Shown: piece by piece, positions 1-64,000 of the stretch
How the letters are laid out: each line of letters opens with the position of its first letter
Position numbering within the stretch: position 1 is the stretch's first letter
DNA from: an uncultured Gemmatimonadaceae bacterium
Lineage (GTDB): Bacteria > Gemmatimonadota > Gemmatimonadetes > Gemmatimonadales > Gemmatimonadaceae
Length of the DNA: 64,000 bases
Direction of reading: 5' to 3'
Assembly: GCA_963817955.1 (NCBI GenBank)
Contig: CAWFQK010000004.1
Span: 32,001-96,000, forward strand
Notes under the pieces: model-generated
Databases searched by the model: none
What the model saw: the letters and a program-made list of their open reading frames with translations, nothing else
What the model was told of the DNA's origin: nothing
Position numbers and translations under genes: made by a program

Positions 1-18
1 GCGGGCGGTGCGGTCGCG

Positions 19-1278
19 ATGATCGTCGGCCTGCTCGCCGCCGCCTTCCAGCTTGCTGCGGCAGCGCAGCCGCTCGTCGTGCGCGATGCGCGCGACGGCC
101 AGCGCCGGGTGCGCGTGCCAGTCGTGGCATCAGCGAACGGACCGATGCTGCGTCTCGAAGGTCTCGCCGGTCTGCTCACCATTCGCGTACACCACGATTC
201 GGGGGCAGCCTATACCGCGGATGTGAACGGTACGCGACTTCAGTTCGAAGCGGGCGTGCCGGTCGTGCGCGTCGGCGCAACCCCGAGGCCGCTCGCCGCG
301 GCACCCATCGTTCAGAACGGGCATCTGTACGTTCCGCTCCAGCTCGTATCCGAGGTGTTTCCCGCGATCGTGCCGAATACGCGATGGGATGCCGACAGCG
401 CGCAACTCGTCGTGATCGGCGCGATCGCCGCGACGTCGATGCGCGCGAGCGAAGGGGAGGTTCTCTCGCCAGCGCAGCATGCGTCTGGCAGCGCGACGAG
501 TCTGGACAGCCGGTTGCCACCAGTCCCAGCCAAGCACAATCGCCGCACAATCATCGTCGATGCCGGCCACGGTGGCGTGGACAACGGCATGACCGGGCCG
601 ATCGGCGGCGGTCCGCGGATCTACGAGAAGAACATCACGCTCGCCGTCGCCATGAAACTCGGTGGCCAGCTCCGCGACCGCGGAGTGGACGTGGTGTATA
701 CCCGGACGACCGACACGCTCATCGCGCTCGATGATCGCGGCCGCATCGCCAACCGCGCCGGCGGCGATCTGTTCATCTCCGTCCACGTCAACGCGGCGAA
801 TCCCAACTGGAAAGATCCTGGCGGCTCGCGCGGATTCGAGACCTACTTCCTCTCCGAGGCTCGAACGGAAGACGCGCGGCGCGTCGAACGGATGGAGAAT
901 GAGTCGGTGCGCTTCGAGGACGGCCCAGCAAAGATGGGCAAGGACGATCCGCTGAGCTTCATCCTCAGCGACATGCGCCAGAACGAACATCTGCGCGAGT
1001 CGAGCGAGCTGGCCGACATCATTCAGCGGCGGCTGGGCCGCATGCATCCGGGGCCGAGCCGCGGGGTGAAGCAGGCCGGGTTTCGCGTGCTCGTGACCGC
1101 ATACATGCCGGCGGTGCTCGTCGAGATCGGCTTTGGCACGAATCCGCGCGAAGCCGCCTACCTCAGCGATCCCGATCAACAGGCCGCCCTCGCGTCGGCC
1201 ATCGCCGATGCAGCCATGGAGTATCTGCAACGATATGAGCGCCGCGTGACCGGCGCCGGTACGGGACCCGGGCGGTGA
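19..1278 (+). CDS. N-acetylmuramoyl-L-alanine amidase (Amidase_3, AmiA/AmiC-like)
   Basis: Motifs IIVDAGHGG, EKNITL, FISVHVNA and PAVLVEIGF; N-terminal signal-like segment. Confidence 0.9.
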   Translation: MIVGLLAAAFQLAAAAQPLVVRDARDGQRRVRVPVVASANGPMLRLEGLAGLLTIRVHHDSGAAYTADVNGTRLQFEAGVPVVRVGATPRPLAAAPIVQNGHLYVPLQLVSEVFPAIVPNTRWDADSAQLVVIGAIAATSMRASEGEVLSPAQHASGSATSLDSRLPPVPAKHNRRTIIVDAGHGGVDNGMTGPIGGGPRIYEKNITLAVAMKLGGQLRDRGVDVVYTRTTDTLIALDDRGRIANRAGGDLFISVHVNAANPNWKDPGGSRGFETYFLSEARTEDARRVERMENESVRFEDGPAKMGKDDPLSFILSDMRQNEHLRESSELADIIQRRLGRMHPGPSRGVKQAGFRVLVTAYMPAVLVEIGFGTNPREAAYLSDPDQQAALASAIADAAMEYLQRYERRVTGAGTGPGR

Positions 1279-2225
1279 CCACGTCCGTCCGCCTCAGAAC
1301 GGTCGTTGGTAAGCTGGTATTCAATAATCCTATCGTTCTCGCCGCAGGCACCGCCGGCTACGGCGAGGAACTGTCCGACGTCATGCGACTCGATGCCGTC
1401 GGTGGCTTCGTGACGAAGGCGGTGTCCCTGACGGCGCGCGCGGGCGCGCCGGCGCCGCGCGTCGCCGAGTTCGAGGGCGGCATGATCAACGCGGTTGGCC
1501 TGGCCAACCCCGGGCTCGATGCCGTGCGCCGCACTCAGCTCCCGTGGCTCGCGTCGCATCTGCCGGAGACGCGAAAGATCATCAACGTCGTGGGTTTCAC
1601 GGTCGACGAGTATGCCGCCGTCGTCGCCGGTCTCGAGGAGAGCCTGCGCGGCTCTCCGGGCGCGGCCGACGGCTTCGAGCTCAACGTCAGTTGCCCCAAC
1701 GTGAAGGCGGGCGGCATGGAATTCGGTGCCGATCCAGTGGCGCTCCGCGCCGTGATAGAGTCTGCGCGGCGAGAAACCACACGCCCGATCTTCGTGAAGC
1801 TATCGCCGGCGCTCGCCCGGATCGGTGACGCCGCCCGCATTGCGGCGGACGCCGGGGCCGATGCGATCAGCGTGGTGAATACGGTACCTGGGCTGGTGAT
1901 TGATGTCGAGCGGCGACGGCCCGCGCTGGGGTTTGGCACCGGTGGCGTCAGCGGCCCGGCCATTCTGCCGGTCGGCGTACTCGCCACTTGGAAGGTGCGG
2001 CACGCCGTGACGCTGCCGATCCTGGGGCTGGGCGGCGTGGCGCGCGGCACAGACGCGGTGCAATACATCATGGCTGGCGCATCGCTGGTTGGCGTAGGGA
2101 CCGCTGCGCTACGCGATCCGAAAGCTCCCGAACGCATCGTGCGCGAGCTCGATGGTTGGTGTCGCGCGCACGGCGTGGAGAACGTGCAAGACCTCAGCGG
2201 AACCTTGGAGTGGCCGAGCGTATGA
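1275..2225 (+). CDS. pyrD: Dihydroorotate dehydrogenase (family 1 catalytic subunit)
   Basis: NPIVLAAGT, NAVGLANPG, ELNVSCPNV, GGVSG; adjacent to pyrF. Confidence 0.93.
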   Translation: MTTSVRLRTVVGKLVFNNPIVLAAGTAGYGEELSDVMRLDAVGGFVTKAVSLTARAGAPAPRVAEFEGGMINAVGLANPGLDAVRRTQLPWLASHLPETRKIINVVGFTVDEYAAVVAGLEESLRGSPGAADGFELNVSCPNVKAGGMEFGADPVALRAVIESARRETTRPIFVKLSPALARIGDAARIAADAGADAISVVNTVPGLVIDVERRRPALGFGTGGVSGPAILPVGVLATWKVRHAVTLPILGLGGVARGTDAVQYIMAGASLVGVGTAALRDPKAPERIVRELDGWCRAHGVENVQDLSGTLEWPSV

Positions 2226-2929
2226 GCACGATTCCGATCATTGCGCTGGACGTTTCGACCGCCGCGGACGCGCTCGCATTGGTGAAGTCTTTCGGCCCGC
2301 GTTGCCGATTCTACAAAGTTGGGAATGAGCTGTTCACGTCGGCCGGCCCGGGGGTGGTCCGGGAGCTACGCTCGCGCGGCTGTGACGTCTTTCTCGATCT
2401 CAAGTTCCACGACATTCCAAATACCGTCGCGGGCGGAGTCCGGAATGCAGCCGCGCTTGGCGCCCGCCTCGTCACGGTGCACGCCTCCGGCGGACGAGCG
2501 ATGCTCGAGGCGGCGGCGCGTGCGGCTGGCGATAGTTGTGGCGTGCTCGCCGTGACGGTGTTGACGTCGCTCACTCCTGGCGTTGTGGCGGAGGCATGGG
2601 GCAGGCCTGGCGGCATTGACCTGTCGGTGGAGGTGCTGCGATTGGCGGAGCTCGCCGCGTCCTGTGGCGTGCATGGCATTGTATGCAGCGGGCAGGAGGC
2701 GCCATCCGTGCGCGACAGGTTCGGCGGGGCGTTGGCTGTGCTCGTGCCCGGCGTCCGCGCAGCGGGCGGCCCGGCGCAAGATCAGGCGAGGGTCGTGACG
2801 CCCGCTCAGGCCGCCGAAGGGGGTGCGCGGTACGTGGTGGTGGGCCGGATGGTGACCGCTGCGCCGGACCGTTTGGCTGCGCTGGATGCGCTCGTGGCGG
2901 AACTCGGCGGGACGAGCAGGGGCCAATAA
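2222..2929 (+). CDS. pyrF: Orotidine-5'-phosphate decarboxylase
   Basis: [27 protein letters not shown] at 2222 overlaps the pyrD stop. Confidence 0.95.
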
Positions 2930-2947
2930 CAAGTCCAACCCGGCCCC

Positions 2948-2976
2948 TTGCTTGAACTTACTGCCCAGTTTACTGT
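2948..2976 (+). promoter_or_regulatory. Putative sigma70-type promoter for the rpmJ-alpha operon
   Basis: TTGCTT (2948-2953), 17 bp spacer, TACTGT (2971-2976), about 50 nt upstream of rpmJ. Confidence 0.45.
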
Positions 2977-3023
2977 TCGGGTCTGGTCGTGAAATCTCTC
3001 GTCCTGAACTGTCCGGAGCGCCT

Positions 3024-3140
3024 GTGAAAGTTCGCACAAGCGTAAAGCCGATCTGTGAGCACTGCAAAGTTGTGAAACGCAACGGCGTGACTCGCATCAT
3101 CTGCAAGCGCAACCCCAAGCATAAGCAGCGTCAGGGCTAA
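3024..3140 (+). CDS. rpmJ: 50S ribosomal protein L36 (zinc-ribbon type)
   Basis: GTG start; (M)[37 protein letters not shown]. Confidence 0.96.
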
Positions 3141-3142
3141 CT

Positions 3143-3520
3143 ATGGCTCGTATTGCTGGCGTCGATCTCCCGCGTGACAAGAAGGTTGAGATCGGACTGA
3201 CTTACATTTATGGCATTGGCCGTCATGCGGCGTCGGAAATCGTGCAGAAGGCCGGCATCGATGCGACGCTGCGCATTCGGGATCTCTCGGATGCCGACGT
3301 CAACAAAATCCGCGGTATCATCGAGCGCGACCACAAGGTCGAAGGCGCGTTGCGTACCGAGGTGGCGATGAACATCAAGCGATTGATGGACATCGGCTCG
3401 TATCGCGGGATCCGCCATCGTCGCGGCCTGCCGGTGCGGGGACAGCGGACGCACACGAACGCGCGCACGAAGAAGGGTCCGCGTCGGGCGATCGCCGGCA
3501 AGAAGAAGGTGACGAAGTAG
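3143..3520 (+). CDS. rpsM: 30S ribosomal protein S13
   Basis: [10 protein letters not shown]...[16 protein letters not shown]. Confidence 0.98.
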
Positions 3521-3535
3521 CGTTCCGCGTTCTTC

Positions 3536-3616
3536 GTCATCCAACGGGGCGAGCCCCCAAAGGATCTCTACATCACGCGTGGCGAACGGCAGGTCCGTCG
3601 CTTCGCTCAGAATGAC
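3536..3616. repeat. REP-like palindromic element in the rpsM-rpsK spacer
   Basis: GTCATCC...GGATCT...AGGTCC...CGCTTCGCTCAGAATGAC; the ends are imperfect inverted repeats. Confidence 0.45.
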
Positions 3617-3627
3617 ACCAACGGATT

Positions 3628-4005
3628 ATGGCGACTGGGAAGAAGGCAAAGCGCGTCGTGGAAGCGGAGGGCGTAGCGCACGTCAGCGCGACGTTCAACA
3701 ACACGACGATCACGATCACGGACACGCACGGTAATGCTGTGTCCTGGGGCTCCTCCGGCAAGGCGGGGTTCAAGGGATCCAAGAAGAGCACGCCGTTTGC
3801 CGCGACCGTCGCGGCCGAGCAGTGTGCACGCGAGGCGCTGAGCGCCGGTGTGAAGCGTGTGCACGTGCGCGTGCAAGGTCCGGGGTCGGGGCGTGAGTCG
3901 GCGATTCAGGCGCTGGCGACAGCGGGATTGCAGGTCAAGTCTATCAAGGACGTGACGCCGATTCCGCATAACGGTTGCCGTCCTCCCAAGCGTCGGAGAG
4001 TCTAA
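3628..4005 (+). CDS. rpsK: 30S ribosomal protein S11
   Basis: [43 protein letters not shown]. Confidence 0.98.
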
Positions 4006-4007
4006 GT

Positions 4008-4643
4008 ATGGGTCGGTATACAGGGCCGAGCTGCAGGCAGTGTCGGCGCGAGGGGACGAAGCTCTTTCTCAAGGGCACCAAGTGCTTCACCGAGAAGTGC
4101 CCGGTTGAGCGTCGGCCATACGCCCCGGGACAGCACGGGCAGAACACGGCGCGTCGGCGCAAATCGTCGGAGTACTCCAAGCAGCTGCGCGAGAAGCAGA
4201 AGATCAAGCGCATCTACGGTGTCAGCGAGCAGCAGTTCCGGAACACGTTCGAGAAGGTGTCGAGCCTGCCGGGCATCACAGGTCACAACCTGCTGGCTGC
4301 GCTCGAGAGTCGACTCGACAACATGATCTACCGCATGGGTTTCGCTGCGAGCCGGAAGGCCGCGCGCCAGCTCATCCGTCACCGTCATATCGAGGTGAAC
4401 GGCAAGAGGGTGGACATTCCGAGTTATATGGTCGCGCCGGGTGAGGAAGTGCGCATTCGCCAACAGTCGCGCGAAGTGCAACCAGTGCTCGCCGCAATGG
4501 AACAGTCGTCGCGCGGCGGGTCACTCTCCTGGCTTGCAGTGGACCGCAACACATTCAGCGGCCGAATGCTGGAACGGCCAAGCCGTCCGAACATTCCGAT
4601 CGCGGCGCAGGAACAGCTGGTCGTCGAGCTTTATTCGAAGTAA
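4008..4643 (+). CDS. rpsD: 30S ribosomal protein S4 (Cys/zinc-binding type)
   Basis: MGRYTGPSCRQCRREG, LREKQK, LESRLDN, VVELYSK. Confidence 0.98.
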   Translation: MGRYTGPSCRQCRREGTKLFLKGTKCFTEKCPVERRPYAPGQHGQNTARRRKSSEYSKQLREKQKIKRIYGVSEQQFRNTFEKVSSLPGITGHNLLAALESRLDNMIYRMGFAASRKAARQLIRHRHIEVNGKRVDIPSYMVAPGEEVRIRQQSREVQPVLAAMEQSSRGGSLSWLAVDRNTFSGRMLERPSRPNIPIAAQEQLVVELYSK

Positions 4644-4650
4644 GCAACAA

Positions 4651-4820
4651 CTCCTCGCGAGAGGAGAGTTCGCCGACAAGCCGAGAAGGCTTGTCGGCGT
4701 TCAAATGAAAGGTTCCGACCGGTGCTGTCGCACTGGATCGGTACCGGTCGGAGCCCTCATCTCCGTTCGAGCTTGCCGCGCATGAGGGGCGGGGCAAGGC
4801 GATGCCGGGGCGAATCCCGG
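4651..4820 (+). other. Multi-hairpin structured intergenic region (rpsD-rpoA)
   Basis: Five stems, including a perfect 12-bp stem (4671-4699) and a 15-bp stem (4711-4755). Confidence 0.55.
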
Positions 4821-4845
4821 TAGGACCGCACCGAGAACAACACCA

Positions 4846-5920
4846 ATGGCAAACACGATTGATCTGCGCGGACTTGTCCGCCCGCAGCTGGTCGAAGCGA
4901 CCAAGCGCGAAGACAACCCGAATATCGCCGAATTCCGACTGCAGCCGCTCGAGCGCGGCTTCGGTCATACGCTCGGCAACTCAATGCGACGCATGTTGCT
5001 GTCGTCCCTCCGGGGCGCGGCGGTGTGGGGCTTCCGCATCGACGGTGTCGTCCACGAACACCAGACCATTTCTGGTGTCGTCGAAGACGTCCATCAGATC
5101 ATCGGCAACCTGAAGACGCTGACGCTCACGCTCCCCGAAGACGTGGAGGACGTGGTGCTGCACATCTCCAAGTCGGCGGCCGGTGCAGTGACCGCGGCCG
5201 ACATCAGCTCGTCGGGCGGCGTGCGCATCATTAATCCCACCCACCACTTGTTCACGCTCCAGGACGACCGCGACCTCAACGTCGATCTGTACGTCAACAA
5301 GGGTCGTGGGTACATCGAATCCGACCAGCATCCGCTCGATCGCGGCCTGCCGGTGGATCTCGTGCGCATCGACTCGATCTATAATCCCGTTCGTCGCGCA
5401 AACTTCACCGTTGCCGAGACGCGCGTCGGCCAGCGTACCGACTACGATCGCCTCGTGCTCACAGTCGAGACGAACGGCACGATCTCGCCAGAAGAAGCGG
5501 TGAGCTATGCGGCCGCGCTCGCGCAGACGCATTTCCAGTATTTCGTCGACTTCGGTTCGCACTCGTCGGCGCCCATCGGGCAGTCGAGCGAGAACGGTGC
5601 TGGCGATGGCGTTCGGCTCGGCGGTCTGCTCCAGCACGCCAATCGACGATCTCGAACTCTCCGTTCGCTCGGTCAACTCGCTCAAGAACTCCAACATTCG
5701 GAGTCTGGGCGATCTGGTGCGGCAGACCGAAAGCCAGATCCTGCAGGTCAAGAATTTCGGCAAGAAGTCGCTCCAGGAGATCGCTGATCTGCTCGAGCGT
5801 GAAGGGTTGAATTTTGGTATGCGCTTCGAGGAAGGCGGAGACGGTGGTGTGCGCGTGCTCGATTGGGGCACGCCGCCGAGCCGGGCCGCCGCCGCAGCGC
5901 CCGACGACATGGAGGAGTAA
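4846..5920 (+). CDS. rpoA: RNA polymerase alpha subunit (one apparent indel near 5630)
   Basis: PLERGFGHTLGNSMRR, RVGQRTDYDRL; the CTD (ELSVRSVNSLK, NFGKKSL) is in the next frame. Confidence 0.96.
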
Positions 5921-5925
5921 AGGCA

Positions 5926-6284
5926 ATGCGGCATCAGTAAAGCAGGGCGGCAGCTTCGCCGCACATCGGAACAGAAGATCGCCCTGATGCGGAATCTCGC
6001 GATCGTCGCTCATCGAGCACGGGGCGATCGAGACCACCGAAGCCAAGGCGAAGGAACTGCGTCCGTTCGTCGAGAAGTTGATCACCAAGGCGCGCTCGGG
6101 CACGTTACACGATCGTCGTCAGGCCGTTCGTCACGTGCACAAGCGCGAGACGGCTGACAAGCTGTTTCAGGAGCTCGGGCCGAGGTTCGCCACGCGTCCG
6201 GGCGGTTACACGCGCATCCTCAAGACCGGCCACCGCAAGGGTGACGGCGCAGAGATGGCGCGCATCGAGCTGGTCGAGGGCTGA
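5926..6284 (+). CDS. rplQ: 50S ribosomal protein L17 (apparent indels)
   Basis: MRH start, IETTEAKAKELRPFVEKLIT, RPGGYTRILK, GDGAEMARIELV. Confidence 0.93.
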
Positions 6285-6287
6285 GCC

Positions 6288-6506
6288 ATGGCTATCCAGA
6301 GAAACATCTGCTATTCCTGCAAGAAGGGCATCGCGTTCGGCAACAACGTGTCGCACGCCAACAACGAACGCGCCGCACGTGGAAGCCGAATCTTCAGGTC
6401 ATGCGCACCCTGATCAAGGGCAAGGTCGACGAAGGTGAAGGTCTGTACTCGTTGCATGAATGCTGGCAAAGTGAAGCGGGCGCCGCGCGGGCAGGCGGTG
6501 GCGTGA
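6288..6506 (+). CDS. rpmB: 50S ribosomal protein L28 (apparent indels)
   Basis: Manual translation across frames: CYSCKKG..FGNNVSHANN..RRTWKPNLQ..VKVCTRCM. Confidence 0.9.
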
Positions 6507-6536
6507 TCCCGCCGTCGCAGCGCCGCGCCTGAAGTG

Positions 6537-6567
6537 AAGGGGGAGCTTTCGGGCTCCCTTTTTTCTT
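6537..6567 (+). terminator. Rho-independent terminator after rpmB
   Basis: GGGAGC-TTTCGG-GCTCCC followed by TTTTTTCTT. Confidence 0.85.
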
Positions 6568-6587
6568 GTCCTCGGCTTTCCTACTAA

Positions 6588-7570
<983 letters not shown>

Positions 7571-7574
<4 letters not shown>

Positions 7575-8517
7575 CTCGGTTTCTTCTGACGGGCGGCGGC
7601 GGATTCGTCGGGCAATGGTTGGCGCGCGCGCTGCTCGCGCGCGGCGATGACGTGACGTTGACGGGGATCGGCTCGCTCGACGATGGCCCGCGTCTCCTGT
7701 CGGACGTGGAACGCCGCGCCGTACGCTGGCTGGCGGCCGACATGCGGTCGCAGGTGGAACAAGGAGCGGCGCTCGACATTGCGATGCCAGCCGTCGTCGT
7801 CCACTTGGCCGGAGTCGCGTTTCCGCCGCAGGGTGACCGCGATCCGGCCCTGACGTACGACATCAACACCTTGGGGGTCGTGCGCTTGCTCAGCGCGCTC
7901 AATGAGCGGCGGGCGGCGGGAACGCTCGATCCCGTGGTGGTTGTGATTGGGAGTTGCATCCAGTATGGGCGCCACGAACCGACCGAGATGCCGCTGACCG
8001 AGGCGGCAGTGCAGCGTCCGATCACCGTGTATGCGTGCGAGCAAGGCGGCGCAGGAGATTGCGGCGCTACAGATCGCTCGCGCGACGGGCCTCCGCGTCA
8101 TCTGCACGCGCAGCTTCAATCACTCGGGTGTCGGGCACAGTGGGGAATATCTGCTGCCGTCACTCGTCCGCCGCGTCGTCGCGATGCGCCGTGGTGCGTC
8201 TGGCACGCTGGCGCTCGGCAACGACGTGGTGCGCGACTATCTGCACGTGAGCGATGTCGCGGACGCGTACATCGCTCTGGCCGAGCGCGGGCGAGCCGGC
8301 GAAGTGTATAACGTGGCGAGCGGCAACGGGCTCAGCGTGCGTCAACTTGCTGCCGATATCTTGCTTCACGCGGGCGTCACCGCTGACATTTCCACAGACC
8401 CGTCGCTCGTTCGCGCGACGGACATTCCCGTGCTCGTCGGCTCCCCGGCGAAGTTGATGCACGACACGGGGTGGAAGCCCTCGAGGACTCCTTCCGACAT
8501 CATCGACGACCTGCTTC

Positions 8518-8535
<18 letters not shown>
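7571..8535 (+). CDS. GDP-4-keto-6-deoxy-mannose reductase-like SDR (Rmd-like); indels, end approximate
   Basis: LLTGGGGFVG, HLAG, Y..SK, RSFNHSG, RDYLHVSDV, GEVYNVASG; coupled to gmd. Confidence 0.7.
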
Positions 8536-11785
<3,250 letters not shown>

Positions 11786-11789
<4 letters not shown>

Positions 11790-12366
11790 GCGACGGCGTT
11801 TTCGTACACGCGTCCGCGTACGTGGACGAGGGCGCGCAGATCGGCACGGGCACGAAGATCTGGCATTTCTGCCACGTCATGTCCGGGGCCGTGATCGGCG
11901 AGCGGTGCGAGCCTCGGGCAGAACGTCGTCGTGATGAACGGCACGCGCATCGGCGAACAACGTGAAGATCCAGAACAACGTGTCGATCTACGAGGGCGTG
12001 GAGCTGGAGGACGATGTGTTCTGCGGGCCGTCGATGGTGTTCACGAACGTGATCAACCCGCGAAGCCACGTCTCGCGCAAGACGAGTACAGGCGCACGCT
12101 GGTCCAGCGCGGCGCCTCGATCGGCGCCAACGCGACGATCGTCTGCGGCGTGACGCTCGGCGCGTATGCCTTTGTCGGCGCGGGCGCGGTGGTCACGAAG
12201 GACGTGCCGCCGTACGCGCTCGTGGCCGGCGTGCCGGCACGGCGCATCGGCTGGATGTGCCAGTGCGGTGAGCGGTTGAACGACGTCGGCGTCGAGCACC
12301 TGCCGCGCTTGCGGCACGTCGTACGTGCGGCAGGGCGACGGCATCGCGCCACTCGCGCCCACCTGA
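11786..12366 (+). CDS. WbpD/WlbB-like hexapeptide N-acetyltransferase (indels; end approximate)
   Basis: [45 protein letters not shown]. Confidence 0.85.
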
Positions 12367-12388
12367 CTCCACGAGCCCACGGCGACTC

Positions 12389-13453
12389 ATGAGCGGACAG
12401 ACATTTCGCGTCGCGACTGGTCGGCTGCGGTCGCATCAGCAAGAACCACTTCGATGCGATCGCGGAAGGTTGATGGTCTCGACATTGGCAGCGGTGTGCG
12501 ACACCGACGCCGATCGAGCGCGCCGCGCCGGCGAGCGAACACGGCGTGCCGCATGGTTCCGTACGATCGACGACATGGTCAAGGCGAGCGCGAAGGACGT
12601 GCCCATCGACCTCGTGACGATCTGCACACCCTCGGGGATTCACGCGGCGCAAGGCGTCGGCCGCGGCGCGCGCCGGTAAGCACGTCGTGACGGAAAAGCC
12701 GATGGCGATCTCGCTCGACGCAGGCGGATGACCTGGTGAAGGCGTGCGACGATGCGGGCGTGCACCTGTTCGTCGTCAAGCAGAACCGCCTCAACCCGCC
12801 GGTGCAGCTCCTCAAGCGCGCGGTGGACAGGGGCCGATTCGGCCGGATCTACATGGCCAACGTGACGGTGCGCTGGCAGCGGCCGCAGGAGTACTACGAT
12901 GCCGGCACCATGGCGCGGCACGTGGGAGTTCGACGGCGGCGCGATGATGAATCAAGCATCGCACTACGTGGACCTGGTGCAATGGCTGGTGGGTCCCGTG
13001 GAGAGCGTCATGGCGCAGACGGCGACGCAGGCACGACGGATCGAAGCGGAGGATTCCGGGGTCGCCATCCTCAAGTTCCGTTCGGGCGCCCTCGGCGTGA
13101 TCGAGGTCAACGTGCTCACGTACCCAAAGAACCTCGAGGGCTCGATCACGATCCTCGGCGAGAAGGGGAGCGTGAAGATCGGTGGGACGGCGGTCAACAA
13201 GGTGGAGCACTGGAGCTTCGCCGACTACGACGATGACGACAAGCTCGTGGAGGCATCGAACACGAATCCGCCGACCGTCTATGGCTTTGGGCACGAGGGA
13301 TATTACCGAAACGTGCTCGCCGTGTTGCGGGGGGCAGCGAAGCCGGAGACGGATGGACGCGCGGGCCGGAAGTCGCTCGAGCTGATCCTCGGGATGTACG
13401 AATCGGCCAAATCGGGCCGCGAGGTGCCGATTCCGCTGCGTCATGTCGTCTGA
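12389..13453 (+). CDS. WbpB/WlbA-like Gfo/Idh/MocA oxidoreductase (indels)
   Basis: [48 protein letters not shown]. Confidence 0.85.
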
Positions 13454-13564
13454 TCACGAGTTGACCTCCTCCGACATTCCTGTGAACTTTAATAATTCGA
13501 GGCCCCGCATCGAGGCCAGCGAGGCGCCCAACCGCGGGCGCGATCACATTTCTCGACTCTGATC

Positions 13565-14678
13565 ATGCCAGTTCCTCTGCTGGATCTGCGTGCGCAGCAC
13601 GCCACGATCCGGGATGAAGTTGTTTCGGCCCTCATGGGCGTTGTAGACTCGCAGCTCTTCATCCTCGGCGCGCCTGTCGACCAGCTCGAGCGCGAAGTTG
13701 CTGGACTGTCCAACACTGCTCACGCCATCGGCTGCGCCAGCGGCACTGATGCGCTCCTGCTCGCCCTCCGCGCGCTCGATTGCGGTCCGGGAGACGAGGT
13801 GATCACCACTCCCTTCACCTTCTTCGCGACGGCCGGGACGATTCACAACGTCGGCGCCAAGCCGGTGTTCGTGGACATCGACCCGAAGACGTTCAACATT
13901 CGCCCCGACGCGGCCGCGGCGGCGCGGACGGCGCATACCAAGGCCGTCATCCCCGTGGATCTCTTCGGTCAGATGGCGGCCATCGAGCTGGTCGCTGCGG
14001 CGTTGCCGGGCATTCCGGTGATCGAGGACGCGGCGCAGTCGATCGGAGCCCGACGTAGGATTGGCGGTACGTGGCGCATGGCTGGCGAAACGGCGACGAT
14101 CGGCACGTTCAGCTTCTTCCCGTCGAAGAACCTGGGCGGCTACGGCGACGGGGGCATGATGGTCACGCAGGATGAAGCATTGGCTGCGCGGCTCAAGCGA
14201 CTGCGTATGCACGGAGGGGCGAAGCAGTACTTCCACGAGGAGGTTGGGTTACAACAGTCGCCTCGACGCGCTGCAGGCGGTCATCCTCAGCGCCAAACTG
14301 CCGCACCTCGCCGAATGGAGCGCCAGGCGCCGTGAGAATGCGGCGTACTATGACGCGGCGTTCGCAGACGTGCCGGAGGTGACGACACCGTACGTCGATC
14401 CGGCGAACGAGTCGATCTTCAACCAATACACCATTCGAGTGTCGAAGCGTGAGGCGCTGCAGGCGGCGCTGAAGGAGCGCGGGATCGGCACATCGGTCTA
14501 CTATCCGTTGCCGTTGCATCTGCAGCCCTGCTTCGAGTACTTGGGCTATCAGGAAGGCAGTTGCCCCGAGTCCGAGCAGGCTGCCAAGGAAGTGCTGTCG
14601 CTGCCGATCTTTCCCGAACTGACCAAGACCCAACTCGACGAAGTCATCGATGCCGTCCGGAAATTCTATGGCCGCTGA
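13565..14678 (+). CDS. WbpE-like DegT/DnrJ/EryC1/StrS aminotransferase (one indel near 14245)
   Basis: ASGTDAL, IEDAAQSIGA, SFFPSKNLGGYGDGG, NSRLD, YYPLPLHLQ. Confidence 0.88.
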
Positions 14679-16044
14679 TCGCTCCCCGAAGCAGCAGCTT
14701 CTCGAACGTATTCACGACCGGTCCGCCGTCCTTGGTGTGATCGGTCTGGGCTACGTCGGCTTGCCGCTCGCCGTCGAGTTCGCCAAGGCTGGGTTCCATG
14801 TCGTCGGCTACGACGTGAGCGAGCGCGTCTGCGCGCTCCTCATGGCGGGCGATTCGCACATCCAGGATGTCCCGGCGTCGGAAGTCGCCGCTCTCGTGCG
14901 TGCCGGCCTCTTCGAAGCGACTACGGACGAGGCCCGCCTCGGCACGACCGACGCGATCTCCATCGCCGTACCGACGCCGCTCTCCAAGACCCGCGATCCG
15001 GACATGAGCTACGTCATTGCCGCCGCGGAAACGGCCACACGCGTCGCGCATACGGGCATGCTCGTGATCCTCGAGTAGCACCACCTATCCGGGCACCACG
15101 CGCGAAGTGCTGGTGCCGGCGCTCGAGCAGAAGGGGTTCACGGTGGGCGAGGATGTCTTCGTGGCGTTCAGCCCGGAGCGCGTCGATCCGGGGAACCCAG
15201 TCTATCACACCAAGAACACCCCCAAGGTGGTCGGCGGCATCACGCCGGCCTGTACCGCGCTCGCCACAGCGGTGTACGGCAGTTGCATCGACACCATCGT
15301 TTCCGTCTCCAGCGCCCGAGGCGGCCGAGCTGGTCAAGTTGCTCGAGAACACCTTCCGCTCGGTCAACATTGGCATGGTCAACGAGATGGCGATCGTGTG
15401 CGACAGGCTCGGCGTCGACGTGTGGGAAGTGATCGACGCGGCGGCCACGAAGCCTTTCGGTTTCATGAAATTCACGCCCGGCCCGGGCATCGGCGGCCAC
15501 TGCATTCCGCTCGACCCGCACTATCTCGCGTGGAAGATGCGGACGCTCAACTACAAGACCCGATTCATCGATCTGGCGAGCGAGATCAACAGCCAGATGC
15601 CTGCGTTCGTGGTGGAGAAGGTGAGCCACGGGTTGAACGGGACCGCAAGCCGGTGAACGGGAGCCAGATCTGGTGCTGGGAGTGGCATACAAGACGAGAC
15701 ATCGACGACATGCGGGAAAGCCCGGCCTTGGACGTGATCCGGCTGCTCGAAGAGCAGGGGGCGACAGTGTCATTCCACGACCCGTACATCGCGTGCCTCC
15801 GCGAGGAGGGGCACGTGCGTGAGGGCGTGCCGCTCACGCGCGCGGTGCTCGAGGCGGCCGACGCCGTGGTGATCGTGACGGACCATACGCAGGTCGATTA
15901 CCAGCGCTCGTGATGGACCACGCGAGCCTCATCATCGACAGCCGCAACGTCACTCGAGGTATGGTCAAGACGAGAGCGCGTGTCGTGTCCCTCGCCTCGG
16001 CCCGTCCGGGTGTGGGCACGCCGAACCAGGTATCGGCATCGTGA
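14668..16044 (+). CDS. WbpA-like UDP-GlcNAc 6-dehydrogenase (indels)
   Basis: VIGLGYVGLPLA, AVPTP, ESTTYPG, FSPERVDPG, GIGGHCIPLDP, D.RESP. Confidence 0.85.
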
Positions 16045-17391
16045 ACATCACCGTCATCGGAACGGGCTACGTCGGGCTGGTCGTCGGCGCCTGTCTCGCC
16101 GAGACCGGGCAATCAGGTGGTCTGCGCGGACATCGACCAAGCGAAGATCGACGGGCTGCAAGCAGAACGTCCTGCCGATCTACGAGCCGGGGCTCGAGGA
16201 GCTCGTCGAGCGCAACCAGAAGCGCATGGGCGCCTGACGCTTCACCACCGACGTCGCCGGCGGCGATTGCGGCGAGCCGAGTCGTGTTCATCGCCGTCGG
16301 CACGCCGCCCGACGAGGACGGCTCGGCGGACCTCCGCCACGTGCTCGCGGTGGCGGAGACGATCGGCCAGAGCCATGACGCGCGAGCTGGTGGTCGTCAC
16401 GAAGTCCACCGTGCCCGTTGGCACGGCGGCCAAGGTGCAGGCGGCTGTCGCGCGAGCACGCGCGCTTTCCGTTCCACGTGGTGTCGAACCCCGAGTTCCT
16501 CAAGGAGGGCGCGGCGGTCGACGACTTCATGAAGCCGGACCGCGTCGTGCTCGGCGCCGAGACGCGACCAGGCGCGCAGCGTGATGGCCGAGCTGTACGC
16601 GCCGTTCGTGCGCACGGGGAAGCCGATCATCTTCATGGACGTCCCGTCGGCGGAGATGACCAAGTACGCGGCGAACGCCATGCTGGCCACGCGCATCTCG
16701 TTCATGAACGAGATCGCCAATCTGTGCGAGCAAGTGGGCGCCAACGTCGACCTCGTGCGGAAGGGCATCGGCTCGCGACGAGCGCATCGGTCCCGCGTTC
16801 CTGTTCCCGGGCCCGGGCTACGGCGGCTCGTGCTTCCCGAAGGACGTGAAGGCGCTCGTGCGCACGACGGCGAAAGACGAGGGGAGCTGCCGATGCGCGA
16901 TTCTCGACGCGGTGGAGGACGGTGAACGAGCGACCAGAAGCACCGGCTGTTCCAGAAGCTGCAGCGCGGTGCTCGGCGCCTCGACCTGGCCGGCGCGCGC
17001 GATTGCGGTGTGGGGGCTGGCGTTCAAGCCGAAGACGGACGACATGCGCGAGGCGCCGGCGCTGACGCTGATCGAGGACGCTGCTGGCGGCGGGCGCCCG
17101 GTGGTGGCGCACGATCCGGTGGCGATGCACGAGGCGAAGCGGCGGCTGGCGCACCTGGGCGACGCGCGTCGCGTATGCGGCGGCGAACTACGACGCGCTC
17201 GAGGGCGCCGACGCGCTGGTGGTGGTCACCGACTGGAACGAGTACCGGCATCCCGACTTTGCGCGCATCAAGGCGGCGCTCAAGCGTCCGATCGTCATCG
17301 ACGGGCGCAACCTGTACGACGCCGCACCAAGCATGGCGCGACTCGGCTTCACCTACATGTCGATCGGCCGGCCGCCGTGGCGCGCGCGTGA
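16041..17391 (+). CDS. ugd: UDP-glucose 6-dehydrogenase (many indels; end approximate)
   Basis: [55 protein letters not shown]. Confidence 0.9.
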
Positions 17392-17401
17392 GCACGGCTT
17401 C

Positions 17402-18419
<1,018 letters not shown>

Positions 18420-18523
18420 TCGGTTCTGCGCGGGCATATTCGGGTCTGGCCCGAGGCGCCAGGTGGTTATCTTTCCCGGTTCGAGTTCGAACCGATGGCA
18501 CAGTAGCGGGTAGAATCCCCTAT

Positions 18524-19327
18524 ATGCACCGAACCTCCTGGAGACTCGCCGCGGCGTTGTCCATGACTGCCGCCGCAGCGTGCCGGCCGGAATTTCAGCT
18601 AAAGAATCTCACGTCGAACGAGTCGCTCTACCGCGCCTCGCTCAACGAGTACAAGCACCAGCGATGGGACAACGCCGTCACGGGGTTCGAGAAGTTGACC
18701 ACGGACCTTCCGGCCCGTGATTCGCTGCTTCCGCGCTCGTACTGGTATCTCGCGTCGGCGCATGAGCGGCAGGGAGAACATCTCCTGGCGGCACAGAGCT
18801 TCAGCCGTCTCGTCGAGACCTTCCCCGAAGACAGCTTAGCCGCGAATGCCGCTCTCGAGGCAGCGCGGTCCTACCGGCGTCTCTGGCGCAAGCCGCAGCT
18901 CGATCCGTTGTATGGGCAAACGGCGATTGCCTCGTACAACACGCTCATCGGCCTCTACCCCACGTCTCCGCTCATTCCGACGGCGCAGAAGGAGATCGGG
19001 GAACTCGAGAACTGGTTCGCCATCAAGGACTTTGACGCCGGGATGTACTATTTCCGGCGGAAGGCCTACGACTCGGGCATCCTGTACTTCAAGGATGTCC
19101 TGGCGAAGTATCCTACGACGCCGACCGCGCGCGACGCGTCGGTACGGTTGGTGGAATCGTACAAGTCGATCCGCTATCGCGAGGATGCGTCCGATCTCTG
19201 CGCGCAGATCACTCAGCAATATCCGAACGACCGCGACGTCCGCAACGTGTGCACGGGCGTGCCTCATCCGGCCGGTGCCAAGCCCGACTCGACTCCCGCC
19301 ACGCAGGCCAAACCGCCGACGTCCTGA
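18524..19327 (+). CDS. bamD: Outer membrane assembly lipoprotein BamD
   Basis: Lipobox AAAC, TPR helices, YPTSP and YY..RKAY pattern; next to nadD. Confidence 0.8.
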   Translation: MHRTSWRLAAALSMTAAAACRPEFQLKNLTSNESLYRASLNEYKHQRWDNAVTGFEKLTTDLPARDSLLPRSYWYLASAHERQGEHLLAAQSFSRLVETFPEDSLAANAALEAARSYRRLWRKPQLDPLYGQTAIASYNTLIGLYPTSPLIPTAQKEIGELENWFAIKDFDAGMYYFRRKAYDSGILYFKDVLAKYPTTPTARDASVRLVESYKSIRYREDASDLCAQITQQYPNDRDVRNVCTGVPHPAGAKPDSTPATQAKPPTS

Positions 19328-19330
19328 TCC

Positions 19331-19904
19331 GTGCGGATCGGGCTTCTCGGGGGGAGTTTCGACCCTCCTCATAACGGCCATTTGCTCGCCGCCGGCGATG
19401 CCTTCGAGGCGCTCGAACTCGACCGTCTCGTTTTCATCCCGGCCGCCGTCCAGCCGCTGAAGGCTGGTCAAGCGGCGGCAACCTCGGCGCAGCGGCTCGA
19501 GATGGTGCGGCGTCTCGTCGATGACGACGCACGCTTCGAGCTCGATCCGGTCGAGATAGAGCGGGGCGGTTTATCTTATACGGTTGACACTTTGTCAGAC
19601 CCTGGCGGGGCGTTGGCCGATGGCCGAGCTGTTCTGGCTGGTCGGAGCCGACGTTCCACAATCGTTCGCCAAATGGCGGGAACCTGAACGGATCGTCGCG
19701 TTGGCGACCGTGGTGGTCATGCAGCGGACCGCAGAGGTGCCGAACCTCTCGGTCATGCCTGGGACGCCGCAGTTGCTGGCCACACGCCGGATCGACATCT
19801 CTTCGACGGAGATTCGCGCGCGGGTGAACGCAGGGCAAGTCGATCCGTGGTTTCGTGCCGGAGCCGGTGCCGACTATATCCTGTCGGAGCGGCTGTACCG
19901 ATAG
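19331..19904 (+). CDS. nadD: Nicotinate-nucleotide adenylyltransferase (indels)
   Basis: GGSFDPPHNGH, SYTVDTL, GAD, ISSTEIR. Confidence 0.93.
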
Positions 19905-19914
19905 GGGAGACTGT

Positions 19915-23254
<3,340 letters not shown>

Positions 23255-23415
23255 TCGTGCCAAGCGGCGAGTGATTGGCCCCGGCGACCAGCGCGTGCTG
23301 GTGCGCCGGAGCGATGGAGCGCCCAGTGGCTATCGGGGTATGAGTGCGTGGGATTGATGGTGAACTCAGTGCCGACCAGGTGCAGATATCCGAATTCCCA
23401 TATCGGAGCCCCTGC

Positions 23416-24120
23416 ATGGCTGGCCCGGAAGCGGCAAAAGCGTTAAGTATTCGAGAGTTGCCTCGATCAGAGCGGCCGCGGGAGCGGCTCGTCGATCTCG
23501 GCGCGGCATCGCTCAGCAGCGCAGAGCTGCTCGCGATCCTGCTCGGTTCGGGAAGTGTCGGTCGCACGGCGCTTCAGGTCGGTCAGTCTGTCCTCGCCGA
23601 AGCAGGCGGGGCGCTACGATGGATCGCGCGTCAACCGGTGGCCGCTCTCACGGCTGTCCCGGGCGTGGGAATGGCTCGTGCGGTAACGATTCATGCTTCG
23701 CTCGAATTAGGGCGGCGCATGGCGGCGGAGGGGCGCGACGACGGCTCCCCGGTGCGATCACCGCGCGATGTCATGGCGTATTTCGCGCCTCGAATGGAAG
23801 ATCTGCCGGTCGAGGAGTTTCACGTTGCTGTGCTCGACGCGCAACATCGGCTCGAGCGCGACATCACGGTCACACGTGGCATTCTGAATTCGTCCCTCGT
23901 GCATCCGCGCGAGGTGTTTCGCGAGGCCATTGCCGAGCGCGCGGCGGCGGTGATCCTCGTCCACAATCACCCGAGCGGCGATCCCTCGCCGTCGGCGGAT
24001 GACCGGGCCGTGACCGATCAACTGGTCGCGGCGGGACGGTTGCTCGACATTCCGGTGCACGACCACGTGATCATCGGACGCGGGCGGTACACGAGTTTCG
24101 CGGAGGCAGGACTCTTGTGA
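23416..24120 (+). CDS. radC: RadC (JAB-domain) family protein, full length
   Basis: RPRERL, ELLAILL, VHPREVF, VHNHPSGD, DHVIIG. Confidence 0.92.
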   Translation: MAGPEAAKALSIRELPRSERPRERLVDLGAASLSSAELLAILLGSGSVGRTALQVGQSVLAEAGGALRWIARQPVAALTAVPGVGMARAVTIHASLELGRRMAAEGRDDGSPVRSPRDVMAYFAPRMEDLPVEEFHVAVLDAQHRLERDITVTRGILNSSLVHPREVFREAIAERAAAVILVHNHPSGDPSPSADDRAVTDQLVAAGRLLDIPVHDHVIIGRGRYTSFAEAGLL

Positions 24121-26295
24121 CGGCGACGGCGGTTCGTGAAGGCGATTTCATTCCGGGCTGGGGCGAGGATGAGCTTCCGTTGCATGAGAAGCTCGACCGC
24201 GACCTGCTCGTGCACGCCTATCAGTACAGCGAATCCGCGCACCGTCGGGCAGCTGCGCAACTCCGGCGACCCCTATATCACCCACTCGGTGGAGGTCGCC
24301 AAGATCCTGGCCGGCCTCCAGCTCGACTCGATCACGGTGGCCAGCGGGCTGCTGCACGACGTCATCGAGGACACGACGTTCACGCTGGCCGATGTGGAGC
24401 GCGAGTTCGGGCGCGAGATCGCAGCCATCGTCGATGGCCTGACGAAGATCGCCAAGCTGCCGACCGGCGGCTCGACCCAGGAGCGGCAGGTCGAGAGCTA
24501 CCGCAAACTGCTCCTGTCGATCGCCAAGGACGCGCGCGTCATCATCGTCAAGCTGGCGGATCGTCTGCACAATATGCGGACGCTCGATTGGCTCGCGCCG
24601 GAGAAGCGCCGCCGCATCGCACAGGAGACGCGCGATCTCTACGCGCCGCTCGCCCACCGATTCGGCATGGCGAAGCTGCGGTGGGAACTCGAGGACCTCG
24701 CGTTCAAGCATCTCGAAACGGAAGAGTATAAAGCCCTCGCCAAACAGGTGTCCCAGAAACGGAACGAGCGCGAGGCGCTCATCCGCCAGCTGGCGGAGCC
24801 GTTGAGCATCTCGCTGGCCAAGGCCGGCATCGCGAACGTCGAGGTCAGTGGGCGGCCGAAGCACCTGTGGTCGATCTACAAGAAGATGAAACAACGCGAA
24901 AAGCCGTACGAGGAGATTTACGATCTCCTCGCCATTCGCGTGCTCGTCAACACGGTGCCCGACTGCTACCATGCGCTCGGCATCATTCACGACGGGTGGA
25001 CGCCGGTGCAGGAGCGAATCAAGGATTACATCGCGCAGCCGAAGTCCAATGGCTATCAATCGCTGCATACCACGGTGTTCGGACCAGGGCGGCAATTGTA
25101 CGAAGTACAGATCCGCACCCGCGACATGCATCGCACCGCGGACTATGGCATCGCCGCGCACTGGCGCTACAAGGAGGACGCGAAGAGCGATGATCTCGAT
25201 CGCCACCTCTCTTGGTTCCGGCAGGTGCTCGAACTGCAGATGGACGCCAAGACTCCGGACGAGTTCCTGGAGTTCCTCAAGCTCGACTTGTACCAAGACG
25301 AGATCTTTGTCTTCACGCCGACCGGCGACGTCATCCAGCTTCCAAAGGGCGCGACGCCCCTCGATTTCGCCTTCGCCGTGCACACGGAAGTTGGTATCCA
25401 CACCGCGGGCGCGAAGGTCAACGGCCGCATCGCTCCACTTTCCCGGCCGCTCCGCAACTCGGAGACGGTCGAGATCATCACATCGACGACGGCCAAGCCG
25501 ACGCGGGACTGGCTAGCCCATGTGCGAACCGGCCGCGCGCGGCACAAGATCCGTCAGGTGCTCAAGCGCGACGCGCAGACGTCTGCCGAAAAGCTCGGCC
25601 GGGAAATGCTCGACCGCGAGGTGAAGCGCCGGCGGCTTGCTCGTGCCAGTGAGGATGAGCTCGACCGGGCCGCGGTTGCGCTCAGCCTGACTGATTCTAC
25701 GCATCTGTTGGCGTCGATTGGTCAGGGCGACGTCAACGTCACGTTGGCCATCAAGCATATCTATCCAGAGGCCGAGGACCTGGACGGTGCGAAACCCAAC
25801 GTGTTCGAGCGCTTCGTGGATCGGGTGCGCGGCACGAATACCAAAGGTGTGCGCATTCAGGGCGTGGACGGCCTCATGGTCCGGTACGCGCAGTGTTGTC
25901 AGCCGGTGCCGGGTGACCCGGTGGTCGGATACGTGACGCGCGGACGCGGCGTCAGCATCCATCGCGCTGATTGTCCGAATCTGTTGCTGTTGGCGCACGA
26001 GCCGGAACGTCGGCTCGAGATCGACTGGCAGGAAGCGCAGGGCGAGCGATTCGTTGTGCGGCTGGCGCTCGAAGGGACCGATCGGCGCGGTCTCTATGCC
26101 GACGTTGCGGCCGCCGTGAGCTCTACCGGCACGGACATGAAGAGCATGGACCTGCGCAGCACCGACGGCCGCACCAGCGGATCCATGCTCGTGGAAGTGG
26201 AGAACCTCGCGCATCTCGAGAAGATCATCCGCGCGACGCGGCGCGTGAAAGGCATCGCCGAGGTTGCGCGCCGGGAGCGACTGACGACGGATTAG
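24117..26295 (+). CDS. relA/spoT: Bifunctional (p)ppGpp synthetase/hydrolase (one indel near 24240)
   Basis: LLHDVIED, KLADRLHNMRTL, GRPKHLWSI, NGYQSLHT, TGS and ACT domains. Confidence 0.95.
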
Positions 26296-26311
26296 GCCCA
26301 CCCGTCGCCGC

Positions 26312-28393
26312 TCAACGGTTCGACCGACCGATCTGTTGGGACGCGAGTTTCTCCAGCCATGGATCGTTCTTCGGCGAGCTCACGATCGATGTCAGCCGTA
26401 CGGCCGACACGTCGAGGCGCGCACCCGGAAGCAGCGAGTATGTCTGCCAGTGCAAGACTGGCGTCGCGCCGCGGACCACGAGGAGCGGAAAGCGCGTCCT
26501 CATGGTGTACGGATCGATCGTCACGGGGTTCCGCTGGATCGCGCCGGTAGCGGTGACGAGATAGCGCGGCGTGGCACCGACGATCGGCAGCCACTGCAAC
26601 GGGTTGTGTGTGCGGTATTGCAACTCGACCTGGAGAAGCACGAGGGTGGGCCCTTCGTTCGCCGACGCGATCGTCGGCAGCCGAAGGCTATCGGTACCGG
26701 CGGCAACCGTGGACCATCCCAGCAGCACCGGGGCTGGCAACTCGGCGGCGCGGCGTTCCCAGAACAATGACCACGGCGTGTGACCGACCAGCTCGTAGTT
26801 GCGAAGCAACTCGACGTAGAAGTCCCAGCTCGTGTCCTCGATCCACGCTTCGTACTGAGTGTAGAGGGGATCGACGGTCTGTACGAGCCGCGGCTTCACG
26901 CGGCGGAAATCGTCGACGTACTTCGCGCGGTTCTGTGGTCCGAGGGCGTGAATGATGTAGTCCACGGATGGATGGAACAGACCGTTGCGCGCCTCGAGCA
27001 GACCTGCGTAGGTGGACCACAACACGGGGGGGCGGCCCGACGCGTCGCGTCGTGAGTCGAGCATGGCTTGCCCCGCGACGATGGTCTGCGGCCAGATGCC
27101 GTCGTACACAGCGCCGACGCGGTGCAGCAGATGATCGCGCACCATGTGCGGGATCGTGACGCGGACCGTGTCGATAATCGCCGGGACGAGCACGACGGCG
27201 TATAGCGCCGACGCACAGGCGACCATGAACGTCGATCGGCTCACGCCGCATAACGGGCGGCGTCCCAACCGTGCGTCGCGCCGGACGAGCTGGTGATCCA
27301 GGTAGACGGCTCCAAGCAGCAGCAGCACCCGAAGGAGTGGCTGCACATAGGCGTTGACGAACGTGCCAAGGAGCGATGCGCAGGAGATCAGCCCATACAG
27401 CGCGAGGACCGTGAACGCGAACTCGCGTCGCCGCGCAGTGCCGGAGTCGCTTCGCCACAACCGTCGCATGGTGAGGCACACGGCGGCGATGCCTGCAAAC
27501 AGCGTAAGCGGGATGCGGGGAATCGCTGCCAGCATGGCCGGCAGCGTGCCCCAGCTCGACAGGAAGAGGTTCGGTGGCGCGCCGAAGTACCAATACTGAT
27601 CTTTGGGGACGAGTGAGAAGTTGTACCGCAGCGCGCCGCGCATGCCGTCCGTGCCACCGAGCAGCGTGAGCAGCGAGACGAGTGTGACCATCGCGATCGC
27701 GACCATGGCCGCGCCGTCCACGAGGTATTCGCGCCGTTCGCCGTTCCGGCCGCGCCGGAGCGATGCGACGATGGTCGCCAGCACGACGGCCATCACCGCG
27801 GCGAGCCCCTGCTCAGTGCTCATGACCAATGCGGCACCAAGTACAATGCCGGCGATCACCGTACGCATGGATCGGCGGACGGAGAGGCACAGGAAGATCG
27901 GCACCAGCGTTGGGAGCGTCGAACGGACGCCGAGCAGGCTGTTGAGGGCCACGAGCATCGGTGCCATGCGCAGCCCGATCGAGAGCGCCATCACGATGCC
28001 GGACCACACGAGCGCGCGCGTCCAATTGCCAATGAAGAATCGCAGAAACGCGATCAGCGTGATCGGATAGAGCACCGCCGTCACGAGCTCGCGGGTGATT
28101 TCGGAGGCGAAGAAGGTGCCGCCGAGCAGGCGGAACGGGATGTAGTGGAGAAACGGAATCCCGAGCCCGTGGAAGAACTGAAAATCCACGCCGGCCCGCT
28201 GCCCCGCATAGATCCGTCGGAGTGCGTTGTAGAGCTGGAACGGTCCGTCGATGGCCGAGCCCTGGAAATGGAGCGCAGTCTCCAAGCCGTCCACGACCAT
28301 TACGACGGAGAAGAACGCGAAGAACAACGCGAAGAACAACGCCCAGCCAGTCGTGGCGGCGCGGGAGGTCCGAGACGGCTCCGGCACGATCAC
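26312..28393 (-). CDS. Multi-pass membrane protein with a C-terminal soluble domain; possibly a GT-C-fold glycosyltransferase
   Basis: Intact 693-aa ORF with many hydrophobic segments; first loop [25 protein letters not shown]. Confidence 0.55.
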
Positions 28394-28501
28394 GAGGTCC
28401 GCGTTCGCCGATGTGGGTCGGTCACTGCTTGCATGTCGAAGAAGGCTACGAGGTGGGTTCGGGCGCTGGTCCTGGCAGACCGAACAAAACCCGACACAGT
28501 G

Positions 28502-28510
28502 TGTTATATT
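28502..28510 (+). promoter_or_regulatory. Extended -10-like element upstream of uvrB (possible leaderless start)
   Basis: TG-T-TATATT ends 6 nt before ATG 28517; no SD. Confidence 0.4.
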
Positions 28511-28516
28511 CTAGCG

Positions 28517-30571
28517 ATGCCGTTCGCCGAGTTCGATCTCCAGGCCCCGTTCCAGCCAGCAGGCGATCAGCCACGAGCGATCGCCGAGCTGTCTGCGGGT
28601 TTGGCGCGCGGGGATCGCTTTCAAACGCTGCTCGGTGTCACGGGCTCCGGCAAGACCATGACGATGGCCAACGTCATCAAACAGCTTGGCCGCCCGACAT
28701 TGGTCATGTCCCACAACAAGACGCTCGCCGCACAGCTGTATGGCGAACTGAAGAGCTTCTTTCCGCACAACGCTGTCGAGTACTTCATCTCGTACTACGA
28801 CTACTACCAGCCGGAAGCGTACGTCCCGACGACGGACACGTACATCGAAAAGGATGCGTCGATCAACGAGGACATTGACCGCCTCCGACTGCGCGCCACG
28901 TCGAGCCTGATGGAGCGTGAGGACGTCATCATCGTCGCCACGGTTTCGGCAATCTACGGCCTTGGCGATCCGGTGTCATACCGCGAGCAGATGGTGACGC
29001 TCACGACGGGCCAGAAGATCGACCGTGACGAGATCCTGCGCTCGCTCGTGCGCATTCAGTACGGGCGCAACGACGTCTCGTTCGAGCGGGGTACCTTCCG
29101 GGTGCGCGGCGACACGGTCGAGATCTTTCCGGCGTACGAGGAGCAGGGCGTTCGTGTCGAGATGTGGGGAAACGAGATCGAGCGGATTTCGAAGATCAAC
29201 GTGCTCACCGGCGAGACGATCGCGCAACTCGAGCGCGCGGCGATCTATCCGGCGAAGCATTTCGTGACACAGCGGTCAACGCTCGAGCGCGCCGTGAAGC
29301 TCATTCAATCGGAGCTTGCCGTCCGACTTGGCGAGTTGCGCGCCGCGGGCAAGCTGCTCGAGGCGCAGCGGCTCGAGTCGCGGACGAACTTCGATGTCGA
29401 AATGATGCTGGAGATCGGCACCTGCGCCGGCATTGAGAACTATTCGCGCCACCTCGCCGGACGTGAGGCAGGCGAGCGGCCGGCCTGCCTGTTCGACTAT
29501 TTCCCCGAGGATTTCCTCGTGGTGATCGACGAGTCGCACGTCACGCTGCCGCAGGTGTCCGGCATGTTCAACGGCGACCGCGCGCGCAAGCTGACGCTGG
29601 TCGAGTACGGGTTTCGCCTACCGAGCGCGCTCGACAACCGGCCACTCATGTTCGATGAGTTCCTCTCGTTGACGCCGCGGGCCGTCTTCGTGTCGGCGAC
29701 GCCGAGCGATCTCGAGCTGCGGTTGTCCGAAGGCGTGGTGGTGGAGCAGATCATCCGGCCGACGGGACTGGTGGATCCGGAAATCGAAATCCGCTCGGTG
29801 CGAGGCCAGGTGGACGATCTGTTGAACGAGATCCGCATTCGCGAGCGAAAGGGAGAGCGGGTCCTGGTGACCACGCTCACGAAGCGCATGTCCGAGGACC
29901 TCACCGACTATCTGCAACAGGTTGGCGTGCGTGTGCGCTACATGCACTCCGACATCGATGCGATCGAGCGCGTGGAGATCATCCGCGGCCTCCGCCTGGG
30001 CGAATTCGACGTGCTCGTCGGCATCAATCTGCTGCGCGAAGGTCTCGATCTCCCGGAAGTGTCGCTCGTGGCGATTCTCGACGCGGATCAGGAAGGATTT
30101 CTGCGCAGCGACCGGTCGCTCATCCAGACGGTGGGCCGCGCGGCGCGCAACGCCCACGGTCGGGCGATCTTCTACGCCGACAGGATAACGGGATCAATGC
30201 AGCGCTGTATGGAGGAGACGGAGCGCCGGCGCGAGATTCAACGGGCGCACAACGAGGAACATGGCATCACGCCCACCACGGTCAGCAAGAGCGTGGATGA
30301 GGTGCGGTTCAGTACGCGCGTCGCTGACGCCCGCGCAGAGCGTGACGAAAAGGAGAGGAAGCAGGTGGCGGAGCCGGCGCGCGGGTACGCGATCATGGAC
30401 GCCGCGTCACTCGAGAAGATGCTCGACGAGCAGATGCGTGAAGCGGCTGCGGCCATGGACTTCGAGTTGGCCGCGCAGCTTCGCGATCAGCTGTTCGAGT
30501 TGCGCGCCAAGCGTGACGGCAACACGACACGAACTCGCGTGGCGGCGAGCGGCGGACGAGGCGGACGATAG
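28517..30571 (+). CDS. uvrB: Excinuclease ABC subunit B
   Basis: [39 protein letters not shown]-terminal UVR. Confidence 0.97.
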
Positions 30572-31032
30572 TGCCGCACGCTCCAATCATCCCGCCATTG
30601 GCCAGCCAAGGCCGTCTCGCCTGCGACGAATCCGAGCTCAAAGCCTGGGGCGAGCAATTCGGGCATATCGCCTTGCCGCCGCTCGTCGTGACGATCAGCG
30701 GTGAGCTCGGGGCCGGCAAGACGACGCTCGTCAAGGCGATCTGCCGCGGCTACGGCGTCACCGACGACGTCACGAGTCCGACCTACGCGCTCGTGCATCA
30801 GTACCACTCCCCGCGTTCGGCGGTCTATCATCTCGATCTGTATCGCCTCGCAAACATGGCGGAGTTGACGAACCTGGCTTGGGATGAGATCCTCGCGGAG
30901 GAGGCGCTGGTGCTCATCGAGTGGCCGGAGCGGGCGGGGGATCGCATTCCCCGCGTGCACGTGCCGATCAGCCTGCAGCATCTGCCCAACGACCCCGCGC
31001 GACGTCTGCTCTACGCAGGGGGGCATGTATGA
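30571..31032 (+). CDS. tsaE: t6A biosynthesis ATPase TsaE
   Basis: GELGAGKTT, VTSPTY, HLDLYRL, IEW. Confidence 0.93.
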   Translation: MPHAPIIPPLASQGRLACDESELKAWGEQFGHIALPPLVVTISGELGAGKTTLVKAICRGYGVTDDVTSPTYALVHQYHSPRSAVYHLDLYRLANMAELTNLAWDEILAEEALVLIEWPERAGDRIPRVHVPISLQHLPNDPARRLLYAGGHV

Positions 31033-31688
31033 TCACGCTGGCACTGGACGCGTCTACGTACGCGGGAGACGTCGCGGTGCTGGACGGGACGCGCGTGCTG
31101 GCGGAGGAGGGGGTGGCGATGAAGGGCGCCGAACACGAGCGACTGATGCCGGCGGCCGCCGACTGTCTTCGCCGCGCAGGCGTCGCGATTGGCGATGTAC
31201 AGCGCGTCGTTTGCGGAGCGGGGCCTGGGAGCTTTACGAGCCTTCGCATTGCCAGCGCGATCGCCAAGGGGATCGCAACCGGTGTTGGGTGCCCGTTGTA
31301 CGCGGTGCCCTCCCTGGCGCTGGTGATCGGCGGAGCGGATCTCCCGCTTGGCCGGTATCTCGCGGCGCTCGACGCCCTTCGTGGGGAGCTCTATGTCGGA
31401 TTGCTCGACCTGACGTTGGACAGCGTTGTGGAGGTGGAACGTGCGCGCCTGATCCTGGCCGCGTCGGTGACCGGCGTGGCCGAGGAATACGGCGCGATGA
31501 TTGTCAGTCCGGCGCCGATCGACGGCGGAATCATGGCCGGGCCGCGGGCGCGGGCGGTCACGAAGCTCGAGGCGTTGCTTGCCGAGCGCGGCCCAGTAGA
31601 CCTGGGGACCTGGGAGCCGTCCTACGGCCGGCTCGCCGAGGCGCAGGTGCGATGGGAGTCGGCCCACGGTCGGCCGTTGCCCGCCTGA
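31029..31688 (+). CDS. tsaB: t6A biosynthesis protein TsaB
   Basis: LALDAS, GPGSFTSLRI, DA.RGE. Confidence 0.9.
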   Translation: MITLALDASTYAGDVAVLDGTRVLAEEGVAMKGAEHERLMPAAADCLRRAGVAIGDVQRVVCGAGPGSFTSLRIASAIAKGIATGVGCPLYAVPSLALVIGGADLPLGRYLAALDALRGELYVGLLDLTLDSVVEVERARLILAASVTGVAEEYGAMIVSPAPIDGGIMAGPRARAVTKLEALLAERGPVDLGTWEPSYGRLAEAQVRWESAHGRPLPA

Positions 31689-32143
31689 TGAGTGTCTGCA
31701 TAACTGCCGCGACCGAGGCTGATCTGGCGGCGATCGCGGCGATCGAGCGGGCGGTATTCAGTGATCCGTGGTCGATCCAGTCCTTTCGTGACGCGCGATC
31801 GCACCCGGCGGTGTTCTTTGCCTGTGCGCGCAGTGACGACGACTGCGTGCTGGGTTATGTTGTGGCCTGGTTTGCTGCCGACGAGGGGGAGATCGCCAAC
31901 CTCGCCGTGGCACCCAGCGAGTGGGGCACTGGGCTCGGACAGGCGTTGCTCGACGCGACGCTTGGTCTGGCGATCGAACGAGGGGTGGCGGTGGTGTATC
32001 TGGAAGTGCGGGACTCGAATGCACGAGCGCGCCGGTTGTACGGATCGCGCGAGTTCGAGGAGATAGGACGACGGCGGGGTTACTATCGGCTGCCCGTCGA
32101 GGATGCCATCGTGCTGCGGCGCACGCTGAAGCAGGATGTGTGA
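31688..32143 (+). CDS. rimI: Ribosomal-protein alanine N-acetyltransferase
   Basis: IE..VFSDPWS, NLAV, LEVRDSN, RRGYY..EDA; follows tsaB. Confidence 0.88.
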   Translation: MSVCITAATEADLAAIAAIERAVFSDPWSIQSFRDARSHPAVFFACARSDDDCVLGYVVAWFAADEGEIANLAVAPSEWGTGLGQALLDATLGLAIERGVAVVYLEVRDSNARARRLYGSREFEEIGRRRGYYRLPVEDAIVLRRTLKQDV

Positions 32144-32262
32144 AGTGGATTGTGAAGTGTGCAACAGAAATCGTTGATGTGCGGGAATTTGCTTGCGCAT
32201 TGACACGGACTGGATCATACCGTGAGCGGCGAGGCAATCGACACTCTCGCCAGGAGGAAACA

Positions 32263-32760
32263 GTGAGCCGTAGTTTGAATAAGGTCACTTTGATCGGGAA
32301 TCTGGGTAACGACCCCGAAGTGCGTTCGACGACTGGTGGCAACCGCGTCGCCACGTTTTCGCTCGCGACCAGCCGGTCCTGGAACGATGCGTCGGGATCG
32401 AAGCAAGAGAAGACGGAGTGGCATCGCTGCGTCGTCTGGAACACGAAAAGCTCGCAACTCGCCGACATCGTCGAGCGGTACGTCAAGAAGGGCGACAAAC
32501 TCTACGTCGAGGGCCGGATTGAGTATCGCCAGTGGCAGGACAAGGATGGCCAAACGCGGTACAGCACCGAGATCAACGTGCGTGAGTTGATCATGCTCGG
32601 TGGCGGCAAGGGTGGCGGCGGAGACTTCGAAGGAAGTGAAAGCGGGGTGCGTCGCGCGCCGGCGGCAGCGTCAAAGGCCAAGGCTCCGACGACCGGTAGC
32701 GAGGACTTCGAGGATTTCCCCAACGCGCTGAACGACGGGGATGACGATCTGCCTTTTTAG
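32263..32760 (+). CDS. ssb: Single-stranded DNA-binding protein
   Basis: LNKVTLIGNLG.DPE, TEWH, acidic tail DDDLPF; SD AGGAGG. Confidence 0.97.
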   Translation: MSRSLNKVTLIGNLGNDPEVRSTTGGNRVATFSLATSRSWNDASGSKQEKTEWHRCVVWNTKSSQLADIVERYVKKGDKLYVEGRIEYRQWQDKDGQTRYSTEINVRELIMLGGGKGGGGDFEGSESGVRRAPAAASKAKAPTTGSEDFEDFPNALNDGDDDLPF

Positions 32761-32787
32761 GGTTTAGGGTTGATTGTTTAGCGAAGG

Positions 32788-32824
32788 AAACGCGGCGGCC
32801 GGGCGATGCCCGGCCGCCGCGTTT
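32788..32824. terminator. Hairpin terminator after ssb
   Basis: AAACGCGGCGGCCGGGC-GAT-GCCCGGCCGCCGCGTTT. Confidence 0.7.
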
Positions 32825-32975
32825 GCGAATCGATGCTACGTGTGTCGTGGATCACCAAAGCGCCTCGCGACGCGCGGGACGCCCACCCGCTGCATCTTCC
32901 CTCCGCCCCCTCCCTCGTTTCCCCGGCCTCCTCTGAATCGTCCACCGTCGAGACCGTCGCCGTCGGCCGTCGCCT

Positions 32976-34115
32976 GTGAATTCACGAATTTCGGGAGTGC
33001 ATGCTATGCTCGTGCGGGCTGTCCGCAGCCGGCAACGTGGACGGCTGATCCGCGTCGTCGCACTTACGATCCTCGCCATTGCCGCGCTCTCTGCTCGACC
33101 TGTCTTCGCGCAGGAGCCGGTGAAACCGATGCCGAAGACGCATACGGTGAAGCGCGGCGATACGCTCTGGGACATTGCCAAGTTGTACCTCGGCGATGCG
33201 TTCCTCTGGCCGGAAATCTACCGGCTCAACAGCGGCATCATCGAAGATCCGCACTGGATCTATCCGGGTGAGTTGCTCAAACTGCCGGGTGAGCGAGCGA
33301 AGGTCATCGCTGTCACGCCACCTCCTCCCAGCGTCCAACCGTCCGCGCCAGCGCAGGTCCTCGTCGCCCCGCCACGAGTGGACAGCGCACCGCCCGCTCC
33401 GCCTCCGCCGGGCAACACGGTGCGAGTAGGGGAGTTTGCCGCCGCGCCGTGGGTCGATCAGCGTGGAGGGCCGCGGCTGTCGGGCTACATCATGCAATCG
33501 GCTGACATACCAGGGATCGCGTCGGTCGATCGGTCGCGCATGCAATTGTACGATCGCATCCTTGTATCGCCGCCGGCCGGCGCCGTGGTGCCGGAGCGCG
33601 AGCGCTTCCTCGTGTACCGTCTGGGACCCCTCATCGAGGACTTTGGGCAAATCGTCATTCCCACGGGGATTGTCGAGATCACTCAGGCGCCGGGGAAGGG
33701 GGAGGCTGCCTCCGCTCGTGTCGTCAAGATCTTCAGCGAGATACTGCAGGGGCAGCGGCTCATTCGTTATGACACGAACGCCGCGATTGCGCTTGGCCGT
33801 CCTACTCCGGTGACGAATGGCCGCACGGGCAAGGTCCGCTGGATCTACAACGAGCCAGTGCTGACCAGCTTGCAGAGCTATCTCGTGCTCGATTTGTCGC
33901 GTGGAACTGGCGTAAACACGGGCGATCAGATCGAGCTCTATCAACCGCGCCAGAACCCGACCGACGGGCGCGAACTCGCCATCCCAGAGGTATCGATCGG
34001 GCGTGCGCAGGTACTTCGCGTCACACCGTTCGGCGCAACCGCGATCGTGACCAGCCAGGAGCAGCCGAAGATCGAGCAAGGCACTGCGGCACGTGTTGCG
34101 GCAAAGATGCCGTAA
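32976..34115 (+). CDS. LysM-domain exported protein, TsaP-like (start uncertain)
   Basis: Signal peptide, TVKRGDTLWDIA..LWPEIY..IEDPHWIYPG, Pro linker, beta-rich C-terminus. Confidence 0.7.
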   Translation: MNSRISGVHAMLVRAVRSRQRGRLIRVVALTILAIAALSARPVFAQEPVKPMPKTHTVKRGDTLWDIAKLYLGDAFLWPEIYRLNSGIIEDPHWIYPGELLKLPGERAKVIAVTPPPPSVQPSAPAQVLVAPPRVDSAPPAPPPPGNTVRVGEFAAAPWVDQRGGPRLSGYIMQSADIPGIASVDRSRMQLYDRILVSPPAGAVVPERERFLVYRLGPLIEDFGQIVIPTGIVEITQAPGKGEAASARVVKIFSEILQGQRLIRYDTNAAIALGRPTPVTNGRTGKVRWIYNEPVLTSLQSYLVLDLSRGTGVNTGDQIELYQPRQNPTDGRELAIPEVSIGRAQVLRVTPFGATAIVTSQEQPKIEQGTAARVAAKMP

Positions 34116-34149
34116 CTTGTGATCCGACACTAGATTTTGGCTAGCGCCA

Positions 34150-34956
34150 ATGATCGCGATCGCCCACCTCGCCGCCATCTTCTGCTACCTCGGCGCCGCA
34201 GCTCTTGCTGCGGTGCCGTTTGCTCGTCCGGTGCGTGCGCCGGTTGCTGGCGTCATCGGCATGCTCGGGGCAGGCGTCGTCGCGCACATCGCGGCGCTAC
34301 TCCTCTTCGCCCTTCGGGCGAGTGCACTGCCGCTGACCGGTCTCGGTCCGTCCCTGTCGTTCGCCGGGCTGGTGCTGGCGATGACCTTGCTCGTCGTGGA
34401 GGTGCTCGCTCGCGACGTGAGTCTCACCGTAGTAGCCGCGCCGTTCGCCGTGGTGCCGACGATCGTTGCGAGCATCATCGGTCTCACGCCAGGACGATCG
34501 GCTGAGGGCGTTCGCGGCGTCTGGCTATTCGCGCACATCGCATTGAGCTTCGTTGGTATCGCTGCTTTCGCCACCGCCGCTGCCGCCGGCACAATGTATC
34601 TGCTGCAGCGGCGGGAACTGAAGTCGCACCGATTTGGCACGTTGTTCCGGTTCTTCCCGCCGCTCGCCACCCTCGATCGCATGAATCATTTCGCGGCAAT
34701 CGTGGGATGGTTGGCGCTCACGCTCGGTGTCGTCCTCGCGTCTGCATATTCGGTCGCCTATCACGAACTGAACCTGCCGCAGCTCGTGTGGGGTACTGGC
34801 GCCTGGGTTGCCGTCACGGGCATTGCCATGGGACGCATGACGCGCGGTTGGCAGGCACAGCGCGCCGCGAAGTATTCAAGCGCGGCGTTCGTCCTGGTGC
34901 TCGTCCTCTATGTCGCGTTCCGTGTCGCTGGACCAGCGGCGGGACAGTTCCTGTGA
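34150..34956 (+). CDS. Cytochrome c assembly family membrane protein (CcsA/HemX-like)
   Basis: Multi-pass hydrophobic protein; HIALS..G, MYLLQRRELK, PPLATLDR; upstream of hemA. Confidence 0.75.
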   Translation: MIAIAHLAAIFCYLGAAALAAVPFARPVRAPVAGVIGMLGAGVVAHIAALLLFALRASALPLTGLGPSLSFAGLVLAMTLLVVEVLARDVSLTVVAAPFAVVPTIVASIIGLTPGRSAEGVRGVWLFAHIALSFVGIAAFATAAAAGTMYLLQRRELKSHRFGTLFRFFPPLATLDRMNHFAAIVGWLALTLGVVLASAYSVAYHELNLPQLVWGTGAWVAVTGIAMGRMTRGWQAQRAAKYSSAAFVLVLVLYVAFRVAGPAAGQFL

Positions 34957-34984
34957 GCGCGTGGGTTGCGGCAGGGGTGGCGAT

Positions 34985-36280
34985 ATGGCGCTGACCCTCG
35001 TTGGGATCAACCATCGGGGCGCTCCGCTCGACATACGGGAGCGCATTGCGTATGCGCCAAGTGACGTCGGCCCGGCGCTGGAGGCCCTGCGCGAGAACGC
35101 CGGAATGCGCGAAGCGGTCCTGATCTCCACGTGCAATCGGACGGAGATCTATCTCGTCGAATCGGATACCGATGCCGCGCCGGCGGTGTGGGCCGCGTTG
35201 TCGGAACGGATCGGTGGCGAAGCGTCGGAGTACGGATACGTCCGCCGCGATCGGGAGGCAGTCACGCATCTCTTCCGTGTTGCCAGCGGCCTCGATTCCA
35301 TGGTGCTGGGAGAGGCGCAGATTCACGGCCAGGTGCGCGATGCGTGGGAGAAGTGCCGCGTGCACTCGGGACCGGTGCTCAACCGCCTCTTTCAGACATC
35401 GCTCTTGGTGGCCGGCCGTGTGCGCAATGAAACGTCGATTGCGCGTGGCGCCGCCTCGGTGAGCTCGGCGGCCGTGCAGCTCTCGCGACAGATCTTCGGC
35501 TCGCTGGCGAACAAGCGCGCCATGGTGCTCGGGGCTGGCGCCATGGCCGAACTCGCACTGGAGTGCCTGGGCGATCAGGGGGTGCGCACGTCCATCGTTG
35601 CCAACCGCACGTATGAACATGCCACGAATCTGGCCGACCGGTACGGCGCCTTGGCCATGCATTACGACGAGTGCTGGACGGCGCTTGCCGACGTCGATGT
35701 GCTGGTGTGCTCGACTGCCGCGCCGCATGCGGTGGTGTTCGCCGATCACATTCGGCCCGCGCTCGCGGCGCGCGGCGACCGCCCGCTCTGCATTCTCGAC
35801 ATTGCGATGCCCCGCGACGTCGATCCCGCCGTGGGCGATCTCGCGAACGTGTTCCTCTACAATCTGGACGATTTGCAGGCAGTGGTCTCGGCCAATCTCG
35901 AGCGCCGGCGCGCCGAGTTGCCGACAGCCGAGCAGCTCATCGCCTCAGAGGTGGGACGGTTCTGGGATTGGGTGGCCGGGCTCGCCGCCGTGCCCGTGCT
36001 GACCGAGATGCGTGCTCGCATGGAGTCGGTGCGGACGCGCGAGCTGGCGGATGCGCTTCGACGGCTCGAGCATTTGCCACCGGCCGAACGCGCCGTGGTC
36101 GAGGAACTCTCTAGAACACTCATGAACAAATTCTTGCACGAACCGACGGTCCGTTTGCGTGCCGCCGCGGCCAACGGCCGCGGCCTCGGGGTGGTCGATA
36201 CCGTCCGCTACCTGTTTGGGCTCGAGCGCAAAACGAAAGCGCCGGAAGAGCAGCCCGCTCGCGCTGGAGGCGAGAGATGA
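34985..36280 (+). CDS. hemA: Glutamyl-tRNA reductase
   Basis: GINHRGAP, STCNRTE, SGLDSMVLGEAQI, GAGAM, DIAMPRD. Confidence 0.96.
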   Translation: MALTLVGINHRGAPLDIRERIAYAPSDVGPALEALRENAGMREAVLISTCNRTEIYLVESDTDAAPAVWAALSERIGGEASEYGYVRRDREAVTHLFRVASGLDSMVLGEAQIHGQVRDAWEKCRVHSGPVLNRLFQTSLLVAGRVRNETSIARGAASVSSAAVQLSRQIFGSLANKRAMVLGAGAMAELALECLGDQGVRTSIVANRTYEHATNLADRYGALAMHYDECWTALADVDVLVCSTAAPHAVVFADHIRPALAARGDRPLCILDIAMPRDVDPAVGDLANVFLYNLDDLQAVVSANLERRRAELPTAEQLIASEVGRFWDWVAGLAAVPVLTEMRARMESVRTRELADALRRLEHLPPAERAVVEELSRTLMNKFLHEPTVRLRAAAANGRGLGVVDTVRYLFGLERKTKAPEEQPARAGGER

Positions 36281-37248
36281 CGCGACGTGTGCTGATCACG
36301 GGCGGCGCCGGCTTCATTGGATCACACGTCGCGGAGCGCTTTCTCTCCGATGGATGGGCCGTTGAGATGGTTGACGATCTGTCGACCGGGAGCCGACGGA
36401 ACGTTCCCGATGGCGCAGTCCTGCACGTGGCCGACGTGCGCTCGGCCGACGCGGCCCGTCTCGTACAGGGCGGCGCGTTCGACGTCCTGATTCATCTCGC
36501 CGCGCAGATGGACGTGCGCCGGAGCGTGGCGGAGCCGGTATTCGACGCCAGCGTGAACATCATTGGCGCGTTGAACGTGCTGGAGGCCGTGCGTCGCAGC
36601 GATCACGCCGCGCGGCCACGCGTCGTGTTCTCGTCTACCGGCGGCGTCATTTATGGTGATCTCGCGACGCCGCCGAATCGCGAGACCACGCCAAAGGAAC
36701 CGGACTCGCCGTACGCCATCGCCAAGCTGTCCACCGAGCTGTATCTCGCCTACTACGCCCGGGTCCACGGTCTCGACACGGTGAGCGTGCGCTTCGGGAA
36801 TGTGTATGGGCCTCGCCAGGATCCGCACGGTGAGGCCGGCGTCGTCGCGATTTTTTGCGGCCGAATAGTCGACGGCCGCCCACTGACGGTTTTTGGTGAC
36901 GGCGCGCAGACCCGCGATTACGTGCACGTGACCGATGTCGCGGAGGCTACGTACCTCGCCGCGACGGCACCGATCCCGCCAGCGAATTGCGTGGACGAGC
37001 GGGCGTTCAACATCGGGACCGGGATCGGCACGCCGGTGCTCGCCTTGGCCGAAACACTCATCGCCGCGGCGGGCTCGTCGACAGCGATTGAGTTTGCGCC
37101 AAAGAGAGCGGGCGAGCAACAGCATTCTTTTCTGTCGATCGACAAGGCTCGCGCCGTGCTCGGATGGTCGCCGCGCATCTCGCTCGCCGACGGTCTGGCG
37201 GATACGTACCGATGGTTTGCCAAACGCGCGGCGTCGGTTCCAGCCTGA
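36277..37248 (+). CDS. NAD-dependent epimerase/dehydratase (GalE-like)
   Basis: GGAGFIGSH, HLAAQ, SSTGG, SPYAIAK, NVYGPRQDP. Confidence 0.85.
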   Translation: MTRRVLITGGAGFIGSHVAERFLSDGWAVEMVDDLSTGSRRNVPDGAVLHVADVRSADAARLVQGGAFDVLIHLAAQMDVRRSVAEPVFDASVNIIGALNVLEAVRRSDHAARPRVVFSSTGGVIYGDLATPPNRETTPKEPDSPYAIAKLSTELYLAYYARVHGLDTVSVRFGNVYGPRQDPHGEAGVVAIFCGRIVDGRPLTVFGDGAQTRDYVHVTDVAEATYLAATAPIPPANCVDERAFNIGTGIGTPVLALAETLIAAAGSSTAIEFAPKRAGEQQHSFLSIDKARAVLGWSPRISLADGLADTYRWFAKRAASVPA

Positions 37249-37270
37249 TGTCCCCTCCACTTCTCACATT

Positions 37271-38023
37271 GTGATCTTCGTTCCCATGCTGCTGCAGGCG
37301 TCCCACGGAGCTGTGCCATCGAGTCCGCTCGAACTGATCACGAACGCCACGACCATGACGCAGGTCGTATTGGTATTCCTGGCGGCATTGTCGCTGTTGA
37401 GTTGGGGGATCATGTTCGGGGTCTGGCACTCGCTCTCAAAGGCGATTGGCGCCGCGGAGAAGTTCGCGCGCGATTTCGAGCGGTCCTCCCAGCTGGACGA
37501 CGCGGGAGCGCTCGCCAAGCGGGCGCCGCCGGGCGCGCTGCCGCGCCTCTTTCTGCGCGCCATGCATTTTGTGTCCGATGTACGCGTCGCCAGCCAGCAA
37601 CTGCGCGAACGGGCCGGCGAGGAGCGTGACGCGCTAGCCTCGGCGACGTTGACCGGCTCGCAGATCGAAACGCTCCATCTGGTGCTGGACTCCGAAGCCT
37701 CGGACGAACGCGATCGCATTGGACGCTTTCTGCCCTGGCTGGCGACGATCGGGTCGGCCAGTCCGCTGATCGGGTTGTTCGGAACGGTGCTCGGCATCAT
37801 CGACGCATTCCTCGGCATTGCGTCGAAAGGCTCGGGCAATCTCTCGGCCGTGGCACCGGGCGTGGCCGAGGCGCTGATCGCGACGGCGGCAGCCCTGGCG
37901 GTCGCGATTCCGGCGACGTTCGGCTACAACATCTTCGCCAGCCGGCTGAACCGTTTTGACGGCCGCATGGAAAGCTTCAACACGGCGGTGATCGCGCTGC
38001 TCGTGCGCGCAGGACGCATCTGA
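37271..38023 (+). CDS. tolQ: TolQ (MotA/TolQ/ExbB family); start at 37271 or 37286
   Basis: LATIGSASPLIGLFGTV, APGVAEALIATA; first gene of the tol-pal cluster. Confidence 0.88.
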   Translation: MIFVPMLLQASHGAVPSSPLELITNATTMTQVVLVFLAALSLLSWGIMFGVWHSLSKAIGAAEKFARDFERSSQLDDAGALAKRAPPGALPRLFLRAMHFVSDVRVASQQLRERAGEERDALASATLTGSQIETLHLVLDSEASDERDRIGRFLPWLATIGSASPLIGLFGTVLGIIDAFLGIASKGSGNLSAVAPGVAEALIATAAALAVAIPATFGYNIFASRLNRFDGRMESFNTAVIALLVRAGRI

Positions 38024-38024
38024 C

Positions 38025-38438
38025 ATGGCGCGCCGCCGCCGTCGCGAACGCTTCGTGCTCAACGCCGACGTCAACGTCGTGAGCCTGATCGACGTCATGC
38101 TCCTGCTGCTGGTTATCTTCATGATCACCGCGCCAATGATGCAGGGCGGCGTGGACCTGTCGCTGCCGAAAACCGAGGCCAAACCACTGGAGTCGAAGGA
38201 TGGCCTGACGATCACGGTGAATCGGACCGGACAGATCGTCGTGGACGATGCGCCGCTCACCCTCGGCGAATTTCGCGTCGCGGTGAAGAGCTTGGCGGCG
38301 AACCGATCGCGCAATGGCGTGTATCTCCGTGCAGACCAGAACGTCAGCTACGGTGTGATCGCGCAGCTGCTGGCGATCCTGAATGCGGCTGGCATCAACA
38401 ACGTCGGGCTCGTCACCGAGCCGGAGGAGTTTCGATAG
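38025..38438 (+). CDS. tolR: TolR (ExbD/TolR family)
   Basis: NVVSLIDVMLLLLVIFMITAP, LRAD. Confidence 0.9.
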   Translation: MARRRRRERFVLNADVNVVSLIDVMLLLLVIFMITAPMMQGGVDLSLPKTEAKPLESKDGLTITVNRTGQIVVDDAPLTLGEFRVAVKSLAANRSRNGVYLRADQNVSYGVIAQLLAILNAAGINNVGLVTEPEEFR

Positions 38439-38439
38439 C

Positions 38440-39192
38440 GTGTCCGCGGCACCGGCACCGAGACTGACCGCTGGACTGTTCGCGTCGGTGCTCCTGCACG
38501 GAGCGGTGATCGCGGCGTTCCTCACACTACGTCCCGCCGCGCCGCTGCCTTCGCCCCCGATGTACCGCGTGCAACTCATCGCGGCACCGGCGGGCGAGCG
38601 CGCCATTGGCGTCGTTCGAGATCAGCCGTCCGTGGCGTCGCCCGCGGCGCCGTTACCCGCAGTGCCGTCGCCCGCGGCACCGTCGCCCCCAGTACCGTCG
38701 CCGCCGGTCGCCAAAATTGCCCCGAAGACTAAGCCGGCAGCAATGAAGAAGAACAAGGCTGCGCCGGCCCCGAAGACCGTCACGCCGATGCCGAAAGCAA
38801 CGAGCGGCGACAAGGCGAAAGCCAACGCACCTACCGCTGGTGGCGGTCCCACGGGCGGTAAGGGCGCCGACGTCGCGAACATCGACACGCCCGGCATCGA
38901 GTTCCCGTATCCGGGTTACATCAACAACATCACCCGGCAGATCCTGCTGCAGTTTCGCGCGCATCCGACGCGCTTCGTCCTGACGGCGGAGGTGCGCTTC
39001 ATGATTCGGCGGGACGGCTCTGTCGACGGCATCAACATGGTGACGTCATCGGGCAAATTTACATTCGATCAACAAGCGCTCGGCGCGGTGGAATCCGTGG
39101 CCAACGCACACCTCTTCGGACCGCTTCCTCCTGGCTTCCGTGAGGACATCTTGCCGGTGACCTTTCGCTTCACTCCTTCGCTTCTCCGATGA
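38440..39192 (+). CDS. tolA: TolA/TonB-like energy transducer
   Basis: N-terminal TM with S..LH, Pro/Lys-rich linker, TonB_C-like SSG..FD..A. Confidence 0.75.
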   Translation: MSAAPAPRLTAGLFASVLLHGAVIAAFLTLRPAAPLPSPPMYRVQLIAAPAGERAIGVVRDQPSVASPAAPLPAVPSPAAPSPPVPSPPVAKIAPKTKPAAMKKNKAAPAPKTVTPMPKATSGDKAKANAPTAGGGPTGGKGADVANIDTPGIEFPYPGYINNITRQILLQFRAHPTRFVLTAEVRFMIRRDGSVDGINMVTSSGKFTFDQQALGAVESVANAHLFGPLPPGFREDILPVTFRFTPSLLR

Positions 39193-40508
39193 CGCGCCTT
39201 TCTCGAGCCGTTTGGTCCGTTTTCGCCACGGCATTCCTGATTCCCGTCGTCGCGCGCGGCCAGGACACCACGTTCCGCGGCATCACGATCAACGGCGTGT
39301 ACGATCCGTTGCGCGACAAGGTTGGGATCATTGTGCTGCCCGTCGCCGGTGCGTTCGGCGATTCCGTGCGGGCGCTCGTGCAGCGCGATCTCGACTATAG
39401 CGATCGTTTCACGGTCCTGCAGCTCGACACCACCGACCCGAACGTGCAGAAGGCGCCGGGCTCCGCGGCGGGGCTCAATTATCGGCTGTTCGCGCGCCTC
39501 GCTGCCTCAGCGGTGGTGCAGATCACGCCCGTCATCTCTGGGCTGCACGTCGCGCTGCACGACGTCGCGCGCGGACAAGTGACGAACGTCGCCGAGTTCG
39601 CATTGCCGTCGTCCGGGCTGAGTCGCGACTGGCGCCTGGCGGTGCACCGTGCGTCGGACGAGATCGAGCGGTGGATCACCGGCCAGCCAGGCATTGCCTC
39701 CACGCGCATCGCGTACTTGCGCGGTCAGTCTGTTCGCATCGTGGACAGCGACGGCGCGGACGAGATTACCGTGCCGACCGACGAGAACGGATTCAGCCCA
39801 GCGTGGAGTCCGAACGGCTCAATGCTCGTATACAATACGTTTGGCGGTGTCGGCTCGCGGTTGGTGCTGATCGATCTGGCCACCGGGCGCTCGCGCACGC
39901 TGGCGACGGCTCCGCGTAACACGCAATACATCACGCCGGAGTTCATGCCGGACGGCAACACCATCGTGTTCTCGCGCTCGGGCGAGAACGGCTCCGACAT
40001 CTACTCCATTGGCATCGGCGGCGGAGATGCCCCGCGGCGGCTGACGGTAGGCCAGGGTACGGAGAACACGAATCCGACGCCCAGCCCCGACGGGCGTCGA
40101 ATTGTCTTTGTGTCCGGCCGCGAAGGACACCCGGAGTTGTATATTATGAACGCCGATGGCACCGGCATCGACAAGCTGACGAACTACGACTTCAGCGAGA
40201 GGACTTACCGGTCGGACCCTGACTGGTCGCCAGATGGACGGTTCGTGGCGTACCAGGAGCGCATCAAAGATTCAATGCAGATCATGACGATCCGTGCGGG
40301 GGGTGGCACGCCGAAGCTGTTGACGAGCGAGGGGCAGAACGAGCAGCCCGCTTGGTCGCCGGACTCCCGGCACCTCATCTTCACTTCGTCGCGCACCGGC
40401 GTGCGGCAGTTGTGGGTGCTCGACACGGAATCGGGCCGGATGCGGCAGGTGACGAAGTCGGCCGGGGCGCGGCTGGCGTCGTGGTCGTCGCGGTTGGTTG
40501 GGCAGTGA
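39189..40508 (+). CDS. tolB: TolB beta-propeller protein
   Basis: RDLDYSDRF and repeated P.WSPDG (PD40) motifs. Confidence 0.88.
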   Translation: MTRLSRAVWSVFATAFLIPVVARGQDTTFRGITINGVYDPLRDKVGIIVLPVAGAFGDSVRALVQRDLDYSDRFTVLQLDTTDPNVQKAPGSAAGLNYRLFARLAASAVVQITPVISGLHVALHDVARGQVTNVAEFALPSSGLSRDWRLAVHRASDEIERWITGQPGIASTRIAYLRGQSVRIVDSDGADEITVPTDENGFSPAWSPNGSMLVYNTFGGVGSRLVLIDLATGRSRTLATAPRNTQYITPEFMPDGNTIVFSRSGENGSDIYSIGIGGGDAPRRLTVGQGTENTNPTPSPDGRRIVFVSGREGHPELYIMNADGTGIDKLTNYDFSERTYRSDPDWSPDGRFVAYQERIKDSMQIMTIRAGGGTPKLLTSEGQNEQPAWSPDSRHLIFTSSRTGVRQLWVLDTESGRMRQVTKSAGARLASWSSRLVGQ

Positions 40509-40566
40509 TAAGGACCTTCTCTCTATATATCACTCATCTCGTTCCGTTACTCCGAGGAGATTCAGA

Positions 40567-41202
40567 ATGAAGCAGACCCGGCGCATTGCAGTGCTGACGA
40601 TGGCTCTGGTGTCCGTAGCGGCCCTCGACGCGTGCCACAAGACGCCGGCTCCGGTGCCGGCGCCCGCTCCTGTCGTGGCAAGTCCGAATGCCGATAGTGC
40701 GCGCCGTTCCCAGGAAGACGCAGCCCGCCGTGCCGCGGCCGCGGCTGCCGCCGCATCGGCTGCCGCCGCCCACCGCACCGATTCCATTGCCGCCGCGGAC
40801 GCCGCGGCTCGCGACGCTGCCGCGGCAGCCGCGAATATGCGTGCGACGTTGGCCGCCGTGGTGCATTTCGACTTCGACAAGTCGGATCTTCGGCCGGAAG
40901 ACCGCTCCATTCTCGACGCCAAGGTGCCGATTCTCCAGGCTAACCCCGGCGTGATGCTGCGCGTTGCCGGCAACACCGACGAGCGTGGCTCAGACGAGTA
41001 CAACCTCGCGCTCGGCCAGCGCCGCGCCGCGGCGGTGAAGCAGTACCTCGTGGAGCACGGAATTGATGCATCGCGCATCGAGACCATCAGCTATGGAGAG
41101 GAGCGGCCGGTGGCTCAAGGATCAGATGAAGCCGCCTGGGCGCAAAACCGGCGGGCGGAGTTCGAGATCACGGCCGGCGGGCAGACGCTCCGTCGCCCAT
41201 GA
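40567..41202 (+). CDS. pal: Peptidoglycan-associated lipoprotein
   Basis: Lipobox LDAC, HFDFDKS, DERGSDEYNLALGQRRA, SYGEERP, NRRAEF. Confidence 0.93.
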   Translation: MKQTRRIAVLTMALVSVAALDACHKTPAPVPAPAPVVASPNADSARRSQEDAARRAAAAAAAASAAAAHRTDSIAAADAAARDAAAAAANMRATLAAVVHFDFDKSDLRPEDRSILDAKVPILQANPGVMLRVAGNTDERGSDEYNLALGQRRAAAVKQYLVEHGIDASRIETISYGEERPVAQGSDEAAWAQNRRAEFEITAGGQTLRRP

Positions 41203-42011
41203 GACGCTGGACCTCATTTGCGCCGATCGCGCTGCTTGCGACCGGCGGATGCTTGGCGTCGAAGAGTGACATTCGGCTGATCCAGGACGAGTTGCGCGCC
41301 ACACGCGCGCAACTCGCTTTGGATGACACGTCCATGCTGCGCGCCAACGAGTCACGTCGGTCGCAGATTGCGCAGCTCTCGGCTTCGATCGACCGAATGA
41401 ATGATTCCCTGCGCGTCGCGGCCGCGCGTTTGGCGTCATTTCAGGCGGCGACGACCGGCGAATTCGACGCGATGGGCAAGCAGATGGTGCGGGTTCAAGC
41501 GTTGCTCGACCAATCGACGCGCAACCTGCAGAATGCACAGGCTCAACTCGAGGCACTAAAAGAGCAGGGTGGTGTCCCGTCGGAGCCGGCAGCCGCTGCT
41601 CCGTCGTCCGACACGGCGCGATTGGCGCCATCCGGCCCGGGCCCTTCCACGCTCTTTCTGAGCGCGAAGGACCAGCTCGACACCCGGGCGTACGGCCTGG
41701 CGCGTGCGGGCTTCGAGCGATTGCTCAGCACCTATCCGACATCGGAGCAGGCGCCGCGGGCGCAGTTGTACATCGGCGAAGCGTATAAGGCCGAAGGGAA
41801 CACGGCCGCGGCAGACTCTGTATATCTGCTCGTTGCGAGCAAGTATCCGCGGAGTTCGGCAGCAGCCACTGGCCTGTATCGCCACGGCAAGACGCTGTGG
41901 GATGCGAACAAGAAGGGCGATGCGCGTCCGTATCTGAATCGTGTCATTCGCGAGTTTCCGAACTCCGACGAAGCTCGGCTGGCAAAGGATTTGTTGGGCG
42001 GAAGAGAGTAG
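41199..42011 (+). CDS. cpoB: CpoB/YbgF-like TPR lipoprotein
   Basis: Lipobox-like Cys, coiled coil, C-terminal TPR; follows pal. Confidence 0.75.
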   Translation: MRRWTSFAPIALLATGGCLASKSDIRLIQDELRATRAQLALDDTSMLRANESRRSQIAQLSASIDRMNDSLRVAAARLASFQAATTGEFDAMGKQMVRVQALLDQSTRNLQNAQAQLEALKEQGGVPSEPAAAAPSSDTARLAPSGPGPSTLFLSAKDQLDTRAYGLARAGFERLLSTYPTSEQAPRAQLYIGEAYKAEGNTAAADSVYLLVASKYPRSSAAATGLYRHGKTLWDANKKGDARPYLNRVIREFPNSDEARLAKDLLGGRE

Positions 42012-42026
42012 AGCGTCGGAGCTCGA

Positions 42027-42092
42027 ATGCCGATTCAGAAGTCCCCTTTAGCAGGAACGCCGTTCCTCGATCACCTCGAGGAACGGCGGTGA
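42027..42092 (+). pseudogene. tatC-derived mini-ORF (MPIQKSPLAGTPFLDHLEERR*)
   Basis: 25/26 nt identical to tatC 54896-54921; GGAG upstream; its TGA overlaps the next ATG. Confidence 0.7.
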
Positions 42093-45082
42093 TGCATTAT
42101 CGACTTGCTCGCCGGGACATGACGCAGTGGCTGGTTGCGACGGGATTCGCCTTGGCGATCGGGAGCAGGGGATCGGCGCAGGTGATCCCGCGGTTGCCGA
42201 CGGGACGCCAGGCGCCGGCTGTACCGCGTGACACAACGAAGGATTCCACGCGTCTGAAGTGGCCAGTTCCGGATTCGGTGACGCAGGCGCTGATGAGCAA
42301 GCCTGGGTACTCGATCACGCGCTATCAGGGCGACACGGCTTTCTTTGACGCCGAGCACCGCGCGCTCGACCTGCTGGCATCGAAAACTCGGCGGGCGGCG
42401 GTCGATCGCGATTCGCAAATCGTCGTCAGCGATAGCGGTATTTATTACACGGAGGCGACCCGGCACATCACCACCGGGGGACACTACGTGCTCAGCAGCC
42501 CAGGGTCCGGGCAGGCCGACATCACGGGTCTTGGCCGCGTTGATTACAGTCTGGCCGCACGGACGGCGCGCATCACGCGTGCGCGTCTTCCAGTCAATCA
42601 GGGCGAGATGTGGTACCTCGACGTCGATCTTGCTTCAGTGGTGCAGGACTCGACGGGCGGCCAGGCCAAAGCGACGGCCTACGTGAAGGGCGGCTCACTC
42701 ACCAGCTGCAGCGACTCGATTCCTGACTACCATTTCGAGTACAAGGAAGCAAAGCGGACCGGGAATACGCTGGTTGCGCGGCCGGCCGTGCTGTACATCA
42801 GGGACGTGCCGGTCATGTGGCTGCCATTCATCTTCAGCGATGCCCACAGCGGCCGGCACAGCGGCATCCTGGCCCCGCAATTCGGCATTGGCGATATCGT
42901 CCGCAATAGTCCCACGTATCGTCGGAATGTCGAACATGTTGGCTACTACTGGGCGCTGAACGACTATATGGATGCCAGCACCTGGCTCGATTGGCGCAGC
43001 TCAGCGGGCGCGACGCAGGGCGATCCGGGATGGCTGCGCTACAACGGTGATTGGGATTACCGCTGGCTCGATCGCTTTTTGAGCGGCCGGATCGGCGCCA
43101 ACTATACGCAGCAGCGTGACGGGTTGACGAACCTGGCGTTGAGTTGGTCGCACCAGCAGGACTTCTCGCACGACAGCCACCTCACGACGAATTTCAACTA
43201 CGTCACCAGTACCACGCTGCAGCACCAGAACACGTTCAATCCCTATTCGGCCCTGGCAACGATCTCGTCGCAAGCGAACTATCAGACGAAGCTCGGGCCC
43301 GCGTCGCTCTCGCTCGGCGCGACGCAGAAGCAGTATCCCTCACGCCAGCAGGTGGACCGCACGTTTCCAACGGTCCAACTGACGTCCACGGCCATCGGCA
43401 TTGGCCAGTGGCTGTCGTGGACACCGTCCTTCAGCTTCAGCCGCAGTGACGTGCTGCACATGGATCAGCCGGGACCGGGCGCATTCCTGTTCTCCGTGGA
43501 TCCTACGACGGGGCTTCGTGACAGCACGCTGTCGAAGACGCGCGGGTCCTCGCAGGATGCGATCACGTTCGACACGCCGCTCCAGATATTCGGCTACACG
43601 CTGCGGAATTCGTTCCGCGTGAACCAGCAGCGGTATGACTATGCGCAGCTAACCGATATCTACGACGTGGAAACAGGGGCAATCACCCAGCGAGTGTTTG
43701 CCGCGACGTACCGCACTGACGTCGACTGGACGCCCGACTTCCAGCTCCCCGCGATCGCACGCAACAAATTCAATCTCACACCGAGCTTGAGCTTTCAGAA
43801 TGTCGATCCAGGCTCGTTCTGGGTCGCGACGGAGCGGAGCAACGGCCAGTACGTGCACCAAAGCAAGCGATTTACCGCCGGCCTGGCGGCATCGCCGACG
43901 CTGTTCGGATTCTTCCCGGGGTTCGGGCCGTTCGCGCGCATTCGCCATTCGATCACGCCATCGTTTGGCTATTCGTATGCGCCGAAGACCGACGTCAGCG
44001 ACGAGTACTTGTCGGCCATCGGCGGAACGCGAAAAGGCTACGTCGGCAATCTGCGGCAGAACGCGCTGACTCTTGGGCTGACGCAGAACTTCGAGGCGAA
44101 ATTGCGGGCGCGGGCCGGGGCCGACACGGGAGCCAATGCTCGCAGCGAGACGATTCGCCTGCTCAGCATCAATATGACGTCGCTCACATACGATTTCGAG
44201 CGCGCGGCCAACGCGCGGCTCACGCAAGGGCGCGCGGGGTGGGCCGGACTCACGTCGGAGACGTGGGGTTACTCCGTGAGCTCCGAACTGCTGCCGGGCT
44301 TCGACTTCTCGAGCAATTATTCGCTCTTTCAGGGCAATCCTATCAGCGATACGGCCAAGTTCAAGCCGTTCCTGACGAGCGTATCGGCCTCGTTCAACAT
44401 CAGCCAGCACGAGAACCCTCTCACGGTCCTGTCGCGCCTGTTCGGTCGCGCGGTGCCGCAGGCGCAGGTCTCGCCGACGCCGAGCACGGAAACGGTCCGT
44501 CCGCAGACGGACGCCGGTGAGGTCGCAGCGCTAGCCGCGCAACCCGTCGCCGGCAGCGCGCGTAGCGGCGACAGGTTCCTTCTGCCATCGTCTACGGGAT
44601 GGCGCGCGTCGTTCACGTTCAGCCGTTCGAGCCCCCGTCCGCCCGTTGGCCCCAACGTGATCGAGTATGACCCGACGATCCGCTGCCAGCAGATTGCCGC
44701 CGGCAATCCGTTCCTGCTCGATGCCTGCCTTGCGAACGTACGCGCACAGCCGACGATCGATACGCCGATCACATCGCCGACCGGCGGCAGTCCGGTGTAC
44801 CATATTCCACCCACGACTTCGCTGAATGGCAACATCAATTTCAGCCTCACGCCAAGTTGGACGGCATCGTGGCAGACGACGTACGACTTTGAGCGGCGTC
44901 AGTTTGCCAGCCACATCGTGTCGTTGCAGCGGGAGTTGCACGATTGGCGTGCGATTTTTGGATTCACGCAATCACCTAACGGCAACTTTGCATTCAACTT
45001 CCGCATCGCGCTGAAGGCGGAGCCGGATCTCAAGTTCGATTACAACCGTGCCACCGTGCGATCGGGCGTGGCACCGTTCTAA
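42092..45082 (+). CDS. Putative LPS-assembly outer membrane protein, LptD-like
   Basis: About 1000 aa; TSC...PDYHF, ARPAVLYI..VPVMWLPF, SGILAP; amphipathic beta strands. Confidence 0.75.
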   Translation: MHYRLARRDMTQWLVATGFALAIGSRGSAQVIPRLPTGRQAPAVPRDTTKDSTRLKWPVPDSVTQALMSKPGYSITRYQGDTAFFDAEHRALDLLASKTRRAAVDRDSQIVVSDSGIYYTEATRHITTGGHYVLSSPGSGQADITGLGRVDYSLAARTARITRARLPVNQGEMWYLDVDLASVVQDSTGGQAKATAYVKGGSLTSCSDSIPDYHFEYKEAKRTGNTLVARPAVLYIRDVPVMWLPFIFSDAHSGRHSGILAPQFGIGDIVRNSPTYRRNVEHVGYYWALNDYMDASTWLDWRSSAGATQGDPGWLRYNGDWDYRWLDRFLSGRIGANYTQQRDGLTNLALSWSHQQDFSHDSHLTTNFNYVTSTTLQHQNTFNPYSALATISSQANYQTKLGPASLSLGATQKQYPSRQQVDRTFPTVQLTSTAIGIGQWLSWTPSFSFSRSDVLHMDQPGPGAFLFSVDPTTGLRDSTLSKTRGSSQDAITFDTPLQIFGYTLRNSFRVNQQRYDYAQLTDIYDVETGAITQRVFAATYRTDVDWTPDFQLPAIARNKFNLTPSLSFQNVDPGSFWVATERSNGQYVHQSKRFTAGLAASPTLFGFFPGFGPFARIRHSITPSFGYSYAPKTDVSDEYLSAIGGTRKGYVGNLRQNALTLGLTQNFEAKLRARAGADTGANARSETIRLLSINMTSLTYDFERAANARLTQGRAGWAGLTSETWGYSVSSELLPGFDFSSNYSLFQGNPISDTAKFKPFLTSVSASFNISQHENPLTVLSRLFGRAVPQAQVSPTPSTETVRPQTDAGEVAALAAQPVAGSARSGDRFLLPSSTGWRASFTFSRSSPRPPVGPNVIEYDPTIRCQQIAAGNPFLLDACLANVRAQPTIDTPITSPTGGSPVYHIPPTTSLNGNINFSLTPSWTASWQTTYDFERRQFASHIVSLQRELHDWRAIFGFTQSPNGNFAFNFRIALKAEPDLKFDYNRATVRSGVAPF

Positions 45083-45103
45083 CGACCTTCGCGAAGGTTC
45101 GGT

Positions 45104-45178
45104 GACACGGGATTGGGACACGGGACACGGGTGTGGGACACTCACAACGCACAACTCGCAACTGGAAACTCCAAACTC
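45104..45178. repeat. Heptamer tandem-repeat tract
   Basis: GACACGG x3 with 6-nt variants, then GACACTC ACAACGC ACAACTC GCAACTG GAAACTC CAAACTC. Confidence 0.65.
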
Positions 45179-45357
45179 GCCGACCGGTGGGCCGACCGCG
45201 ACGGAGCCGCCAGCGACATCCAGCCTGCGGTGCGCCTGGAAGGTGGTCCGGGAGCAGCCGGTCAACGACCCGGAGCCCCATCCCCGCCGCGCAGCCCGAC
45301 GAAAGTGGCCTATCACGCGCTCCTTGAATAACGGGCGTGGCGGGTCGAACTTTCGCC

Positions 45358-46882
45358 ATGCTCAAACAAGTCATCATCGACGGAAATTCCCTCACGCTGG
45401 AGCAGGTAGCGGCGGTGGCGCGCGAGCGCACGCCGGTTTCACTTGCTCCGCAGGCGCGTCTTCGCATCGGCATCACGCGTGCAGTGGTCGAAGACCTGGT
45501 CAGAAACCGGGCGGTGGCCTATGGCGTGACCACCGGATTCGGCAAGCTCTCGGAAATAGCGATCCCGCCTGACCGGCTCGCCGAACTGCAGGTGAACCTG
45601 GTGCGTAGCCACGCCGCGGGCGTCGGCGCGCTGCTGCCGGAACGAGAGGTGCGCGCCATGATGCTGCTGCGCGCCAACGTGATCAGCAAGGGCCACTCGG
45701 GCGCGCGCGCCGATCTAGCCGAGTTGCTCATCGGTATGCTGAACGCCGGGCTGTATCCGCCAGTGCCGGAACAGGGTAGCGTTGGTGCGAGCGGAGACCT
45801 GGCGCCGTTGGCGCATCTCGCACTGTCGTTGATCGGTGAAGGCATCCTGAATTGCGGTGACCAGAGCGGCCCGGCCGCTGAGATGCTTCGCGGTGCCGGC
45901 CTCGCGCCGCTGATACTCGCGTCAAAGGAAGGACTGACGCTGATCAATGGAACGCAGGCGCATACGGCGATCGGCGCGCTGGCGCTTGTCGATGCGCACC
46001 GGCTCTGGCGCGTGGCGCACGTTGCCGGAGCCATGTCCCTCGAGGCGCTTCTCGGCACCCCGGTGGCGTTCGACGCGCGCATTCAGGACGTGCGCGGACA
46101 GATCGGGCAGGCCGCTTCGGCCGCGCTACCTCCGCGAGCTACTGGCCGACAGCGAAATCCGCGAGTCGCATCGGACGAACGACCCGCGCGTGCAAGACGC
46201 CTACGCGCTGCGCTGTATGCCACAGGTTCACGGTCCCGTCCTCGACGCGATCGAATTCGCCGCCGGCGTGATCGGGCGTGAGTTGAACGCGGCGACCGAC
46301 AATCCGCTCGTGTTCGAGAGCGGGGATCTGCTGAGCGGCGGCAATTTCCACGGCCAGTCGGTGGCCATGGCGCTCGATTTTCTCGCCATCGCGCTCACCA
46401 ACCTCGCCACGATCTCCGAGCGGCGCATCGACCGGTTGGTGCACCCGGATCTCAATCAGGGGCTCCCGCCGTTCCTCACGCGAGACGCTGGCGTGAATTC
46501 CGGATTCATGATGGCGCAGGTGACCGCGGCTTCCATCACGAGCGAATGCAAGGTGCTCGCGCATCCGGCGAGCGTGGACACCATTCCGACCGATGGCAAC
46601 AAGGAGGACGTGGTGCCGATGGCGATGGCGGCTGCCTGGAAGCTGCGCCGCGTGGTCAGCAACGTGCGGTATGTCCTGGCCATCGAGTTGATGTGCGCCG
46701 CGCAGGGTCTCGATTTCCGTGCACCACTCCGGTCGGGTCGCGGTGTGATGCATGCCCACGCGGCCGTACGCCGTCGCGTCGCGCCACTCGAGAACGATCG
46801 CGTGCTCTCGGGCGATATCGAAGCGCTCGCCCTCGCGATCCAGAATGATGAAATCATTTCACGCATGACGGCCGACGTATGA
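45358..46882 (+). CDS. hutH: Histidine ammonia-lyase (one indel near 46125)
   Basis: [20 protein letters not shown] (MIO), [23 protein letters not shown]. Confidence 0.95.
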
Positions 46883-48577
46883 ATGCCTCATCACTGACCG
46901 AAAGCGCTCCGCCCGCCTTGCATGGCGCGCGGGTGGTTCGCGCACCGCGGGGAACGCAGATCTCCTGCAAGGGATGGCAGCAGGAAGGGGCGCTGCGCAT
47001 GCTGATGAACAATCTCGATCCCGACGTCGCGGAGCGGCCGGATGATCTCGTCGTCTACGGCGGCACGGGCCGCGCGGCGCGCAGTTGGGAGGCGTTCGAT
47101 GCCATCGTCGCGTCGTTGCGCCGACTCGAGAACGATGAAACGCTGTTGATTCAGAGCGGCAAACCCGTGGGTGTCTTTCGCACGCACTCGTCGGCGCCGC
47201 GGGTGCTGTTGGCGAACAGCAACCTCGTGGGACGTTGGGCGAACGTGGGATTACTTTCGCGAGCTCGAGCGCGCTGGCCTGATCATGTATGGCCAAATGA
47301 CGGCGGGTTCCTGGATCTACATCGGTTCGCAAGGCATTCTCCAAGGCACGTACGAGACGTTCGGCGCCGTCGCGCGACGTCACTTCGGCGCCAGCCTCGC
47401 AGGCCGGTTCGTACTGACCGCCGGGCTTGGTGGAATGGGTGGTGCGCAGCCGCTGGCGGCGACGATGAATGGCGCCGCCATACTCGGCATCGATGTCGAT
47501 GAAGCGCGTATCGACAAGCGTCTCGAGACAGGCTACTGCGACCGGAAGACGCACGATCTGGATGAGGCGCTCGCCTGGATTCGCGAAGCAACCGACGCCA
47601 AGCGCGCACTATCTGTCGGTCTCGTTGGGAACGCGGCTGACGTACTACCGGAGTTGGTGCGGCGCGGCGTCACGCCGGATGTACTCACTGACCAGACGAG
47701 CGCCCACGATATGCTGAACGGATACGTGCCGAACGGGCTATCGCTCACCGACGCGGTGTCGCTCCGCCACCGTGATCCGGCGGACTACGTACGCCGGGCC
47801 GACGCGGCCATCGTCGCGCACGTGCAAGCGATGCTCGCCATGCAGCAGCGCGGTGCGATCGCGTTCGACTACGGGAACAACATTCGCACCGTGGCCCTCG
47901 ATCACGGCGTGACGAACGCCTTCGACATTCCGGGCTTCGTCCCGGAGTACGTTCGACCGCTGTTCTGTGAAGGGAAGGGCCCGTTTCGCTGGGTGGCGCT
48001 GTCTGGTGACCCCAAGGATCTGGCGCGCACGGACGACCTCGTGCTGGAGCTCTTCCCGCACGACGAGCACCTCCGCCGTTGGATCACCCTCGCGCGTGAG
48101 CGCGTTCACTTCCAGGGCTTGCCGGCCCGTATTTGCTGGCTCGGTCAGGGCGACCGGGCGCGCTTCGGTGTCGCACTGAACGACCTGGTGGCGAGCGGAG
48201 AGTTGAGCGCGCCGATCGTCATCGGCCGCGATCACCTCGACACGGGGAGCGTCGCGTCGCCCTTCCGTGAAACGGAAGCGATGCGTGACGGCAGCGACGC
48301 CATCGCCGACTGGCCGATCCTCAACGCGCTGCTCAATACCGCGAGCGGCGCTTCGTGGGTTTCGTTTCACCACGGCGGCGGCGTCGGCATTGGCAACTCG
48401 CTGCACGCTGGACAGGTGATCGTCGCCGACGGCACCCCGGAGATGCGCGTCCGCCTCCAACGCGTGCTCACCAACGATCCTGGCATTGGAGTAGCTCGCC
48501 ACGCCGACGCGGGCTATGATATCGCCCTGGAGACGGCAAAGGCCCACGGCATCCAATTGCCCATGAAGCAGGGCTGA
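46879..48577 (+). CDS. hutU: Urocanate hydratase (one indel near 47240)
   Basis: [44 protein letters not shown]. Confidence 0.96.
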
Positions 48578-48578
48578 G

Positions 48579-49550
48579 TTGTTATCCGCCCGTTTCTCGC
48601 CGTGGGACGTCATTCCGTTCTTCCGCAAGTACGTCTGGCTCACTATGACCCGACGGCCTCTGCTCGTGCACTTCGAGGTGACGCTTCGGTGTAACGCGCG
48701 TTGCGGCTTTTGCGACTACTGGAAGACGGATCCTGCCGCGCGCGCCGCGGAGCTGAAGAGCTACGCCGAGGCAGCACGCTACTTCAATCCCATGCTCGTC
48801 ACCTTCACGGGCGGCGAGCCGACGCTGCGCGGCGATCTCGAAGACATCGTCGCTGAAGTCGATCGCGCGATCTCGCGCAAGTTCATCACGCTGATCACGC
48901 ACGGCGCCATGCTCTCGGCCGATCGCGCACGGGCGTTGTGGGATGCGGGAGTCAATCAATTCAACATCTCGCTCGACTATCTGGACGAGCGACACGATGC
49001 CGCGCGCGGAATGCCCGGGCTGACCGCGCGTCTCTTCGCGGCCATTCCGGCCATGCGCGCGCGCGGCATCGACAACATCCGCTTCAATTCCGTCATCAAG
49101 AACGACAACCTCGATCAGATCCTGCCGATCGTGCACCGGGCGCAGGAGCTCGGCGTCGGCGTGAACTTCAGCGTCTATACAGATTTGAAGAACGGCAACC
49201 GCCGCTACCTGCTCGGCGAGGATCAACAGATCCAACTCGAAGCGGTCATCGGAGCGCTGCTCGCGTACAAGCGCCGGCGCCGTGGCGTGATCACCAATTC
49301 GGACCATTACCTGGAACGCATTCCGCGATACATTCGCGGTCAGTTGAGCGAGCCCTGCCGATCGGGGATTCGCACCATTCACCTTGATCCCGCTGGCCAG
49401 GTGAAGCGTTGCCCCGACCTGCCCACCGATTTCCACTGGCGTGACTTCCGGAAATACGAGCCCATGAACTGCAATGCGTGTTACTATGCGTGCCGTGGAG
49501 AAGCCCAGGCGCCGCTGAACCTGTCGCGCATGCGCGACATCATGGCATGA
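48579..49550 (+). CDS. Radical SAM protein with a Cys-rich C-terminal (SPASM/twitch-like) region; start uncertain
   Basis: CNARCGFC, FTGGEP, ISLD; C-terminal C...C...CNACYYAC. Confidence 0.88.
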   Translation: MLSARFSPWDVIPFFRKYVWLTMTRRPLLVHFEVTLRCNARCGFCDYWKTDPAARAAELKSYAEAARYFNPMLVTFTGGEPTLRGDLEDIVAEVDRAISRKFITLITHGAMLSADRARALWDAGVNQFNISLDYLDERHDAARGMPGLTARLFAAIPAMRARGIDNIRFNSVIKNDNLDQILPIVHRAQELGVGVNFSVYTDLKNGNRRYLLGEDQQIQLEAVIGALLAYKRRRRGVITNSDHYLERIPRYIRGQLSEPCRSGIRTIHLDPAGQVKRCPDLPTDFHWRDFRKYEPMNCNACYYACRGEAQAPLNLSRMRDIMA

Positions 49551-50833
49551 GTGCGAACGTGGAGCGCCTCTTGTTCGTCAATGCGTCGCAGGTGGTGACG
49601 TGCGACGGGCCACCGCGTGCACGGCGCGGGACCGAGATGAACGACGCCGTGGTGCGCACGGGCGTCGCCGTGGCCGTCGAGGGACAGCGCGTGGCAGGGG
49701 TGGGCGACCTGGCTGCGCTCCGTGCCGCATTCGCCGATGCCCGCGAGATCGATTGCCGGCGCGGCGTCCTGATGCCGGGACTCGTGGATTCGCACACCCA
49801 CGGCATCTTCGGTCGTCCGCGCTACGATGAACAGGAGATGCGCGCGGCCGGACTTGATTACATGGAGATCGCGCGTCGCGGCGGCGGAATTCATTCGTCG
49901 GTGCGCGACTTGCGCACGTGTTCGGAAGACGAGCTGTTTGCGCTGGCGCTGATCCGCCTCCGCCGGCTCGCATCCTTTGGCACAACGACGGTCGAAGTGA
50001 AGTCCGGCTACGGCCTCAGCCTCGACGATGAGCTCAAGACGCTGCGGGTCATCGCGCGGCTCGCGCGCGAGTTGCCGATGCGCATCGTTCCTACTTTCCT
50101 GGGCGCGCACGAGATTCCGCTCGAGCACCGAGGCAGCGCCGCGAGCCGGCAGCAGTACGTCGATCTGCTCGTCAACGAGATGATTCCCGCCGTGGCGGCG
50201 CAGCGCCTCGCACGCTTCGCCGACGTGTTTTGCGAGACCGGCGTCTACACGGTGGAGGAGAGCCGCGCCATCTTGACTACTGCGCGGGCGAACGGGTTGC
50301 TGCTCAAGCTGCACGCCGACGAGCTCACGTCGTCTGGCGGCGCGGAGCTCGCAGCGTCACTGGGAGCGACCTCCGCCGATCATCTGGCGGCGATTTCAGA
50401 TACCGGCATTTCCGCGCTCGGAGCCGGGGGGACGACCGTAGCGACGCTGCTGCCCGGCACCATGCTCTTTCTCGGCAAGTCCCGGCATGCACCAGCACGC
50501 CGCCTGATTGAAGCCGGGGTTCCAGTCGCTCTGGCCACGGATTTCAATCCGGGGACGTCGCCGACACCGAACCTGCCGCTCGTGCTCACGCTCGGCGTCA
50601 GCCAGCTCCGCTTGTCTGTGGCGGAAACTGTGATTGCGGCAACCGTCAACGGGGCAGCCGCCTTGGCGCTTTCCGGCGAAATCGGTCAGATCGCTCCCGG
50701 CTTTTTCGCGGATCTCGCGCTTTTCGACATCGCCGACGTCCGAGAGCTGCCGTACTGGTACGGCGATAATCGCTGCCTGGCCACGTACGTGAGGGGCAAA
50801 CCTTGTTACACGAGTGACTTAGGGCTAACTTAA
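49547..50833 (+). CDS. hutI: Imidazolonepropionase
   Basis: PGLVDSHTH, GGGI, EVKSGYGL, DVFCE, HADE, ATDFNPG. Confidence 0.95.
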   Translation: MSANVERLLFVNASQVVTCDGPPRARRGTEMNDAVVRTGVAVAVEGQRVAGVGDLAALRAAFADAREIDCRRGVLMPGLVDSHTHGIFGRPRYDEQEMRAAGLDYMEIARRGGGIHSSVRDLRTCSEDELFALALIRLRRLASFGTTTVEVKSGYGLSLDDELKTLRVIARLARELPMRIVPTFLGAHEIPLEHRGSAASRQQYVDLLVNEMIPAVAAQRLARFADVFCETGVYTVEESRAILTTARANGLLLKLHADELTSSGGAELAASLGATSADHLAAISDTGISALGAGGTTVATLLPGTMLFLGKSRHAPARRLIEAGVPVALATDFNPGTSPTPNLPLVLTLGVSQLRLSVAETVIAATVNGAAALALSGEIGQIAPGFFADLALFDIADVRELPYWYGDNRCLATYVRGKPCYTSDLGLT

Positions 50834-50894
50834 CCCTCCCACTTTCCCGGGTCGGGCGGCGCTGTTTTTCCGTCCGGTTTCCCGTCAGGCGCTG

Positions 50895-53270
50895 ATGTCC
50901 AACGTCGCAAAGCTGAAGAAGCAGGCCGCCGAGTTCGAGCTCAAGAAGCAGCCCGAAAAGGCGATTGCTATCTACGTCAAGCTTCTCGAATCGTTCGACG
51001 AGCACGCCGACGAGCTCGACGTGGGACTGTTCAACCGCGTCGGCGACCTGATGTTGCGTCAGGGCAATGTCGCCGATGCCGTCGACTACTACGAGCGGGC
51101 CGTCGATCGCTACGCCGATACCGGCTTCGTGAACAATGCCATCGCGCTGTGCAACAAGATCCTCCGGCATTCGCCAGGGCGCGCGACGGTGTACTACACG
51201 CTCGGAAAGATCAGCGCGCAAAAAGGCTTCAAGATTGACGCGAAGGTCAACTTCCTCGAGTACGCCGACCGTATGCAGAAGGCCGGCAAAGTCGACGAAG
51301 CGTTCCGCGCATTGAAGGAGTTTGCCGATCTCTGCCCCGATCAGCACGAAATCCGTCTCATGCTCGCGGATCAGCTGACGAAGGCCGGCCGCATGGGCGA
51401 AGCGGTCGATCAGCTCCAAACGCTCTACGAGCGATACGATTCCGAGGGGCGCCTCGGGGAGGCGGCGGCGACGGCGGAACGCATGTGGGCCATCGATCCG
51501 TCAGCGGAGCCGCGCTCGTCGGCCGGCGGCACGCACAAGGCGCACGGCGGTGACCTGGTGTTCCTCGATCTCGATGAGGGACCGGCGCCATCGCAGCCGC
51601 ATCCGCAAGCAGTGATTCCGGCGGAGCCGGAGTTGCCGCCAGTGGCCGCGCCGCTCTCAGATGTCACCCGCATTGGCGACGACGTCATCGGCATCGAGAA
51701 GACGCCGTCATCGTCGCTCCTCGGGCTCGAGACAACCCGCCTGACACCGGACGATGCGACCATTGCGACGCCCACCGCGGGATCGCTCCTCGACATCGAG
51801 CCGTCGTCGGGCGCTGATTTTGATTTCGTTGTCCCGCCGGTCGAGGAGAAACCGTCACGCGAGACACCGCCCGAGCGGGGAACGCTGGATCTTGATCTCG
51901 CGTCATTGACGCTCGCCGGTCCGAGCACGCCGGCGAGCTCGCCGACGTACGCGCGCCCAACGCCGGGCACGGTACACGCTGCACTCGACGGTTTGCCGTT
52001 GATGGACCTCGACGTTTCGCCAGCCCCTGAGCTGCCGGCACCCCGTGTGTCGAGTCCGTTCGAGGAGATCGTGTTTGCAGAGGGCCTCGAGCTCATCGAG
52101 GGGATCTCCGATGCGACGACTGGCCCCGAGTTGCTCGATCTGAACGCGGAGAGCTTGACGCTCGACGACGACGAGGCACTGGTCATTCCGACTCCGTCGA
52201 TGTCACGGCGATCGACCATGGTCGCCGTGCACTCGGTGGAGATTCTCAAGGCGAGCGTGGAAGGCGAGCCGGAGAACTGGAGCCTCCGTCGTGAACTCGC
52301 CGAAGTGATGCTCGACGCGGGCGATCGCGATGGCGGCTTGCGCGAGCTCGAAGGAGCGATGGTCGGCGCGGAACGCTGCGGCGATCTCGGTCTCGCGTCC
52401 TCAATAGCGGAGGAGATCGCACGGCTCGAGCCGGAAGCGGTAAAGCACCATCAGAAGCGCGTCGAGTATGCGTTTCGCATCAACGACCACTCTCGGCTCA
52501 TCGAGGCCTACCTCGCGCTCGCCGACGCACTGTTGCGTTCCGATCAGGCCGACAAGGCGTGTACCGTCTATCAGCGAGTGCTGGATCTCGCGCCAGACGA
52601 TTTGCGTGCGCGTGCGGCCCTGGACACGATCGTTCTGGCGGCGCCGGAGTCCCCGCCGCCGCGCCCGACGGGCGTCGGCGCGCGCCGCGCATCTACCGCG
52701 CAAGCGCCGATCGCCGAACCGCCGATTCCCGAGCCGTCAAATGGTAGTTTCATTAACCTCGGTGACTGGTTGCGGGACGACCGAGGCCCGTTGGACACCC
52801 GCATGGTGGTCGCCGAGCAGGAGCCATCGGGCGACGAAGATGCGGACTTCGCCGACATGCTGCGGAAGTTCAAGCAGGGCGTCGCTGAAAACGTCGATGC
52901 GCAGGACTACCAGAGCCATTACGATCTGGCGATTGCCTACAAGGAGATGGGCCTGCTCGACGAGGCCATCGCGCAGTTTCAGAAGGCGCTCGGCAGTCCC
53001 TCGAATCATCTGCCGACGTACGAGGCGCTCGGCCAGTGCTTCCTCGACAAGGGCAAGTTCACGCTCGCGTCGTCGATCCTGGGCCGCGCGTTGAACGAGC
53101 CCGCGAGCGAGGACCAGCTCATCGGTGTGCTGTATCTCCTCGGCCGTGCGGCCGAGGCGCAGGGTCATCCCGACGAGGCGCTCGGTTATTATCAACGCGT
53201 CTTCGTCCTCGACATCCAGTTCCGTGACGTTGCGGAACGCCTCAACGAAGTGGAGCGGACTGCCCGATGA
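50895..53270 (+). CDS. Large TPR protein with acidic/Pro-rich linker
   Basis: TPR blocks at both ends; C-terminal HYDLAIAYKEMGLLDEAI. Confidence 0.75.
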   Translation: MSNVAKLKKQAAEFELKKQPEKAIAIYVKLLESFDEHADELDVGLFNRVGDLMLRQGNVADAVDYYERAVDRYADTGFVNNAIALCNKILRHSPGRATVYYTLGKISAQKGFKIDAKVNFLEYADRMQKAGKVDEAFRALKEFADLCPDQHEIRLMLADQLTKAGRMGEAVDQLQTLYERYDSEGRLGEAAATAERMWAIDPSAEPRSSAGGTHKAHGGDLVFLDLDEGPAPSQPHPQAVIPAEPELPPVAAPLSDVTRIGDDVIGIEKTPSSSLLGLETTRLTPDDATIATPTAGSLLDIEPSSGADFDFVVPPVEEKPSRETPPERGTLDLDLASLTLAGPSTPASSPTYARPTPGTVHAALDGLPLMDLDVSPAPELPAPRVSSPFEEIVFAEGLELIEGISDATTGPELLDLNAESLTLDDDEALVIPTPSMSRRSTMVAVHSVEILKASVEGEPENWSLRRELAEVMLDAGDRDGGLRELEGAMVGAERCGDLGLASSIAEEIARLEPEAVKHHQKRVEYAFRINDHSRLIEAYLALADALLRSDQADKACTVYQRVLDLAPDDLRARAALDTIVLAAPESPPPRPTGVGARRASTAQAPIAEPPIPEPSNGSFINLGDWLRDDRGPLDTRMVVAEQEPSGDEDADFADMLRKFKQGVAENVDAQDYQSHYDLAIAYKEMGLLDEAIAQFQKALGSPSNHLPTYEALGQCFLDKGKFTLASSILGRALNEPASEDQLIGVLYLLGRAAEAQGHPDEALGYYQRVFVLDIQFRDVAERLNEVERTAR

Positions 53271-54274
53271 ATGCTGTGATCGCGCGCACGCGAGCACCTG
53301 CGACCAGCGCGCTGCGAGATATTCAGGCGCCCGTGCGCGAGCGGCTGGAAGAAGTCGTTGGCGAGATGCAGCGCGTCGTCACTGACGACCTGCCGCTCAT
53401 CCAGGCCGTCAGTGGACATCTGCTCCAGATGCGGGGCAAGATGTTCAGACCGACGCTTACGCTGTTGTCGAGCGCGGCGCTCGGCCGGCCGGAGCCGCGG
53501 GCGATCACGCTCGCCGCGACGATCGAGTTGATGCACCTCGCGACCCTGGTGCACGACGATTCTGTGGATCACTCGGTCCTCCGGCGCGGATTACCGACCG
53601 TGAACTCGTTGTTCAGCCACCAGGTGTCGGTCATCATGGGTGACTTCCTGTACACGCGCGCCTTGAAGGCGCTCGTGGGCATGGGCGACCTACCGATCAT
53701 GCAGATCGTATCCGGTGTGGCGAACGAGCTCACCATTGGCGAGATGCGACAGTTGGGTGCGGTCGACTCGCTGTCGTTTCCGGAAGAGGAGTACTATCAC
53801 CTCATTCGCGCCAAGACCGCGTCACTGATATCCGGTGCATGCGAGAGCGGGGCATTGTGTGGCGCGCCGGAGTTCCGCGGGGCGCTCAAGCAATACGGCG
53901 ATCTTCTTGGCATGGCGTTCCAGATCGCCGATGACATCCTGGACTACACGGCGGACCAGGCCGTAACTGGCAAGCCGAGCGGTCTCGACCTCCGGGAGCA
54001 CAAGGTCACCCTGCCTCTCATTGCCGCTCTGCGACGGGTCTCCGCGGCGGGCCGCGGGCGCATTGACGAACTGTTCGCGACGGAGTCGCCGTCCGATGAC
54101 CTCTTTGCCGACGTGATGGGCATCGTCACGGAGGCAGGGGGCATTGACTATGCGCGCCAGCGGGGCGACCAGTTCGCGAATGACGCTGATCAGGCCTTGC
54201 GTGTCCTTCCAGAGAGTCCGGTCCGGTCGGCCCTGGCCGACTCAATCGCTTACGTCATGGATCGGCGGTCCTAA
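53267..54274 (+). CDS. Polyprenyl diphosphate synthase (IspB/HepT-like)
   Basis: GKMFRP, LVHDDSVD..RRG, KTA, FQIADDILD. Confidence 0.92.
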   Translation: MNAVIARTRAPATSALRDIQAPVRERLEEVVGEMQRVVTDDLPLIQAVSGHLLQMRGKMFRPTLTLLSSAALGRPEPRAITLAATIELMHLATLVHDDSVDHSVLRRGLPTVNSLFSHQVSVIMGDFLYTRALKALVGMGDLPIMQIVSGVANELTIGEMRQLGAVDSLSFPEEEYYHLIRAKTASLISGACESGALCGAPEFRGALKQYGDLLGMAFQIADDILDYTADQAVTGKPSGLDLREHKVTLPLIAALRRVSAAGRGRIDELFATESPSDDLFADVMGIVTEAGGIDYARQRGDQFANDADQALRVLPESPVRSALADSIAYVMDRRS

Positions 54275-54555
54275 TGGCACCTCGTGGTTCATCCAGACAC
54301 CGGCCGGGGTTTCATGCTCTGGTCCTGGCTATTGGCTTTGTCGTGGGCGGCGTCATGCAACTGGCGGCGCGGAATCTGTTCCCCGCCGGCGCTGCGAAAC
54401 AGTTCCTCACCGCCGGCGTCACGCCATCACTGGGGCCAGTGTACGTCGATCTGGTGTTGATCAAGTTTGCTTTAGGGCCCGTCGCGCTGGATGTCTCGCT
54501 ACTGAGTCTGGTTGGTGTCTTGGTCGCGTACCTCATCGCGCGCTCGCTTTTCTGA
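54274..54555 (+). CDS. Small membrane protein, DUF4321-like
   Basis: 93 aa, two hydrophobic segments, VDLVLIKF..G..DVSLLSLVG pattern; coupled to the upstream stop. Confidence 0.6.
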   Translation: MAPRGSSRHRPGFHALVLAIGFVVGGVMQLAARNLFPAGAAKQFLTAGVTPSLGPVYVDLVLIKFALGPVALDVSLLSLVGVLVAYLIARSLF

Positions 54556-54860
54556 TGCGCTTCGCGACGCGTCGGTGTGAAGCATCCACCGGATGAGGCG
54601 GTAGGGAACGACGATCGGTGACATGGTGTAGCGTCGAGGTTCTGGTAGGCGACGCCAAATTGTAGAACACTCAACGTCTCGTCATGCGGTATTTCAAAGG
54701 CTGCTCAGGCCGCGGTCTTGGTCCCGCTGAGCCATCCGTAGCTATATCTTACGGGTGGCGGCGTCACGAAGCCCAATTCGCCGCGAGCGGACGCAGGCGT
54801 GGCCTCGAATCTCAACGCAGTGGCGCGTCGTAGGTGGCGGCGTGCCCCCGGAACCACTAG

Positions 54861-55655
54861 ATGGCACCTGAGCAAAAGGAACACTTGAGCGAGATGCCGT
54901 TCCTCGATCATCTCGAGGAACTTCGCTGGCGTATTCTGAAGAGCCTGCTGGCGATCGCGATCGCGTTCGCGTTCACGTTTTGGCTCTGCACGGCGTCTGG
55001 CGTGGACATTATCGGGATTGCCATTCAGCCGATTCAGCCGTATCTCCACGGGAAGAAACTCGTTATCATGGGTCCCGTCGAGAAATTCACGCTGCTCCTC
55101 CAAGCCGCCGGTGCCCTGGCATTGGTTATTGCCAGCCCCGTGGTGGGCTATCAGATCTGGGCCTTCCTCATGCCCGCGCTCACGACGAAGGAGCGGAGGG
55201 TGGTCATACCGGTTCTGATTGGTGCCGCGGCACTCTTCGCGGCGGGCATCGCGATGTCGGTGTTCATCTTTGTGCCGGTGACCATGGGCCTGATGGACAG
55301 GCTTCCAGGGGCATCACTCGATGTCATGCTCGTGGCGTCACAGTATTTCGGTTTTCTCTTCGCCGTATCGCTTGCGTTCGGCGCGATGTTCGAGCTCCCG
55401 ATTGCCATCCTCGCTCTGACGGCGCTCGGCCTCGTCACACCACAATTCCTGACCAAGTACCGGCGCCATGCGATCGTCGCCACGCTCGTCGTGTGCGAGA
55501 TCGTCACGCCGGGTGACTTCATCATCTCGACGTTGATGCTGTGGATTCCCGTCTATGCGTTGTACGAGCTCAGCATCATCGTCTCGCGGTTCGTCTATCG
55601 CGCGCGGATGAAGCGGGCGCTGCAGGACGAGAACGCAGGGGCGATTGCGGTGTGA
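54861..55655 (+). CDS. tatC: Twin-arginine translocase TatC
   Basis: MPFLDHLEELRWR, YQIWAF..P.L...ERR, FELP, YRRHA, TP.D, LYE. Confidence 0.93.
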   Translation: MAPEQKEHLSEMPFLDHLEELRWRILKSLLAIAIAFAFTFWLCTASGVDIIGIAIQPIQPYLHGKKLVIMGPVEKFTLLLQAAGALALVIASPVVGYQIWAFLMPALTTKERRVVIPVLIGAAALFAAGIAMSVFIFVPVTMGLMDRLPGASLDVMLVASQYFGFLFAVSLAFGAMFELPIAILALTALGLVTPQFLTKYRRHAIVATLVVCEIVTPGDFIISTLMLWIPVYALYELSIIVSRFVYRARMKRALQDENAGAIAV

Positions 55656-55737
55656 TGGGCAGGTAGCTTGCAGTGTGATGGCCGGTTATCAGGGGCTGAC
55701 AGGTGCGCCGGACATTTGTGCTGATCCGGCTCTAACG

Positions 55738-55844
55738 ATAGATTTTGGTGTTATCAAGTTGGGACCGGGATCCTTCGCGCTCGGTGTGTCGATGCTGAGT
55801 TTCGCAGGGTCATGGTTGGCTAACCGATTATGCAGTCGCTTTTC
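55738..55844 (+). pseudogene. Decayed duplicate of the DUF4321-like gene's 3' part
   Basis: IDFGVIKLGPGSFALGVSMLSFAG aligns to VDLVLIKFALGPVALDVSLLSLVG; both copies share terminal TCGCTTTTC; frameshift and stop present. Confidence 0.6.
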
Positions 55845-55855
55845 AAGGAGATGGT

Positions 55856-56128
55856 ATGCCAGTGCTAGAAGCCTCGATCTTCGGTCCGATGGAAATCGGC
55901 CTCCTCATGGTGGTCGTGTTGCTGCTCTTTGGAGCCAAGCGAATCCCCGAAATCGCTGGTTCCTTCGGCAAGGGCATCAAGGAATTCAAGAGAAACATGG
56001 ATGACGTGCAGAAATCAATTGAAGCGCCGTTGAATTCGACGTCGACTCGGTCGGCGCTGCCGCCCTCGGACGTGGCCTCGATTCGCGAGGAAAGCGAGTC
56101 CACTCGGGAGCCGAAGCGATTGCTGTAG
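55856..56128 (+). CDS. tatA: Twin-arginine translocase TatA
   Basis: E...VVLLLFGAKRIPEIAGSFGKGIKEFK; SD AAGGAG. Confidence 0.92.
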   Translation: MPVLEASIFGPMEIGLLMVVVLLLFGAKRIPEIAGSFGKGIKEFKRNMDDVQKSIEAPLNSTSTRSALPPSDVASIREESESTREPKRLL

Positions 56129-56146
56129 GTCAGCATGGCCGCTCAG

Positions 56147-56191
56147 ACGAACGAAAGGGCGGGCCATCGAGTGGCCCGCCCTTTCGTTCGT
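56147..56191. terminator. Bidirectional terminator hairpin between convergent genes
   Basis: ACGAACGAAAGGGCGGGCCA-TCGAG-TGGCCCGCCCTTTCGTTCGT (20-bp perfect stem). Confidence 0.8.
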
Positions 56192-56210
56192 TGCGTGCCG
56201 GCGCGCGCGC

Positions 56211-58040
56211 TTACGTTTCCGTGCGTCGTGCTGCGGCGTTGATCTGCGTGCGGCGGTCGTCCACCTTCGCGGCCTTCCGCATGTCGTTCAGGAACATCTG
56301 GATCTTCTGCTGGCGGAGCTGCTGCAGACGCGTCGCCCTCTGCGCATCCTTCTGCGCCGCCCATGCCGAACTGTCCGACACCACGCGCTTGTCTACGCGG
56401 AGCACATACACGGCATCGTCGGTCTTCACTGGCTCGCTGACCGCGCCGGTCGGCAGTCCGAACGCCGCACCAATCGCCTCGTTGAACTGACCAATGCCCG
56501 GCACAACGGACGAGCGCGCGAACATCTGAGTCTGCTCGACTTTCTTGTTGGCCTGCTGCGCCGCAGCCTCGAGCGTACTGGTCGCCGCCATCGACGCAAG
56601 CTGCTTTGCTTGCGGCATCAGCTTGTCGAGTTGACGCTGCATTGCTATATGGGCTCGTACCTGCTCCTTCACGTTCTCGAACTTTGGCTCGCCGCCTTCA
56701 CGCAGCGTGTCGAGTCGGGCGAGATAGTAGCCGTTGTCGTCATCGTATAGGTCGCTGGTCTCGCCAGGCTTCGCCCCGCCGAACGCCCAGGCGCTCACAC
56801 TCGGAATCACGACGCCGTTCACCATAGCCGGCTCGCCTTCCGATACCTGGACCTTCGAGATCGTCAGGCCGAGCTTCTTGGCCGCGCTATCGAGTTTGCT
56901 GCCTTGCTCGCTCGCGGCCGCCATACGCGACAGCTGATCGGCTTCCTTGTCGATCCGCGTCGCGGTCGAATCGCTCGCCTGGATGCGCACCAAGATGTGG
57001 TGGAGCGACAGCGTGTCGCCCTTCTTGCTATCCACTCTAATGAGGTGAAATCCGAACGGTGTCAGGACGGGCTGTGACACTTCGCCCACCGGCAGTGCGT
57101 ACGCAGCCTTCTCGAACTCGGAGACGAAGCGGCCCTTGCCGCCCTTGCCGAGTTCGCCGCCGTTCCTTCCAGACACCGTGTCAGCCGACTCGCGCTTTGC
57201 GACATCCTCGAACTTCGCGCCCTTCACGATCTCGTCGCGAAGCTTGAGAGCGTGGTCACGCGCTGCCGCGGTATCCGCCGCCGTGGTCACGCGAGGAATC
57301 GTGACGAGCGACAGGACGGCCCGGCCCGAGCCTTGAAAATCCGCCTTGTGCTGATCGAAGTACGTCTTCAGGTCGGCATCGGAAATCGCGTTCGCGGCCG
57401 CCGCATCGAGTGTCGGAGTGAACGAGACGTAGCTGACCTGCGCACTATCGTGCTGGTCGCGCCAGGCGCGCCACAACTCCGCGTCGGTGACGTACACGCC
57501 CGACGCGATCTGGTCGAACAGCTTCTCTCGCGGAATCTCGGTGCGATAGTAGTTCTCCAGCGATACGAGCAGACCGCCCTGACGCGCCTGCGGGCTCGCC
57601 AGGAGCCGCTGGTACTTGTCGGGGTCGAAGCGCCCTTCCGTCTGAAGCTCTGGGGCCTGCGTGATCCACGGCGGCGGTGCGTATTGCGCGAATTCGCGCA
57701 CCTCGTCGTCCGTCACGACGATGTTGCGACGACGGTACTCGCCCTGCAGCAGGATGTTCGATACCATCTGATCGAAAACACTGTTCTCGATCCGGCGCGT
57801 ATCGTCCAGGGTTAGACTGCGCCCCTCCCGTTGCTGTGCCGCCTGGATCTCCTGCTGGACTTGGGCGGTGAATTGCTGGTAAGGGATATCTTGACCGTTG
57901 ACGACTGCCACCGCGGTGGTTGCCGTGACGGGGTTGCGGCCCATGAGGCCGGAGGTTTCATAGAGGAGGAAACCTCCGACGAATACCACGGCGACGAGCA
58001 CCCAGATGTACTTGGCCAAGCCCCGCATCTGTTGCAGCAC
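56211..58040 (-). CDS. SurA/PpiD-like parvulin peptidyl-prolyl isomerase
   Basis: N-terminal TM, SurA-N, FEDVAKRESAD..NGGELG, EFEKAA, PFGFHLI. Confidence 0.88.
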   Translation of the reverse strand: MLQQMRGLAKYIWVLVAVVFVGGFLLYETSGLMGRNPVTATTAVAVVNGQDIPYQQFTAQVQQEIQAAQQREGRSLTLDDTRRIENSVFDQMVSNILLQGEYRRRNIVVTDDEVREFAQYAPPPWITQAPELQTEGRFDPDKYQRLLASPQARQGGLLVSLENYYRTEIPREKLFDQIASGVYVTDAELWRAWRDQHDSAQVSYVSFTPTLDAAAANAISDADLKTYFDQHKADFQGSGRAVLSLVTIPRVTTAADTAAARDHALKLRDEIVKGAKFEDVAKRESADTVSGRNGGELGKGGKGRFVSEFEKAAYALPVGEVSQPVLTPFGFHLIRVDSKKGDTLSLHHILVRIQASDSTATRIDKEADQLSRMAAASEQGSKLDSAAKKLGLTISKVQVSEGEPAMVNGVVIPSVSAWAFGGAKPGETSDLYDDDNGYYLARLDTLREGGEPKFENVKEQVRAHIAMQRQLDKLMPQAKQLASMAATSTLEAAAQQANKKVEQTQMFARSSVVPGIGQFNEAIGAAFGLPTGAVSEPVKTDDAVYVLRVDKRVVSDSSAWAAQKDAQRATRLQQLRQQKIQMFLNDMRKAAKVDDRRTQINAAARRTET

Positions 58041-58234
58041 GGGATGAAACTCCGTAGCGCTGGAGGGAAGGAATAAACCGACGAGCCAAGCTGGAGAAGT
58101 TAGGACCCGACATGGGCTAAAATCAAGTGATGGTGTGACTTCTGATTGACTGTTCGCGTCAGCGCGGTGTATTATCCGCTTTCGTCCCGGTCCCGGGCTT
58201 CGGCCCTCATTCGCGATCCGCATCGAGGGCAACA

Positions 58235-60058
58235 ATGGCCAGTTCCGCGCGCATCGACGAGCTACGAAAAAAATTCGACGAGAACCCGCGGCGGTACTTC
58301 GCTCCCCTCGCCAACGAGTACCGCAAGGCCGGCGATCTCGAGCAGGCGATCTTCATTTGTCAGGAGTACCTGCCCCAGCAGCCGGGCCACATGAGCGGCC
58401 ACATCGTCTATGGTCAGGCCCTCTATGAAATGGGTCGCCACGACGAGGCCCGCGCGGTCTTCGAGACTGCCTTATCGCTCGATCCAGAGAATCTGATCGC
58501 TCTCCGGCACCTCGGTGACATTGCCCGCGAGTCTGGCGACACAGACAGCGCCCGCGTCTGGTATCAGCGTGTGCTCGAAGCTGATCCGCGCAATGAGGAG
58601 ATCGCTCAGATCATGATCTCGCTGCTCGCCTCTCCGGTCGAGCGTGCCTCGGCGGGCGATGCGGGTTTGCATGTCGAAAAATCCGAGGAATCCGAGATAC
58701 CCGCCGAGCCGAGCGTTTCGACGTCGAGCGGGCTGGCCGGCCCAGACTTCGAAGCCGTATCAGACTTCGATGCTCTATCAAATCTCGAAGCCGTATCAGA
58801 CTCCGAAGTCTTTCTAGACTCAGAAGCCGTACCGGTTTCGGACGGTGACGTCACCGAAGAGGACGCGTTGCCGATCGTGGCCTCAGCATCGGCTGCCCCT
58901 GAGGTCGATGACGGTCTCCTCGACTTCGGCGATTTCAGCATCGGCGGCCTCGGTGTTCCAGTGTCGGCCGGCGAGTCGGATGACGTGTTGGAACAGCCGT
59001 CAGCCGCCGACGCCGGCATCGACACGGCCAGCGAAGAAGAGCCGTTCGAGGCCGATCCGTTTGCAATCGCAGGCGCATCCTTACTGGGCGAGCCCGAGTC
59101 TCCGGACATGACGGAACCGCTGGCCAACACGGAGCCGCCTGTCGTCGAGTTCGCGACGGACCTTACCCTCGGATTAGCGGACGACTCGGCAACGGTCTCC
59201 AATGAGCCACCGCAGGACGCGCAGATCGACGGACTGGAAACCTTCGAGTCCGGATTCCCCACAGAGGAAGAGACCGTACCCGCATCGGCATTCGTTACGG
59301 AGACGATGGCTCAGCTCTACCTGGAGCAGGGGCATCTCGAGTCTGCAGTGGACATCTACCGTCAGCTCGTGGAGCAGCGTCCGGAGGATGCGCATCTCAG
59401 CGAGCGCCTGCGCACTCTCACAGAACAAGCGCACGGCGCGCCTGCGTCTGCTGCTGCCGGAGACAGCGTTCCCGAGGAGCCGGCGAGCGCCGGCGGACCG
59501 ACCATTCGCGAGTTCCTGAGTGAATTGGTCGCGCGCCGGCCCCTCAGCGTCGAGACACCCCTGCAAGTCGCGGACAGTGAGATGAGCGAAGGCTCGGTTG
59601 CGGCGGACACCCTGCTCACCGACATGCAGGTGGCGGTCGAGCTGGATACGGAACGCACGGCCGAGCCAGGATCCAGTCGTCCATCACCGTCGCCCTCGAG
59701 CGACACGGTGAGCGGGTCGATCGATGTCTTGTTCTCAGGCGCCGAGCGGTCAGTTTCAGATACACCGGCCGCAAGCACATTCGCCGAGGCGTTCGGGCCG
59801 AAGGACGCTGAAACGGAACCGTTGCAGGGGGTGCCGGCGCATCGGGCATCGAGCGAGTTGTCGCTCGACCATGTCTTCAAGGGCAACAAGCCGCCCAAGT
59901 CGGACGAGGATCCTGATGGCTTCTCGTTCGACCAGTTCTTCTCCGAAGATGCGACGGATTCCTCGAGGCCCGGTTCGGAAGGCGGCACGCAGGCGCAGGA
60001 ACCGACGGATGACATCGCGCAGTTCCACGCGTGGCTCAACGGACTCAAGAAAACGTGA
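58235..60058 (+). CDS. TPR protein with a long acidic linker
   Basis: N-terminal TPRs, TETMAQLYLEQGH motif, C-terminal F.AWL.GLK. Confidence 0.72.
   Translation: MASSARIDELRKKFDENPRRYFAPLANEYRKAGDLEQAIFICQEYLPQQPGHMSGHIVYGQALYEMGRHDEARAVFETALSLDPENLIALRHLGDIARESGDTDSARVWYQRVLEADPRNEEIAQIMISLLASPVERASAGDAGLHVEKSEESEIPAEPSVSTSSGLAGPDFEAVSDFDALSNLEAVSDSEVFLDSEAVPVSDGDVTEEDALPIVASASAAPEVDDGLLDFGDFSIGGLGVPVSAGESDDVLEQPSAADAGIDTASEEEPFEADPFAIAGASLLGEPESPDMTEPLANTEPPVVEFATDLTLGLADDSATVSNEPPQDAQIDGLETFESGFPTEEETVPASAFVTETMAQLYLEQGHLESAVDIYRQLVEQRPEDAHLSERLRTLTEQAHGAPASAAAGDSVPEEPASAGGPTIREFLSELVARRPLSVETPLQVADSEMSEGSVAADTLLTDMQVAVELDTERTAEPGSSRPSPSPSSDTVSGSIDVLFSGAERSVSDTPAASTFAEAFGPKDAETEPLQGVPAHRASSELSLDHVFKGNKPPKSDEDPDGFSFDQFFSEDATDSSRPGSEGGTQAQEPTDDIAQFHAWLNGLKKT
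58745..58834 (+). repeat. 18-bp in-frame tandem repeat, 5 copies
   Basis: GACTTCGAAGCCGTATCA and four variants encoding DFEAVS/DFDALS/NLEAVS/DSEVFL/DSEAVP. Confidence 0.8.
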
Positions 60059-60495
60059 AGATTGCCATTCTGAATGGCCCCAATCTCAATTTGTTGGGAA
60101 CGCGCGAACCTGCACTCTACGGCCGCGAGACACTCGCGGATATCGAGGAGTCGCTGCGCTCCGTCGGCCGAGAGCTCGGCGCGGATCTGCAGTTTGCGCA
60201 ACACAATGGGGAAGGTGAGATCATCGACGCCATCCACGCGCTGCGCGGAGACGTGGACGGCATCGTGATCAACGCTGGCGCCTATACGCACAGCAGTCTG
60301 GCCATCCGCGACGCCCTGTCCGCCGTTGCGGTACCGTTCGTCGAGGTGCATCTCACGAACGTGTACGCGCGCGAAGCGGAGCGCCGGCATTCGATGCTTG
60401 CCCCCGCTGCCGTGGGTACGGTGTGCGGGCTGGGAGCGTATGGTTACGAGCTCGCGTTGCGCGGGTTGACTCGCACACTCACTGCCCGTGTCTGA
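60055..60495 (+). CDS. aroQ: Type II 3-dehydroquinate dehydratase
   Basis: LNGPNLNLLG.REP..YG, INAGAYTH, EVHLTN. Confidence 0.95.
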   Translation: MKIAILNGPNLNLLGTREPALYGRETLADIEESLRSVGRELGADLQFAQHNGEGEIIDAIHALRGDVDGIVINAGAYTHSSLAIRDALSAVAVPFVEVHLTNVYAREAERRHSMLAPAAVGTVCGLGAYGYELALRGLTRTLTARV

Positions 60496-61576
60496 TCCGC
60501 GTTCGCTCCGCCTGGCGTCGCTCGCCGAGTCGCTCACCGCCGCGCACCTCGACGGGTTGCTCATTACCAGCCTGCCCAATATCCGGTATCTCACGGGATT
60601 CTCCGGCTCGAGCGCGCTGCTGTTCGTGAGCGGACGCGATGTCCTGTTCATCACCGATTTCCGCTACCAGACGCAGGTCGTCGATGAGCTCGGCGATATC
60701 GCGCGCGTGAGCATCGAGGCGCAGAGCCTGTGGACCGGCTTGTGGCAGCGGTTGGTGCAGCTCGGGCATCTGGAGGTGATAGGATTCGAGTCCGGTCATC
60801 TGCTGCATCGTGATTTTCAGCGGCTGCTCGAGGCGGGCGCGCGCTGGCAATGGCGTCCGACCGTCGATATCGTGGAGGCGTTGCGCGAGCGGAAGGATGC
60901 CGGCGAGCTGTCCCTCATCGAGGCGGCAAACGGCATCGCGGTGCGCGCGCTCGAACGCACGCTGACGCAGGTACGCGTTGGCATGTCCGAACTCGAAGTG
61001 GCGGGTGTGTTGGAGAAAGCGTTGCGCGACGAAGGAAGCGAGGGTTTTCCATTTCCTTCGATCGTAGCGTCCGGCCCCCGGTCGGCGCTGCCGCACGCGC
61101 GCTCGTCGGCGCGGCGGATCGAACGCGATGATTTTCTCCTGCTCGATTTTGGTGCTGAAACGGCGGGATATTGCGCAGACGTGACGCGTACGGTGGTCGT
61201 TGGGCGTGCCCAAGCGGAGCAGCGCGAGGTGTATGAGGTCGTGCGGCAAGCGAATGCAAATGCAGCCCATGGGGTGCGGGCTGGTATGAGCGGACGGGAT
61301 GCCGATGCCATCGCACGCGACTACATTGAGCACCGCGGGTTCGGAGACCTGTTTGGCCACAGCCTTGGCCACGGCCTCGGGTTGGAGGTGCATGAAGCGC
61401 CGCGGTTGGCGCGCACGGCCGACGCTGCACTCGTTGAAGGCGCGGTGGTGACAATCGAGCCGGGAATTTATCGACCGGGATGGGGTGGGGTACGCATCGA
61501 GGACGACGTTTTCCTCGGTCCAGATGGCCCGAAAATCCTCACGAGTTTCACACGCGAGCTGATCGAACTCGCGTGA
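60488..61576 (+). CDS. Xaa-Pro aminopeptidase (M24)
   Basis: YLTGFSGS, TDFRY, LPHA, DFG, GHGLGLEVHE, EPGIY, GVRIED. Confidence 0.92.
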   Translation: MSDPRSLRLASLAESLTAAHLDGLLITSLPNIRYLTGFSGSSALLFVSGRDVLFITDFRYQTQVVDELGDIARVSIEAQSLWTGLWQRLVQLGHLEVIGFESGHLLHRDFQRLLEAGARWQWRPTVDIVEALRERKDAGELSLIEAANGIAVRALERTLTQVRVGMSELEVAGVLEKALRDEGSEGFPFPSIVASGPRSALPHARSSARRIERDDFLLLDFGAETAGYCADVTRTVVVGRAQAEQREVYEVVRQANANAAHGVRAGMSGRDADAIARDYIEHRGFGDLFGHSLGHGLGLEVHEAPRLARTADAALVEGAVVTIEPGIYRPGWGGVRIEDDVFLGPDGPKILTSFTRELIELA

Positions 61577-61605
61577 GCCGGTCCGGTGCGACCCTTTAGA
61601 GGCCT

Positions 61606-62109
61606 ATGATCGACTTACGATACGTGAAGAAGCTCATTGAGATCATCGACGACTCCACGGTCGACTCAATTGAGATGACGTCGGACAAGGGGATCAAGAT
61701 CCGCATCTCCAAGAGTCCGCAGCAGCGCGGCGCGGTCCAGGTGGCGGCGCCGATGCCGTCGATGATTGCGTCACCGGCGCCGGTCGGACGGCTGTCTCCC
61801 GCCGGCGGGATACTGGCGGTCACCGATGACGAAGGGGCGCCGGCGGCCGAGGCGCCGAAGTCGTCCGCCTTGGAGGTGAAGTCGCCGATGGTCGGCACCT
61901 TCTATAAGTCGCCGGAACCCGGTGCCAAGGCCTACGTGTCGGTGGGCGATCGCGTGACGAAAGGCCAGATCGTCTGCATCATCGAGGCAATGAAGATCAT
62001 GAACGAGATCGAGTCCGAATACGCGGGCGTCGTGCGCGAGGTGCTGGTGCAGGACGCACAGCCAGTGGAGTACGGCCAAGTCTTGTTCAGGATCGATCCC
62101 AATGGCTAA
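61606..62109 (+). CDS. accB: Acetyl-CoA carboxylase biotin carboxyl carrier protein
   Basis: [23 protein letters not shown]. Confidence 0.96.
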
Positions 62110-63281
62110 TCCCCCTGCGGCGGCGGGCGAGCCGACGCCGTCCGTACCGGGTCCCTCCGGCGGCGTCAACTTCAAGTCCGTGCTTCAGGAGATGATCCAC
62201 CGCAATGGTTCGGATCTTCACCTCAAGGTCGGGCGTCCACCGACGATTCGTGTCGACGGTGAACTGGAGCCGCTCGCGCATGCGCCGCTACGTCCCGAAG
62301 ATCTGAAAGTGTTGGCCGAGCAGCTCATGACGCCGCGCCAGGTGAAGCAATTCGCTGACGAGAAGGAGTGTGACTTTGCCATTGGCGTGCCGGGGATTGG
62401 CCGTTTCCGGGTGAACGTCTATCAACAGCGCGGGTCGCTCTGCTATGCCCTGCGCGCCATTCCCTACCAGGCGCGCACGATCAGCGAACTCAACCTGCCG
62501 ACCGTGCTCGAGGAGATCGCGATGAAGCCGCGCGGATTGGTCCTCGTCACCGGGAGTAACGGGCTCGGGCAAATCGACGGCGCTCGCGGCGATGATTGCA
62601 GCATCATCAACGAGAAGCGTCGGGCCAACGTGATCACGATCGAGGACCCGATCGAGTTTCTGCATCGCGACATCAACTGCCACATCAACCAACGCGAAGT
62701 CGGTACCGACACGGCCACGTTCGGTCAGGCGCTCCGTCGCGTGCTCCGTCAGGATCCGGACGTCATCCTCATCGGCGAGATCCGCGATCTCGAGACGCTC
62801 GATACCGCGCTCAAGGCGGCGGATACCGGCCACCTCGTGTTCTCGACTCTGCACACCACGGACGCCACGCAGACGATCAACCGCGTGCTGTCCTTCTATC
62901 CGCCCCATCAGCAGGCCGAAGTCCGGTTCTCGCTCGCGAGCGCGCTCCAGGCCGTCGTGTCGTTGCGGCTCGTTCCGCGCTCGGACAAGGCGGGCCGCAT
63001 TCCGGCCTGCGAAGTGCTCATCAACACCGCTGCGGTGCGCGACAACATCCGCGACATGGAGAAGATGCTGGACATTCCCGACCTGATTCGCAGAGGGACC
63101 GTGCAATACGGGATGCAGAGCTTCGACCAGTCGCTCATGAACATTTTTCCCGCGGCGTCATCTCATACGAGAGCGCGGTGTTCTATGCGACGAGCCCCGC
63201 GAGTTCGCGTTGCGGGTGCAGGGTGTGGCGGGCACGAGCGATACGTCCTGGTCGGGGTTCGAAGGCGATTCAAGAGTGTAA
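62102..63281 (+). CDS. PilT/PilU-family type IV pilus retraction ATPase (indels)
   Basis: Manual translation: [70 protein letters not shown]. Confidence 0.9.
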
Positions 63282-64000
63282 TGTTCAAGAAAGTATTAAT
63301 CGCAAATCGCGGGGAAATCGCGCTGCGTGTCATTCGCGCCTGCCGCGAGCTCGGCGTCCAGACGGTCGCCGTGTATTCGGAAGCGGATCGCGAATCCCTG
63401 CACGTCCGCTTCGCGGACGACGACGTGTGCATCGGCCCGGCGCCGGCGCGCGAATCCTATCTCAACATTCCGCGGTTCATCGCCGCCGCCGAGATCACTG
63501 GCGCCGACGCCATTCATCCGGGCTACGGCTTTCTCGCCGAAAACGCCGAGTTCGCGGATATTTGCGCGGCGTCGGCGATCGCGTTCATCGGCCCCACCGG
63601 CGACCAGATTCGGGTGATGGGAGACAAGGCGGCGGCGCGGAAGGCGATGATCGCGGTCGGCGTGCCGGTGGTTCCCGGAACGCCGGGCGGCGTCGACGAC
63701 GTCGACGAAGCCCTCGAATTCGCCAAGACGATCGGCTTTCCCGTCATCATCAAGGCCGCCGCCGGCGGCGGGGGAAAGGGCATGCGCGTCGCCAAGGATG
63801 CCGATGATTTCGCGCGCTCTTTTCAGCTCGCGCGCTCCGAGGCCCTGTCGGCGTTCGGCAACGGCGAGGTGTACGTCGAGAAATACCTGGCGCGGCCGCG
63901 ACACATCGAATTCCAAATCCTCGGGGACAAGTTCGGTCACGTCATCCATCTCGGCGAACGCGACTGTTCGGTGCAGCGCCGTCACCAGAAGCTGATCGAG
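63281..64000 (+). CDS. accC: Biotin carboxylase (runs off the window end)
   Basis: [48 protein letters not shown]. Confidence 0.96.

Follow-up and report, generated by a model that had tools for sequence, protein, structure and literature searches.

Gene order at the locus

The DNA analysed here, referred to as the window, is a 64,000-nucleotide stretch of contig CAWFQK010000004.1 from an uncultured Gemmatimonadaceae bacterium (assembly GCA_963817955.1). Pfam matches identify a gene series preceding lptD that encodes TolQ, TolR, a TonB/TolA-like protein, TolB, Pal/OmpA and a CpoB-like TPR protein; between the last of these genes and lptD lies a short remnant of the membrane-transport gene tatC. 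The features discussed below are:

41199 to 42011, + strand: cpoB/ybgF-like TPR gene (Pfam TPR_6, TPR_14, YfiO), final gene of the tol-pal cluster, adjoining the remnant on its upstream side
42018 to 42021, + strand: GGAG, the retained Shine-Dalgarno (SD) sequence of the native tatC, 5 nt ahead of ATG 42027
42027 to 42092, + strand: mini-ORF of 21 codons plus TGA, equivalent to native tatC codons 1-21, its stop derived from the Trp22 codon (TGG to TGA)
42027 to 42122, + strand: the whole native-tatC scar, 96 nt from ancestral ATG to ancestral TGA in one frame
42058 to 42088, + strand: hairpin with a 13-bp perfect stem and a 5-nt loop, whose core (42062 to 42084) is the family-wide tatC hairpin of codons 12-20
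42078 to 42083, + strand: SD-like GAGGAA in the 3' arm of the hairpin, 7 nt ahead of GTG 42089 and 10 nt ahead of ATG 42092
42089 to 42094, + strand: GTG-ATG, candidate new lptD start(s), in the lptD frame
42092 to 45082, + strand: lptD-like outer-membrane protein gene (996 aa from ATG 42092; Pfam LptD_2, E = 1.7e-34)
42119 to 42122, + strand: ATGA, in which the ancestral stop of tatC overlaps the ancestral start of lptD, as at the homologous place in relatives
54861 to 55655, + strand: tatC (Pfam TatC, PF00902), the sole intact copy in the genome, a xenolog whose type is native to a different genus of the family
55856 to 56128, + strand: tatA, in its native location, with the foreign tatC inserted between a DUF4321 gene and it

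No promoter-like or terminator-like site was found in 41000-42600. A split aromatic-lyase gene also lies near the locus in this assembly.

The cpoB orthologs of relatives directly precede tatC. Sequence of tatC is found directly downstream of cpoB in 29 of the 30 other genomes of the genus: 24 carry intact tatC ORFs, one was identified by tblastn (G044), one ends at a contig edge (G022), and three are frame-disrupted (G002, G005, and G023). The remaining genome (G041) gave no match. The order cpoB-tatC-lptD also occurs at 8/12 metagenome loci and at all 22 loci of two other genera of the family, and in 26/27 relatives the tatC TGA and the lptD start share bases, in the form (A/G)TGA, at the homologous place. 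The ancestral order is tol-pal-cpoB-tatC-lptD, in which the stop codon of tatC and the start codon of lptD overlap. The preliminary description of this DNA had proposed looking for this arrangement in relatives, where it proves to be standard, both in this genus and in two others of the family.

The native tatC remnant

The mini-ORF encodes MPIQKSPLAGTPFLDHLEERR, and its TGA (42090-42092) overlaps the ATG at 42092-42094 of the lptD frame. Its extent from ATG 42027 to TGA 42092 and its GGAG at 42018-42021 are present in the sequence as previously described. The same ggag precedes the tatC ATG in several relatives, and the 3' end of the 16S rRNA of this genome is the canonical GGATCACCTCCTTA. 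A 21-codon open frame is not an improbable chance occurrence in G+C-rich DNA.

The mini-ORF aligns without gaps to the MPIPKSxxGEMPFLDHLEELRW start of 28 orthologs. When the first 31 codons of the native orthologs are used, the ungapped match extends from codon 1 to about codon 30; reading through the 96-nt scar gives MPIQKSPLAGTPFLDHLEERR, a stop, CIIDLLAGT and a second stop. The scar has 21 codons to its first stop and 31 to the ancestral one, compared with 256-288 codons in the 28 orthologs, and an in-frame loss of ~0.7 kb (about 232 codons) maps within 42100-42117. The remnant is a pseudogene stub and not a full six-helix TatC, as no full-length ORF is left. By this alignment, the mini-ORF represents what is left, in decayed form, of the 5' end of the tatC native to this lineage. 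The earlier proposal that a tatC gene once stood here and was internally deleted is upheld both by synteny in 29/30 genus genomes, with no relative found to lack the gene, and by the codon-by-codon match to the native TatC N-terminus. Its corollary, that the start and stop of the gene were kept, is right for the start (native SD and ATG) and wrong for the mini-ORF stop, which is a nonsense change at Trp22; the ancestral stop is the ATGA at 42119-42122. Similarly, the endings GCGGTGATG and GCGGTGTGATG of the mini-ORF and the intact tatC do resemble each other, but they do not share an origin. We rejected GCGGTGATG as the end of tatC itself (it aligns with native codons 21-23, CGG TGG CGN), and also a deletion break at 42084/42085 (homology to the native gene runs on to about 42100-42114).

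The peptide is changed at residues that are invariant in TatC (G9A, E10G, M11T, and L20R), and so there is no sign of selection on it. The scar has so far been found in one genome only. The deletion is absent from 30 other species of the genus, the nearest of which has about 74% DNA identity, and a 30-mer across the junction has no match in metagenome contigs. The 12 metagenome loci retrieved via CpoB all come from other species and lack the scar; the best CpoB relatives in this set are 54-61% identical over most of the gene, with one 61-residue fragment at 70%. Among family genomes with two motif matches (G353, G402, G210, and G220), G353 and G402 each contain two ordinary cpoB-tatC loci and no second scar.

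The second tatC gene

The window's intact tatC lies at a place where relatives have DUF4321-tatA without tatC, and its DNA homology to the foreign tatC type covers 54890-55660. Its product is 44-49% identical to TatC of the native clade and 76-80% identical to that of another genus (g56); native-clade members share 69-78% with the G018 TatC. The window's TatC falls outside the genus clade (support for the clade, 98/93), and the TGATG ending of the gene matches the g56 tatC-lptD junction. CpoB of this genome is only 26-32%, and LptD 41-44%, identical to the proteins of the four closest g56 genomes. Based on these identities and this placement, the 54861 gene is a xenolog, neither the source of the remnant nor a relocated native copy; the idea that it was the moved original or the source fails on this evidence.

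As reported previously, 42059-42084 and 54896-54921 are identical at 25/26 nt, the sole difference being CAC versus CAT. This 26-mer occurs at just these two sites in the whole 4.53-Mb assembly (allowing up to 3 mismatches), with no match in 100 shuffles of the window. The identity does not reflect a recent duplication; the matching stretch is a hairpin motif in tatC codons 12-20 whose synonymous sites are conserved family-wide, and 24-26 nt of it recur, with about 88-96% identity, in the tatC genes of other genera and families.

A conserved hairpin within tatC

In intact tatC genes, the stem codons P12, L14, L17, and E18 each use a single codon in 28/28 orthologs, while loop and wobble-tolerant codons vary freely (exact test, p = 7.5e-5). 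Of the 331 family genomes in which PFLDHLEE is encoded with CTN codons for leucine, 298 keep the pair-preserving codons. In most of the family's tatC genes, the hairpin of codons 12-20 is under constraint at synonymous sites, i.e., in its nucleotide sequence. Intact operons carry it with lptD starting about 730 nt further on.

In the scar, the stem arms (42058-42070 and 42076-42088) form 13 perfect pairs around the loop TCACC, with a free energy of -24.2 kcal/mol when folded alone. The corresponding values are 9 pairs and -14.1 kcal/mol for the hairpin in the window's intact tatC, and -12.7 to -17.1 kcal/mol in 28 relatives. Folding thus bears out the previously noted difference between a perfect 13-bp stem here and 9 bp in tatC. 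The ancestral stem has 9 bp, one C.U mismatch, and then 2-3 further pairs; G-C pairs replace the mismatch and a wobble as a result of two substitutions, T to C at 42058 and T to G at 42085. The 13-bp stem is mostly inherited from the ancestor, and these two changes alone made it perfect. Template switching can correct quasi-palindromes to perfect palindromes, and the two changes resemble such a correction in making an imperfect ancestral inverted repeat perfect over 13 bp, but with one genome this is inseparable from selection for a stronger stem. Among otherwise invariant sites, 0/18 have changed in the hairpin core versus 11/30 elsewhere in the scar (Fisher p = 0.0024).

Codons 11-21 of the mini-ORF span the stem, whose 3' end lies 1 nt from GTG 42089 and 4 nt from ATG 42092. 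The stem contains the GAGGAA at 42078-42083, a candidate ribosome-binding site judging from its sequence and spacing. Sequestration of this SD-like tract by the stem is relevant only if lptD starts at 42089 or 42092, the predicted start. An intrinsic (Rho-independent) terminator is excluded for the stem, which is followed by GTGATGCATTATCG and lies in the region without terminator-like sites. A search of 41800-42300 with Rfam covariance models gave no matches at E <= 1.

The lptD start region

Two adjacent substitutions (TGGCG to TGATG) gave rise to ATG 42092 and the TGA of the mini-ORF together. The ancestral start, ATG 42119, has no usably spaced SD-like tract (only GGGA, 2 nt upstream) and no overlapping stop. 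LptD translated from ATG 42119 begins MTQW, with no K/R, whereas a start at ATG 42092 gives MHYRLARRD, which contains three R; 25/27 relatives have K/R within residues 2-6. This argument from N-terminal charge is not decisive, since two relatives (M082 and M083) likewise lack K/R in these residues. We infer that the lptD start has probably shifted 27-30 nt upstream, to GTG 42089 or ATG 42092.

A leader-ORF model for lptD

The mini-ORF has its own SD and start (GGAG, 5 nt, ATG 42027) on the same strand as lptD and upstream of it. We consider it plausible, with a probability of roughly 0.5, that the mini-ORF and hairpin couple to lptD translation as a leader. This genome has a foreign-type tatC beside tatA, and its native gene has been cut to a 96-nt scar by an in-frame deletion and the Trp22 nonsense change. 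According to the model, the stub would still be translated, now serving as a leader for lptD. The SD-like GAGGAA for the shifted lptD start would be locked within the hairpin (-24 kcal/mol), in its 3' arm; ribosomes initiating at ATG 42027 would melt the hairpin and terminate at the UGA at 42090, where they could either re-initiate at the overlapping lptD start or expose it. The outcome would be restoration of the translational coupling that tatC once gave lptD.

Counterpoints to this model include the ancestry of the hairpin: it is conserved in operons that have the lptD start about 730 nt downstream, so its survival may reflect an older role and not coupling to lptD. In addition, template switching, as a mutational bias, can perfect a quasi-palindrome without selection.

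Alternatively, the stub would be a mere leftover of the deletion, with LptD still made from ATG 42119, independently of the mini-ORF. The hairpin would then be kept by an ancestral operon role of its own, such as one in mRNA stability or processing immediately downstream of cpoB, or else as a palindrome that maintains and perfects itself through template switching. We regard such a neutral scar as a serious possibility, at somewhat below even odds. Consistent with it, the hairpin is constrained in intact tatC at its distance from lptD, what the scar preserves is the position of the hairpin relative to the cpoB stop, the peptide is degenerate, an in-frame deletion is expected by chance in 1 of 3 cases, and an LptD N-terminus without K/R in residues 2-6 has its parallel in two relatives. 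However, ATG 42119 now has neither an overlapping stop ahead of it nor the G-rich tract found before the start in relatives, and both positive charges that followed the old Met have been lost, while an in-frame GTG-ATG with SD-like GAGGAA and three Arg arose upstream via two adjacent substitutions.

It is very improbable that a full tatC is present here and was collapsed at the hairpin by the assembler. No read or contig across 42015-42265 provides an independent check of the junction (four soil-metagenome runs from one study contain parts of the stretch as short, low-depth contigs that leave 42015-42265 uncovered; no RNA run containing it was found), and, given the split aromatic-lyase gene nearby, small assembly errors are possible. 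However, codons that are invariant in 28 orthologs have diverged (G9, E10, M11, L20, W22, which is now a stop, R23, and Y26), and collapse of an intact gene is unlikely because the retained parts differ at codons that such a gene would keep. Furthermore, the LptD N-terminus has changed in step, a different intact tatC is present in the genome, and the break lies about 15-30 nt past the hairpin and not at it.

Relocation of the native gene to 54861, by a move or a copying over 12.8 kb that preceded deletion of the original, is scarcely credible: the 25/26-nt identity and a similar GCGGTG(TG)ATG ending speak for it, but the closeness of the 54861 gene to g56 (76-80%, versus 44-49% to the native clade), its placement outside the genus clade (98/93), the recurrence of the same 24-26 nt in tatC of other genera and families, and the g56-like TGATG ending all speak against it.

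A broader reading joins the leader-ORF model to the family-wide constraint. The hairpin of tatC codons 12-20, in which an SD-like GAGGA pairs with a UUCCUC anti-SD mimic, would be a cis-acting RNA element, so far undescribed, that belongs to the tol-pal-cpoB-tatC-lptD envelope operon throughout the family and works independently of the TatC protein. Here it would have outlived its host gene and, with the stub, been rebuilt by a few point changes into a dedicated leader-ORF/hairpin switch gating LptD translation, i.e., a gene scar exapted as a regulatory uORF. Taken as a whole, we consider this reading doubtful.

Comparison with known systems

Translational coupling via overlapping stop and start codons (ATGA, TGATG) is classical in bacterial operons. 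The tatC stop/lptD start overlap of 26/27 relatives is of this type, and the scar recreates an overlap at 42090-42094; the difference is that the upstream cistron is a 21-codon pseudogene stub, with the overlap derived from a nonsense change inside the old gene. Xenologous gene displacement is likewise a known process, but here the incoming gene sits at another locus (beside tatA), leaving a datable scar inside an envelope-biogenesis operon. For tatC, one study reports horizontal inheritance and multiple homologues in a single species (PMC3827258); the foreign-type tatC and lost native gene of this genome are in line with that account.

The closest small-ORF comparison is mgtQ, an 8-codon ORF between mgtC and mgtB in Salmonella (PMC8092293). 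As with the scar ORF, it is a short ORF located inside an operon and not in a 5' UTR. In mgtQ-like coupling, a leader ORF opens a hairpin that sequesters a ribosome-binding site; the scar ORF crosses a whole stem with an SD-like GAGGAA in its 3' arm. The action of mgtQ, which relies on acidic codons that destabilise the ribosome, is backed by experiment, whereas the scar ORF is a putative leader. The scar ORF also differs in being the remnant of a real gene and in having a stop-start overlap (TGATG) at its end. A full-text literature search, judged by titles and abstracts, returned nothing on the tatC-lptD arrangement, a hairpin in the tatC coding region, or a gene remnant as a leader ORF, which is no proof of absence in print.

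Biological significance

The locus can be read as a stepwise record of how an operon copes with the replacement, from outside, of an internal, translationally coupled gene. The dead gene has been trimmed and not erased: its ribosome-binding site, start codon, and structured element remain, and the start of the next gene, lptD, appears to have been re-seated on the stub. If the coupling is real, gene scars could give rise to small leader ORFs, and very small ORFs ahead of essential genes would merit an annotator's attention as potential remnants. Independently of this, the constraint at synonymous sites suggests that most genomes of this soil bacterial family have an uncatalogued RNA structure within tatC.

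A remnant of the native tatC between cpoB and lptD

The genes at the locus, as assigned by Pfam, are as follows (window positions):

Before the CpoB-like gene: TolQ, TolR, TonB/TolA-like, TolB and Pal/OmpA, in that order
41199-42011: CpoB-like TPR protein, followed by the stub
42092-45082: LptD_2, after the stub
54861-55655: TatC

Re-reading of the window sequence confirmed the elements placed at the stub by the preliminary description. GGAG (42018-42021) precedes ATG 42027, from which a mini-ORF encoding MPIQKSPLAGTPFLDHLEERR runs to TGA 42090-42092; this stop overlaps ATG 42092-42094, which shares its frame with the long lptD-like ORF. Positions 42059-42084 are identical to 54896-54921 of tatC at 25/26 nt, and these are the only two copies of the 26-nt sequence in the 4.53-Mb assembly with up to three mismatches permitted (100 shuffles of the window gave no match). 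Positions 42058-42088 form a perfect stem of 13 bp with a loop of 5 nt (-24.2 kcal/mol folded alone). Beyond lptD, an aromatic amino-acid (histidine/phenylalanine) ammonia-lyase (45337-46882) is divided between overlapping ORFs (45337-46281 and 45947-46882) that match positions 1-245 and 246-465 of Pfam Lyase_aromatic; the gene is a pseudogene with a frameshift, unless the assembly has a small indel here.

In G018, a genome of the same genus, the order is tolB-pal-cpoB-tatC-lptD, with a 263-aa TatC that starts MPIPKSESGEMPFLDHLEELRWR and a tatC stop that overlaps the lptD start. In 24 of 30 other species of the genus (the nearest with approximately 74% DNA identity to this genome), an intact tatC immediately follows cpoB. 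The gene also follows cpoB in G044 (by tblastn), in G022 (truncated at a contig end) and, with internal frame disruptions, in G002, G005 and G023; the query found no match in G041, a genome 74% complete. None of the 30 shows the deletion seen in the window, and in a DNA search the spacing between the cpoB-end and lptD matches is approximately 0.7 kb greater in the relatives than in the window. In metagenome loci found via CpoB, tatC follows cpoB in 8/12 (the remaining four end too early to judge); in two other genera of the family, cpoB precedes tatC in 22/22 loci and lptD follows tatC in 18, the rest ending first. The junction 30-mer had no match in metagenome contigs, and no contig from the four runs containing parts of the stretch lies over 42015-42265; none of the runs found was of RNA. 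The disruptions in G002, G005 and G023 (loci L011, L023 and L027) all fall within residues 30-120, and each of these genomes carries a second tatC elsewhere; they reflect either repeated degeneration of the native gene in genomes that have gained a second tatC or assembly indel errors.

Beginning at ATG 42027, the window can be aligned without gaps to the native consensus (28 orthologs) as far as about 42100-42114: translated past its first stop, the stub yields MPIQKSPLAGTPFLDHLEERR*CIIDLLAGT*, and the native sequence is MPIPKSxxGEMPFLDHLEELRWRIIYSLxA. This alignment and the gene order in relatives support the earlier proposal that tatC once stood between cpoB and lptD and was internally deleted, and we identify the stub as the remnant of the lineage's own gene.

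The mini-ORF stop had been taken for the stop of tatC itself, which the alignment contradicts: because the stub matches the native TatC N-terminus, TGA 42090 is assigned to the invariant Trp22 codon, changed from TGG. The following base is changed from C to T (TGGCG to TGATG), so that two adjacent substitutions created the stop together with the in-frame ATG 42092. In 26 of the 27 relatives with sequence past tatC, the lptD start (GTG in 25, ATG in 2) and the tatC TGA overlap as (A/G)TGA; the lone exception, G008, has TAG and then GTG 5 nt on. In the window, the homologous, ancestral ATGA occupies 42119-42122, with the TGA in the frame of ATG 42027. The scar therefore measures 96 nt (31 codons and a stop), against 256-288 codons (commonest, 263) in the orthologs. 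Approximately 232 codons were lost, in frame, and the break is placed within 42100-42117, a segment too G+C-rich and simple for finer placing.

Substitutions in the scar

Within the hairpin core (42062-42084), 0/18 columns invariant in the 28 orthologs are changed, compared with 11/30 in the rest of codons 2-31 (Fisher one-sided p = 0.0024); if the cut is made at 42114 instead, 9/28 flank sites are changed (p = 0.006). The residue changes observed include G9A, E10G, M11T, L20R, W22stop, R23C and Y26D. Since these affect invariant TatC residues, the coding function of the stub has been dead for some time, and an assembly artefact is very unlikely, such changes being unexpected in a mis-assembled intact tatC.

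The ancestral stem has 9 bp, a C.U mismatch, two G-C pairs and a possible U.G pair, and folds at -12.7 to -17.1 kcal/mol (median -17.1) in the 28 relatives. Replacement of T by C at 42058 and by G at 42085 produced the 13 perfect pairs and the value of -24.2 kcal/mol. Given that these two sites changed, we estimate the chance of both yielding Watson-Crick pairs at about 1 in 9; selection and quasi-palindrome template-switch correction both fit this perfection.

A foreign-type tatC upstream of tatA

The TatC encoded at 54861 shares 44-49% identity with the genus's native tatC genes, which are 69-78% identical to that of G018. In a tree, 21 native rows form a clade (support 98/93) and the 54861 gene lies outside it on a long branch, at a position where, according to a warning from the tool, long branches meet. 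A database search returned many 253-aa relatives (76-81% identity) listed by their sources as MAG proteins of Gemmatimonadales or Gemmatimonadaceae. Among 400 drawn genomes of the family, the 22 that matched at E <= 1e-75 were all from two other genera, g56 (53-79% identity) and g39 (51-56%), and the 14 genomes of this genus in the draw gave none. In both genera this tatC type sits in cpoB-tatC-lptD; the CpoB and the LptD N-terminal part of the present genome are 26-36% and 33-47% identical to their counterparts (26-32% and 41-44% in the four closest g56 genomes), and DNA homology to the g56 tatC genes is confined to 54890-55660. Relatives have polyprenyl synthase, DUF4321 and tatA with approximately 0.4 kb where the window has 1.68 kb, indicating that the foreign tatC is an insertion of approximately 1.3 kb just upstream of tatA.

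The 25/26 match suggested that the 54861 gene might be the native tatC, moved or copied. Its low identity to the native genes and its place outside their clade speak against this, and relocation of the native gene is very unlikely. Nor is the match informative about a recent duplication, as tatC genes from other genera and families contain these 24-46 nt at 88-96% identity. The likeness between the endings GCGGTGTGATG (54861 gene) and GCGGTGATG (stub) is a coincidence of two separate origins: in g56 the tatC stop overlaps the lptD ATG as TGATG, and the 54861 copy ends in GCGGTGTGATG because it retains TGATGGGCAGGTAG, a dead lptD start of this type.

A second foreign-type copy (75% identical) lies outside the window at G000:C4:1274982-1275599 of this genome (locus L063, 3983-4600); its first 45 codons are missing and a stop immediately precedes it, and translations of the adjacent minus-strand ORFs look like candidate defence or mobile genes. 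Horizontal transfer of tatC and several homologues in single species are among the reports in PMC3827258. Foreign-type TatC has a conserved 11-codon extension before the MPFLDHLEE motif (window 54861-54893; loci L101-L109), with ATG, GTG, TTG or CTG at the homologous place, although database entries start the protein at an internal Met (253 aa); with this extension, the hairpin of either tatC type begins approximately 35 nt downstream of the likely true start. Just past tatA, 45 nt (56147-56191) match their own reverse complement at 96%; this stretch, between tatA and a convergent gene (56211-58235), may be a two-way terminator.

A conserved hairpin inside intact tatC

Codon use was tested over 97 columns with an invariant, degenerate amino acid among the 28 native orthologs. 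A single codon is used throughout where third bases pair in the stem (P12 CCG, L14 CTC, L17 CTC and E18 GAG, each 28/28), and F13 is TTC in 27 and TTT, giving a U.G pair, in one. Loop codons vary (D15, GAT 22 and GAC 6; H16, CAC 19 and CAT 9), as does E19 (GAA 13, GAG 15), which pairs with U either way. All other 17 invariant Leu columns have a codon entropy of at least 0.81, and a summed entropy as low was found in 14/186,732 column sets of the same amino-acid make-up (p = 7.5e-5). That variation is restricted to the loop and to positions where wobble pairing is tolerated argues more for an RNA structure than for a DNA site.

Of 401 drawn family genomes, 331 encode PFLDHLEE with CTN codons for leucine, and 298 of these (90%) have the pair-preserving set CTY, CTY, GAG (327 and 294 of 397 on excluding four unpublished genomes, G336, G079, G178 and G078); the set is kept less often in some genera (g21, g22), and the stem is absent from second tatC copies of the MPMVDHLEE type. 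No Rfam family matches the hairpin region, and our literature search found nothing on a tatC hairpin or on such a scar; this is possibly a conserved RNA structure new to science. The 16S rRNA of this genome terminates in canonical GGATCACCTCCTTA, 9 nt of which recur as GATCACCTC at 42069-42077 (loop and 3' arm); this is probably coincidence, as the third bases of D15 and H16 vary among relatives.

The lptD start and a possible leader function

From the ancestral ATG 42119, LptD would begin MTQWLVATGFALAIG, with no K/R ahead of the hydrophobic core, and in 25/27 relatives residues 2-6 include one or two K/R (e.g. MKRW, MRRW, MIRR). The overlapping stop is gone, and no SD-like tract was found at a usable distance before this ATG (the bases are ttgctcgccgggac, with just GGGA 2 nt from ATG). 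From ATG 42092, LptD would begin MHYRLARRDMTQW, with three Arg. Two in-frame candidate starts lie downstream of the SD-like GAGGAA (42078-42083), GTG 42089 at 7 nt and ATG 42092 at 10 nt. For these reasons the lptD start has probably moved to 42089 or 42092 (probability roughly 0.65).

At either start, this SD-like sequence would be held within the 3' arm of the -24 kcal/mol stem, paired to UUCCUC, and GTG 42089 follows the end of the stem by 1 nt and ATG 42092 by 4 nt; unaided initiation would be poor. Ribosomes could instead load at the retained tatC SD and ATG 42027, translate codons 11-21 through the stem and halt at UGA 42090, after which they would either re-initiate at the start that overlaps this stop or leave that start accessible; this would regain the coupling given by the tatC-lptD overlap in relatives. 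The layout resembles mgtQ-mgtB of Salmonella, where translating an 8-codon intergenic ORF is described as releasing the mgtB ribosome-binding sequence from a stem-loop (PMC8092293); for the stub, translation, the choice of lptD start and dependence of lptD on it are predicted from sequence.

The main alternative is a neutral scar, in which the hairpin is retained for an ancestral role in the operon RNA and LptD still starts at 42119. The preserved location of the hairpin, approximately 50 nt past the cpoB stop, speaks for this, and we give it somewhat less than an even chance. A uORF function of the stub for lptD, as first proposed, is plausible. The locus would then add a second known kind of arrangement, the coupling of a downstream gene through a leader ORF and hairpin, to a first, the gene remnant from xenologous replacement.
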